Shown here one piece after another: positions 1 to 64,000 of a DNA stretch of 64,000 nucleotides. The first letter of the stretch is position 1; each line of letters opens with the position of its first letter. The notes under the pieces were generated by a model. The model was not told where the DNA came from, made no database searches, and saw only the letters and a list, made by a program, of their open reading frames with translations. The position numbers were made by a program, and so were the translations under genes. The stretch is from Anolis carolinensis (taxonomy: Eukaryota), in the NCBI RefSeq assembly GCF_035594765.1, contig NC_085843.1, positions 110,337,971-110,401,970 on the forward strand, read 5' to 3'.

Positions 1-1315
1 TCCTCAAAAGCCATGGATTGCCTGTTAGAAAGGTGTATCCTGTGACGAGTGTGATAAGGTCTGTTGTCTTACTGAATATAAAAAAACTTATAGATCTGTA
101 ATTCTAAGTACAGAATGCTGGCCATCATTGGTTTGAAATATAATGTGGGAAATATGCAACACAATTGTTTTGTGAGCAAGAAACGGGACAAGAACCTATA
201 TCATACTTGTGTAATGGAAATCTACATTTGCGAAGCTGTGTAGTGACTGCACTATCCCACAACTAAAACCTACTTTGTGCAACCAATTTTATAGTTCTAT
301 TTTGTCATGGGGGTGCACAATGGCTGTTTCTACAGTGAATTAAGTGCTACATTGAAGCCATTGATAAATAGTTACACACCAGTCAAGAATGTGACACTGA
401 ATGTGCAATGATTAGCCTTGAGGAACTGCATATATGCAACTGTGAACAGGATATAGATGTCATTCAAATGGGTTGGAGTACAGCTGTAAGAGGATTCAAT
501 ATGCATAAAACACCAACAAGATGCCAGTTATAGTATTTTTCATACACAAAACACAATTTTTGGATTTCATACTATGTGTATTTCTTGCAACAGTATTATT
601 TGGTGTAAAAACCCCTAAGTGTATATCTGTGCAGAATAGGCTTTGATAAACTTCAGAATGTGTGAATATTAAGCAAAAATACACAAAACCAGTCTCACCA
701 GTATAAGGATTTCTAAGATCTTTGAGAATTAGACAGTGAGAAAAGAAGGATCCAAACAAAGGTGCTTTGTTTCAGGCACTGCAAGGATCCCATTGCCTCA
801 GAAATCCCTGTTTCGGATTTCCTTTTAATGAGGAATCTATATGGTCCACAAGCGGCTTTGTTGATCTGGAGTGGGATAATTTAGTTCAGCATTGCCATGG
901 TTTGCATGTCCAGCTGCTGAACTAGCTGGGAAGCTGGTGGGTTTCCACACTGCATGCCCCCAAGTTGGCCAGGCAGCTGGATGTCATCCACATGGCCCAG
1001 TGGCACAAGATCCATTTCAGTGCCACCCTTACCTTGCTTTGTGATGCCACCAGACATGAAAATGATGGTGCTTGCTGCATGATACCTGTAATGATGATAC
1101 TTGGGATGACAATGTGATGTGTGAGAGAGGAAAGAAGGAATTGCTCCCTCCTTTCTCCCTCTGTTTTTGATTTTTTTTCTTTGCTCCAGCTATTATTACA
1201 AGTGTTGTGTGGTGACCAGGCATGTAGCCGGGAGGGGGGGAGCTTGAGGGGCTTCATCCCCCCCCGAAATTCTCAGGGTGGTCCGCAAGAAGGCCTTACT
1301 GGTATGTGGCATGGT

Positions 1316-1436
1316 GGCATCCTTGTCCACACCTGGGCCCTCGGCGCACTCTCCTTTTCCGTGCCCCTGGTTTCAGCCTTTGGTGCCGAGAGAGGAAAGG
1401 GAGTGCGCTGACAGCCCAGGCACCAAAGAGGATGCC
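1316..1436. repeat. GC-rich imperfect inverted repeat inside the hAT element
   Basis: Nested complementary arms: GGCATCCT/AGGATGCC, CCTGGGC/GCCCAGG, GCGCACTCTCCTTTTCC/GGAAAGGGAGTGCGC. Confidence 0.75.
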
Positions 1437-1561
1437 GCTGCACCACAGACCATTCGGAGGCCGCAATAGGCCTTTGCGCCCGTGCACTTGGCAGGCCTTC
1501 ACGTCTATGCATTGAAGTCTCGCCACACTCGTGGCTGGGAGTGGAGTGCGTCGAGCCCGTC

Positions 1562-1973
1562 GGCTGCCTTTTGGGACTTTCTGGATCCGGGTAAACAACA
1601 ACTCCCATTTGAAAAAGGGTAATCATTCCCCAATCCCTGCCTCTATGCACAATTGGGCACATTGGCTCTATATGCCAAGTTTAGTCCAGATCCATTGTTG
1701 TCTTGGTTCAATGCCCTCTGGATAAGGGCGCACTGCAATTCCCAGATCCAAGGTCATTCACCCTCAATCTCTGCCTATCCTGTATGCACAGTTGGCCATG
1801 TTTGGTCCAGATGTGATGTTGGCTGCTTTCAGTGCTTTCTGGATCCAGGTAAACAACAACTACCATTTGAAAAGGGCAATCATTCCCCAATCCCTGCCTG
1901 TATGCACTGTTGGGCACAATGGCTCTATGTGCCAAATTTGGTCCAGATTCAGCATTGGCTTGGTTCAATGCCC

Positions 1974-1974
<1 letters not shown>
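1562..1974. repeat. Diverged direct subrepeats (about 260-bp period), possibly from a Helitron/Helentron-type non-autonomous element
   Basis: CTGGATCC(G/A)GGTAAACAACAAC...TGCCAA(G/A)TTT(A/G)GTCCAGAT...TGGTTCAATGCCCT occurs at about 1581-1716 and 1839-1974. Family assignment is tentative. Confidence 0.6.

Positions 1975-1975
<1 letters not shown>

Positions 1976-2022
<47 letters not shown>
1976..2022. repeat. (TTA)n microsatellite
   Basis: Perfect TTA run; it produces the poly-Y/N/I ORF artefacts in the track. Confidence 0.95.
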
Positions 2023-2024
<2 letters not shown>

Positions 2025-2245
2025 ACAGTTCTTCTATGTTAAAATGAAGTTAGTTATGCTACTAATATGCTTCCTCCAAAGGCAGAATATGTAATTTAGA
2101 GCCTGTATCTTTAAGAGTAGGGGAGGGATAAGGAACCCTAGCTTTAGAACTCTGGGAATGACAATTAGAATGACAGTTGGTTGGGGATTTCTGTTCAGTT
2201 TAAGTTTAAGATTAGGCTTGAAAGGAAGCAGAAGGTTATTGGTAG

Positions 2246-2371
2246 AGCATAATGACAGACCAGAGACTTAGTGGACTAGCAATGATTTCCATCCATCGGG
2301 ACATCCCTATCAAACCAGAAAAAGTAATTGACAAAATGGCTGGGGAGAAGAAAAGAAGACTGTTGCTGTAA
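2246..2371 (+). pseudogene. hAT transposase C-terminal dimerisation-domain remnant
   Basis: Manual translation SIMTDQRLSGLAMISIHRDIPIKPEKVIDKMAGEKKRRLLL* matches the hATC S-x-M-x-x-x-R-L-x-x-L pattern. Confidence 0.75.
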
Positions 2372-3360
2372 AGTAAAAAAATAAGTCAAAAAGTATTCTA
2401 AACATTTTGTTAATGAAAGTAAATAAATAACATTTATTATTTAAACTGTTATGTTTATTCATATCATGATCTGATCACCATGCTCAATCTATCCCATATG
2501 CATGGGGGTATTGGGATAACGATACAAAAGGTTTGCTAGGATAGATCCTCTCTCACTCAGACTCACCCCCCCCCCCCAATCAAAATCCTGGCTATGGGCC
2601 TTGTGGTAACCATCACCCATTTTGTGCCCAGTTGTCACTAGAAATCCCAGAATGACAGAGGAAGGTAGGTGATATCCCCTGCTCCAGGGCTGCCTGAGCT
2701 TGAAGAAAGCGGGGTGGTGGTGTGAACAGCTGTGGCTGCTTCTTACTGTTTACTGCCCAAAACACAGACCTAGGAGAAGGCCATGTTAAGACGAATGGAC
2801 TCTGTGCATTGTGTGGATGCCACCAAATCCATTCATTCCAAGTTAAAAACTTCTCTTCTTACAGGACATATTGTCTTGGTTCTTCTACATAGGAGGCTAC
2901 AGAGATGGGTAGAGATTGGGTTTCACTAGGGGACATGGCTAGGAAGACACAGTTCTCCCAATGCAGGATCTCTCCCACTCTGCCGTTTTCTTTGGCTAGG
3001 GAATGAAGAGCAATGAATCTTTTTTCCACCTAAATTTTCTATAATGTTGCTAACTGTAGCAGAGCAAAGGACACTAGGTTCAAACCTAGGATGTGGATTT
3101 CTTGCAGCAATTGGTTGCTTGATGGATAACTTTGTGCACAGATTCACTCATTGTCCATCTTTGTAAGAAGTTGCCTCAGGTGTTTAATAATTATTGTCTC
3201 TAAGCTCAGACAGATACACTGATTGACTCTGACAAAGGAAATAATAATTTCCCTAGGCTTCTTGTTAAAAGATATCTGCAAAGCATCTTTCCATTGACTT
3301 TTACTGATTTGAGCTGTGAATAATATTTGGTGCAAGAGCACAGCTATCACATCACATTGT

Positions 3361-3775
3361 AGAATAATAGAAAGAGAGTTGGAAAAAACCATAAAGGCCA
3401 TCTAGTCCAACCCCATTCACCCATGTAGGAAATCACAATGAAAACATTCCTGATCGATAGCCATCCAGCCCCTTTTGAAAAGACCTCCAGAGAAGGTGAT
3501 TCCACCACACTTCCAGGCAGCATATTCCATGGTTAAATCTTTGGCTTTTGGCATCAAGGAGTTTCCCCCCAATGTTTAAGTAAAATCTCTTTTCCTGTAG
3601 TTTGAATCCATTGCTCTGTGTTCTAGTCACTGAAGCTGCAGAAAACAAGTTTGTTCCATCTTCAATATGGCATCTTTTCAAATATCTAAACATTGTTATC
3701 ATGTAGCCTATAACCGCTCTTTTCTCTAGGCTAAATATGCCCAACTCCCTAAACCACTCTTCATAGGACATGGTT
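3361..3775 (-). mobile_element. CR1 LINE 3' fragment
   Basis: ORF 3433-3771 (SYEEWFRELGIFSLEKR...TRTQSNGFKLQEKRFYLNI) is the CR1 ORF2 C-terminus, followed by the GGGGTTGGACTAGATGGCC 3' motif. Confidence 0.9.
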
Positions 3776-4405
3776 TAGTAATCTATAATAATCTGACCAA
3801 TTTGTCATAATTATAGGTACCTTTAAAAGATCTTATGTTTCCAGAAGATTATGAATTACATGAAAAGTAGTAGGAGAAAAAAAATGTTTTTCTTTATGCA
3901 ACACGTTGAAACAACAAAGTGCTTTTGAAGTTCTAAAGATTAATATTAACCACAGGCAGCCAAATACAAGATCTTAATTGAAGCTATCTCAGGGGTGATG
4001 ACCTTTCTGTTAATAGCCATACTTTAGAAATTTATTAGGAACTTATCAGTGTGTTTTATTTCCTTTAGTAAGTTCTAGAAAAGCTATTCCAGAAGCTGTC
4101 ATTAGAATTAGGAATCAATCAGAAGGTACCAATTAATTCTTTTAGTAAAAGAAAAGAAAAATAATGAAAAATGTGAGGAGAAAAATCTGACAATTCTGCT
4201 TAGCAATAAATGGCTATTTGTATACAAGCGTCTCTGAAGTAGTGGTCTCCAAGAGCTCATAACTGTAGTGTTGCCAAGCAACAACGCCTCAGACAGCCAT
4301 AATATGCAAAATAAGGGAGGCCCCAAGGAGTACAGCACAGCTAAAATGGAGGGAAGGAACATTGCAAAGACAATACAGTATCAAACAAGCAAGCAAGAGT
4401 CTTAC

Positions 4406-4490
4406 CTGAATCATTCAGTGCTGTAAGGTCCCCAAGGGTTAATGGTATAATATCCATTGGTTCCTTCTCTTCACCAAGGTCAAGACAACT
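4406..4490 (-). CDS. Candidate 85-bp host exon (unassigned)
   Basis: Strong donor CAG|GTAAG at 4406/4405 in apparently unique sequence. Open frame SCLDLGEEKEPMDIIPLTLGDLTALNDS. The acceptor (AAATAACAG) is weak and the protein is not recognised. Confidence 0.25.
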
Positions 4491-4954
4491 CTGTTATTTT
4501 ACAGCAGTAAATGGCTAGTGGGAGCAGAAGCATGCAAAAAGCACATCTTTTTCCAGAGGAAGAGCAATGATATTATATGATGAAACAGAATTTGCAATTT
4601 TTATTTGCCGTCAGATCCCTTTGTTAGCTAGGGTAGGCTGAAGCTAGTCCAACATAATGAAGTAGTTAGAGCATTGGCTCTGGAGACTCACCATGAAAAC
4701 TGCCACCTGATAGCAGTGATGATGGCAATATGGCCCCGATCTGTCCACATGAGAGCTTGTCCTGTTGTCCACAATGAGTCGAAGCCGTGGGGTTACTCCA
4801 GAGTTTCAACCAAATTCCAGAACATCCCCAGACTTCTTTTAACATGGGGCTAAACTGAGTTAATCTGGTTTACTCCACAGTAAGCACCAAAAATTCCAGA
4901 ATGTCATGAGGACAGCTAAGAGTGAGTGCAGATTATTAAACCCACATTGATACA

Positions 4955-5145
4955 TTCTGGATTTAAAGTAACAGGAGGGTAGATTTCGATTGAACATTTA
5001 AAGCAACGTCTTGACAGTGGTTGCTATTTCGCAATGGGAGCAATTATTTTGAGGGGCAATTCCTTCTCTAATAGGAAGGAATGGACCTGATGAACCATTG
5101 AACTTTATGATACATAGGACCTCTTACAACTCTATAATTATATAA
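4955..5145 (+). mobile_element. Old CR1 3' remnant
   Basis: GGATTTAAAGTAACAGGAGGGTAGATTTCGATTGAACATT...CAACTCTATAATTATAT resembles the CR1 3' ends at 34000-34234. Confidence 0.55.
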
Positions 5146-5563
5146 AATTTCATTTCCCTTTTCCACTGTCCTCTTTTCTGGAGGCAAATATCACAATGTA
5201 TGTAGAGGGTGCAGTTGCATCTTGAAAGTTTTTGTAAACAAACACATATGGAGACTAAGGACCTCATCAAGTGCAAGTCCTCCCCCATTTCCACACACTT
5301 CTAAGACATTTCAGACACAAAGTGCTACAGAGTCCTTCACATGACATAAAACTAATTCTGGTTGTCACCCTTTGCACTTCATCCCCCTGAAATGGGGTGG
5401 GGGGGGTGGGGGTGGGGTGAGCAGGGTGTGTGTGTGGAGGAAATGTGGAGAAACCATCTTCTGAGTTGCCGATGTGCATAGAAATGTGAAAATAATAAAA
5501 AACATGTGGGATGGGATCTGTCAGATTTGCACTTGTTGAATCATTTTAGTGACTTGGAGGGAT

Positions 5564-6327
5564 TGTTGTAGTCTGGCAAGCATCAGAGAATTTTTCTGAA
5601 TGTTCAGAGGATGAGGGGGATAATGGGTTCCAAAATGAAGAGTTTGGGAGGGTTTGGGGAGAACTGCAGGCAGATGAGGCTGATGTTAGGAATTCCTCAC
5701 CTGGTTCCTAGGCAACAGGGGAAATTGAAAGTACCAGTTCCCTTGAGAAAAGGCCTTGGGAAGCCAAGGAGTTTTCAAGGGAGTGTAGATTAGACCTGAG
5801 AATGCAGGGCATGAAAAGCAGGCAAACTAAATATTCTCGGAGAATTCGTGATAAGACTTTGAAGTCCAGATGTGTTAGGCATGATGCCATGGATGCCTGG
5901 CAGACTTAAATTAAATGGTTTGGTTCCAGGCCTCTCAGAGGAGACAATATTGTGGATCAGTTTCCTGTTCATGATTCTAAGTTCATAGTTCATGTATTGT
6001 CAAGATTCCTGTTTCATGTTTGTGTTTATGCCTATGTACCTTTGAAGAAGTTATATTGGAGACGTTCCTGTTTTCATGTTCATGTATATAACTTTGGATT
6101 AATTCTGTGATAGATTTCTTGGTTTTGGTGTTTATCCTGGCGTTTTTGGATAACTGCTACTGAATTCTGGCTTCTTTTGTGTATTACATTTTATATCCTG
6201 ACTGTGTTTTTTGGATTTGCCATGTTTCCATTTTTATATGCCTTCTTTAATAAACATTCTTTTATTGGATCATTTGACTCTGGTGTAGTGCTGGGTGAAA
6301 GGAGTGTTCCAGTGCTGGAGTGCAACA
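5564..6327 (+). mobile_element. Solo LTR (probably Gypsy/Ty3-type), older
   Basis: TGTTGTA...TGCAACA inverted termini; AATAAA at 6249-6254; T-rich R/U5 region; degenerate flanks GGGAT/GGGTG. Confidence 0.75.
5565..5909 (+). pseudogene. U3-encoded reading frame of the LTR (acidic N-half, basic C-half) with one internal stop
   Basis: Manual translation VVVWQASENFSECSEDEGDNGFQNEEFGRVWGELQADEADVRNSSPGS*ATGEIESTSSLEKRPWEAKEFSRECRLDLRMQGMKSRQTKYSRRIRDKTLKSRCVRHDAMDAWQT*. Ends at a TATA-like TTAAATTAAA. Confidence 0.45.
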
Positions 6328-6704
6328 GGGTGGACGTTCCTTTGGGTGGTTTCCTATGCTCCACTTCTTTTCCAAAATCCTTCTGCATGAACCTGAAATA
6401 CTTTTAAAAAAAAATTAATGTAGTCCTAAGGAATACTGCTGGTGTAAGATATCACCACTTTGCTTTCACTGCATATTCTCCATCACAGTAATCTAGGCTT
6501 TCAATTTTTTTTTTATTGCTAGCTTATTAATTTTTTGTTTTCTTTTTAAAAAACCCACTATAGGAAGTTCTAGTGCCTATGGAAGTTCAGGAACAATTTA
6601 TATTAAATGTATAATTTTGCCTTAAATTTGAACATACATTTATAAGTGCTCATGTCACATTGGTGCCCAAATGCATGATTTGAACTATGAAAGGAGTGCT
6701 GAAA

Positions 6705-6872
6705 GGCATAGGAGAAAGGGACTGTAGTAAAAGGGTTTATAATAACACTGGTCTAATGCAGGGCAGGAAAGCATGCGAGGAAGGGATCATGGCAAAGAGA
6801 TTTATAATAACACTGGTATAATGGAGGGAAGGAAGGCATAGGAAAGGCAGATGTGGCATAGGGGTTTAAAAT
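6705..6872. repeat. About 65-bp tandem repeat, roughly 2.5 copies
   Basis: TTTATAATAACACTGGT(C/A)TAATG(C/G)AGGG(C/A)AGGAA repeated. Confidence 0.7.
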
Positions 6873-7315
6873 TCTTCTGCTCTCCCCCCCCCCCCCCCCA
6901 AATTGGATGAGGTCCATAGTCATCTTGGCTTCTGAGACTGCTTTACAGCTTTTATTTTTACATTTTGTTTTTCTGTAATTTTGGAGTTTCCCCTGATTTA
7001 AAAAAAAGAATGTGGAGTGGACAGGGAGTGCATTTGCCCCTGTGATGGTTCAGAATGTGGGACAGAATGGGAGAAAGACTGGAGGTAATAAAGCATCTGA
7101 TGGGATTTATAAAATGAAACAATATCATTTAAAATGCAAGGGGATGATATGCTTTGCTAAGAAGATGATCCCCTTTGTTTTCTGCACTGTTCGCAGCTTG
7201 TCATTTTGTACATTGAAACAGGTGGATGGATTAGCCCATCCATCCACAGAAAGGAGATCCTGGAGTCAACACAATTGCTTTCTAAAACATTTATTTATTG
7301 AAATACACCTAACTT

Positions 7316-7447
7316 CAGCATGGGCAAACTTTAGCCCTCCAGGTGCTTTGGACTAAGTTCCACAATTCCTAACAGCTGGTAAGTTGTTTGGGATTTCTTG
7401 GAGTTGAAGTTCAAAACACCTGGAGGGCCAAAGTTTGCCCATGGCTG
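7316..7447. mobile_element. hAT MITE (CAGGCATGGGCAAAC family)
   Basis: TIRs CAGCATGGGCAAACTT / AAGTTTGCCCATGGCTG; same family as 21530 and 55625. Confidence 0.8.
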
Positions 7448-8414
7448 AGATAACTTGTCTCATGTCATAGGATCTCAAAAGGTCACATATACCAATTTAT
7501 GCTGCTTAAATCATTAAAAAAAATAAATGTCTTTAAACCAAAAAACACATTAACATCACACAAGCATTGCCTTCAAATTAGAGCAGCACAGTAGGTACTG
7601 CAGAGATAATGGATATAAGAAGTAGCATGTAAAAAAGGGCCTTCAGCAATATCTAATTGATAATATGACAGAGGACAGTGATTCTTAATGTGAGAACAGA
7701 GACATTAACAAATGCATGCCTCATAATTTAAATGTTGGAACCACTAATTCAACGATGGGAAACCCACTCTGTGCTGCAGCTCAAACCTCAAATTCATGAA
7801 TCAACTGTCTGTAAATATCTCCTTTTCCATTCTTCATTTTGTGTGCTTTCTCTCTTTTTAATGGATTGGATAAACTCCACATTTGGTTGCCCATATGTGA
7901 AACAAATGCTTTGACATTTGCAAATGTCAGTTTAATAACAAACTCTGGAGGCCTTTACGTTGACACGAGCCAGATGAAACATTTGAAGAATGAAAAAGAA
8001 CTGTCTCTTTCCAATGAATGAAGTTGTAACTTATGGATGCGAGTACAGTCTGCTATTGATTGACTTCAAATGAATTGTCTTTGTTGTGAGAACCAAGCCA
8101 TTCCTTGTTTTTTGCCATAGCACTTCATGATGATTAATCTAGAAACTGATCACAGCATGATGCCCATTGATCTTTTCTTCCTGTGATTTGTTCAAATTCC
8201 CTACCTAGTTGGGATCTATTTTTGCAGCTTGTCAGCACCTTTATTTGCTTTTTAATTAGCCGTCTCTTGTTCTTTATGTGTTACATAGCAGTCTTGTAAT
8301 GGGTATAATACAGACTTATTAGCTCCCATACTGAGTGAAATCAAATGGGATACAATGGTCTCTATGCTCATGAAGCTAAACATTGCTGTCCCTGTAAACT
8401 GCATGGGTTGGAGA

Positions 8415-8640
8415 ACATGATGCTTAAAGCTCAGGTGTCGGCAGTGGCTGGGAGGGCCTTCGCATAGTTAAAACTTGTGCTTCAGCTGCGACTGTACCTC
8501 GAAAAGCCAGTCTTGGCCAGGGTGGCCCACGCCTTAGTCACATCTCACGTGGATTGCTGCAATGCATTCTATGTGGGGCTGTCTATGAAGACAGTTCGAA
8601 AGCTTCAATCAAAGATCATCAGCCAGAGTGCTGACTGGAG
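8415..8640 (+). mobile_element. L2 LINE ORF2 fragment
   Basis: Degenerate AQVSAVAGRAFA*LKLVLQLRLYLEK...HALVTSHVDCCNAFYVGL, matching the L2 HALVxSRLDYCN motif. Confidence 0.75.
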
Positions 8641-9424
8641 GTAGTCTTTTACCCAACAAGGTGTTTTTGTGGCTATCAGGGCAAGTCTAGCATGGAATTT
8701 GTGTGTAATCACAAGCTTCAAATGGAACTAGACCTATGATCTCATCAGATGGGGCAATTTGCCCGTTGTACACCACTTGCTCTCCCCTTTCACCATGGAG
8801 CCCATTACACAACACACATCTACTTTCATCCAGGCTCCATGGCAAAAGGGAAGAGCAAGCTGCGTATGCTGTGGTGGCGACAACATGGGAAGCTTCCCGT
8901 GTTGCCTTTGCTACAATGGGGGGAAGCCGAATGGCAGACGCTTCCCCCCTGGGATGGGGCCAGTGGTAAGTCAGGTGATGCAAGGTGTGGGGTGATGGAT
9001 TCTCCACACACCCTGCCAGGGCTCCACAGATTTGCCACAATTCCTCATTTAATGTGGTAAGGTCCCTATGTATTTCCACGATTTCCAGATTTAAATAATG
9101 AAGGAAGGATGCAGGTTCTGATTTTATCCTGGGCAACCTCAAAAAGATGGGACAGTTTTGATCATCTTATGGGACAGTGAGGAAACCGTTTGTCAAACTT
9201 CTTCTTTCATCCTTAAGCATATATCTTTCATTCTGTACTTGGGTGGTAGAGAAAAAAAATCATCATTTTGTTTCTGTCTAAATTCAGATTTAGTTCTATC
9301 CATGAAGAAATGTGTACATTACCATTTTCCCCCAAACCAAGTGATACCCTTTCTCTGTGGTCCTCATCCTGGATAGATACAGGAAGTGCTGGGGAGAAGA
9401 CCAATTTACACCTGCCTAATTTAT

Positions 9425-9560
9425 NNNNNNNNNNNNNNNNNNNNNNNNNNNNNNNNNNNNNNNNNNNNNNNNNNNNNNNNNNNNNNNNNNNNNNNNNNNN
9501 NNNNNNNNNNNNNNNNNNNNNNNNNNNNNNNNNNNNNNNNNNNNNNNNNNNNNNNNNNNN
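9425..9560. other. Assembly gap
   Basis: Run of N. Confidence 1.
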
Positions 9561-9764
9561 AAACTCTAACATGGTTCCATAAATAGGGAATCAAATCCAG
9601 GCTTTGAAGAGTAAAACATTGGACTGGATAGTGATAAGTCTGCTTTAGTTTCTCCAATATTTGGATTTTATTTACAAAATTCCATGTGGAATGTGAAAAA
9701 ATGTGAGTTTTGTTAAATTAAAAAGTGAATCTTTTTCCCCTTAAGAGTTATTCATTGTGATTGT

Positions 9765-9943
9765 GGATTGCTTGGCCAGCTCTGATAAGTACTTGGATGG
9801 GAGGTCACCAATCAAGCACAGGTACTGTGGACTATATTCTAAGGAAGAAACTGGCAAAACCATCTCTAAGTATTCCTTGCCTAAGAAAACCCTTTGAAAA
9901 TTCATGGTGTGGCCATAAACTGACAAGCAATTATTGACACACA
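9765..9943 (+). mobile_element. 5S rRNA-derived SINE with RTE-type tail (degenerate)
   Basis: AGTACTTGGATGGGAGGTCACC...CAGGTACTGTGG is the 3' part of 5S rRNA, followed by GGAAGAAACTGGCAAAACCATCTC...GCCATAA. Confidence 0.65.
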
Positions 9944-11036
9944 AAATATCTCAGAAGTTCCTCTCTGCGTCCTTGGCAGTATGCATAACTAACAATTTAC
10001 ATGCCTTCAATAATTGCCCAAATCTGCTGCCTGAGGCAACTGCTTTACTTGGCCTAGTAGTTTGTGATGTTTTTCATGATTAAGAGAACAAAAAATTAAA
10101 ACCATGCTTGCGGTAAAAGGTATCTTGTGAGCTTCTTGATGTGTTTTATGAATAGGCAATGATCTCATTGCTTATGTTGCCATGTTGATGAGATATATGG
10201 AAAAAACTCATTTTCTATTGATATGTGGCCATTATTATGATTGTCATGTATATGAATGGATCTGATTTTTCTTTGTGAAAGGAACTTTAATGGAGAAACT
10301 ATTTTTAGAATTATTCATTAGAGTCTCTTCAGACAAATTACAACTCAGCGTTAATGCACAAGAACATTATTTCTTTGTCAGTAAAGCGACTGTTGTGGAC
10401 AAATGCATGGAAAAGAGGAGGGGAAATTACATTAATTGCCAGCCATTCAATTAATGTATATACACGTGTGAATATGCTTGTAATGTGTGAAATTATGTTT
10501 AAAGTCCCCCCCCCCCCCCGGCAAAGGAGGAAATTATTCTTTCATGGTGTCCCTTGATAACTGCACTGTAGCAATGCCTTATGCTGTTCCTCTTCCATTG
10601 GAAGAGGAATGGCATAAGCTCTGGCTTTCATGTTGAAAGCTTTTCCTCTGCCGTGTGGGTAATATAAACACAGTATAACAGTCTTCGAGCAAAAGTAGGC
10701 AAGCTGGTCAAGGTACTCACAATAGTACTTTCACTGAAGTTTCTTCATAGAAAGATTCAAAGGCATAATTCCCATCCTTTCTTGTCTTCCTCCCCTCCCC
10801 CCACTTTCTCCCATCTTCCCTTTTTATCTTTCCCCAGGTCCACCCTTTACACACACCTCCCTCACAATCACTCAGTTTATGTTCATCAACATGTCTTGAG
10901 TCATGGTTTCTAGATCTTTCTGTTGGTTTAAGGAGTTATGCTTTTTTCCCCCCTTTAAAGACAGTTCCCTCATCTTTAAAGGCAGTTCCCTCATCCTTCC
11001 TCACATTCTTATATGCATATATAATTTTGCAATGTA

Positions 11037-11240
11037 TGAGGGCTATCCAAAAAGTACATTATGTTTTGGAATTAAAAATGAACAAAGTATAGGAGAAAAC
11101 ATTTACCATATCAGTTGAAAGCCACATCCAAATACCACTTCTCAACATAGTCACCATTCAAATCTAGGCAGTTATCACAGCGAGAAATGACCTTGGAAAG
11201 TTCTCCCCCACAAAACTTTCCCGCTTGCGTCCTCAACCCC
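11037..11240 (-). mobile_element. mariner transposon 3' end with transposase C-terminus
   Basis: TA followed by TGAGGGCTATCC terminus. Minus-strand WLRTQAGKFCGGELSKVISRCDNCLDLNGDYVEKW matches the mariner C-terminal GDYVEK motif. Confidence 0.75.
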
Positions 11241-11369
11241 TTCCCACAGATGCACAGTGTCACCAAAATGCTGCGTTAGCCCAGAAAAGCCACACCACTT
11301 CCCAAAAAGAGCTTGATTATTGGGGGGCAGGGCTGAGATGAGAAGAGGGGCGGATCCCTCCAGCCCCTC

Positions 11370-12108
11370 TGTCCTGTTGAACCCCTAGGCTGCAGAGGCA
11401 CCTCAAAACCACACTGGAGCCCCAGAATATAACCAAAGCAAGCTGTTTATTGTAGATTATATGCAAGCAGTGGCAAATCAAAGTTCAAAGTCAATAAAAT
11501 GAGGGTTAAGTCTACAAGAACAAAGTACTTGAGAAGCTTGAAGCAAGAGTCTATAAAAGTCACACAGAAGATCAGAATTCAAACAGGATGTCAAAGTTAG
11601 TCCCAAACCAATAAAGTATCAAAATTAGTCCAAGCAAGGTATCAAAGTTAGTCCAAGGCACAGGATCAAACTGGAACACAGGAGACCAAACTGGAACACA
11701 GGAAACAACGCTCCAAAATTAGCTGAAGGAACAGGGTCAATGCTGGAACACAAGGCAGATTCTTGGCTGGAGCAGAAATCCAAACTGCAAATTACTGGAA
11801 CATCAACTGGATACACAAAACCCCCCAGAAGCAAGGACAAGACTGGAGCAAGAATCAAGGCACAAGGCTGCAGGAATAAACATGGAATTTCACAAGAACA
11901 TGGAGCATGAAGCAGAGATCTCTCTCTTGATGAGCAAAGTTGCCACCTCTGAATCTCTCAGAGAACACAGTTTCTCTTAAAGGTAAACTCAAGGCCTTTT
12001 CCCATGGGAAGGGTGCTCATTATTCTTTTTCAATAGCAATCTCTGACTGCATGGAAAATCCTTCCTTTCTCTCCTCTGCTGATAAATTACTTTCCTTTGG
12101 TCAAGTTC
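11370..12108 (-). mobile_element. LTR truncated in U3
   Basis: Ends in CA on the minus strand at 11370; minus-strand AATAAA at 11446-11451; strand composition like the other two LTRs; abuts an RTE fragment at about 12110. Confidence 0.6.
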
Positions 12109-12109
12109 A

Positions 12110-12230
12110 TTGGATGGACTCAATTAAGGAAGCCACAGCCCTGAGTCTACAAGATCTGAGCAAGGATGTTCAAAGCAGAATGCCTTGTAACCCTTTTATT
12201 AATAGGGTTATCATGCATTGAAGCTGACTT
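12110..12230 (+). mobile_element. RTE/BovB-type 3' fragment
   Basis: WMDSIKEATALSLQDLSKDV, the RTE ORF C-terminus, followed by a degenerate ATAGGGT tail. Confidence 0.65.
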
Positions 12231-12377
12231 AAAAGCAGTGCCAGGAAATTTTGCTTAGGAATCCATGTTTTTTTTCTCTTACAAAATTTTGCTATTTGTA
12301 TTTTAGGGAGATGTATTTAGATTTTTTAAGATAGAGAGCCGGAGTCCTTCCTCAAACTACACATCACAGCATTCACT

Positions 12378-12667
12378 TTTTGTGTGTGTCAGGAGCGACT
12401 TGATAAATTGCAAATTACTTCTGGTTTGAGAAAATTGGCCGTCTGCAAGGACGTTGCCCAGGGGACGCCTGGATGTTTTTGATGTTTTACCATCCTTGTG
12501 GGAGCCTTCTTTCATGTCCCCACATGGAGCTGGAGCTGACAGAGGGAGCTCATCCACGCTCTCCCCGTGTTGGATTTGAACTGGCAACCTTCAGGTCAGC
12601 AACCAAATCTCCAAGTTAGCAGTCCGGCCAGCTCAAGGCTTTAACTCATTGCGCCACCGGGGGCTCC
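12378..12667 (-). mobile_element. tRNA-derived SINE (Sauria-like head, Vingi-like tail)
   Basis: Head GGAGCCCCCGGTGGCGCAATGAGTTAA and B-box-like AGTTCAAATCC; tail CAAGTCGCTCCTGACAC..AAAAA; imperfect TSD ACAGCATTCACT/AAAGCATTAACT. Confidence 0.85.
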
Positions 12668-14140
12668 AAAGCATTAACTAAGACACATCTATAGAAGTGG
12701 ACTAATAGTGCCATTAATGGGTCCCAGGCCTTGTAATTCCACTATTTTCCCCTATTTCTCCTATATGATATATCCAGCATTGTCTAACATGGGATATAAA
12801 TGCTTTGGTGTAATATTATTCACTCAGAACTCACTATCACCCCACATGAATATTTCAATTTTGAGGATGGGTAAAAAGTGCAAATGAGAAGTAGGCTGAT
12901 ATCCTAAAAAATAAGAGAAAAGCTATTTGAAAAGGAGAATATATTGCTCTATGTAGAAAATACACTCATAAATTTTAGAAGAATGCAAATGCTAATGAGT
13001 AACCATGCTACTAGATTGGGAGCACTTTGGATAATTTACTTAATGTACTGGGAACAAAAAATTGGCAAGCTACTGTTGAAAAACATGATTGCTTAGCTGC
13101 TCGTTCTGCATAGTATGCCCAGGCTCCTATTTGTTTGATGTTGATGGGATATTATCATGAATTATCATAAAAGTCAACAGAAATTTGCAAAAAAAGCTTT
13201 TAAAAACCTGGCATGTTAGACATAAATTAGACTCCATCACATTTCTCATGCTATTTTTAGAACAGAGTTTACTTCTAATTTAATGAAAATACATTAGATT
13301 TTTTATAGTTTGCAAGCCTTGATCCATAAATAAATGATGAGTAATTCAATAATAATCAATCAAGATGTTTTTAATTTTATTAAAACATGAAGGTACAAGG
13401 TAGTCCTACTTTGCACTTCATATATTGTATATAGAATGCATATTCCTTGATTCAGAGAAAGGCAGCTTGCCTTTATTCATGTAGTTGATATATGCAAGGG
13501 GGCCAAGAGTAGTGGAATATCTTAATTTCAGTTTTGTTCCATTTCTGTCTTCTTTTAGTTTCCCAAAGTTGTATTTTCAATGTTTGTATGGAATCTTTGC
13601 TGTACAAGTTCACAGCATGAGAATATAGCAATGGCCAGAATCCAATATCATCTACCTAGTTAAGTTCACCTCTCCTGGTCCAATTTCCTTTTAAGCCTGA
13701 TAGAAATGTATTTCTCTATACTCCAGTTATATTTACCCATACTCCAGAATGAATATCCTTCTCTCTGTGCAGCTGATGCCTAGCAAAATAGACTGTCACA
13801 ATTGCAGATGAGTAAATCTAGGTAATTCTTTCATATTCATGATCACTACTTAGTCATGATTTTGACACTTTTGCTTCTCACCCCATTACTAGTATTAGCT
13901 GCATTGGGAGAGGGATATAAATTCCTCTGGCAACTGAAGTGCAGTTCAACAACGTTACCATCACATTTGGAGGGTCAGTTTAGGAGAGATTATTTAGAAG
14001 TTTATCACACGAGGCAAATCACAATTACAACAGAGCAACCACATTTTTGTCTGAGATTTATCACATGATGTTGCTTCTCTCTGGCCACCCTATTGGTGGG
14101 AAGAGCCTGTAATACAATTCTTTCACAAACACAAATAATC

Positions 14141-14203
<63 letters not shown>

Positions 14204-14273
14204 GGCACAGCAAACAAGATAGATATGCTGGATTTCATATCACAAAATCATAAGTCGAACACTTCCCAAGTGT

Positions 14274-17200
14274 CTAGGACTGTGTGATGTATTTTCGGAT
14301 GATGCGCGCAGATCCCAGCAGGGTGACCTTTTGCAGTTGGCAGATCATAATTTTGTCAATGCCTATTGTTTCCAAATGCCGGCTGAGATCTTTCGGCACG
14401 GCACCCAATGTGCCCATCACCACCGGGACCACCTGCACTGGTTTCTGCCAGAGTCTTTGAAGTTCAATCTTGAGGTCCTGATAGCGGCTGAGTTTTTCCT
14501 GTTGTTTTTCCTCAATGCAACTGTCACCTGGGATGGCGACATCAATGATCCAAACCTTTTTCTTTTCCACAACTGTGATGTCTGGTGTGTTGTGTTCCAG
14601 AACTTTGTCAGTCTGGATTCGGAAGTCCCACAGTATCTTTGCGTGCTCATTTTCCAATACTTTTGCAGGTTTGTGATCCCACCAGTTCTTTGCTGCTGGG
14701 AGGTGGTACTTGAGGCATAAGTTCCAATGAATCATTTGGGCCACATAGTTGTGCCTCTGTTTGTAGTCTGTCTGTGCAATTTTCTTACAGCAGCTGAGGA
14801 TATGATCAATGGTTTCGTTGGTTTCCTTGCACAGTCTGCATTTTGGGTCATCAGCTGATTTTTCGATCTTGGCCTTAATTGCATTTGTTCTGCTGGCTTG
14901 CTCCTGGGCTGCAAGGATCAGGCCTTCTGTCTCCTTCTTCAGGGTCCTATTTGTGAGCCATAGCCAGGTCTTCTCCTTATCAGCTTTTCCTTCAATTTTG
15001 TCAAGGAACTTTCCATGCAATGTTTTGTTGTGCCAGCTGTCAGCTCTAGTTTGTAGTGTGGCTTTCTTGTACTGGTTTTTTGTCTGCTGTGCTTTGAGGA
15101 GTTTATGATTTTTGACTTCAATCAAAGCAGGTTCTTCACTTTGCTTTACATATTCTGCCAGGGCATGTTCTTCTTCTTTCACTGCTTGTTTTACTTGTAA
15201 GAGTCCTCTGCCCCCTGATCTTCTAGGCAGATATAGCCGGTCAACATCACTGCGAGGGTGCAGTGAATGATGGATGGTCATGAGTTTTCTTGTTTTTCTG
15301 TCCAAATTGTCCAGTTCCGCCTGTGTCCAGTTTATAATGCCAGCAGTATATCTTGTGACAGGTATGGCCCAGGTGTTTATGGCCTTGATGGTGTTGCCTC
15401 CATTGAGCTTGCTTTGTAGAATTTTTCTTACCCTTTGTGTGTATTCTTTACTGACCACAGTCTTCACATGTTCATGCTTGATGTTGTTCAGCTGTAATAT
15501 GCCCAGATATTTATAGGCCTCTGGCTGGTGACACTCTATTGTTTGGCCATTAGGCATATTTATGCCCTCACTTTCAATGATTTTTCCCTTCTTCAATGCC
15601 ACTGTCGAATATTTGTCCAAGCCAAACTCCATGCTGATATCAGTGCTAAAAATTCGGACAGTGTCGGGGGTGCTATGAATGTGATTTCCTGCTTCTTGGC
15701 AGGGGGTTGGACTGGATGGCCCATGAGGTCTCTTCCAACTCTACTATTCTATGATATTATGATTCTATGATTCAGTGTTAGTCAGAGACTGGATTTCAGT
15801 TTCCGTTTTTCCATACAGCTTCAGGTCATCCATGTACATCAGATGCGAAATTTTGTGAGAATTCTTAGATGTTTGATAGCCGAGATTTGTTTTTTGTAAG
15901 ATTGTTGACAGAGGGATCATGGCAATAGTGAAAAGCAGAGGGGACAATGAGTCTCCCTGGAAAATTCCTCTCCTGATGTTGACAAGTCCAGAGCTTTCAT
16001 TTCCAACAAACAGTTCCGTTTTCCAGTGCTCCATCATGTTTTCAATAAAGGTGCCAACGTTTTTACTAATCCCGATGGCGTCCAGGCACTTGATGATCCA
16101 GCTGTGTGGGAGTGAGTCAAAGGCCTTTTTGTAGTCAATCCACGTCATGTGAAGATTAGCTTTTCAGCTTTTACAGTTCTCCAGAATCATTTTGTCAATC
16201 AATAACTGGTCTTTTGTGCCCCTGCTTTTCCGTTTGTTGCCTTTCTGTTCATCTGGCAAGATGCTATTTTCTTCAAGATAGTCTTGAATTCTGTCAGCTA
16301 TGATGCCAGTCAGTAGTTTAAACATAGTGGGCAGACATGTTATTGGCCTGTAGTTTCCTGGTGCTGCTCCTTTTGCTGGAACCTTTTGTATCAGGTATGT
16401 TCTTCCAGTTGTTAGCCATTCACTGATACTTCCTTTCTGCAGCATCTCATTGAATTGTTGGGCCATTTTTCCATGTAAACTAATCAGATGTTTGAGCCAA
16501 AATCCATGAAGTTGATCACTACCAGGCGATGTCCAGTTCTTGACTTTTTGCACTCGTTTGCTGATCATTTCAGTTGTTATTTCCATCTGTTCCATTTTGT
16601 TCTGTGAGAATTTTCCTTCAAACTCCTTTATCCACCCAGCGTTTTTGTTGTAGTTCTTATTATTTTCCCAAAGCTCTTTCCAGAACTTCGTTGTTGCAGT
16701 TTTCTCTGGCTTTATGGTTACTGTGTCTGTTGTTTGGTTCAGGCTCTGATAGAACCGTCTTTGGTCTGATTGAAACAGTTGATTTTGTCTGTACTGGATG
16801 ATTCTGGCTTCATATCTTTCATTTTTTCTGGCTGTTGCTGTAATTTGTTCTTTCACAATTTCCAAAGCTTCTTCAATTTTTCTGGTGTTCAGCCAGTACT
16901 TTTGGATCAGGTATTGCTTGATTTTGTCATTCTTCAGTTTCTTCTCTTTCATATTTTTCAGGTTACTTGCATCTGATCTAAGTTTCTTGATTTTCAACTC
17001 TAGCCTGACCTTCCACTTTGGTTTTCCAGTCGATTTTCTTTGGGGCTGCCTTGGTTCTAGGAGCCCAAGCTCTTCTGTTACTATCATTGTTGCACTGTAG
17101 GCATACTGGTTTGTTTGTTCAATTGATGTTATTTGGACAGTGGAGAGTACTGCATTCACATCTTTCATGAGAGGCGCCAGGTGTTTCTTGGGCACTGTTT

Positions 17201-17762
17201 TTAGAGTTGGGAGCCGCTTTCTTATTGCATTTGCTGCAGCATGAGCCATGATCTTATTCTTGAGCTCTTGTTGTCTTGCTGTCAAGGTTCCTGGTGGTTC
17301 AACAGGTGTTTCAAGTGCTGGTTCATCAAATTCTTGCAAAAGCTCCACACTTTCTTCTGGTTCAATCTGTTCCACCATTCCAAGTGTGGCTGGAGTCTCT
17401 GCTACTGTCTGTGCTGTGGTCTGATGGTAATTTGCTTTGCAGATTTTCTGGATTCTGAATCTTCGTTGGTCAGCCAGTCGGGGTTCTGTTATCTGTGAGT
17501 CAGGGTACTCTTGTTTCCATAGCTGATGTATCCTTTTTTGGTAGCCGCGCTTTTCAGGTTCAGAGTTGTACTAGCATTTCATGACTGTGCGGTTTTCTGG
17601 CTTTGTATATTTCTGCCGCTTCTGTGACTGTTCATTTGGGTTTTGATGATTCCGTAGCCCACTTGTCGATGGATGTCCAGAATCATCAGCATCCACCGTT
17701 GTCCTTTTTATCCTGGGCGACGACCAAGCCAGTAAAGACTGCGTTTTGGTTTGATTCTCCAT
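14274..17762 (-). pseudogene. Disrupted RT-RLE ORF of the R4/Dong element
   Basis: ORF pieces 17571-17762, 16164-17378, 15765-16148 and 14274-15632. Stops at about 17572 and 16164, a probable deletion/frameshift near 17450, and a CR1 insertion at 15665. Confidence 0.92.
15665..15772 (+). mobile_element. 108-bp 5'-truncated CR1 3' end inserted into the R4 RT domain
   Basis: GGGGTTGGACTGGATGGCCCATGAGGTCTCTTCCAACTCT followed by (ATTCTATG)n tail; TSD CAGTGT at 15659-15664 and 15773-15778. Confidence 0.92.
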
Positions 17763-17776
17763 AATGCTAATGGGTT

Positions 17777-17911
17777 AGGTGCTCTTGGTTCCATTCCTCC
17801 GCTGAGACCTCTCTGGCTTGGTTGGACCTGCCGGTAGTTACACTACCGCCATCACAGCCCTCAGCATCCTCGGAATGGTTAAGCCCCCCCCACCACGTCA
17901 AGGTGGCACCT
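17777..17911 (-). ncRNA. Candidate structured cis-acting RNA in the R4/Dong 5' UTR
   Basis: Nested helices on the element's sense strand: AGGUGC/GCACCU, CACC/GGUG, CCAUUCC/GGAAUGG, GCUGAG/CUCAGC, CGGUAGU/ACUACCG; possible pseudoknot pairings GGCUU/AAGCC and CUUG/CAAG. Confidence 0.55.
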
Positions 17912-19113
17912 GTGGGGGGAATAATAATAATAATTATTATTATTAGGCCTTGCTCCCGGGAAGGTTCCTCCGCTGTGGCTCCCTACTTATCTATCTACCT
18001 TTCTACATAAGTAACAATCATGAGAAGGTAACTGACATAGAGAATTCTGGCTTTTTATTCCAGGTTTGCAAAGGTTTATTATCTATTGTTGAACAATAAG
18101 AGAATCTCTTTGCTTTTACTTTGCATGAATATTTTAATTTTTTAAAACATGAGTCACCTTCAAGGAAATGCAATTTAGGACATATGGTCATATTATAGTA
18201 ATGTGTAAGCTTGTTGAAATTTCATGGACCAGCTGTTTGTCTTGAATATCCAGTCAGATCTGGTTTATTCTTTGGGAACCATTTGTAAGTTAGCAATATG
18301 GCCTTGTCCATTAATGCAATTAGGGCCGCAATTTCCAAAGAGGAGGTTAATGATGTTTGATAAGAGGCCCTTTACATGATGTGGCAATTTCACTCTTCTC
18401 TATATACATTGGTGTCAAATGTATGCAAAAAAGAGAAGGGAAATCTAATGGCAATTATTATTGCATTAATCATTATGTTATGGAAACTGTCACATTTAAT
18501 ATAAATCAAATGGGAGCGAGGCCTCTTTTGTATTAAGGGATGCTTCTGTAGTTCAGCATTCTAGCTGCTTGTGAATTAAGCCTAGTTTAAACATGTGGTT
18601 GGTTTGTGAGAGTTAAATAAATGATATCTGAGATCCACACATCTATCTCACATTTGAATACTGGTACATGTTCAATGGTGACATGTGAGGAGTCAGTGGT
18701 CATCCTTGGAACACCACGCATGCGTGTTAACTTTACATTTGCAAGTTTTAAAATGTATTTTGCTCATGAGAAATTGGTTGTTGTGATAACTAAAAATCTC
18801 ATTGTTGAATAGCGATAGAAACGAATACAGATACTCTTTATTGCACTTCTTGAGACTTGTTTTGAGAAAAGGCTTTGGAAATCTCTATATTTGTGAGATT
18901 TACAGTCTATTCTGGGGGAACAAAAAACCACTTTTCTTGTTATTGTTGTTCTATGCCTTCAAATCAATTCCAACTTATTGCACTGCTAAGATGATTCTGT
19001 CACAGAGTTTTTGGCAAGACTTGTTCCAAAGTGATTTGCCATTGCCTTCCTCTGAGATTCAGGCCACATCTACACTGCCATATAATGCAGTTTGAAACTC
19101 CATTACAGTAGAG

Positions 19114-20163
19114 CAGGGATCCTCAAACTTTTGAAGCAGAGGGCCGGTCCACAATCCTTCAGACTGTTGAGGGGCAGAATTATCATTTGAAAAAAAAATA
19201 CGAAAAATTCCTATGCACACTGCACATGTCTTATTTGTAGTGCAATACAACAATAACAATGAAAGAACAATACAATATTTAAAAATGAAAACAAATTTAA
19301 CCAACATAAACCTATCAGGATTTCAATGGAAAGTGTGGGCCTGCTACTGGCCAATGAGATAGTCAAGTTAATTATGATTGTTGTTGTTGTGTGCCTTCAA
19401 GTCATTTCAAACTTTGGGTGAGCCTAAGTCTAAAATTATTTATTTATTTATTTACTACCTTTATTTACTATATTTATATCCCACCCTTCTCACTCTGAAG
19501 GGGACTCAGAGCAGCTGTATGTACATACAATATATTATATTATTAGCATAGCACAATATTAGCATTATATATTACTACTAGCTGTGCCCGGCCACGCGTT
19601 GCTGTGGCAAAGTATGGTGGTATGGGAAATAAAGTATTGAGGAATTGGTGGTAGTTAAGGTCAAGGGTCCCCTGGGCTGAGTGGGTTGCTAGGAGACGAA
19701 GTGGGTGGAGCTTAGCCTTCTAACTGGCAGCAATTGGATAAAAACAATTCTTCCTCTCCCTCTAATTAGGACTTTATTTTTCTTTTCTTTTTGTTGTATC
19801 AACCTAGAGGCATGGACGAGGGGTTGTGTTGTCAATTTTCGAGGTTGTGGGGGGTTTACTTTTGTTGTTTTGTCCGCTGCCGTGATGCCATCACTCTTTT
19901 ATATATATAGATATTGAACTATACAACTCTACAGTAATATTATATGTAATATATAACATATAATTAATATTATTATATGGTATTATTATGAGTATTATAT
20001 TGTATAACATTATAATATTTTTATCAATATTATATGTATATACAATATATTATATTATTAAAACTGATATACAAATATTATATTATAAAACTGAGCGCGG
20101 GGGCCAGGTAAATGACCTTGGAGGGCCGCATCCGGCCCCCGGGCCTTAGTTTGGGGACCCCTG
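19114..20163. mobile_element. Non-autonomous hAT (Charlie/OC1-like)
   Basis: TIRs CAGGGATCCTCAAACT / AGTTTGGGGACCCCTG; perfect 8-bp TSD CAGTAGAG at 19106-19113 and 20164-20171. Confidence 0.92.
19578..19911 (-). mobile_element. Non-autonomous Helitron
   Basis: Minus strand starts with TC and ends with CTAG; subterminal hairpin GCCACAGCAACGCGTGGC; inserted between A and T with no TSD. Confidence 0.88.
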
Positions 20164-21529
20164 CAGTAGAGTCTCACTCATCCAACATAAACAGGCCGAC
20201 AGAATGTTGAATAAGCAAATATGTTGGATAATAAGGAGAGATTAAGGAAAAGCCTATTAAACATCAAATTAGGTTATGATTTTACAAATTAAGTACCAAA
20301 ACATCATATTATACAACAAATTTGACAGAAAAAGTTGTTCAATACACAGTAATGCTATGTAGTAATTATTGTATTTACAAATTTAGCACCAAAATATCAT
20401 GATATATTGAAAACATTGACTACAAAAATGCATTGGATAATCCAGAACGTTGGATAAGCGAGACTCTACTGTATGTGGTCAATGTAATCTCATATTATGC
20501 AGTTTAACTTCATTATATGACTCTACACTGACCGTATAATGCAGTTTCAAATCACATTATATGGCAGTGTAGATGGAGTCTCAGAGAGTGTGACTTGCCT
20601 ACTAAATCAAAAGTATACACACATAGATTTATCTTATAGGAAAAATGCATACAAATTTCCATGTTGGAAAAATGTACTATATATTGCAACTTGACATGAT
20701 GGGAAAAGAATGCAGGGGATTTGGAGAAACACAATGAAATCAAGATCAGATTTTTCACATCCTTGCTTCTGGGCTGAAAAGAGACTTCACTGCATCATTT
20801 TACTAATCCAACAGGTTCCTGGATCTGTTAGGAAGCCTCTATGTGAATTTTCAGGCTTTGTGGAAACGAATATAAGTCATTGTTCCCCTAGTGCAAAGTT
20901 CTGCTGTCAGGCTCAGTGATGTATAGCCCAGAGGTTTTGCCAAAGAAGGAATCACTCACATGCCATTCTGAACTTGAACCTGTCAGCTGCAATTGGTGCC
21001 AAGGGTGATGAGCCAAAATGAGGAAAATAAGAACAGAAACTATACCTTCAAGAGCAAAGATTGTGAACTGAAAGCAGGCAGCAAAGTAAATTCAACAGGA
21101 TTCTTTTTTACATGTGGAATGAAGACAGATTATTTTTAGAAACATGGGATGCAGTGCAATGCAAAACAATACTTTGAAAAAGAAATGCACATCAACTGCA
21201 GAAAACATTTTGAAGCAAAGAGTTGAAATATTACTCTGCTATTCATTTCAAATGTCTGTATAGATATAGAAGATATAGGGAAGCACAGCCACTTCTGGAA
21301 TATACTGACCTGAGTAAGTACTATGTGCATGTTTTGAATGTGTAAACATTAACAGTTATCAAATCTCCTAATAGAAGAGCTGATAAAGTTCATATAATTA
21401 AGATAAAATTGTATTGAAATCATGTGGTCCACAGTTAATTTTCATGCAATACTCACATTGAAATTAATAAGGCTTGTGGGTACCTATTCCAAGTTATATT
21501 GTGACTATGGTCCATAAAGAGATCTAAAC

Positions 21530-21662
21530 CAGGCATGGGCAAACCTTGACCCTCCAGGTGTTTTTGACTTTAACTCCCACAATTCCTAACATCCTACTGA
21601 GTATTAGGAATTGTGGGAGTTAAAGTCCAAAACACCTGGAGGGCTGAAGTTTGCCCTGGCCA
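21530..21662. mobile_element. hAT MITE
   Basis: CAGGCATGGGCAAAC left TIR, degenerate right TIR, 8-bp TSD ATCTAAAC. Confidence 0.85.
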
Positions 21663-23949
21663 ATCTAAACTGATAAACTGGATGTCACCAGAACAAGACT
21701 AAAACACCCACCCATCCAGGGGCATATTTCTTTGATCTAAGATAATGCATCTATTTCATATTAAGTAGCACATAAACAATTTCAAGGGGGAACTGAAAAC
21801 TATAAATGTCATGTTCAAGTTTATACGCTTGTAAACTTTGGCTAACTGGTTTTTAAAATTTCTCTTTTTAAGGATTTCCCTCATGTTGACCCCTTCTGCA
21901 GAAGGTCTAACAAAAGCTGTGATTGATTTCTTACTTTGGTTGTAACTTATTGGACAACAAGACAGGTTTTGGTTTTCTGCTACAACAAATTAATTATACT
22001 ATTATATAGTACTGGCCATGAAATGGGTCTAATTATATGACCAAATCAGCAGTAGCACAAGTGCATGAATAATACGTTATTATGACAGTTAATAAGATGG
22101 TTAAGATGTCAGATCATGGCATTTTTTGAGGAAGAAAGAGTGGCAATGGCATCTTTATTCAGGAAACAATTTGTAATAATGCACAGAAGCATGTTCTTCT
22201 GAGAGGAAGATTACATTGGTTCTCAGAATTGTCTTCCTCCATGTATTGTCATGGACTATAACACCTTCAAAGAGATAATATTTGAAAGTTACTAATAACA
22301 GTGGGTTTCTTTGTGTCTCCCCAGTGGATCTCATTGGTCATTAATTGGATCTCACACACAGACATGCATTTAAGAAACCTTTAGGGAGATTTTAATTCAT
22401 TTGGCCAATTATCTCTTGAGATCTGATCGTAGCAGTTTCCAGACTGTTCGTGACATTGGAAGAAGCTGGGTTGTTTTCGCCTAATATGGGGCAAAGTGGA
22501 GATAGAAAATAGAATGAGAAGTTCCACATCTCACTGATGAGTAGTGTCAGGTCTAATTCACTCTGCAGAAAAAAAATTATTTAAGCAGGCATGACACCTG
22601 TATTTGCATTCCAAAAGTGCTTGGGTTTTACAGTTCTGCCTTTTGATTTGTTGTTAGCTACTCTGAGACTATAAGCAGGGGTTATGGGGTAGGGAGGAAC
22701 AGGCATAGGCCAGGGAAGGCCATACTTTGACATTTGTGTTCCAAGGCATAATATTATTGTAATTATTATTCTTAATCATCCACTTCTCGTGAAAGCTGAA
22801 ATCTCAAATTACTCTGATGTTGTTGACATTGTGCATCTGTCACACAAACCAGCATCTTCACATGCAAGATACAGGACGTACTGGGCTTCAGGGAACTGAT
22901 CCACAGTAAATCACATTACCCAAAGTCATACTTTCAATACTTGTTTCTTTCAACAGTAATGTAAGAAGTGGCTGTCATTTATCATCAGAAAAATGTACAA
23001 GGCATAATTGTGTTAAACTCTCATTTTCAGCCAAGCACATCTGGGAAAAATGGATCATTAGAAGGAGTAAAAGAAATTAACTGTCAAGAGTGACTTGCAC
23101 ACATTGTTTGATGAGAAGCAAGTGAGTGAGAGAAAAAGAGAAATGTCCTTAATTTGGCATAATTTCATTCTCAAAGACCAGTGAGTCTATTTGAGTTATC
23201 CATATATGGAAACATGATGACTGAATATAATTAAACATGTTAACTTTTTATTACTTTGTATTGATTGCTATAATATACAAGCAATAAAGTCTTCTTTGCA
23301 GCATGCACCCAATAAAGCGCGCTCTGGTTCATGAAATCTTCTATCATAATAAATGTGTTAATCTTTAAGGTACAAGAGTATGTGCTTTTCCTGTAAGAGA
23401 CTAAAACAACCATCTGTGGAATATGATATTTGAATCACTCAAAGTATTCTCTAGCTACTTGCTGAATACATTATATGTTTAAATATATTCTATTTCTTGT
23501 AAAACATATTTCTCCATATGGTTATATTATATTAACCTGACAAATATGGGAGTAGATATACAGCTATTGAAAAACATTTAAAATATTGGCAAATGTTATT
23601 AATAATTCTGAGATAAACTCCCCAGCACAAGAATCTTTCAATAAGATTCAGAGGTCAGAGAACCTATATGTGTTCATTTGTATATACAGATTTGGTACAT
23701 ATATATATAGCATAATATTTAAACCTTTAAAGCAATAAATAGTAGTAAATAATAATTATTTATTAAAGGAGGCTAAGCTTAATATAGAAGATGCTCCATG
23801 CAAAAGTTCCTGCATTGAAAGGAACAGGAAATACATTGCTATGAAAACCTTCCATGTGTACCTAAAGTTTCCATAATGAGAAGGGTTCACTGGATAAGAA
23901 TGCCTTCTGTGTCCTGAAATTCTGCCTTCAATCTGAGGAGGACAAAAAT

Positions 23950-24165
23950 ATTGTGTGACTTCAAGTAATTTCTGACTTATGATGACAAATCTATCATGGG
24001 ATTCTCTTGGCAGTATTTGTTCAGATGGGGGTTGTCACTGTCTTCTTATAAGGCTTAGGTAAAGTGTGACTTCCCAAAGGGTTTCCATGGCTGAGTAAGG
24101 ATTCAAATTTGGATCTCCTATGATTGCAGTTCAATACTTAAACCATCACACCGCAGTGGCTCTCT
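23950..24165 (-). mobile_element. tRNA-derived SINE with RTE-like tail
   Basis: Minus-strand head GAGAGCCACTGCGGTGTGATGGTTTAAG, B-box-like TTTGAATCC, tail CATAAGTCAGAAATTACTTGAAG. Confidence 0.7.
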
Positions 24166-24319
24166 AACACAGATGAGGAGAAGACATTGTTTAGGGAGCT
24201 CTGAGTGTCCACTCCAGTGCCTTTCTGATTAAGAAGATAGCCCAATCTTTATTATACTGTGTCTAGTCTACTACACGGATGGAACCAACAATGGTAGAAT
24301 TTGTGACATGGTTATTACT

Positions 24320-24520
24320 GTCATTTGCTGTCATATTGACTTCCATAGAGGCCCTATGAATTAGAAACCTCATCAACAACTCTGCCCTGGTCTTCTAAAC
24401 TCAAGGTGTTGGCTTCCTTTATTGAACCAATCCACTAGTAGTGCAGTCAGTAACTTTTTTCTACTGCCTTCCACTTTATGGAGCACTGTCATATTTTCCC
24501 AATGAGTTATGTCATTATGA
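24320..24520 (-). mobile_element. Old RTE/BovB 3' fragment
   Basis: Degenerate ENMTVLHKVEGSRKK and a WIGSIKEA-like stretch, plus TTCATAGGG tail. Confidence 0.55.
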
Positions 24521-24904
24521 CCCTTTGAGTAAGCAGAAGGGTCTTGTACCAAAAACAAGACCAGATGAGTCACTCTTCAGCAAATCTCTGATTGGCCTTC
24601 CTGCAGTGAACTGAGATAAAAGCCCTCATTTGTTTATCTGTATCCAGGTAGAGAAATCCCCTTACATTCAGATGAAGTGAACTATGTACTTGTGTAGAGT
24701 GAATGTATATATGTATTATACCATCTTTCTTCTTAAAATGGACCCAAGGCAAAAAAGCAATCTACACAAACCTATATACTTACTTACTTACTTTACTTAC
24801 TTATATACTGTTTGTTAATCAGGAAACTAGGCAACTTCTTTGTAGATGGCTGATTCTCTCACACCAGAAGCAACTTGCAGTATGTAGCCAACCAAGCAAA
24901 CAAA

Positions 24905-25679
24905 TAAACAAACCTTTTCAGGATCAACTATGATATTATTTTCAATTAACATCGAAAGCATGTCAGCTACCAAAGAACAGTTGCTTTATGAACTGTGTCA
25001 AGATAAGAAATGTGACATGGTGTGTGTCCAAGAAACACACAGGGATAAACAACAGAATAACCAAATGTCCCAGGAATTATCTTAGTAGCGGAAAGACCAC
25101 ATACACAGTATGGAAGTGCTGTCTTGTAAAACTGGGCCTCCAAGTCAGCAGTGCCCATGACACTGTAGAAAACAATATAGAGGTTATAACTGTAGAGCTT
25201 GGTAACATCACGGTTACCTCTATGTACAAGTCCCCAAATGAAGAGTTTTGTTTCTTTTCTCCTGAAAATTTTGATAGGCACCAAAGGGCAGTAGTAATTC
25301 ATATGGCCCATAAGTATGATGATGGAATCTGTATAAGAATGGCAAAAGCAATTGGTTTACTGTTTACAAAGCTCAGTTGGTGCTAGACCTTTGATATGTT
25401 TTAATCATTTGAAAGATTATTTATAATTGACATGTATATTTTTATAGTTTTATAATATTGTGTTTTACTGTTATTGTTATTATACAGACCAATCTCCTTG
25501 TTGTGCCATCTTTATAAAGTTCTGAAGAGACTTATTCTTCATAGAATTATGGAAAAAATAGACCCATGTATGATTCCACAGCAAGCTGATTTCAGAAAAG
25601 GGAAAAGCTGCATATCACAAGTGTTGAACCTGAACCAGCATATGGAATATGGTTTGAAAGGCAGCAGATTACAAGAGCT

Positions 25680-25734
<55 letters not shown>

Positions 25735-25934
25735 GGTGTCGTGCCAAAAGATCTCAGCCGGCATTTGGAAACATTGACAAAATTACGATCCGTCAACTGC
25801 AAAAGGCCACCCTACTGAGATCTGCGCGCATCATCCGAAAATACATCACACAGTCCTAGACACTTGGGAAGTGTTCGACTTGTGATTTTGTGATACGAAA
25901 TCCAGCATATCTATCTTGTTTGCTGTGTCATACA

Positions 25935-25990
<56 letters not shown>

Positions 25991-27391
25991 GTTATCCTGC
26001 CCTATCTCTCTGAGGAGACTCATAGCCCTGTCAGCAGCTTATGATATTGTAAATCATTACCTTCTCCTGAGAAAAATGTATAATATCACAAAGGATTGCC
26101 ACCATACCAGCTTTATAGGAAATCTGCTACAAAACAGGAACATTTTTGTTGAGTTCCAGGGTCAGAGAAGCAGATGAGGAAAACAGAAGAATGGCCTGCC
26201 TCAGGGGAGCGTACTTGCTCCATCAATGTTTAACATTTACACAAATAATCAGCCACTGCCAGAAGGGACAAAGAATTTCATCTATGCTGACGATCGTGCC
26301 ATCACTGCTCAAGCTGGAAGTTTTCAAATGGTTGAACAGAAGCTCTTCGAAGCTTTAAGTGCTCTTACTGCCTATTACAGGGAAAACCAGCTGATTCCTA
26401 ATCCATCTAAAATGCAGGTGTGTGCTTTTCTCTTAAGAACAGACAAGCATCTTGAACTCTGAGGATTACCTGGGAAGGAATTACATTGGAGCATCGCAGC
26501 ACACTCAAATACCTGGGAGTTACTCTGGACCGTGTTCTGACTTACAAGAAGCACTGTCTGATTATCAAGCAAAAAGTGGATGCTAGATATAATATTATAT
26601 GAAAGCTGACTGAGACAACCTGAGGATCACAGCCAGATACAGTGAAGACATCTGCCTTTAGACTTTGCTACTTTGATGCTGAATACACATGCCCAGTATG
26701 GAATACATCTCACCACGTTAAACAGCGGATGTGGCTATTAATGAGATATGCCACATTATCACAAGATGTCTACGCCCTACACTGCTGGAGAAATTATACT
26801 GTTTAGCTGGTATTACACCATCTGATATCCGTTGGGAAGTAGCAGTCAGTCATGAAGGAACAAGGCATTGACATCTCTGGCCCATCCTCTGTTCAGATAT
26901 CAGCCAGCATGCCAACGTCTTAAATCAAGAAATACTTTTCTAAGATCTACAGAGAAACTCGCAGGAACACCTCAGCAAACAAGGGTCCAAAAGTGGCAGG
27001 TCAAAACCCGGAATCTCAATCAGTGGCTGATACCAGATGAGAAACTCCCTCCTGGGCACACAGAAGACTGGGTAACTTGGAAGGTGCTGAACAGACTGCG
27101 CTCTGGTACCACGAGATGTAGAGCTAATCTTAAGAAATGGGGCTACAAAGTGGAATCCACAACATGCCAGTGTGGAGAAGATCAAACCACAGACCACTTA
27201 CTACAATGCAATCTGAGCCCTGCCACATGCACAATGGAGGGCCTTTTTACAGAGATACCAGAGGCACTCGAAGTGGCCAGTTTCTGGTCAAACAAAATTT
27301 AATATAATGTCAAGTTTTAACTTTGTTCATGGTTTTTATGCAGTATAACTGTATTCTCAATTTGCCTTTGACACAATAAATAAATAAATAT
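24905..27391 (+). mobile_element. Vingi/Ingi-clade LINE, degenerate and interrupted
   Basis: APE N-terminus (SINIE..VCVQETH-like), RT pieces (YRPISLLCHLYK, FIYADDRAI, KYLGVTLD), C-terminal WKVLNRLRSG..CQCGEDQTTDHLLQC, and a (TAAA)n tail. Confidence 0.88.
25735..25935 (+). mobile_element. 5'-truncated R4/Dong 3' end between (TAA)n arrays, inside the Vingi element
   Basis: Near-identical to the reverse complement of 14203-14400; TAA arrays at 25681-25734 and about 25938-25990. Confidence 0.92.
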
Positions 27392-27759
27392 AAGGAAACT
27401 TGAAGTATAAATCCAGAATCCCTGCACATATACATACATTCAACTACATTCTACAACCTGTATACAGTGAACACATATTGAATATTAATATGGGAGCTCG
27501 TATATAGATCAGCAATTTGTGTACATATATACACAAACTGAATAGCCTGAATCTTGCTGATTAGACCCAACTAAAGGGATTTTTGAATGGTGAATCAACA
27601 CATCCATAAATCCCATTGATTCAATGACTGTTCAGTTGGTGCTAACACTAGAATGGATGCCTGCTTCCACAGAATTTAAGAAGTAAACAAACCTGCTTAT
27701 GCCAACAGTAATATTGCAGCCAGGCTCCTCTACAGTGCTAGGTCTAGTGATTTGTCCTA

Positions 27760-27935
27760 TCATCAACACGATTTCTTAATGGCAGTTCTACATAGAAGTC
27801 ATTAGAATTGTTCAATCTGGGTACCATTATTGCATGGATAACTGATGCACCATCCATCCTCTTCCAATGGAAATGCAGTTGATAAAAAGCATTTCTGACC
27901 ATTCCTACTACCTGAGCATTCCTTGTCAAGTCCCA
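27760..27935 (-). mobile_element. L2 fragment
   Basis: AQVVGMVRNAFYQL...IHAIMVPRLNNSNDFYVELPL, a degenerate L2 ORF2 motif. Confidence 0.6.
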
Positions 27936-28227
27936 GTACATGAGAATTCTCAGACTATGAAATGTGTCCTTGTGTAAGAGTTCAATTCCATTTAAATCAA
28001 AATTGTGATTTGCAGTAGATGATTTTCCCGAATTAATATATCAATTTATTCACTCTCATATAGCTGAAAACTATCTCCTGACACCAGTTCAAGCATTCAA
28101 AAGTGCTCCTGGGAGAAATGGACTACAAAGTGAGATATAATGATGCTTCAGTCCAACTGACTTATAGGAAATATATGTTTTCATTTTGTTATAGGTGATA
28201 AACTATGACCCCTCAAATCTTTCCTTT

Positions 28228-28283
28228 CCTCCTCCCTCCCTCCGTCCCTCCGTCCCTCCGTCCCTCCGTCCCTCCCTCCCTTC
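28228..28283. repeat. (CCCT/CCGT)n microsatellite
   Basis: Seen directly. Confidence 0.85.
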
Positions 28284-29847
28284 CCCCAATGGCTGTCCTG
28301 AGGGATTACATCAATTGAAGTCTAAAGAAATTTGCCTACCTCTGCTCTCAATTTTTATATAAACAGCAAGGAAGACATCATGAGTACTCTTTTAGCAAAC
28401 AACATTCTAATTACAATAAGAATAACATATGACTTTATCTCTGATGTTACTAGCAGGTTCTGATGCTAAGAATAATGGAAATATGTATTACTAGTACAAG
28501 TAAATGTATATTCTTTGGTTCAAAAAGAGGAAAAAGTTTTCTCTTGCTCACAGACTAAAAAAAAATCAGCAGCAGGCAAAGCAGAAGTTTTATGAGTTTT
28601 TTCCTGACTGTTGAAGCACATTGCATCTGTATCTGACAGTGAACAAAGGGTTCTCTTTCAAAGCCAGACTCATGCCATGCCATTCAATATGCATTAGGGC
28701 TGCTTTGAACTTCTCCATTTAGAGTTGGAATGCTTATTTTCATACAAAAGATGTTTCCTGCAACCCTTTGACTTCCCCCTCCTGAAACTGTTGATTGGAA
28801 AACATATCAAGTGGCAAACTTCTCGTTCCATGGTTAGTTCAAAGGCACTGTTTTAAATATGTTTCTCTGTAGAAGCAGGTGCTTTTCCTCAGCATTGGAA
28901 GCATTTCAAAGATCATTTCAAACATTTGCAACTGCATGTAAGGAAAATAAGCATAATGTGATACATCAAAGTGAATGCATTGGCCATCCTAGCTTTCCTA
29001 GTGGATGTGACCATTGTTCAGGGAAGAAGCTATCCCTGAATCTCAGTGAACTAACAGCATTATCTGATGTACCATCAAAGTCTACATATACATTTTATCT
29101 CTGCTCCCCCACTCTACAAAAAAGCTTGTGTTGTGAATATTCACCGAATATTCATATGCAACCTGCTTCATTAAAATTGTATTTGAGCCACTGGCCCTTC
29201 ACAGTTAAAAGCAATTCTAAAAAGTATTCTTACTATACTTTTTTATAGTGAAATAAAATATGAATCCAATAGAATAATAGACAACTGGACTTCAGGCTGG
29301 ACTACCAGTGGCTGACTGTAGTCCAAAAATTTTGGATTTATGTCTTCTTGTCCTATATAATGCTCTCTCTAAGGACTTCATCCTATGGGGGAGGGAAGAT
29401 TGGGCATTGTCTTCTTAGAGGGGTGTTTCATGTTGCTTCATCTCCAAAGGATCTGAAGAACATACCTACCCCCAACATACATGCTTTCCTTCTCCCGTTC
29501 TACAAAAATCATTTGTTTGCTTTTTCATTACACTTTCTGCCTCCTCATATTTTAAAAAGGGAACTTATCAATTCTTATATAGCAAAGTACCCATACTTCA
29601 GCATTGCAAACTCTCATTAATAAAATAAAATAAATATAATTATTTACTGTCCTTACTGTATCTTTGGGGTGCATTTGACCACAGCCCACAGAAAAATGTC
29701 ACAAAAGAGAAAGAACATGGGAAAAGAAATCAATTACCATCATACCTAAATTTGCTGTTTTAGACCATCTCTATGTACAGGGAACCATCTGGAGTCAATT
29801 CCCAAATGTCTTTAAAATCATTGTGTTTCTTCACACTTAAGAAATTA

Positions 29848-30177
29848 AGCCTCCAGTGGCTCAGTGTGTTAAAGCGCTGAGCTGCTGAACTTGCAGACCA
29901 AAAGGTCCCAGGTTCAAATCCAGGGAGCGGAGTGAGCGCCCACTGTTAGCTCCAGCTTCTGCCAACCTAGCAGTTCGAAAACATGCCAATGTGAGTAGAT
30001 CAATAGGTACCGCTCCGGTGGGAAGGTAGCTGCATTCCATACAGTCATGCCGGCCACATGACATTGGAGGTGTCTACGGACAACGCTGGCTCTTTGGCTT
30101 AGAAATGGAGATGAGCACCAACCCCCAGAGTCGGACACGACTGGACTTAACATCAGGGGAAACCTTTACCTTTACCT
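29848..30177 (+). mobile_element. Sauria SINE
   Basis: A box TGGCTCAGTGTG, B box GGTTCAAATCC, body GTAGATCAATAGGTACCGC, (ACCTTT)n tail; TSD TTAAGAAATTA. Confidence 0.92.
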
Positions 30178-31489
30178 TTAAGAAATTAGTTCAAACAGAT
30201 TTGATGATCTTGCATCATCTGATTAGCTCAGTGGGGCTCCATGTTTTAAGTGCATAGAAACCCTTGGAGAGGCACCATGGGATGAAGTTCTAAGTTTCTA
30301 CAGATTAGTCCGTCTTTGGAACACATGACAAGAGCTTGAAATAGTTATATTTTTAGACTACAACTCCATAATTTCCCACCCTTCTGTCTATAAGGCTTCT
30401 CTGATTTCTATTTCTTTTAAAATATCTTTGCCTTCAAAAGCCAGCACAATTATTTTTGTGCATTTTTGGTGGTCTAATCAATGCATCATCTCAATGTGCT
30501 TATGAAATACATAATTATTTTAAAGACTAGACAGAAACAAAAGTTATACCTATGAAAGTAGAATTTGTCGGGAGGTTGAACATTTAAAAATGCAAGTTTG
30601 ATTTTTCTTTAGAATTTCTCAACCTGCTCTATAACATTTTAAAAAGAGAGTGGCAAATGAGAATTCCCAATGAAATTTTGTAATTATTTGTGGCCATTAG
30701 TCCTAGAGTTGTGGTTTCCCCATAAGGAGTTAGTTAATTTTAATAACTAAAGCAAAATTGAGCAGCACAATTTCTGCGTACAAGAAGACAAAAAAGAATA
30801 CCTTATTCTTCTTCTCTCATCTTTTTAATTATTACTTTCCAAAACAGAGACATACAAGTGTATTAAAGACTGATAAAAGAATTAGGTTTTGCAACCTAAG
30901 TTGACTTTGCTGAAACACTTTCAAGGAAGCAGAGATTAAAAAGCGTTCTTCCAACTTGGCTGCATGAAGGAACTTTTAAAATCTCTTATGCATAGTGGTG
31001 CACATAGGGTTGCAGAAGAGACTTCGTGCATGGAAAATTAATCATGCTATCTGTATCTGACAGCTCAAGTGATTAGTGTGCAGAGACCTTTCATATCTCA
31101 AACTAGCAGTACATACATTTGATCAATTTTAGGCAGCTACATCTGTTATATAAAGTCATATTGTTGCAGGAGTCTAAGCTACCCAATGATAGTGCTGTGC
31201 TAATTTACTGCCTAAGTAACAATAGCTGAGGGGGACAAAAGTCATCTTCCGTTTGGCTGGAAATCATGCAAGTTTCATTTCTACTTACAGAGTTGTCCCT
31301 ATCTCCAGCCAAGCTGAGATCAGAAACATGACAATTTAATCGATGGATTTGGAACTCCTTTCGCTCGTTCTCTTCTGCTTCCCATTCCAGGACTGACCAT
31401 GGTTTCCATATGCTTTGAAAGAAAATGAGCAGATAGAACAAAATAGATTCTTTATCTGTAATTATTTTACCCTGCATAATATATATATT

Positions 31490-31790
31490 TTATTCTGAAG
31501 GGAACTGAATCATGTTATCCAATGCAAATCAAGATGCTGGTATGAATATTTAAAGCCTTGCATGATTCAGGGTCAGGTTATTGTGAAAGATCATCTCCTC
31601 CTATATAATTTTTCCTAGGCCCTAAGATTTTAAAAAGTGAGTCTTCTTTGGATGACCATGTCCGATTAGGCAAGGATCCATTGGCTAAAATAGAAAGAGG
31701 AGCTTTTTAATGATGGCAACCTGGTTGTAGAATGCCCAATAAATCATTTTAGCATCCAGGATATCATTATTTTCTATGTTAAATGAGAGG
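31490..31790 (+). mobile_element. Old L2 3' fragment
   Basis: Degenerate CAAATCAAGATGCTGGTATGAATATTTAAAGCCTTGCATG..GGTCAGGTTATTGTGAAAGATCATCTC, an FKALxGxGPxYL-type motif. Confidence 0.5.
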
Positions 31791-32421
31791 TTTTTTTTAT
31801 TCTGCAGCCCCCCTTTTATACATGTGATTTCGGTTTTTCAAAGCATTTTTATGCTTCTTAGATGTTGTGGTCTGTTTTAAAAAGAGAATGATCAGAAGGT
31901 GGTAGTTGATTGTATAGGAATGGATAGCATTCTCAGAAATATTTACCAGCTCTGCTCTTAGAGATCCACTTTTTGTTGGAGATACTATGGTTGAAGCAGA
32001 ACAACACTATCTACTTTTGATCTATGCCCCTTAATAGATCTGGGTTTAGAGGTAAGATAATTCAGAAATTCATTGCTGTGTAGAGAAACTGATATTAGCT
32101 CTCCCAGTTTCATAGCCTATGTGGAAACACTACTTACCTAAATTGAAAAGTACACTCTTTGCATTGAAAAGTTATTGATTTCAATCCTTGGCAATCTTAA
32201 GAAAGGCTAGGAAAGAAATCTGGAGAACTGTTACTAGTGAGAGTCAGCGATATTTATTGGTCCCCTTATTGAGTTTTTAAGCAACATTTTGTGTTTTGTG
32301 TCTAGAATTTACATTGAGAAATGTGAAAGATAGTAGAATTCTCAGCTGAGTAATCAAACTATGCAATATTCAATGGCACACTTTAGTTTGATACGGCTGC
32401 ACCCTACATCTCACTCTACAT

Positions 32422-32556
32422 CAGTGGTTCTCAACCTGTGAGTCCCCAGGTGTTTTGGCCTACAACTCCCAGAAATCTGAGCCGGTTTACCAGCTGTTAG
32501 AATTTCTGGGAGTTGAAGGCCAAAACACCTGGGGACCCACAGGTTGAGAACCACTA
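32422..32556. mobile_element. hAT MITE with SPIN-like TIRs
   Basis: CAGTGGTTCTCAACCT / AGGTTGAGAACCACTA; TSD CTCTACAT. Confidence 0.9.
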
Positions 32557-33242
32557 CTCTACATGGTAAGGACCATCATTTTATAGACTCTGTAGCATGT
32601 AGGCCAGGCAGAGTCTACAAACAGACTACCACAGCAAATTCTTCACATTTATCTTTTGCAAATCCTGTTTATATACTCTATGTATATATCTGCCTATGCT
32701 ATCCACTACCATGGTCACCCAATCAGCTTCATGGCACGATGGGGATTTGAACACAGATCTTTCTGCTCTTAATCTATTAGATTAACCACATTGGTTCTCT
32801 CATTTATGCTTTAAGCCTCTTCTAAATCTATTTTTCATGCTAAGTCACTCAGCAACCTTGTCTTTTACTACAGACAATGAAATAGAGATTTTGTATAGAA
32901 TCCATGATTCTCCACTCATCTGATCTGCCCTGGACTCCAGATCTTTATAAATACCTGTAATCTTCCTCAGCTAATTGGTACAAGTCAACTATAGCATTCC
33001 AGCTGTGTCATCTGCCCCATATGGTGAGCAATTGAGCCATAAGACTGAAAACAGACATATATTTACACATTGCTGCTGTGAAAGCTAATATGTACCTGCA
33101 CTTGTAGAAGGAGAAATGATGATTTTGGATGAATACAATAAAAGGATGAATACAATAAGCAAGAGAGGTGGTAAAATTTATTGTAATTGCTCTCAGAAAG
33201 CTATTTTTTCTTATTTCTAACATAACATTATTTCTCCCAAAG

Positions 33243-34234
33243 AGTTCTCAACAATGCGTCTTCTTCATCCTGGAAAGAAGTCATGAGTGGAGTGCCACAG
33301 GGTTCTGTCCTGGGCCCGGTTCTGTTCCATTTTTATTAATGACTTAGATGAAGGGCTAGAAGGCATGATCATCAAGTTTGCAGATGACACCAAACTGGGA
33401 GGGATATCTAATATTCCAGAAGACAGAAGCAGAATCTAAAACGATCTTAACAGATTAGAGAGATGGGCCAAAACTAACAAAATGAACAGGGACAAATGCA
33501 ATATCTCCACTTAGGCAGAAAAAATGAAATGCAAAGTTGCAGAATGGGGGACGACTGGCTCAACAGCAGTACGTGTGAAAAAGATCTTGAAGTCCTCGTG
33601 GACAACAAGTTAAACATGAGCCTACAATGTGATGTGGTCGCAAAAAAAGCCAGTGGGATTTTGGCATGCATCAATAGGAGTACAGTGTCTAGATCCAGGG
33701 AAGTCATGCTCCACCTCTATTCTTCCTTGGTCAGACCACACCTGGAAGACTGTGTCCAATTCTGGGCACCGCAATTGAAGGGAGATGTTGACAAGCTGGA
33801 ATGCGTCCAGAGGAGGGCAACTAAAATGATCAAGGGTCTGGAGAACAAGCTGTATGAGGAGCGGCTTAAGGAGCTGGGCATGTTAAGTCTGCAGAAGAGA
33901 AGGCTGAGAGTAGACATGAAGAGGGCCATATATAAATATATGAGGGGGAAGTCATAGGAAGGAGAAAGCTTGTTTTCTAGCCTGGAATCTAGGATGCAGA
34001 ACAATGGCTTCAAACCACAGGAAAGGAGATTCCACCTGAACATTAGGAAGAACTTCCTCACTGTGAGAGCTGTTTGGCAGTGGAACTCTCTGCCCCAGAC
34101 TGTGGTGGAGGCTCCTTCTTTGGAGGCTTTTAAGCAGAGGCTGGATGGCCATCTGTCGGGGGTACTTTTCCTGCTTCTTGGCAGGGGGTTGGACTGGATG
34201 GCCCGTGAGGTCTCTTTCAACTCTATGATTCTAT
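33243..34234 (+). mobile_element. CR1 LINE, 5'-truncated
   Basis: SGVPQGSVLGP, KFADDTKL, LYSSLVRPHLEDCVQFWAP; canonical CR1 3' end. Confidence 0.95.
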
Positions 34235-34936
34235 AAAATTCCTTCTCCTAAATTCCCTTTGGTGACCATGGAGTGCAAAATGCAGTAGTTTCTAAAATGC
34301 AGTCACATTTATTCTGTTATTATTTTAAAACTGGCTCTTCAGCCAGGAGGAGGAGAAGTAGCAGGGGATGAAGAGAAGGCAGAGGTCGATGGAGAGCCTG
34401 AAATGAGAAGAAAATAGCTGCAAGATGACTGGCACTGCTGAGCACGGAACCTGCCACCGGGAAGAATAAGAGGCAGGGTGGGAATGTTGTGATGTGGGGG
34501 ATGCATGTGGCCCTTGAGGGGTAAGCATTCCAGTTGCCCTCAATGCTAAACTTTTCACCCACATCTGTCCCATTTTTAACTGAAAAATGCATGAAAATAC
34601 CCAGTGCTCTAAAATGCTTTCCCAGGAACTCTCCATTCCAAAACAGGGAGTTACCCCTCAAAAAAAAAAAAAAGAAATGTGACTGAAAGTTATATAACAC
34701 AATTGAACAAAATGCTAGCTGAGATGGCATTCTGCATCTTTCTGGAGGCCAGTGTAGCACAGTGCAGCCTTCCATGCTCCAGAGCATGCCCATCCCTAAC
34801 CCAGGGGAATATAGACCCATTTTTAAAAGAAAAGAAATATGAGATTTTATGCATTATGGATGCATTATTGCTTGAACCTGTTGGGAAGTGCAAACCTCTC
34901 CCCTTCTACTGTTAGAAGATAAAGCAGAACCTCTGC

Positions 34937-35025
34937 AAACCAAGAGAGGAATTTTGGGCTAGGAAGAGACTTTAGTCTGAGAGTGAAAAAAGACTTCTTC
35001 CTAGCCCCTAATCACCTCTTGGTTT
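34937..35025. repeat. Imperfect inverted repeat (probable centre of an old palindromic MITE)
   Basis: AAACCAAGAG..GGGCTAGGAAGA pairs with TCTTCCTAGCCC..CTCTTGGTTT. Confidence 0.65.
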
Positions 35026-36580
35026 ATCCTTTTTAGTTTATCAGTCTGGGAATGATAAAACCGCTCCCTTTTCACAGCAGGGGGTAAGGGGGCAAGATCA
35101 GCTACTTCCCATACCTTGAGATTTCAGGACCAAAAACTGAGATCAGATGACAGGGACCTGTGATATCCTTGTGTAACAAAACTGGCGTGAATGAGGCATA
35201 TTGGCTTTAGATGTTTCCACAATGTTCTGTAGTCTGTTATACTCTCAATGTACTTTTTACCTGTCCAATGAGAGGCATCTCACTGTAAAATTATTTCTTC
35301 AGCAACGTGAATGTGGAGTAGAAACGAACAACTGCTGGCAGGTAATAGGCAATTACATTTCAGAAATGTTCCTTGTTTTAACTAATCTTGCCCAAATTAT
35401 CTTTCCAGGATTTTCTTGAGCCAATTATATTTGTATTGTGATTTAGAAAGGAGCTGGAAATAGGAGTTATCTAATATTTACATAAATTTGAATTAGCAAC
35501 AAGTACAGGTGAGATAACTTCAGTTGAAATGGACAATTGCCTTTAGGCCATTGTATCATAAAAGCAAAAACTGGAGTTTGATTGTAATTTATGGACAGTG
35601 TATAATGTATCATTTCATAGGACTGGCCCACAGAACTTGATTTCTCTAATTTTCTGAAAATGTTTGTTTCACTAAAATTCCAACTAATGCCACAATGAGT
35701 TAAGTATATGCAATTATCTTTCTCAAAATTGAGGTCTTGATGTTTTAATTATAAAGCATAATCTAATGCAATTAAACAATGTAGGTTTCTGTATAAAACT
35801 TAAATAATTTATTAGCTACAAGGAAAGTAACAGGAAAAATGTTCCTTCTTCAGTATTATATTTTGATCCATGAACTTTAATGTCTTTAAACTGATCTCAG
35901 GGATTCATTATCAGATCATAAAAAACACTTTTTTATCTAGGGAATTCTGAAAGAATCTAGCAATGATTTTCATTCATTCTTTTTTATCCCCCGTTCTCTA
36001 ACAAGAAATAAGCATAAAGAAAATAAAAACAATAAATGATGGTGACTAGCTAACAAGGAGCTGGCATGTATGCTTTCCTAAATTGTGAAAAATAATGTTC
36101 AACCTTCTGCTCTTCAGTTTTGTGCCAATTTATTCCAATGAAACAGTTAAGTGTACTGTGGAGCAGAGAACATTTATTTTTGCAATTATAACTCTGCTAC
36201 ATTTAACTTAGGTGCTTTAAATGGCTGCACACAGCACTTCTAATGCTGCAAGTGGCCATTCAGGTGAGTACAAGCACAATCATATTAGTGCTAACTTGAT
36301 TAGTGACAGGAACCAATGTGATGAAATTAATTACAGTACAACCATATATCCATGAGGAATGCATGCTCGGACTTTGTGCAGATATACAAAACCATGGTTA
36401 ATAAGTAAACCTACTGAAATTAAGGTCTTCTGGCTCACAAATACCATGTGGTGGAGGACTAGCAATACCTAGAAAATAATATTTTGTTGGATGTGGATAA
36501 ATGAAACTATGAATACCAGTTCCATAAATGGGGAGGCGGTCACACTGCATATTCATCTTTTATTTGAATGGTTTTCCTAT

Positions 36581-37859
36581 CTTACTTACTTAGGCGATCC
36601 CTCGACGTTCGAGGACGATGGTCTTCCAACCTTGGTATCTTGGGCGTGTGTTCTTAGGTGACTGAAGAGACCGATTCTTGACCCGCATATTCTCCCGCAG
36701 TGAGGACATCGGTTTCCAGGTGGAAGGCGGTCCCGGTCGGGGTTAGCTTGACGCTCCTTCCTCTTGGCACGTTTCTCCCTTAAGCCCTCCGTTCGTGCCT
36801 CTTCAAACTCCGCAGCACTGCTGGTCACAGCTGACCTCCAATTAGAGCGCTCAAGGGCCAGGGCTTCCCAGTTCTCAGTGTCTATGCCACAGTTTTTAAG
36901 GTTGGCTTTGAGCCCATCTTTAAATCTCTTTTCCTGCCCTCCAACATTCCGTTTCCCATTCTTGAGTTCAGAGTAGAGGAGCTGCTTTGGGAGACGGTGA
37001 TCGGGCATTCGGACAACGTGGCCAGTCCAACGGAGTTGATGGCGTAAGAGCATCGCTTCAATGCTGGTGGTCTTTGCTTCCTCAAGCACGCTGACATTTG
37101 TCCGCCTGTCTTCCCAAGAGATTTGCAGGATTTTCCTGAGACAACGCTGATGGAAACGCTCCAGGAGTTTGGTGTGACGTCTGTACACAGTCCACGTTTC
37201 GCAGGCATAGAGCAGGGTTGGGAGGACAATGGCTTTATAAACAAGCACCTTGGTCTCTCTACGGATGTCCCGGTCATCGAACACTCTCTGCTTCATACGG
37301 AAAAATGCTGCACTCGCAGAGCTCAGGCGGTGTTGTATTTCAGTGTCGATGTTGACTTTTGTGGAGAGGTGGCTACCAAGGTAGCGGAAATGGTCAACAT
37401 TTTCTAATGTTGCACCGTTAAGCTGTATTCCTGGCTTTGCAGAGGGATTAGCTGGTGCCTGTTGGAAGAGCACTTTGGTTTTCTCGATGTTCAGTGAGAG
37501 GCCGAGCTTCTCGTATGCTTCTGCGAAGGTGTTTAGAGTGGCTTGTAGGTCTTCTTCTGAACGCGCACAGACTACGTTGTCATCAGCATATTGGAGTTCT
37601 ATAACAGATGTTGTGGTGACCTTGGTTTTGGCTCTCAGTCTGCTGAGGTTAAATAGCTTGCCATCTGTCCGATAGATGATTTCCACTCCGGTGGGAAGCT
37701 TCCCATCAACAAGGTGAAGTATCATAGCGATGAAGATGGAAAATAAGGTGGGGGCAATAACACATCCCTGCTTGACACCTGATTCAACCTTAAATGGGTC
37801 ACTTTGGGAGCCGTTGCTGTCCAAGACTGTTGCCATCATGTCATCATGGAGGAGCCGCA
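36581..37859 (-). mobile_element. Young 5'-truncated RTE-clade LINE with an uninterrupted ORF
   Basis: GVKQGCVIAPTLF, ELQYADD, FRYLGS, RWTGHVVRMPDHRLPKQLL and a C-terminal C2H2 finger (CPHC..HLRTH); (TAAG)n tail. Confidence 0.95.
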
Positions 37860-37932
37860 TCCCCGGGCAATGTCCTTGCACCAGAAGCGACTTGCAGTTT
37901 CTCAAGTTGCTCCTGACACGGAAAAAAAAAAA
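37857..37932 (+). mobile_element. 3' end of the Vingi-tailed SINE fused head-to-head with the RTE
   Basis: CCCCGGGCAATGTCCTTGCA-CCAGAAGCGACTTGCAGTTTCTCAAGTTGCTCCTGACACGG-A11 matches the tail of the SINE at 12378-12667. Confidence 0.85.
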
Positions 37933-38879
37933 TCCCTCCAAGACCGGGAGGGTGTGACTTGATAATCTGAACCTGGCATCCTAGTCCAACATTAAAACCA
38001 CTACCTCACATTAACTCATGATCATTTAGTAAATTTTCTGGCTTCTGCTTTTGAACTTTCCTTTTGTTCCTAAGTAGCAATCACTCTGAGGGATTTAGGG
38101 AGGTTGGATTGACATTCCTTTATTATTCTCATTGCCTGGTTAATTGGAATATTTCTGTTTCAGAGAACAGTCTTGTTCCTATATTTTATTGCTGCCATGT
38201 CACACACAAGAAACTTTATTTCTCAAGTTTTCTGGGATAGATATATTGGATGGGTGGGTAATAAATGGGATATTTTTTAAAAAGTGCTTGTTTCCTTCTT
38301 TTGCAAGCTAAATATAGGTACAAGGGAAGGAACAAAATCATGAATGCGATATTTTTCGTCTTTATTCTGGCAACATTAGGGTAGCAATAAAATGTAAATT
38401 TGTACATCAACTTAGACTTAACACAAATGTATAAACAACTTCTTTATAATGTGAACATGATTGAACTATTATTTTTAGATTTTTAGTGTGCATATAATGC
38501 AATGCTATACTGATATACTGAGATAGTATGACCACAGTTCAGGAAAGGACAAAGAACACAATTCAGCAGAAAACAATTATGCTATCTAACATTGATAATG
38601 TAGGGCCATTAGGATGAATCCTTAGATCATTCCAATGTTGACCATAAATGAACAATTGCCCCAGAATACGAATGTGATGAACCATAAAATTGGCCCTCTA
38701 TTAAGCAGTTTTGGGAGTAACTATGTTAGGGTCTTATTGTTAAAATATGATTATTCCACTTTTACTTCTATAGTTTTGCAACTCTAGAATGTGTAGTTTA
38801 GTAAGACCCAAAGGTTATCTGGCTAAAATTCTAAATTTCCCTCCTTAAAGTGCAAATTCCAGCATTGCATGCCCCAGCA

Positions 38880-39158
38880 TGATCATCACCATCATCATGA
38901 TCATCATAGGCTATTGCTCGTGGCTGAGTATGATTGCCTTCCAAGTGTAGGGTCATGGGGTAGGTCCGTAGGTGACTGTAGAGACCTATTCTTGATCTGC
39001 ATGTTCTTTTGCAGTATGGACATTAGTTTCCAGATGGAAGGTGGTTTCGACAAGAATTCGCTTGACGTACCTTCCTCTTGACATGTTTCTCCCTTTCGCC
39101 ATTCATGTGTGCATCTTCGATTTCCACAGAACTCTTCATAACAGCTGACCCCCAGTTA
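38880..39158 (-). mobile_element. Older RTE 3' fragment
   Basis: Collinear with 36590-36845; (ATG)n-like tail. Confidence 0.8.
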
Positions 39159-40704
39159 CAATGTGATCATGACAGTTACAGTGGAATAATAGTGCTATGA
39201 CAGTGTAGTGTGATAGGGCTCTTAGTCTTTGGTAGCAACCAGCAAAAAGTCTCAAAACATCTTAAATATGATTGTTGATATTTTACGCCCGTTGAATTAC
39301 TAAGTTACATTTCCTGCTTCCTCCTTATAACCAGATCAGAAAAAAGGGCCTTTTCACATGTCCCTAGCCCCTGTGCTGTTTTGCCCGCAGTCGTGAGGGG
39401 CACCTCGTGGCACTCTGCAAACCCTCCCTCCTTTCCCCATCAGACGGACAACAGATAGGGGAAAGTGCTACAATGCGCATTGCATTGCAATGTGCGTTGC
39501 CCTTTTCTCCATCACATGGGGGAAAGGACCCAAAAATGTGGGTAGCTCTGTTGTAGCTACCTGAAAAACACTTACCTCTCAGTAGTTGCTGCGGAAACAT
39601 CTTAAGATGCTTCTCCAGCACTTGGAAGGTCAATGCAGCAGGACCTGCCAAGCATCATGTGATGACACTAAAGTGGTGCAAAGGGGCAATTTGCCCCAGC
39701 ATGATGAGGTGGTAAATTTACCTATTTCAAATGATTCATCTGCTGGCCCTTAAGGTGTGCTGGTGTGACATAGTTTTTTTTTAAGACTACATTGTTTTAG
39801 TGAACACAGAATTTACAGATCTGTAACTCTAGATTTTGAATGTGTAACTGATATACTGAATGCCAGCCAACTTTATAAAAACACAAACTATTGTGAACTG
39901 GTATTTATTACACATCAGATTATGCCAAGAATCTTTAATCCACTGGCCGTTTACTATGTACATACTTGGAAGTGCACCATAGATCAATGGCAGCCATAGC
40001 TGGATGTGTATTCTTATGCTTCTTATGTTATTTGTTTAATTGAATAATCTATATGATGGAGTGGTCACGGTACACTGCTTTGTGGCACATAATTGCATAG
40101 GATGAGACTATTAAAAACATTATTTCATTCTGAAACTACTTAGTCCTTCAGGAATTGCTTTTAAATATATGACCCCTGAATGCAAGCATTGCTACCTACT
40201 TATTTTTTTTTCAAGGGGGGACTACTAGTCTACACTCTCTGTCAATCAGAATACCTGTAATTTTTCTTCATTGACTAGGAAGTTAGTTGCAATTTGTTTT
40301 TCTGACACAAACATCAAAGTACCTTTCTTTGACACCTAATTCATCTTGCTAGCTAGGACAGCACAGTTGCCCACTGATCATTAATCTGTTAGTGATATTT
40401 TCCCTATAAAGTTTTAATTGTGCTTAGTAATTAATGGAGCTTCTGTAACTTATCTTGAAAGATACTTCTTCTCTGGTGGGCTTTGATGACTTGAAAAATA
40501 GGAGAATTTCTTTGTCAGGGCACTTCCTTAAATGTTTGTATTTAAATTTGTAAAGAAGGAAGACTTATAGAAGCTTGCATCCTATCCCTTTATCCCACTA
40601 CATCATTATCTTCTTATGCATGCATTCACCAAAACAGATTTGATGCAGGAGTTCTTTGATCAGATCTCCCAGTTTTATTTGGTTTTCTTTCTCTTTTTTC
40701 TCTG

Positions 40705-41984
40705 GGCAGGATGAAGAAAAATAAATTGAAACTGAATCCAGACAAGACAGAGGTGCTTGCCATATCAAGAGTCCTAATCTAGAGTTGGAGGTACAATATA
40801 TCAACCAATTCCAGATGCGGTAGCACTCTCCGTGAAAGGCTGTGTTCACAGCTTGGGAGTGCTCCTGGATCCATCTCTCCAAATGTCAGTTCAGATAAAT
40901 GCAACAGTCAGGAGTACTTACTATCAGCTTCCACTGATACACCAGCGGTGTTCCTTCCTAGAATCAGAAAACCTAAAGATGATAGTGCATGCACTGTTAA
41001 CCTCAAGGTGTGGCCTGTACAATGTACTGTACACTGGGCTACCTCTGTACCAAGTTCAGAAACTCCAGTTAGTTCAAAATATGGCAGCAACATCTAGGAG
41101 TGAGTACACCTATACTAAAATCACTCCACTAGTTGCCATTCGGTTTCAGGGCAAAGTACAAAACATTGGTTATAACTTTTAAAGTGCTAGATCAGGGGTC
41201 CCCAAACTAAGGCCCGGGGGCCGGATGCGGCCCTCCAAGGTCATTGACCTGGCCCCCGCCCTCAGTTTTAGATTTGGGCTTACCCAAAGTCTGAAATGAC
41301 TTGAAAGCACACAACAACAACAACAACAACAATCCTAATTAACTTGACTTGGCCAGAAGCAGGCCCATACTTCCCATTGAAATCCTGATAGGTTTATGTT
41401 GGTTAATTTTTAAAAATTTGTATTGTTCTTTTGTTGTTGTTGTTTTTGCGCTACAAATATGATATGTGCAGTGTCCATAGGAATTTGTTCGCATTTTTTT
41501 CAAATGATAATTTGGCCCCTCAACAGTCTGAGGACCATGAACCGGCCCTCCACTTAAAAAGTTTGAGGACCCCTGTGCTAGATGGTTTGGGTCCAGGTTA
41601 CCTACAGGATTGCCTTATCTTTATAACCTGCCCCATACGTTTAGGTCTTCTGGGGGACACTTATTCCAACCATTGAGAACTCGACTGGTGACCATCACCC
41701 ATAGGATCTTTTCATTCTCAAGACTGTGGAATGGCCTGCTAGAAGAGATTTGACAGCTAAACAAGCTGTCAGAATTCAAGACACAACTGAAGACCTATCT
41801 CTTCTGGCAGGCCTGCTCAGTTTATTTTAAATTGTGAATTTTAAATTTGTATTCTATTTGTATTTTTATATATGTGTTTGTATTGTATTTTAATCCTTGC
41901 AAGTATGTATGTTAACATATGTATTTATGGTAATGTGTTTTAACTGTTGTGTCCCACCTCGAGCCATGAAGAGAGGTGGGTAAC

Positions 41985-41985
<1 letters not shown>
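40705..41985 (+). mobile_element. L2 LINE 3' part, interrupted by a hAT element and ending in (TAA)n
   Basis: MKK..LKLNPDKTEVL, VHSLGVLLDPSL, VHALLTSR; 3' stem-loop CCCACCTCGAGCCATGAAGAGAGGTGGG. Confidence 0.88.
41193..41575. mobile_element. Non-autonomous hAT (same family as 19114-20163, opposite orientation)
   Basis: CAGGGGTCCCCAAACT / AGTTTGAGGACCCCTG; TSD TGCTAGAT. Confidence 0.92.
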
Positions 41986-42040
<55 letters not shown>

Positions 42041-42041
<1 letters not shown>

Positions 42042-43227
42042 GGCAGAAATACGATCAAGGCTCTCAACACCTGGGCCATACCCGTCATTAGATACACTGC
42101 TGGAACTGTGGACTGGACACAAGCAGAGCTAGATGATCAGGACAGAAAAACAAGAAAACTGATGACAATCCACTACTCATTACACCCACGTAGTGATGTC
42201 GACAGACTTTATTGCCCAGAAAATCAGGAGGCAAAGGTCTTCTGCAAGTGAAACAAACGGTAGAAGAAGAGGAACATGCCCTGGCAGATTATGTGAAAGG
42301 CAGTCAAGAACCAACATTGAGGGAAGTCAACAGTAGTAAACTGCTTCAAGTGCAAAAGACAAAGAGTGAATACTGTAAAAACGCAATCCAGAGCAGAAGA
42401 GAAAACTGGCGAAAGAAGGCTGTCCACAGACAGTTCCTGGGAAAAATCGAGACCCAAATTGACAAAGAAAAAACATGGCAGTGGTTCACAAATGGAACTT
42501 TGAAAAAGGAGACGGAGGGCCTGATTCTGGCAGCCCAAGAACAAGCCATCAGAACCAATGCCATCAAAGCCAAAATTGAAAAGTCACCGACAGATCCCGA
42601 ATGTAGACTCTGCAAGGAAGCAGATGAAACAATAGATCACATCCTCAGCTTCTGCAAGAAGATTGCATGGACAGACTACAAGCAGAGACATAACACCGTT
42701 GCTCAGATGATTCATTGGAACTTGTGCCACAAATACCATCTGCCTGCGACAAAGAATTGGTGGGATCACAAGCCGGAAAAAGTTACAGAGAATAAACATG
42801 TCAAGCTACTCTGGGACTTCTGAATTCAGACAGACAGGGTTTTGGAGCACAATACTCCTGACCTCACAATCGTGTTAAAAAATAAAGTATGGATTGTCAA
42901 TGTTGTAATCCCAGGGGAAAGCAAGATTGAAGAAAAACAACTGGAAAAGCTGACACGATATGAGGATTTAAAGATCGAATTGCAAAGACTCTGGCACAAG
43001 CCAGTCAAGGTGGTCCCAGTGGTGATGCCTGCACTTAATCACAATCGGTACTGACAAAATTACCATCTGCCAGCTGCAGAAGGCCACCTTACTGGGATCT
43101 ACACGCATTATTCGTTGATACATCACATAGTCCTAGACACTTGGGAAGTGTCCGACGTGTGATCCAATTCAACAGCCAGTAGAGTGTCTGCTGTGGACTC
43201 AACTTGTGTTTCAAATAATAATAATAA
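42041..43227 (+). mobile_element. 5'-truncated R4/Dong element (second subfamily) in (TAA)n
   Basis: ORFs 42212-42823 and 42842-43054 are homologous to 14274-15632; TAA arrays on both sides. Confidence 0.93.
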
Positions 43228-43364
43228 ACCAACAGTGGGCTCTGAGTTTGTTTGAAGCAGTGTCATCAGGCAAAACCTGGGAAATGATTTCTAAGAAGAA
43301 TTAATGTAATATGATGAAGGCAGCATAACTGAATGATTGTACAATGAGCTACGAGGTCCTAGAA

Positions 43365-43685
43365 CAGGGGTCCCCAAACTTTTTAAGCAGACTCTTAGGG
43401 GGCCAGTCTATAGTTTGAAAAAAAAATGAACAAATTCCTATGCACACTGCACACATCTTATTTGTAGTGCAAAAAAATATATATGGAAGAACAATACAAC
43501 ATTTAAAATTAAGAATAATTTTAACCAACATAAACTTACCAGGATTTGAATGGAAAGTGTGGGCCTGATTTTGGCTGATGAGATAGTTAAGTTAATTAGG
43601 ATTGTTGTTGTTGCATGCTTTCAAGTTGTTTCAGACTTAGGGCAATCCTAAGTCTAAAGTTTAGGGTGGGGGCCAGGTAAATGAC
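43365..43685. mobile_element. Truncated hAT (OC1-like family)
   Basis: Left TIR CAGGGGTCCCCAAACT and body matching 19114-19430; right TIR missing. Confidence 0.85.
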
Positions 43686-45407
43686 AGAATTCACTGATTG
43701 TGAATTGGAAATCAAATTGTAAAATCCATGTGTTTTTTAAACAGCCCACTAGGATAAGCTTATGCACATATCCATGTATATAAGGAATCACCCAGTTTTG
43801 AGCCCTGCAGGGGATATACTCTGATTAGCTGCAGCACATGATCTGCCTTGTTTTGGACTTTCTGGTGAGTTTTTAAAATGCACTGTTTCTGGTTTGATCC
43901 ATGCTACAGTGTGCATGGGGGTGTACATTTTGTGGATACCCCGCTCTCGAGCCAGCTTCGAACTGCATTATAGTGTTTATGTAGAATTGTCCTAAATGTA
44001 ACATTCTAAACAGTGCACATATAAATGGATATTTAATTTTTCCACTTAGTGTCATTTTCCCCAATAAATAAGAGCTAATCGTGGCTGATTCAGCTTAGCT
44101 TCCATTATCAGTTGGAATCTGGATCCTTCAGGGAATTGTGTCTCAAATTATAAACCTATAACAAAACGTACAACTCTGTAAATCACTGAGCCAGCATGTT
44201 GTAGCAGCTGTAGTAGAAAAGGGAACATTCTATTTCAAAAAAATACCTCATTTTTGGTATTTCTTTTCTTATTCTCCATTTTTACCTTCTGATATATTCA
44301 TCAGTGTTCACTTCTGATTGGTCTTCAATTTTGTTATGTTTGTTACCTTCTCAAGTTCATTTCATTTCAGGCAGCTAGGTATGGTTCAAGCCAGACAGTT
44401 GAACAGAACTGAATATTTGTAGGAGTGTGAGGTTGATGAACTTGATACAGGTGCATTTGCATTAGTGCCAAAAATGTAGTCAGAATGCACACTGAAGATA
44501 CCTACATGAAAACTCCAACCATCACCTAGGTCAAAAGAGAATCACAATCAAAGCCCTGGTAGACCGTGCAAACGGGATCTGCGAACCCCATCTTCTCCAA
44601 GGTGGACTGAAAAACCTAAATTAGGCTCTACAGGCCAATGGGTATTCTACGATAGACATCAGAAGAGCTGCAAGACCAAAAACAAGTCACCAGAGTAAAG
44701 ACAAAGATCCTCCTAGAGGAAAGGTGTTATTATCACCAACCGCATAGGGAAGTGGAAACCACTGACTGCATAGGGAAGCTGATGAAGAAACACAACCTAC
44801 AAACAATCTACAGACCCACCAAGAAAATTCAACAAATGCTACATTCAGCAAAGTATAAGAGGGTTCCTCCAACCACTGCAGGAGTCTACGGTATCCCATG
44901 CAGCTGTGGACAAGTCTACACAGGGACCACCAAATGCAGCATTGCCCAGACACGAATCAAAGAACACGAAAGGCACTGCAGATGGATTCAATCAGAGAAT
45001 AGCAGAGCACTTGATGAAACAACCTGGACACAGAATATTATTTGAAAACACAGAAATGTTGGACCTCTCTGACAATCATCATGTTAGACTACACAGAGAA
45101 GCCATTGAAATCCACAAGCATGTGGACAACTTCAACAGAAAGGAGGAAAGAATGAAAATGAACAAAATCTGGCTACCAGTATTAAAAAAAACACCAGAAT
45201 TAGGACAGTAAATAAAGAACAACACTCAGAAATAGGGGGACTCCAGACAGAAAACAATCAAGTGCCAGTTTACACCTCCCAAACAAAGGGTGCCCCCAGG
45301 CACAACAGCCAGGCTAACTACCTCTATGCAAATACCCTCACTGATTAATTTTGCAAGGCTACTCAATGCTAATCAAGCTTGCTAATTGCAACATTCACAT
45401 TTGTTTC

Positions 45408-47345
45408 TTTTTAAAAAATAATTTTTATTAACATTTTGCAAATACAGTGCAGGTTTAAAAGCGGGGGGGGTGTGAGGGGAAGAGGGGGGAAGGAAAGGGG
45501 AGAATTTTAGGGATGGATAGGGGGAGGGGGGAAACAGGGAAAGGGGAAGGGAATGAAACAAAATAAGGATCAGGGAAACAACACCAATACAGGGAAGTAA
45601 TCTTCCATTCTTTTCCTCTAAACATAAATTCACTGTATTTAACATTTTTTTAATTCACAAACTTTTAATCTACAACTCTAGCTTTCTTAAGGTATTCTTC
45701 CATTTTAGTCCAATTTGTCCTTCTTACATAATTTCCTCTTGTCTCCTTCGGAAGAAACGTAAGTTTATCCATACTATGTATCTCTTCTAACTTGTCCATC
45801 CAAGTGTCTTTCTTCGGAATATCCTCTAATTTCCATGCTTTCGCAAACGTCATCCTGGCGGCTGTAGCACAATATGTAAAAAGAATTTCATCATTTGTGT
45901 CAAATTTGGTCTCATTATCTGTAATTCCTAATAAGTAATATTCAGGTTTTAATAAAAATTTCTTTTGTAAAATAATTTGTGTTTCTTGATGGATCATTTT
46001 CCAATTTTTTTAGTCCTTTCACAAGTCCACCATAGATAATAAAATGAGCCTTCCTGGGTTTTACATTTCCAACATTTTCTATCATAGTTTTTATACATCT
46101 GACCTAATTTTTTTGGCGTCATATACCATCTGTGGAATAATTTAAGCCAATTTTCTTTTAAATCAGAAGCATACGTATATTTCAACTTCTTATTCCATAT
46201 TTTTTCCCATTCCACTAATTTAATTGGGCGACCCACATTCCTGGCCCATTTTACCATACAACTTTTAATTTCCTCAGTTTCTGTCGACCATTCTAACAGA
46301 GTAGTGTAAATCTTAGAAATTGTTTTCTTGTTGTCTAGTATTATTTTATCCCAAACATTGTCGAGGTTACTAAAGCCTATTGTGCTATCCTTATTAAATT
46401 GTTCCTTTATTTGTACATATTGAAACCAAGAGATAGCAGGGAAATTCAACTTTATCTCTTCTTGTGTTTTCAATTCATATTTATCTTTCCTTTTAATCAA
46501 AACATCTTTATATTTTGGCCATTTTAACCATCTTAATATGTTCCTTTGATTAGCCTCCAGTGATGAAATCCAGAGTGGAGTCTTATTATTATAAAATCAC
46601 AACTTATATTAAGGCTGATCTAATAAAGTGGTTTCCGAAATTTTTCTCGATTTTCCTTTTTTCGTAGCCGATATATGCATGCCAGCCTCGATGCAGCTCC
46701 AACCCCTCCAGAGTTAATATACTTTCGTTTTCAAGTGTTGCCCAATCTTTTATCCACAATAGAACACTTGCTTCAAAATATAGTTGCAAATTTGGAAGAC
46801 CAAAACCGCCTCTTTTTGTTGTGTCTGTCATAATGGTATATTTAATTCTTGGCTTTTTGTTTCTCCAAATAAATTTAGATATTATATTATTCCAATCTTT
46901 AAAAATATTGTTATTCCTAATAATTGGTAGATTTTGAAATAAGTACAATAATTTAGGTAAAATATTTATCTTAATAATTGCAAGTGAAATATTTAAAAAT
47001 TGCCAGTTTTGTAGATCCTTCCTTATGTCCTTCCATTTAACAGTATAATTATTTTCTAATAGTTGGGCATTTTTTGCAGTGATCCAGATTCCTAGGTATT
47101 TAAGTTTTGGTACAACCTTTATTCCTGTCATTTCTTGTAATCTTCCCTGGTTCAGACAGGACGATAAACTAAAAGGAATAAAATTAAGAAGTCAAGAATT
47201 TAAAATTCGAGCATTTGCGGACAATATAATATGCATAATTGAAGAACCCAGAAATCAAATTTCAAATTGGTTCCAGAAAATTGAAACATTTGGCAGATTA
47301 GGGGTTTTTTACATTAACAAAGAGAAAACGAAAATTCTTTCGAAG
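45408..47345 (-). mobile_element. L1-clade LINE, 5'-truncated with a 5' inversion
   Basis: Minus-strand ORF2 pieces (KYLGIWI, GGFGLPNLQLYF, CWKC..YLWWTC) and A-rich tail. Segment 47148-47345 is inverted (RAFADN..INKEKTKIL on the plus strand). 12-bp TSD CACATTTGTTTC. Confidence 0.92.
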
Positions 47346-47441
47346 CACATTTGTTTCAAACAGACAAGGATTCTTTCTCTCTCCCTGAACATTCCACAAA
47401 CACACACACACACACACTCCATTTGCCTCACCTCCAACAGA

Positions 47442-47482
47442 CCTCTGAAGATGGCAGCCACAGATGCAGGCAAAACATCAGG
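47442..47482 (+). ncRNA. Degenerate minimal type I hammerhead ribozyme of the Penelope element
   Basis: CCT-CTGAAGA-stem II-(A for G)AAA-CATC-AGG. CUGANGA is intact; GAAA is mutated to AAAA. Confidence 0.65.
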
Positions 47483-48139
47483 AGATAATGCTAGTGGAAC
47501 ATGGCCATACAGCCCAAAAAACACAGCAACCCAGTAAGAATTGGTTTTGTTACTGTTTCACCCTCTAACTCCTGATTATTGTTATTATTTGGAATACATA
47601 TTTCTCTCCTATCTATATGAGTAAAACAAAAACATATCTTCTTAAAAAACACTGCGAGCATTTATGCAGACAAAAGAGAGATAAACTGGTTAAGTTCCAT
47701 GGGGCTGAACTGATTTACTCTGCTAGAACTATTATTATTTTTTTGCAGTTGCAACAACATTAATTCTCACACACTGCTGCTTTGACATTAATTACTCTCT
47801 AACAAAGACAAATGATCTTTGTAAACTGCTCAGTGCCATGCATGCATTAATGGAGGCTGCCCAGTGGCATGTGGATCCAAAATAGGCTGGAAATGCAACT
47901 AATTATTATAATGAAGTGGCATACCAAGATCTTATTTGTGAAGAATATCTCTGCAAGGTGACTAAAGATTTTTGCCAGGACGTCTCCTTGAAACTCAGTT
48001 ATTCCCATGAAGCATACTTTTGACTTCTAAACATTGTCATTCTCATTTACTAAAATGAAACTACTGTATGCATTATGTGCAGTGATACTTTTCCTCTACT
48101 CGGGGATGTAGATGTCTGTATATGTCTAGAATATCTAGA

Positions 48140-48285
48140 TACCCAGGAGATACCAGATTTGATTTTGAAAGCTAAGCAGGATCAACCCTGGATAATATTT
48201 GCAAGGTACACCAACAAGGAGTATCAGTTGCTGTAGGCCATATTTCAGAGACGGCAATGGCAAACCCTCCTGAATATTTCCTGAA
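48140..48285 (+). mobile_element. Degenerate 5S-derived SINE
   Basis: AAGCTAAGCAGGATCAACCCTGGATAATATTTG...TGCTGTAGGC followed by GGCAATGGCAAAC. Confidence 0.6.
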
Positions 48286-48535
48286 TGCAAAGATATCCAC
48301 CCACATATGTACATGTCAATTCAGAAGTAAACTGCATTAGGTTCAATATCATTTATTCCCCCTTGTAAAAGGATATAGCCTATGTCTACATGATATTGCA
48401 TGGTAGAACCAATGTGCATTCCCATTTTTTTTGGTTGGGCATAGTGTTTTGATCAAAGTACATGAGGAAGTAGGTGAGGATCCTATACAGAGAACAAAGC
48501 ATCAATAAACAGTAATGTCAACTATTGGTGTTGAC

Positions 48536-48763
48536 GGGGCTGTGGCGCAGACGGGAGAGCAAAACCAGCTGCAATTAACTGCAATGAATCACTCTGACCA
48601 GGAGGTCATGAGTTCGAGGCCCGCTCGGAGCTATGTTGTTTGTCTTTGTCCTATGTTAAAAGGCATTGAATGTTTGCCTATATGTATAATGTGATCTGCC
48701 CTGAGTCCCCTTCGGGGTGAGAAGGGCGGAATATAAATGCTGTAAATAAATAAATAATAAATA
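48536..48763 (+). mobile_element. tRNA-derived SINE with L2-type tail (short form)
   Basis: A box TGGCGCAGACGG, B box GAGTTCGAGGCC, tail GCCCTGAGTCCCCTTCGGGGTGAGAAGGGCGG..(TAAA)n. Confidence 0.88.
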
Positions 48764-49662
48764 AGAATTGAAGATTCATTTCTATACTGATCTGTTTTAG
48801 TGCAGCTGATCAATTCCATTTTGACAATAGCTGGCATCGCACCCATTCCCTATATTGTTTTGTTGAATTCTTTCATTTGTGTTATGCTAGAAATGCTGTA
48901 ACTACAATATTAAATGTCCAGGGCAAACAACCAAATGTTATGGCTACACATAGTGCCAGAACCTGAGAATATATTCATAAACAACAACAATCTCTGGCTA
49001 CATTTTCTGTTGGTTTAGATTTAAAAATTACCACATATATTAGATAGTGCTCATGTGCCTTTTGTCTTTTTCTTTGTCACTCTAAATTCATATAAAATAC
49101 TGATAATTAAAATAAAGTTTAACTATCTTGACCAGTGCTGTGAATAAGTCAGGGTCTGAAAGCAATACTGAATTTTGATCAATCCATTGGCCAGGATTAT
49201 TGTTTGTTGCCCTTTTGCTTTCCTGCTTAATTTCAGAGCACAAATGGTATTTTCAAGTACAAAACCACTTATAAATATATAAGATTGTACAAACAACACA
49301 TCACAATGTTTATAAGTGATAAAAGCTTCTCAAGGATGTACCAGGTCCTTTTGAAAAGATGACCAATATAGCTTTGCAGGGCAGGGAGCTGAACTGTAAT
49401 TGGTAGGCACGTGTGATCCATAAAAATGTTTAAAAATCATTATAAAACTGGGGGCACTGGAGTTTTATTTCTAAAGTATTTCATTACTATTTTGTTAAAG
49501 TGATTGTGAATGTGTGTGTAGGGGGCTTCTGGGGCTGCTTTCTTTCTCTCCCCCCCCCCCCCATCTCATTGAATGTCGCCTATATTACTATATAATATTA
49601 TATGATCGATGCAAGATAGAATCATACAGCTGGAAGGGACCCCAAAGGCCATCCAATCCAAA

Positions 49663-49791
49663 NNNNNNNNNNNNNNNNNNNNNNNNNNNNNNNNNNNNNN
49701 NNNNNNNNNNNNNNNNNNNNNNNNNNNNNNNNNNNNNNNNNNNNNNNNNNNNNNNNNNNNNNNNNNNNNNNNNNNNNNNNNNNNNNNNNNN
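49663..49791. other. Assembly gap, preceded by a minus-strand CR1 3' end at 49617-49662
   Basis: Run of N; TAGAATCATACAGCTGGAAGGGACCCCAAAGGCCATCCAATCCAA lies before it. Confidence 0.95.
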
Positions 49792-50734
49792 AAAGTGTTA
49801 TTTCCTGTTTAATTTTGTAGTTCTTACTTTGAAAGTAGTTTTTGTACTCCAGAAACTTCATTTTTCTGCCAAAACCTATGTTAAATTGGTGGCGACTCTA
49901 CAAGATACTAGAACAAAATGTGCTACAGCAGGCTGTCCCTCCTTCGAAGACAAAGTTTTTGCAGTTTAATAAAGTTTCCCCATGTTTTTATGATAGAACT
50001 AATTAGGAAATGACATTTATAACCCAGGAACAAAAATCACGCAATGGGTTTTCCAAGGCTGAGCAGGGATTTGAACCCCAGTCCCCAGAGCCCTGGCCCA
50101 AACCGTGACCCCCTGCTCAGCAGAGGAGGGCCTGCTGGCTCTCCTCTAGATGGCTGCTGCCGAGGAATGTTAACTTTCCCTTGTAAAAAAATCCACATCA
50201 CACATTGTGTTGATATAGAGATTGGAGGCCCACATTTCAGGAGGCTTTAGCCCTTAAAGCATCAGATGGGTCACCTGGGCAATTGAAAGTGGGTGCCCCA
50301 AGCCTGCAAGGGAGTCTGACTTCCAATTGCTTATTATCAGCAAAACCCACATGACGTTTACTCCTGAATTTGGGCAGCTAAAAGGGATTGTTCTGCTTGA
50401 GACAAGCAGCTTTTTATGGATAGAATTCCATTCGCTTCCCATGCTAGAATCATATTAGGCTTAGAGAATGCTCCAAGGCATTCTCAATTGAACCACATAC
50501 TTCTGGGGCCTGGCTCTGCTTCATACATTTAGGGGAGGGATTGGGGGGAAATTGAAATTTTAATATTTTTATGCCTCAGGTCTTCCAAGTACCAGCAGAA
50601 TATATCTGCCCTGTGGTCCCTGTCCACCACTTCTGTCTGAAGCAGGACTCAGTGATGCCCTGTCTCCAGGCTTTCCCTCCCTCTCCCAACAATGTGTTGC
50701 AAGAGAGAGGTATGAATGCCTTCCTCCTAAGTTG

Positions 50735-51300
50735 GACCAAAAGTCCAAAGTGAAATGGATGTAGCCTTCGTGGGCCCCTCCATCAAGTTTGCCACGTGTT
50801 CCTTGCAGCCCTCGTACAGGGCTGATATCATTGTTTGGGAGAAGGTGGTGTGTGAAGGGATCTTGTATCGGGGAGCCAAGAGTGCCAACAAGTGACAGAA
50901 GCCTTCCTGCTCAACCATCCGGGAGGGCTGGTGGTTGAGAGCCAGCATCTCACCCACATGCTGGGTGATCTGCGTGGCAGTGGCCAGCTTTCCCTTGATC
51001 TGATCTTGCCCCTGGTGGGCATGTCCCAAATTTCCAGGGTGGTCTGCATCCTCCCCCCCCCCCCCCAGCAGCAGGGGAAGTAGGAGTACTCTGGCTGCTA
51101 CTGCTGCTGCCAGTTCCTCCATCCACTCTAACCATTGTGTGATGCCTCTTCATGTGCATCCTCAGCTCCGTTGTAGCCAGATGCTTCAAGTCTTCTCCCC
51201 TGATTACTTTTCCATTGCAACACTTGCTCACTGCCTGCATGGCAAACTCAGGATGCATCTGGAAATGATCCCAAAGGTTTGACCTTGGCCTTCCCATCAC
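50735..51300 (-). pseudogene. hAT transposase N-terminal fragment with BED zinc finger
   Basis: RSNLWDHF..KCC..TTELRMHMKRHH (BED finger), then a frameshifted MLALNHQPSRMVEQEGFCHLL..PRYKIPSHTTFS, ending near the first catalytic Asp (IHFTLDFWS). Confidence 0.85.
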
Positions 51301-51810
51301 AATAGTGAGTGTGGGTGTGGTGGTAGGCATGGGGGTAAGGGGAGTGGAGGGTTGATGGTGTAGCCTTCTCTACAGGCCCCTCATCTTGCTCACTGCCAGC
51401 TGGGGACTCAGAGGGAGACTTGGGGAGGGAAAAAAAGCTCTATTAATTCCCCCTTCAGCTTCCAAGACATTATCCTCCTTCTGTGTTTTCTCTATAGGCA
51501 AATCCAGCCCTGCCTCTGCCACAAAAAGGGGAACTGGCAACGGACTGAGAGGGTCAAATCACAGCAGTTCTACTGATACTACCATCACCATCTACACCAC
51601 CCAAAGTTGTATGTTGATGCTTGCTGGGTGCTCCTCTCCCTTTCTTCCCCCCTCAGGAACCACGGGCAGACCCAGAGGATGTATAATCCAACTCACTGGA
51701 AGCTTCATGTTTATTGTATCTCTGGAACACAACTTTGATCAGAGTGTAACAAGACAGCTCGTGTTCTTCTCTGACAGAGAAAGCACTAACAACAGGCAGT
51801 AATCCTATGC

Positions 51811-51934
51811 CAGTGGTTCTCAACCTGTGGGTCCCCAGGTGTTTTGGCTTAGAACTCCCTGAAATCCCAGTCAGTTAGGATTTCTGGAAGTTGAAGGCCA
51901 AAAACATCTGGGGACCCTAGGTTGAGAATCACTG
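51811..51934. mobile_element. hAT MITE with SPIN-like TIRs
   Basis: CAGTGGTTCTCAACCT / AGGTTGAGAATCACTG; TSD TCCTATGC. Confidence 0.9.
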
Positions 51935-51954
51935 TCCTATGCCTAAAAATGCAT

Positions 51955-52290
51955 CTGTGTCCAAGGCAGCTATTAATGCTATGCTATAATATTAGACTCA
52001 AAAGGACTTCAGTTTCCAAATAGGGTTTGTGCTGGACTGGTGTGTAAAAGGCGGCAGCAGCAGCAGCCAGCCAGCCAGTGCCCAGTGTCCAAGGTAGCAT
52101 CTATTAATGCTATGCTATAATATCAGACTCAAAATAATTTCAATTTCCAAGTAGGGTTTTTGCCAGTCTGTGTCCTGTCCAGTGAGGCTGCTATTATACT
52201 CAAAATATCAATTTCAAGTGTCCAAGGCAGCCAGCCAGCCAGCTATTAATGCTATGCTATATTTATTAAACTCAAAATAATTTCAAAGTG
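51955..52290. repeat. About 130-bp subterminal tandem repeats upstream of the BED transposase fragment
   Basis: GTGTCCAAGG(C/T)AGC..CTATTAATGCTATGCTATA..ACTCAAAA occurs three times. Confidence 0.8.
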
Positions 52291-52577
52291 TGTTGCCCCT
52301 TTGCGCAAGTGAATATTATGCAGCAGCCTGCAGCCAGAAACAACTCAAAAGACTGAGCCCAGCAGCCAGCCAGCCACCAATCATCTCCTTCTCCTCTCCG
52401 CTTTCTCCTTCTTTGTGCAAGCTACCTTCTCTGTCTACCTTCTGTCTCTCTTTTTCCTACCTGCCTGTCTGGTGCTCTGCCCTCCTCCCTCGATCCCTTC
52501 CTGAGCATTGTAAACTTTTATTACGGTCAATGACCAGCTCATATCAAGGGCACCCAGTCTCGTACATCCATAGTAGT

Positions 52578-52885
52578 AGGTAAATCCTTCCCCTTGACAT
52601 TAAGTCTAGTCGTGTCCAACTCTGGGGGTTGGTGCTCATCTCAATTTCTAAGCCAAAGAGCCGGCATATCTGTGTGGCCGGCATGACTGCCTGGAGCGCC
52701 GTTACCTTCCTGCCAGAGCGGTACCTATTGATCTATTCACATTTGCATGTTTTTGGATTGCTAGGTTGGCAGAAGCTGGGGCTAACAACAGGAGCTCATC
52801 CTGCTCCCCAGATTCAAACTGCTGACCTTTTGGTCAGCAAATTCAGCAGCTCAGCAGTTTAACCTGCTGCCCCACTGGGGGCTCC
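52578..52885 (-). mobile_element. Sauria SINE
   Basis: Reverse-complement match to 29848-30177. Confidence 0.9.
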
Positions 52886-53437
52886 TGTTATATGCAGAGA
52901 ATGTTTATTTCTTAAGAGTCTGCAATGGAGGCTTGATTGTGGGAAAGAACGGAAATGGAAAATTGGAATTTTTTCTCTCACTTCCAGAACAAAAAAGGTT
53001 CAAATTCAGGATAGTTATTTAGGGAGAGTAATGTGAGTTTATAATTAGATGGATTTTCCTACTTGAAAGAGCTCTCCTTCAAAATATATGTTTATTGGCT
53101 TGCCTGTTTTGACCCTCACATGATTTGAGTGCTGACTCCTAACGCTACACGAGTATTACATTTATTACTTATGCTCTCATCGAAAATGACTGATTTTCCA
53201 TGCAGTATATCACTTATACTATCATATGTGCAGATCCAGGCAGGAAGAAATATATGCATTCATAAATATAATTTCCAGTATTCATTGCTGTCTAAAATCA
53301 TTGGGTTTTCAAAGAAAAATAATCTAGATATCCCTGAAGCTGTGCAATTCCACAGTTTTTATGCAATGAACATATTGAGAATTCCATCTTTCGTCCCTTT
53401 TCTCATTTAACGAATTTTGTTGTTATTATTTTTGTAG

Positions 53438-53580
53438 AAAAGGATCACACAAGGTGCAAGCTTAACAAAATGATGCTTGAAAACAACATGAGTGGAAACA
53501 CCAATTGCCTTAACTGGCAACCACTTGGTACCAGTGACACATGTGAAAACTGGAATGCAACAAAAGAGTCTTCATTATAG
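53438..53580 (+). CDS. Candidate terminal coding exon (unassigned)
   Basis: Branch-like TTTAAC, T-rich tract and TAG acceptor; open frame KDHTRCKLNKMMLENNMSGNTNCLNWQPLGTSDTCENWNATKESSL*; AATAAA at 53632. Protein not recognised. Confidence 0.3.
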
Positions 53581-54555
53581 GGCCTCTCTTCCAGCTCTTT
53601 CCTTTTCTTATTTTGAAAGAGAGTGGGACACAATAAAAGACCTTAGCAGTGTTATCTAGAAGAGAAAGCAAAGAACATCATGATAAAATATATGTGGGAG
53701 GAAGAAGATTCATGAAGAATGCTGTCAACTGTGACTCAGAGAAGGAAAAAGTGAGAGGAAGGTACAAGCTACGCCCACTACATCGATCCAACAGTAGAAT
53801 AAAATTCTGCCAGCATACTTTTATTAAGCTTCCACTCTTGTGCACATCTGTGGAAAATTATTGCCCAGGGAATGAAAGGTATTACCAACCTGAAGTTTAG
53901 CCTCTAGGAGAAATGACCAGACACCATCTTCTCAGATCTCCAGAAGGGACATTGGGTGTTCTTTGATTTCTGTCCCTTCTCCTGGCTGCACAACTGCAGC
54001 TCTATATTGCCCTGGTTCTCCTGCTCTTTTTCTCCCATCACAGTATTAATTGACAGAAAGTGCTCCCAATTGTATCAAGCAGCAATTGCTTTTGCCTTGC
54101 ATATTGTATATGTTCTTCTGCGACATCCTAAACATTTACACTAATATTAGTAATCACAATTGTAAATTACATAGATATTTGTTACTGACTGCCCCTGTTC
54201 CAAAGGCATAAAGTATAAGTGTCAAACTACAGTTTTGAAAATTGAGGTTGAGCAATAGTTTTAATAGCCACTTAAAATGTCATCAAAACAAGGTGAGCTT
54301 TCAGGTTTTTCAGATCCCTTCATTATACTGGGCATTTTGGAACATGAGATAGGAGAGAAACAGAAATGTTCCTAATATTCTGGTCAGAGGTTAAAACTAT
54401 AAGATCTGTAATCACACAAAAATTGTAAGGTACTTAGAAATCACATTTTGAAGTATCAGCTTGTTGGATTGGAGCAGAGGCACTGAGCAAAATGGTACTC
54501 CCCATACCAGCAAAGCTGAGGTTTAAATGTAAGTGTAATTTAAATGTAAGTGTAA

Positions 54556-54810
54556 CTCTGAGGCAGAGAATTCCACTGCTGAACGGCTCTCATAGTTAGG
54601 AACATTAAGAACTTCCTAACTGGGAGAGCTGTTTAGCAGTGGAACTCTTTGCCTCGGAGTGTGGTGGAGGCTCCTTCTTTGGAGGCTTTTAAGCAGAGGC
54701 TGGATGGCCATCTGTTGGGGGTGCTTTGAATGAGATTTTCCTACTTCTTGGCAGGGGGTTGGACTGGATCACCCATGAGGTCTCTTCCAACTCTATGATT
54801 CTATTATTCT
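54556..54810 (+). mobile_element. CR1 3' end with a fold-back inverted duplication at its 5' junction
   Basis: 54556-54602 is the reverse complement of 54613-54659 (7 mismatches in 47); canonical CR1 tail. Confidence 0.88.
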
Positions 54811-55624
54811 AATTTGGATGCATATAACATGCATACATGGTGGGAAATGCATACAAAAATACTTTTTAGGTTAAGCTGAGGAAAGATATAATACAACTAA
54901 AAACAGATTTTCATGCGGATTGATTCAGATACAGATTCTGTTTGAATAACTGTGAAACTGACATGGATCTGGAAAGAGACTGATTTAAGCACTTCTATCT
55001 GCAATAGACAAATTCTCTTCTTAGTATAAATGATATGTTGTAGCAATATATCATTTATACTTGGAAGAGCATCTATTGCCTTATTCTTGTAACTCTGGCT
55101 ATTTCAGGTGAAAATCACTGAATTGGGTGACATAAGTCATCACCAACTGCTTCACTGAGGCAAACCAAACAGAAACAAACTGTTTCCATTGAAGCAAATT
55201 AAATTTCCGCATGTTTTATCGTCTCCTGCCAACAGCTCTTGACTCAATGGTTTCTCAGAGGCTTTTCCAGCCCTGCCACTTTGCAGTCTTTCTTGTAGTG
55301 AAAAGTCGATTGATTTTTAAGAGTATTCTGTAACATGGAGACCAAATGCAATGAATCTCTTATGCAAGGTGAGACTGCTCTGTGGTGCAGTGAACTGTTT
55401 GCTGAAAGGTACACTGCTTGTCCATATTGTGATATCCCTTATGAATATGAAAGTGTTCTTCACTAGACTCCATTATATTTTTTGTTGTCTAATTTCTTGA
55501 CAAACAGCTTCTCAGGTTTAGCTGCCAAACTGTCAGAAGACATTCCTACATCCTTCCTCCTGCTTCAGGGACACACTGCCAAAAAAGAAATGATAGTGTT
55601 TAATTCAAGAGATACTCTCTAAAA

Positions 55625-55761
55625 CAGGCATGGGCAAACCTGGGCTCCAACTCCCACCATTCCTAAACATCTGAGGGGGGAAAGGAAAGGGCCTGAGGCA
55701 GTTGGGGATGGTGGGAGTGGAAGCCCAAAACACCTGGAGGGCCCAAGTTTGCCCAGGCCTG
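55625..55761. mobile_element. hAT MITE
   Basis: CAGGCATGGGCAAAC / GTTTGCCCAGGCCTG; TSD CTCTAAAA/CTGTAAAA. Confidence 0.85.
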
Positions 55762-58639
55762 CTGTAAAATCACACAATCATATGGATGAAGGCAAACTGC
55801 TCCTAGAATCGCACAATCACATGGATGAAAGCAAACTGCTCTCAATTCTTCTTGTAGGCAAACTGTCTTAACTTTATTCTTCTTGCTGTTCAGATCATTG
55901 TCAGATCATAATCAAAGCTGCAAAAGTTCACCCCATAAATGTGGGCAACTGATTGTACTTTTTGCTTGACCTTTTAAGGGATTGGCCCATGACTCTATGC
56001 ATGTTTTGCACTACAACTCCTGCAGATGGGGCTGATGGGAAGTTTAGGTCAAAGCACCTGGAGGGTCATAGTTTCCCCGCCTCTCTTGTAAGGATGTATG
56101 TGAGAACTAAATTACTGAGTCAAAGAAATACTTGGGCACTCAAAAGTCCTTTATTAGTACATATTTTAATCCCATCTTTTCACCAAGGAACTTGGGGATT
56201 TCAACAACTTCCATCTATTTTATGGTCATAAAACACCTGCCAGTAAATTAGATTGAGAGAGAATGACTGGTTCAAGGACATCTAGTGAACTTCATGGGTG
56301 AGCAGGGATTTGAATCTGGGCTTTTTATGTTCTAGTCTGCCATTATGACCTGTCTGCTGTTCAAGAAAAACCAGCATTATCAGCTCCTGTGGGAGATAAA
56401 TTGGCAGGTGAAGCTTTTCACAGTAAAGAAATAAATATCCTTGTCTGTAGATGAAGGCAGTGTTACAAGAGCTGGTGAAAATCTCATCGTCTGGATAACT
56501 GGGAATGTTCTGATCTAACATCTTAGGTGTATACACCAAAACTCCTATTCTCCATTCCCACATATAACTGCACATATTTTAACATATTGCTGGCAGCTTT
56601 GATAATTTTGTAGAAGAGAGGCCTTAAGTAGAAAGATGTAGGTTTTATGAAGCTTGGGATCCTGCATGTAATCCAGGTTTTGCATTTCACCATCCTAAAC
56701 AAGACAATTCCATGTTGATTTTGGCCTGTTACGCCACCTCGAAAGCTCATTCTTCTGTCCCTAAACAGAATGAATAAACCAGTTGGTATGTACTGGAAAT
56801 GGAAATTGTATAGTCCTAAAGCATTCATGTAAAATCTAGGATTCGTGATAATTGACTATGCTGGCTGGGACTAAATGGGGCTATTGGCAGTTGTAATTCA
56901 ACAATACCTGGGGGCCACACAATCTCCACTCCTGGTGTATAAGGGGATATGTAAGCTCCCCAGACATTATTGCCTTTGAACTCCAACCAAGGACATTCTG
57001 CAGAGACCCTTCTTTACTATTTTTCTATTGATTATTCTGAAGGCATTTAATTAGAGACAGAAAAATCCTGTAAATGTTTGGAACATAAATTAGATAAACC
57101 TTTTAATCTTTTGAAGTTGATATGATTTTAGAAATAATACATTATAGGTGGGGTAAAACATGATCTGTACCATGAATCATGTTGTGAATCTTGCAAGTAT
57201 CAACTAAGGAGATTGAAGAAGGTCATATTTTCATAGACAGAGATAAGATCAATGTAAACTAAAAACTCACTGGTAGAATTTTCAAGGTGGGCTCAATTAT
57301 TTAGATTGATTTTTCTTAAAGTTGTTATAGGCATTTGTTAAAATTGCAAGTATGAAATTAAAGTGGGGTTGTCAAAAAAAAACCCATTACCTAATAAATA
57401 TGATTGGGCTCTCTCTAGGGAATACATAAAAGCAGCACAAAATCTGCCAAAGCACAATTCAATTTTAGCTGCTAGTCCTTCCAAAACACTTTGCTGAGCA
57501 AAGAGTGTTAAAAATTAATAATTTACATTGATATCTAAAATTAGTCTTTGATTCCTCATAATGGCTTGGGGAGTTGCTGTTGCTGGATCACACCATCTGC
57601 CACTTGAGGTAGTTACCTCACCTAATGGTGGGTGCTGCAGCAAGCTTGAACAGTTCATTTTTTAATGGTAAGTACAATTTGTGTCTTCACAGAAGCAAAC
57701 TTGCGTTTTATTGGCTTCAGGACACACAAAAGGGACACAAGAGCTGAGACACATCAACCTTCTGGTGATATGAATTATCTTCTGTTCATGACACCAGGTC
57801 ATTGAACATAATAATAGAAATATCTGAATGTATTGCTTTCTACCTTGAGATAAGCCAGATGGATAGTTTGTGTAGAAAATCACTGGGATTGGTTGGAAGA
57901 ATCAAGAATATGGTGAAATTAGGAAAAAAAAATGAAACAATTTGTGGAAATAATGCCATTGAAATGCAGCTGAACATAGGTTTGTAAATTAATATGAGCA
58001 AATTAATAGCATATTTAATGAACAGCATGAGAAATTTCACCCCATAATCTAGGTATGAAGACCAGTGTGGAACTATAAACATTTGTCAATGAGACACTGA
58101 TGCACCTTGGAGCTTTATTTACAGGGCAGCTACAGTAAATGGTTCCAGCCTCATCAAAGCATTGCTGTTACAAAGAGACTCAAGTAAGGAGATGGCTGCT
58201 TTAAATAACATAAGCCATGTTTTTCATGCAGGTGCCAGCCTCGCAAGAGCAGGGGCTTCAGTTAGCGTCCCCTCTTCATCTAGGCTCCTTTGCCTCTCCT
58301 TTGCTACAAAGAAAAGTGTAGGCATTTATCTTGATAAATTTAGCTCCAAATTACTTTATAAGTCCTGCAAAAGTGAGGTTAGCTATTTCCCTTGCGAAAT
58401 ATAAAAACATACAGTCAGTTCTCCACAGGGGTTGGGGCAATCCCCACAAATGTGGAAAATCTGTGAACTTGGAGGCAGTGAGTAGCAAGGGACAGAAATT
58501 GGGCTATTTGGTTGGGCTGATCCCTGTAGCTCTATCTTCCCAAAGCTTGATGCACGGATGCACAGTGAAGGGTTGGTATGTATAGGGCAGGAGTGGAGGC
58601 AGCAGTAAATGTATCCATTTGTGAATATTTAAATATATA

Positions 58640-58940
58640 GTACTGTACCACTATCTGGGTGGAGGCCACCAGGGGGTGCTAGAGAGAAAAGGATACTTTA
58701 TTTAATGGGCGTTGAGAGTTGGTTGAAGGAGTAAAAACCAATACCCCCTGTTTTCCTGTTATTCCCCCCAACCATGCTCCTGTTGTGGAAACAGCCCTCG
58801 TTTATGATATGAGAAGGGAGGGGGGAATAGCCAGCAAAAATGGTGGAAATGGTTTTCCTCCAACTGCCCCCCCCCCCAAATGAAGGCTCCTTCTCTCTCT
58901 AGATGCCCCTAGTGGCCCTGGATAATGAAACAGCACTATA
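58640..58940. repeat. Old palindromic element with CTCF-like motifs in both arms
   Basis: GGCCACCAGGGGGTGCTAGAGAGAAAAGGA pairs with TCCTTCTCTCTCTAGATGCCCCTAGTGGCC. Confidence 0.6.
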
Positions 58941-59601
58941 TGTACAAATGCTTAACCAACAAATATGGATAGACACGTGTACATTCTAGGCTTGTTCAAA
59001 ATGAGACTCTGAATGATTCATAATATAAACAAAAGCCTCTTGCTGGCTTTAGAAGCTATCAGTTCTTACACTGTTTATAAAAATAGCATCCTACTACTGC
59101 TATTTGGTGCTGCTACAACTCCCAATCACATATAGTTTCTTTAACCAGCAAAGAGAAGTTAAAGTGAAAATGTTTCTCTTCCTCTTCTATGTTGCCCACT
59201 GAAGACAGACATTGTTGGGGAAATACATTCTTGAGACTGGTGAACAATGTTGTGATTGGAGGGTTGATTTGATAGCCTCCCTGGATCAGAAGTGTAGTAG
59301 TTTGGTGTGACCCATCAAGTCTTGACATGTGCAAGTCATTTAAGTTCAGCCTGCCCCCTCATGAATCCTCTTGCTTGTTTAACAAGTGACCTATCTTAGG
59401 GTGCAGTGTGAGCTTTGTCAGTTTCTTAGGGATTGGGTAGGAATTCTTTCCCCTTTATGTTTGTGTGAGTTTTTTTTTTTTTTTGCCTACCGCACATTGT
59501 ATGTGAGAGACTTTTACAACTGGCTAATTGATGACAATTAATAGGTCTTCACTGGCACATATGGAGAGGAGAGAATGTAAGAGATGGAATTAGCCTTTTT
59601 G

Positions 59602-60170
59602 GGGCCCTTCCACACAACTATATAATCCAGAATATCTGCTTTGAACTGGATTATCTGAGTCCACACAGCCAGGGCTGTGGCGCAGCTGTTGAGCAGCTGC
59701 CTTAAATCACTCTGACCATGAGGTCATGAGTTCGAGGCCAGCCCGTGGCGGGGTGAGCATCCGTCAATTAAAAATAAAAAATAGCCCCTGCTCGTTGCTG
59801 ACCTAGCAACCCGAAAGATAGTTGCATCTATCAAGTAGGAGATAAGGTACCACTTATAAAAAGTGGGGAGGCAAGATTAACTAATTTATGACCTGGAATG
59901 AGGAAGTGCCGTCAGTGTGGATGATGAAGCAGCTGCTCCCCCCTGTGGCCAGAATCGAACATCCCCTCAGAAGAAGGTTAACTTGCCTCTGCGTGTCTCT
60001 CTCTGTCTCTGTTTGATGTGTTTATGGGCATTGAATGTTTGCCCTATGTGTGTTATAATGTGATCCGCCCTGAGTCCCCTTCGGGGTGAGAAGGGCGGAA
60101 TATAAATACTGTAAATAAATAAATACAATCCAGTTCAATGTGGATTTTATACAGCTGTGTGGAAGGGGCC
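59602..60170. mobile_element. Harbinger-type MITE interrupted by a SINE
   Basis: TIRs GGGCCCTTCCACACAACT / AGCTGTGTGGAAGGGGCC. Confidence 0.75.
59672..60124 (+). mobile_element. tRNA-derived SINE with L2-type tail (long form)
   Basis: Same head and tail as 48536-48763 with an extra internal domain. Confidence 0.88.
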
Positions 60171-60180
60171 TGAGTGTCAC

Positions 60181-61317
60181 TGTCAAGGACAGAACGCCAC
60201 AAGATCAAAGATAACAGAGTTTATTGAATTACAGAACTCAAAAATGCCCGTATAATACAAGGGCCAGGCAGTATTAGCCTTTAGGAGCAAAAAGGGACAA
60301 GGAAAAACGTTCAAAAGATAAACCGGATTAAACCGGAGTTTAATCCGGGTAAAAACAAACTGCTTGCTTCAGCCTGGGGATAAACAAAACAAAAGCCGAG
60401 GAACAAAAGATACAAAAGAATGCAACTAATTGGCAGCAGATTCCTCTCTGCTGCCAGCACTGTGCCTAGAGTAACTTGCGTCGCTCCCACACACACAGAC
60501 AGGATTTCCAACACGAACAGATCAGCCAAGGATTGTAGCAGTAGAGTAGACCCAGTTCCTTTCCGTAGATCAAAGCCAGAAGCAGACGTTTGTAGTTTCC
60601 AAGTCCGAGAAGGGGGAAGTCAAGCCGTGGTCAGTTCAGTCCGAATTTCAAAGCAGGAGATGGCGTCCGTCAAGAAGACGACGGAAGGTCAAGCTAATAA
60701 GAGTAAGCACAGGTTTGCACAAACAAATGCCCACACAATTCCTCCCGCCGTCTGACCCTGAATTCCAAAACAACTTACGTATCAGCACACGAAAACACAC
60801 CAGTCTTCAGGAAAGCGTCCCACACAGATCCCAAGCGTTCGTCCAGATTACCTTGCCCAACGCAATTTGCAATTGCTCCCAAGCCCCATTTTATGCCAGT
60901 TACAAATCCTCATCACTGTCAGCTGTCCTCCTTAACCCGGGCGTTTCCTCATCACTTTCCTCATCAGAGCTGGAACACCTCTGACTACGCCCCACAGCAT
61001 CTCCAGCTGTGGATCCCGTCCCATCCCTCCAGCTTGACCATGGGTCTAATCCTGAAGGTCCCCATTCATCTTCCATCCCATCATTGCCAGTGGCACCCAA
61101 TTCCTCCCTCACCCGAGTCCAATCCATCTCATCCTCCTCCGAGCTAACCAGCCCCTCCTCCATTCTCTCCGTAAACCCCTCAAAAGACTCTTCGTCAGAT
61201 GGTGCTGCAAAAATGTCTCGCAGTCTTTTTCTTTCTCGCTCCTCGAGAGTATCTGACTCTCGAGGAGTCTTACGCCCACGTCTGCCAGTAACAGAGCCAT
61301 GAGGCTCAATCATAACA
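60181..61317 (-). mobile_element. Young solo LTR, 1137 bp (probably Gypsy/Ty3-type)
   Basis: TG...CA termini; perfect 5-bp TSD GTCAC (60176-60180, 61318-61322); minus-strand CATAAAA (60889-60895) and AATAAA (60220-60225); CpG-rich. Confidence 0.93.
60900..61313 (-). CDS. 137-aa acidic U3-encoded protein with an NLS-like patch and a LEDGF/TND-binding-like FxGF motif
   Basis: ATG at LTR position 5; intact frame; GRRGRK and RERKRLR basic patches; DIFAAPSDEESFEGF; several S-x-x-E/D CK2-type sites; stop 4 nt before the TATA-like box. Confidence 0.6.
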   Translation of the reverse strand: MIEPHGSVTGRRGRKTPRESDTLEERERKRLRDIFAAPSDEESFEGFTERMEEGLVSSEEDEMDWTRVREELGATGNDGMEDEWGPSGLDPWSSWRDGTGSTAGDAVGRSQRCSSSDEESDEETPGLRRTADSDEDL

Positions 61318-63594
61318 GTCACTCTGTAGTGACTATTAGAACTGATAGTCTTGAGGCTCAGTTCTCAAAAATCTCTAGTATCTATTTCCAATAGACACTA
61401 GAGACGAGATTAAAACACAATAATTTAATCTGCAGAATAACACTAATAACTACTGGACCATTAAGTGCTTTCAGTAGCACACACTGTTACTTTAATGAGG
61501 CAACAGGTTATGGATGCCACATTTAAGGTGACAACCTCTTTCTAGCTTTAAAAAGAAACCAAGGAAAGCTTTGCTTATTAGAGCTGTAGTTATTCATCAA
61601 ATGGGTTGAATGCTGTGGCGTCCTTCACAAGTTCCACATAATAACACTGAACTTGTGCTTTTTCTTGTCTCATTTTTGACAGCGGTTGTGCTTTAGCTGA
61701 AGATCCAAATGTTTTCAATACAGCTCCCCCAAACAGAACCAATGTTAAATCTTTTGTAACAGACTGCATGTTCTGAATTGTAGGCAGCAACAATTGCTAA
61801 CCAATATATTATAAGGCTGCCAAGGAAATTTCTAGTCCTTGCCAAGTAATTGCTATTTCTTTCCTTAAAAATACAAACAGGAATAATGCCAGAGCTTCAG
61901 AGGAAATGAAGGTACAATTTCCTTAGCTAATGACTGTCCACACTGAATAGTTATTTTCTCATACAAATAAGACCAGGAACCAGGTTGGCATTTGAGGCAG
62001 AAAATCGAAATGGACTCCCTTCTCAATGGTAAAATAATAATAAATGATACTGACAAGCAAGGAGTTTCTAGAAGGTCCTCACAATCTGATGCAGAAAGCA
62101 GCTCTCTTCCTCTGCATAATGCTTTTTTAAGTGGGTGAGAAATTGTTTTTGTTTTGCTGGCTTGCTTGTTTAATTCATATTCTGCCTTTCAGCCAAGGCT
62201 CACAAAATGGTTCATGATAAAATTTTAAACATAATGGAATTGTTTTGACTATTAAAACATTGCCAGAAAAATCTATATGCATCTACTCAGATTAAAGTGG
62301 TCTAAATAAAATGGGACTTACTCCTAAAACTGTAATCTAAGGGCTCATTCATCTACCTGGGCTTAATATCCTGTACTCACTGTGTGTTCAATTTTGTCCC
62401 TCTCCCTGATGTTCTGCCACTTCTGAAATCACAGGGTAAACCTAATTAACCTGGCTTAGCCCCCTGTTTTTTAAAAATGATGTGGGAAGCTCCAGAGTTT
62501 TCTTGACATTTTGATGCAACCCAGCAATTTTTAGTGCAGTGTGGACAACAGGACGAGATCCCATTTGAACTGGTCCAAAAGCCAGACTGGCCACCACTGC
62601 CATGCCCTTTTCTCTGCTCTCATCAACAGAGGAAAAGAAGATAGATTAGAGTGGTGTTGCTGCTTTTGCTGCTACTAGGTGGTTACAAAGCTTAATGGGA
62701 ACCCCTGGCTGTTGCTGGAACTCTGTTCTGCCATCAGAATAGGTGTGCCCATAAGATTTGCCCCCTATTTCTCTCTAGGACTTCATAGGGCTAAGATGGG
62801 GGAAAATGGGGGGAAATGTATTCTTTGCATGTAGAATCATATTCTTTGCGTGGGATTCCATCTTAAAAGATCTGAAGACGCGCAAAGCAGAGCCAACCCA
62901 AAATTCCTATATAAATTATTGTAGGAAAATATAAGAATAGGAATCATTAACGTAACTTGAAGAATTAAAATGGAATGTATTTTTGTTGGCATGTCCAATA
63001 CAAAGATCTGGCAAAGCATTTAAAGTGTTATTAATCAAAGAACTCAATTAGCATCATTAATCACTAATTGCCTGGTTATTATTCCTGATGCCCATTAAAC
63101 AGTATAATTACCAACAGCCATGTTCCATGCCATACATAGTCATAATATTTCGAAGAAATAAATAAAACTAAATTTAGGATGAGCAGTGAAAAGGAGGGTT
63201 CATAATTATTATGACAACCATAGTAACAAAAAGGGAGATTTTATATATATATATAATTTGGAAGGGACATGTGTTACTAGGATTGGGACAAAGTGTTATC
63301 ATACAAATCTGTTCATTGACATTGCAAGCTATCAGAGTCAAATTGGAATATGTTAACTCTTGTCTCCATCCATATACTGATGGAGAAGGAAGTTAATATT
63401 TCTTAATCTTTGAAACAAGACAGATTTTGTTATAGATGCATTCAACTAATGATGTCTTTCCATATGACTTACCTGTTAGACTTGGCAGAAAATGTGTTTT
63501 TTAGAATAAGAAATTATATAAGTCCTAAATACTCTTTTAGTCCTGATGAGTAAATCTACTGAACAAATTATATCTATCTCTGTGTACATTCATT

Positions 63595-64000
63595 ATTAAG
63601 CGGTCACCAAAATCCCAGGGAGAAGCGCAATAGAACACTTGCGACCCTGGAGAAGGAAAGGCGTGGTAGTCCTCATGACAGTCCCTTCGAGCTTAAGGTC
63701 CTGCTGTTGAATGCCAGGTCTGTTAATGGTAAGACCTCCGTCATCCAGGATTTACTCCTGGATGAGGGGGCAGACCTGGCCTGCATCACCGAGACCTGGT
63801 TGGATGAGCTGGGTGGGGTTAACCTCACTCAGCTGTGTCCTCCTGGTTTCGGGGTGCATCAGCAGGCCAGGCTCGGGGGGCGGGGAGGAGGGGTTGCGGT
63901 GGTCTTTCGGCAATCCATCGCCGTGGCCAGGTGCGCTGTTCCGCAAGCCTCAGGTTTTGAGTGTGTCCACCTGAGGGTAGGTGTCCGGGACAGTTTGGGG
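63595..64000 (+). mobile_element. L2/CR1-group LINE ORF2 APE endonuclease N-terminus (runs off the window)
   Basis: Manual translation from 63692: LKVLLLNARSVNGKTSVIQDLLLDEGADLACITETWL...RGGGVAVVFR. Confidence 0.88.

What the first reader, a model, noticed from the sequence alone, without database searches (positions are those of the whole stretch)
60900..61313. Solo LTR encodes a small protein resembling the CDCA7L/JPO2 LEDGF-binding (IBM/TIM) motif
Seen: the U3 of an intact, CpG-rich solo LTR is one uninterrupted 137-codon ORF, running from LTR position 5 to 4 nt before the TATA-like box. It encodes basic patches, then LRDIFAAPSDEESFEGF-TERMEEGLV-SSEE (core motif at 61173-61217), with many CK2-type sites. 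Established: acidic E-x-F-x-G-F motifs (IBM/TIM) in JPO2/CDCA7L, MLL1, PogZ and IWS1 bind TFIIS N-terminal-type domains such as the LEDGF/p75 and HRP2 integrase-binding domain. CK2 phosphorylation strengthens this binding, and LEDGF tethers lentiviral integration to transcribed chromatin. From memory and unverified, human CDCA7L begins ...DIFNAPSDDEEFVGF-RDDVPMETL-SSEE, which would be 11/15 identical in the core with the same spacing to SSEE. Inference: this retrotransposon captured or converged on a host chromatin-tethering motif and expresses it from the 3' LTR, positioned like MMTV sag or HIV nef. Possible roles are integration targeting, elongation-factor recruitment or anti-silencing. In this solo copy the ORF lies upstream of the promoter and is probably not expressed.
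Basis: partly seen in the sequence, partly recalled or inferred. Interest (0 to 1): 0.9.

Follow-up and report, generated by a model that had tools for sequence, protein, structure and literature searches.

The report
Lizard retrotransposon integrase mimics LEDGF partners
The small reading frame in this lizard LTR is really the tail of a young retrotransposon's integrase, which has lost its usual chromodomain and carries instead a short motif like those host proteins use to dock on the chromatin reader LEDGF, so it may steer new insertions the way HIV is steered, though binding is untested.

Summary
Observation confirmed; interpretation corrected. Window 60181-61317 (-) is a solo LTR (5-bp TSD) of a young, multi-copy Anolis Gypsy element of the self-priming Tf1/sushi chromovirus type. 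The 137-codon U3 frame is not a separate sag/nef-like gene. In full-length copies Pol runs in frame through the polypurine tract into the 3' LTR, so these residues are the integrase C-terminal tail, sitting where relatives carry a chromodomain. Three subfamilies (tails 76-90% identical) keep the frame at exactly 137 codons under purifying selection (dN/dS 0.16-0.24; motif block 0.05-0.14). All 85 fetched copies keep F-x8-FxGF behind a predicted helix: the LEDGF/HRP2-binding TIM/IBM layout. The 11/15 match to JPO2 holds but is not significant in a PDB-wide search (E 1.6) and fades in sister subfamilies; DNA flanks do not resemble lizard CDCA7L/CDCA7, so convergence is likelier than capture. A distant lacertid Gypsy lineage carries similar motifs. 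A complex prediction with Anolis LEDGF gave only weak support (0.44 vs 0.01). No microchromosome enrichment was seen, and sister tails lacking the motif are also under selection. Best reading: an integrase tether to LEDGF/HRP2 (about 0.5). New variant of integrase-tail targeting; no report found in my searches.

The parts
60181..61317 (-). Solo LTR (1137 bp, TG...CA) of a Gypsy/chromovirus-type retrotransposon, subfamily A
   Evidence: 40 scored genomic copies at 99-100% over the full length; LTR pairs about 5.18 kb apart
60176..60180 (.). Target-site duplication GTCAC, left copy
61318..61322 (.). Target-site duplication GTCAC, right copy
60900..61313 (-). 137-codon U3 frame plus stop = C-terminal tail of Pol/integrase in full-length copies; untranslatable remnant in this solo LTR (inferred)
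61206..61247 (-). Predicted helix, residues 23-36, ending in L-R-D-I-F-A: the TIM anchor helix
   Evidence: H23-36, block pLDDT 69-79; whole model 58; residues 16-30 are 14 of 15 invariant across three subfamilies
61173..61217 (-). TIM/IBM-like core D33-F47: F35, acidic linker, F-E-G-F (61184-61173)
60999..61043 (-). Second conserved block, residues 91-105 (W-rich), function unexplained
   Evidence: 14 of 15 residues invariant, A-B pN 0.03 vs pS 0.37
60889..60895 (-). TATA-like box CATAAAA
   Evidence: sequence only
60853..60863 (-). 11-nt segment complementary to the primer-binding site of full-length copies: putative Tf1-type self-primer and transcript 5' end
   Evidence: 11 nt in 9 of 10 full-length copies measured, 8 nt in one; one further locus was not parsed
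60694..60778 (-). 85-nt GT..AG intron candidate in the R region
   Evidence: (joint in contigs of 3 of 4 runs)
60220..60225 (-). AATAAA polyadenylation signal near the LTR end
   Evidence: sequence only

Best explanation
The frame is the disordered C-terminal tail of the integrase of a young Anolis Gypsy (Tf1/sushi-type chromovirus lineage). SHOWN: Pol reads through the polypurine tract into the 3' LTR and stops 4 nt before the TATA-like box; this lineage has no chromodomain; the tail is under purifying selection; it carries a helix + acidic linker + FxGF motif. INFERRED: the tail stays on mature integrase; the motif, probably strengthened by CK2 phosphorylation, binds the TFIIS-N-terminal-type domain (IBD) of LEDGF/p75 or HRP2; their PWWP domains tether the integration complex to H3K36-methylated, transcribed chromatin. 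This would replace the chromodomain as targeting module. The motif arose by convergence on the host consensus. The solo LTR carries the tail only because U3 is copied into both LTRs.
For: In frame with pol: stop-to-stop frames of 1211-1214 aa ending at the LTR stop in all three subfamilies. Pfam finds protease, RT, RNase H, IN zinc finger, IN core and Tf2-like SH3 but no chromodomain at E<=0.1, whereas 4 of the 5 non-Anolis relatives carry PF00385. A GEEAF/EEEAF remnant lies at about the spacing where sister elements begin their chromodomain (inference). Selection: tail dN/dS 0.16-0.24, residues 26-62 0.05-0.14, Fisher p 1e-9 to 5e-8 for the tail; no indel in 411 nt against 26-52 alignment blocks in the non-coding LTR between subfamilies; other frames 1.0-3.8, except the antisense frame that shares third positions (0.3-0.4). 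F-x8-FxGF is in 85 of 85 fetched copies (55 of them were picked by protein score, so biased). Helix 23-36 is predicted. The layout fits the published TIM description, in which FxGF is special to LEDGF/HRP2 partners (PMC9987994). Subfamily A meets [E/D]xExFxGF (10.1101/2023.01.30.526367). The genome encodes LEDGF-domain genes. ESMFold2 with the Anolis LEDGF IBD gave weak support: 0.44 vs best control 0.01, partner pLDDT 53-54, runs agree in at least 60% of contacts. The mark was reached by 51 of 78 solved and 2 of 108 mismatched pairs, but at <=0.60 by only 5 of 78 solved and by all 4 mismatches that passed; a like complex (6EMO) is solved, so the pass may be memory. A Gypsy lineage only 48-50% identical in RT-IN (Podarcis P0282-P0284, P0025, P0041) also has helix-like W..F-x9-FxGF motifs after its integrase.
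Against: No binding was measured. No enrichment on small, presumably gene-rich contigs: 32 of 450 LTR hits lie on contigs C7 and up (15.3% of the assembly), against 4 of 90 and about 13 of 143 for chromodomain families, Fisher p 0.49 and 0.47 (hand counts; test; a coarse proxy). Purifying selection on an LTR-encoded Pol tail is not special: chromodomain-bearing sister tails without FxGF give dN/dS 0.19-0.57 (15 pairs). Conservation is not confined to the motif (residues 16-30 and 91-105 are as invariant). Subfamilies B and C have D for the consensus E at -2. The PDB hit is not significant (E 1.6) and disappears with a family profile. Whether the protease trims the tail from integrase is unknown.
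Confidence: 0.5

Rival explanations
1. The motif is a real TIM but is not used for site choice. The tail binds LEDGF/HRP2 or another TND protein (IWS1, TFIIS, Mediator, PNUTS) for nuclear or chromatin retention, integrase stability, or to protect or activate the new insertion, possibly as a protease-released peptide.
For: No microchromosome bias. TNDs are many, and a predicted pass does not tell which family member binds. The basic stretch at residues 10-16 resembles a nuclear localisation signal (my reading, untested).
Against: The position at the integrase C-terminus replaces a known targeting domain. FxGF is reported as special to LEDGF/HRP2 partners (PMC9987994). There are precedents for tail-mediated targeting (PMC4176367, PMC5053271).
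Confidence: 0.25
2. The resemblance is incidental. The tail is a selected, acidic, disordered extension with some other partner or a generic role, and FxGF is a chance look-alike.
For: Sister tails without FxGF are also under purifying selection and keep a DEEEN-x-GF stretch. PDB E-value 1.6; the family profile loses the hit. The subfamilies are close (RT-IN 94-97% identical), so invariance of a few residues is weak on its own.
Against: All 3 phenylalanines of the tail sit in the motif at the JPO2 spacing (24 of 200,000 shuffles). There is a preceding predicted helix, the lowest dN/dS of the three tail blocks in 3 of 3 subfamily pairs, and similar motifs in a distant lacertid lineage.
Confidence: 0.2
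3. One reading: a separate small accessory protein made from its own ATG in the 3' LTR (like sag or nef), with a motif captured from host CDCA7L.
For: There is an ATG at LTR position 5 in all subfamilies and 10/15 amino-acid identity to lizard CDCA7L M1 in subfamily A.
Against: The frame is continuous with pol. The ATG is part of the conserved LTR end and is also present in sister families. DNA flanks do not resemble CDCA7L or CDCA7, and the shared serine uses TCT vs AGT codons.
Confidence: 0.05

Closest known systems
Plant CRM group A chromoviruses (CR motif)
   Same: [quoted passage not shown]
   Different: The CR motif is linked to centromeres and its partner was unidentified in that paper; here the motif resembles a defined host SLiM for an H3K36me reader, in a vertebrate.
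Integrase-tail tethers: Ty5 IN-Sir4p and gammaretroviral IN-BET
   Same: A short motif in the flexible IN C-terminal tail binds a host chromatin protein (PMC4176367, PMC5053271, passages).
   Different: Different motif and predicted partner; the tail here is LTR-encoded; targeting is not shown.
Lentiviral integrase-LEDGF/p75 (HRP2)
   Same: The same predicted host domain (IBD/TND) and predicted outcome, tethering to transcribed chromatin (PMC5053271, PMC9987994, passages).
   Different: Lentiviral IN binds through its folded catalytic-core dimer and N-terminal domain; here a disordered TIM-like peptide would mimic cellular partners.
Cellular IBM/TIM proteins JPO2/CDCA7L, CDCA7, MLL1, IWS1
   Same: Helix + acidic S/T-rich linker + FxGF; 11/15 to human JPO2 M1 in 6EMO, 10/15 to lizard CDCA7L M1 and 9/15 to lizard CDCA7.
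   Different: No homology outside the core at protein or DNA level; subfamilies B and C deviate from the strict consensus at one position.
Tf1/sushi-type self-priming chromoviruses
   Same: Gag (DUF4939/Ty3 capsid) with an overlapping pol frame, PR-RT-RH-IN-SH3, 5-bp TSD, PBS complementary to an LTR segment (PMC4600332 passages).
   Different: Chromodomain absent; 137-residue LTR-encoded tail with a TIM-like motif.

Membership tests
Ty3/Gypsy LTR retrotransposon | gag then PR-RT-RNaseH-IN order, LTRs with TG..CA, TSD, no env | tested here: met
   no further long forward ORF between pol and the 3' LTR
Tf1/sushi self-priming group | PBS complementary to an LTR segment rather than to a tRNA | tested here: met
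   11-nt complement at LTR position ~455 in 9 of 10 full-length copies measured; self-priming itself was not assayed
Chromovirus | chromodomain at the integrase C-terminus | tested here: not met
   no PF00385 at E<=0.1; Pol groups loosely with chromodomain-bearing squamate elements, so secondary loss is inferred
TIM/IBM (LEDGF/HRP2-binding motif) | anchor alpha-helix with F/L/I/V | tested here: met
   predicted helix 23-36 containing L31, I34, F35 (prediction only)
TIM/IBM (LEDGF/HRP2-binding motif) | acidic linker of 8-16 residues with S/T phospho-sites | tested here: met
   8 residues between F35 and F44 with D/E and S39 in a CK2-type site (PMC9987994)
TIM/IBM (LEDGF/HRP2-binding motif) | strict consensus [E/D]xExFxGF | tested here: inconclusive
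   met in subfamily A (30 of 30), D instead of E at -2 in B (30 of 30) and C (25 of 25); FxGF in all 85
TIM/IBM (LEDGF/HRP2-binding motif) | direct, FxGF-dependent, CK2-enhanced binding to an IBD/TND | not testable with these tools
   only a weak-support prediction, 0.44 vs control 0.01
Integrase targeting domain | biases insertion sites toward the partner's chromatin | tested here: inconclusive
   no annotation available; small-contig proxy shows no difference from chromodomain families
LTR-encoded accessory gene (sag/nef-like) | reading frame separate from gag-pol-env | tested here: not met
   frame continuous with pol
Captured CDCA7L/CDCA7 exon | DNA similarity to the host exon beyond the motif | tested here: not met
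   flank identity 7-11 of 27 upstream and 13-19 of 60 downstream; blastn best E 0.32 over 80 kb of the two loci; a very old capture cannot be excluded

The most novel reading that the evidence does not exclude
Squamate chromoviruses have repeatedly rewritten their integrase tails with host chromatin SLiMs. This Anolis lineage swapped its heterochromatin-type chromodomain for an LTR-encoded LEDGF/HRP2-binding TIM and so switched to H3K36me-marked gene bodies; a lacertid lineage independently added tandem TIMs behind a divergent chromodomain; and a sister Anolis family carries an HMGN-like nucleosome motif. This would be a use of the lentiviral host cofactor by a non-lentiviral retroelement through motif mimicry, with a matched in-genome control family.
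Probability: 0.3. Interest if true: 0.88.

Novelty: new variant of a known kind. Interest (0 to 1): 0.7.

Why it matters
LEDGF/HRP2 tethering of integration is described as a lentiviral trait achieved through the folded integrase core. A retrotransposon reaching the same host domain by a short cellular-type motif would be a clear case of convergence, and a natural example of a targeting-module swap (chromodomain to TIM). It is directly testable: a 30-residue peptide and a 90-residue host domain for binding, and hundreds of young copies beside a chromodomain-bearing sister family in the same genome for insertion bias. It would also address what the variable LTR-encoded integrase tails of chromoviruses do.

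Tried and rejected
Pfam on the tail alone: 0 families at E<=10. ESM Atlas: only two uninformative hits at 0.76. PDB with a family profile and with the P0025 motif stretch: no LEDGF-partner hit at E<=10. Open-frame counts among young copies (84 of 85 open) were rejected as evidence of selection: the copies are 92-100% alike and most were picked by protein score. Search of this genome for the Podarcis-type two-motif tail: all 150 scored hits matched only query residues 1-125 or less; the loci I read were chromodomain sister-family copies. Independent origin of the Anolis and Podarcis motif-bearing lineages: free trees separate them, but holding them together is not rejected (AU p 0.096, 15 rows, quick LG+G4 tree), so independence rests only on the different position of the motifs. 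That position is inferred from protein for Podarcis, since I held no DNA. A careful tree did not finish. RNA: no RNA holder listed (runs are only guessed to be RNA). Contigs of 4 runs cover all 30 bins of the element; the 8 listed joints include none with GT..AG ends from leader to tail, but contigs cannot show absence. A gene-body test could not be run (no annotation; flank-skew and exon-finding proxies judged underpowered and not run). Earlier scan findings: three look-ups returned nothing. Literature: 10 searches; listings showed no paper on a TIM/IBM in a retrotransposon integrase. The library lacks most subscription journals, Repbase reports were not searchable, and no supplements were read.

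Full report
1. Observation. Window 60181-61317 (-) is a 1137-bp solo LTR with TG...CA ends and a GTCAC target-site duplication; CpG o/e is 0.64 against 0.23 for the window. The 137-codon frame runs from LTR position 5 (61313) to a stop ending at 60900, 4 nt before CATAAAA. The core at 61217-61173 reads as described. The best of 2 PDB hits is the LEDGF IBD-JPO2 M1 fusion 6EMO, 11 of 15 identical, E 1.6. All three phenylalanines of the protein lie in this motif; F-x(7-10)-FxGF appears in 24 of 200,000 shuffles (post hoc).

2. What the element is. A DNA search of the genome scored 40 copies at 99-100% over the whole LTR, many in pairs 5.18 kb apart. Full-length copies are 6.2-6.4 kb, with LTR pairs 99.0-100% identical and 5-bp TSDs (10 measured, one with a mismatch). 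They encode Gag (DUF4939, Ty3 capsid) and an overlapping Pol with protease, RT, RNase H, integrase zinc finger and core, and a Tf2-like SH3 region, but no chromodomain. Named relatives identify the host as Anolis carolinensis. The primer-binding site is complementary to an 11-nt LTR segment at window 60863-60853, the hallmark of Tf1-type self-priming (PMC4600332, passages). This puts the likely transcript start 37 nt downstream of the stop, so the frame is wholly in U3.

3. The key correction. In full-length copies the pol frame (1214 aa stop to stop) passes through the polypurine tract into the 3' LTR and ends at this very stop. The 137 residues are therefore the integrase C-terminal tail. 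Relatives from Podarcis, medaka and an unnamed source carry a chromodomain at this position (4 of 5 non-Anolis hits). Chromodomain-bearing sister families in the same genome also read into their LTR through the same D-S-V-M junction, so the read-through and the ATG at position 5 are older than the motif. A GEEAF/EEEAF remnant just before the junction suggests that the chromodomain was deleted (inference).

4. Selection. Three subfamilies were found, each filling a 150-hit list: A (this copy), C (tail 90% identical to A) and B (76%). Pairwise between real copies, tail dN/dS is 0.16-0.24, residues 26-62 give 0.05-0.14, and the upstream integrase 0.02-0.03. The tail has no indel in 411 nt, whereas the non-coding LTR breaks into 26-52 blocks; Fisher p is 1e-9 to 5e-8. 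F-x8-FxGF is present in 85 of 85 fetched copies. Against over-reading: sister tails lacking FxGF also show dN/dS 0.19-0.57 (15 pairs; 6 pairs with a mis-parsed locus, L053, dropped), and residues 16-30 and 91-105 are as invariant as the motif.

5. Motif identity and origin. A TIM is an anchor helix, an acidic linker of 8-16 residues and an optional FxGF that is essential for known LEDGF/HRP2 partners and strengthened by CK2 (PMC9987994, first part of the text and passages). The consensus is [E/D]xExFxGF (10.1101/2023.01.30.526367 and PMC8022399, passages). The tail has a predicted helix 23-36, an 8-residue acidic linker and FEGF. Subfamily A meets the strict consensus; B and C have D at -2. 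The lizard's CDCA7L M1, M2 and CDCA7 motifs were located. Identity to M1 is 10/15 for A, 8/15 for C and 6/15 for B. DNA flanks match at about chance level and blastn finds nothing below E 0.3; a family profile loses the JPO2 hit. The anchors are kept while the spacer drifts, which is what convergence on a binding motif predicts and capture does not. A second Gypsy lineage (Podarcis P0282-P0284, unnamed P0025 and P0041; RT-IN 48-50% identical for the three Podarcis proteins) has similar acidic FxGF motifs after a divergent chromodomain, though monophyly with the Anolis lineage is not rejected (AU p 0.096). Only 2 of 133 relatives scanned had such a motif.

6. Binding and targeting. ESMFold2 with the Anolis LEDGF IBD gave weak support: 0.44 against a best control of 0.01, partner pLDDT 53-54, runs agreeing in at least 60% of contacts. 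The mark was reached by 51 of 78 solved and 2 of 108 mismatched pairs, but at this level by only 5 of 78 solved pairs and by all 4 mismatches that passed, and a like complex is solved, so memory is possible. The one genomic proxy I could run was null: 32 of 450 hits on contigs C7 and up, against 4 of 90 and about 13 of 143 for chromodomain families (hand counts; LTR pairs not collapsed; about 7 rows dropped as probable host genes, 3 of them read), p 0.49 and 0.47. Both groups are depleted relative to the 15.3% length share, so purging may hide a preference.

7. Mechanism. Shown: fused tail, chromodomain loss, protein-level selection, TIM layout. Inferred: the tail stays on integrase, binds LEDGF/HRP2, and tethers integration to H3K36-methylated chromatin (0.5). 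Rivals: a real TIM with a non-targeting role or another TND partner (0.25); incidental likeness (0.2); a separate captured accessory gene (0.05).

8. Comparison and novelty. It works, if at all, like Ty5-Sir4 and MLV-BET integrase-tail tethers (PMC4176367, PMC5053271, passages). It is laid out like plant CRM group A, whose Pol extends into the 3' LTR to encode a motif in place of the chromodomain (PMC3059260, passages). It is a Gypsy of the chromovirus lineage that fails the chromodomain test, and it is not a sag/nef-type gene. Search listings showed no report of a TIM/IBM in a retrotransposon integrase; coverage is limited and no supplements were read. MMTV sag and HIV nef are recalled, not looked up.

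9. Verdict. A real feature, correctly spotted and misassigned as a free-standing gene. New variant of a known kind; interest 0.7, rising to about 0.88 if binding and gene-body bias are shown.

Noticed in passing
L112-L141, L177-L196 (chromodomain-bearing sister Gypsy family); P0007: Pol of the sister family also reads into its LTR and ends in RRS[A/L]RIAA[K/R] in 44 of 50 tails read (some loci overlap). This resembles the HMGN nucleosome-binding motif RRSARLSA (PMC12487698, passages). Podarcis P0007 has RRSARL near its end. Possibly a second host-motif mimic; the likeness was judged by eye.
   Followed up: partly
L112-L141, L177-L196: The same sister tails keep DEEEN-x-[G/D]F in 42 of 50: an acidic stretch ending in GF without the first phenylalanine, perhaps a degenerate or precursor motif.
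   Followed up: partly
P0282-P0284 (Podarcis muralis), P0025, P0041, P0009: A lacertid-like Gypsy lineage with a divergent chromodomain followed by one or two acidic FxGF or [M/L]xGF motifs. Only 2 of 133 relatives with a GPY/F end had such a motif.
   Followed up: partly
window 60778-60694 (-): 85-nt GT..AG intron candidate inside the LTR R region, seen as a joint in contigs of 3 of 4 runs; unusual for an LTR retrotransposon leader.
   Followed up: partly
window 60863-60181 (-): Very long inferred R region (about 650 nt from self-primer to AATAAA) and very short U5.
   Followed up: no
window 61043-60999 (-): A W-rich block (residues 91-105) is as invariant as the TIM; no known motif assigned.
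   Followed up: no
L070 (G000:C2 about 143.72 Mb): Intronless PSIP1/LEDGF-like copy with a stop in the IBD: probable processed pseudogene.
   Followed up: no
L082; P0013 (XP_062830654): A RefSeq 'uncharacterized protein' fuses a LINE-like RT fragment to a subfamily B LTR tail; probably an annotation artefact over two adjacent repeats.
   Followed up: no
window 14274-17570, 36586-37980, 42197-42823, 45665-47191: Long frames that look like fragments of non-LTR retrotransposons; no obvious host exons were recognised in the window (by eye).
   Followed up: no
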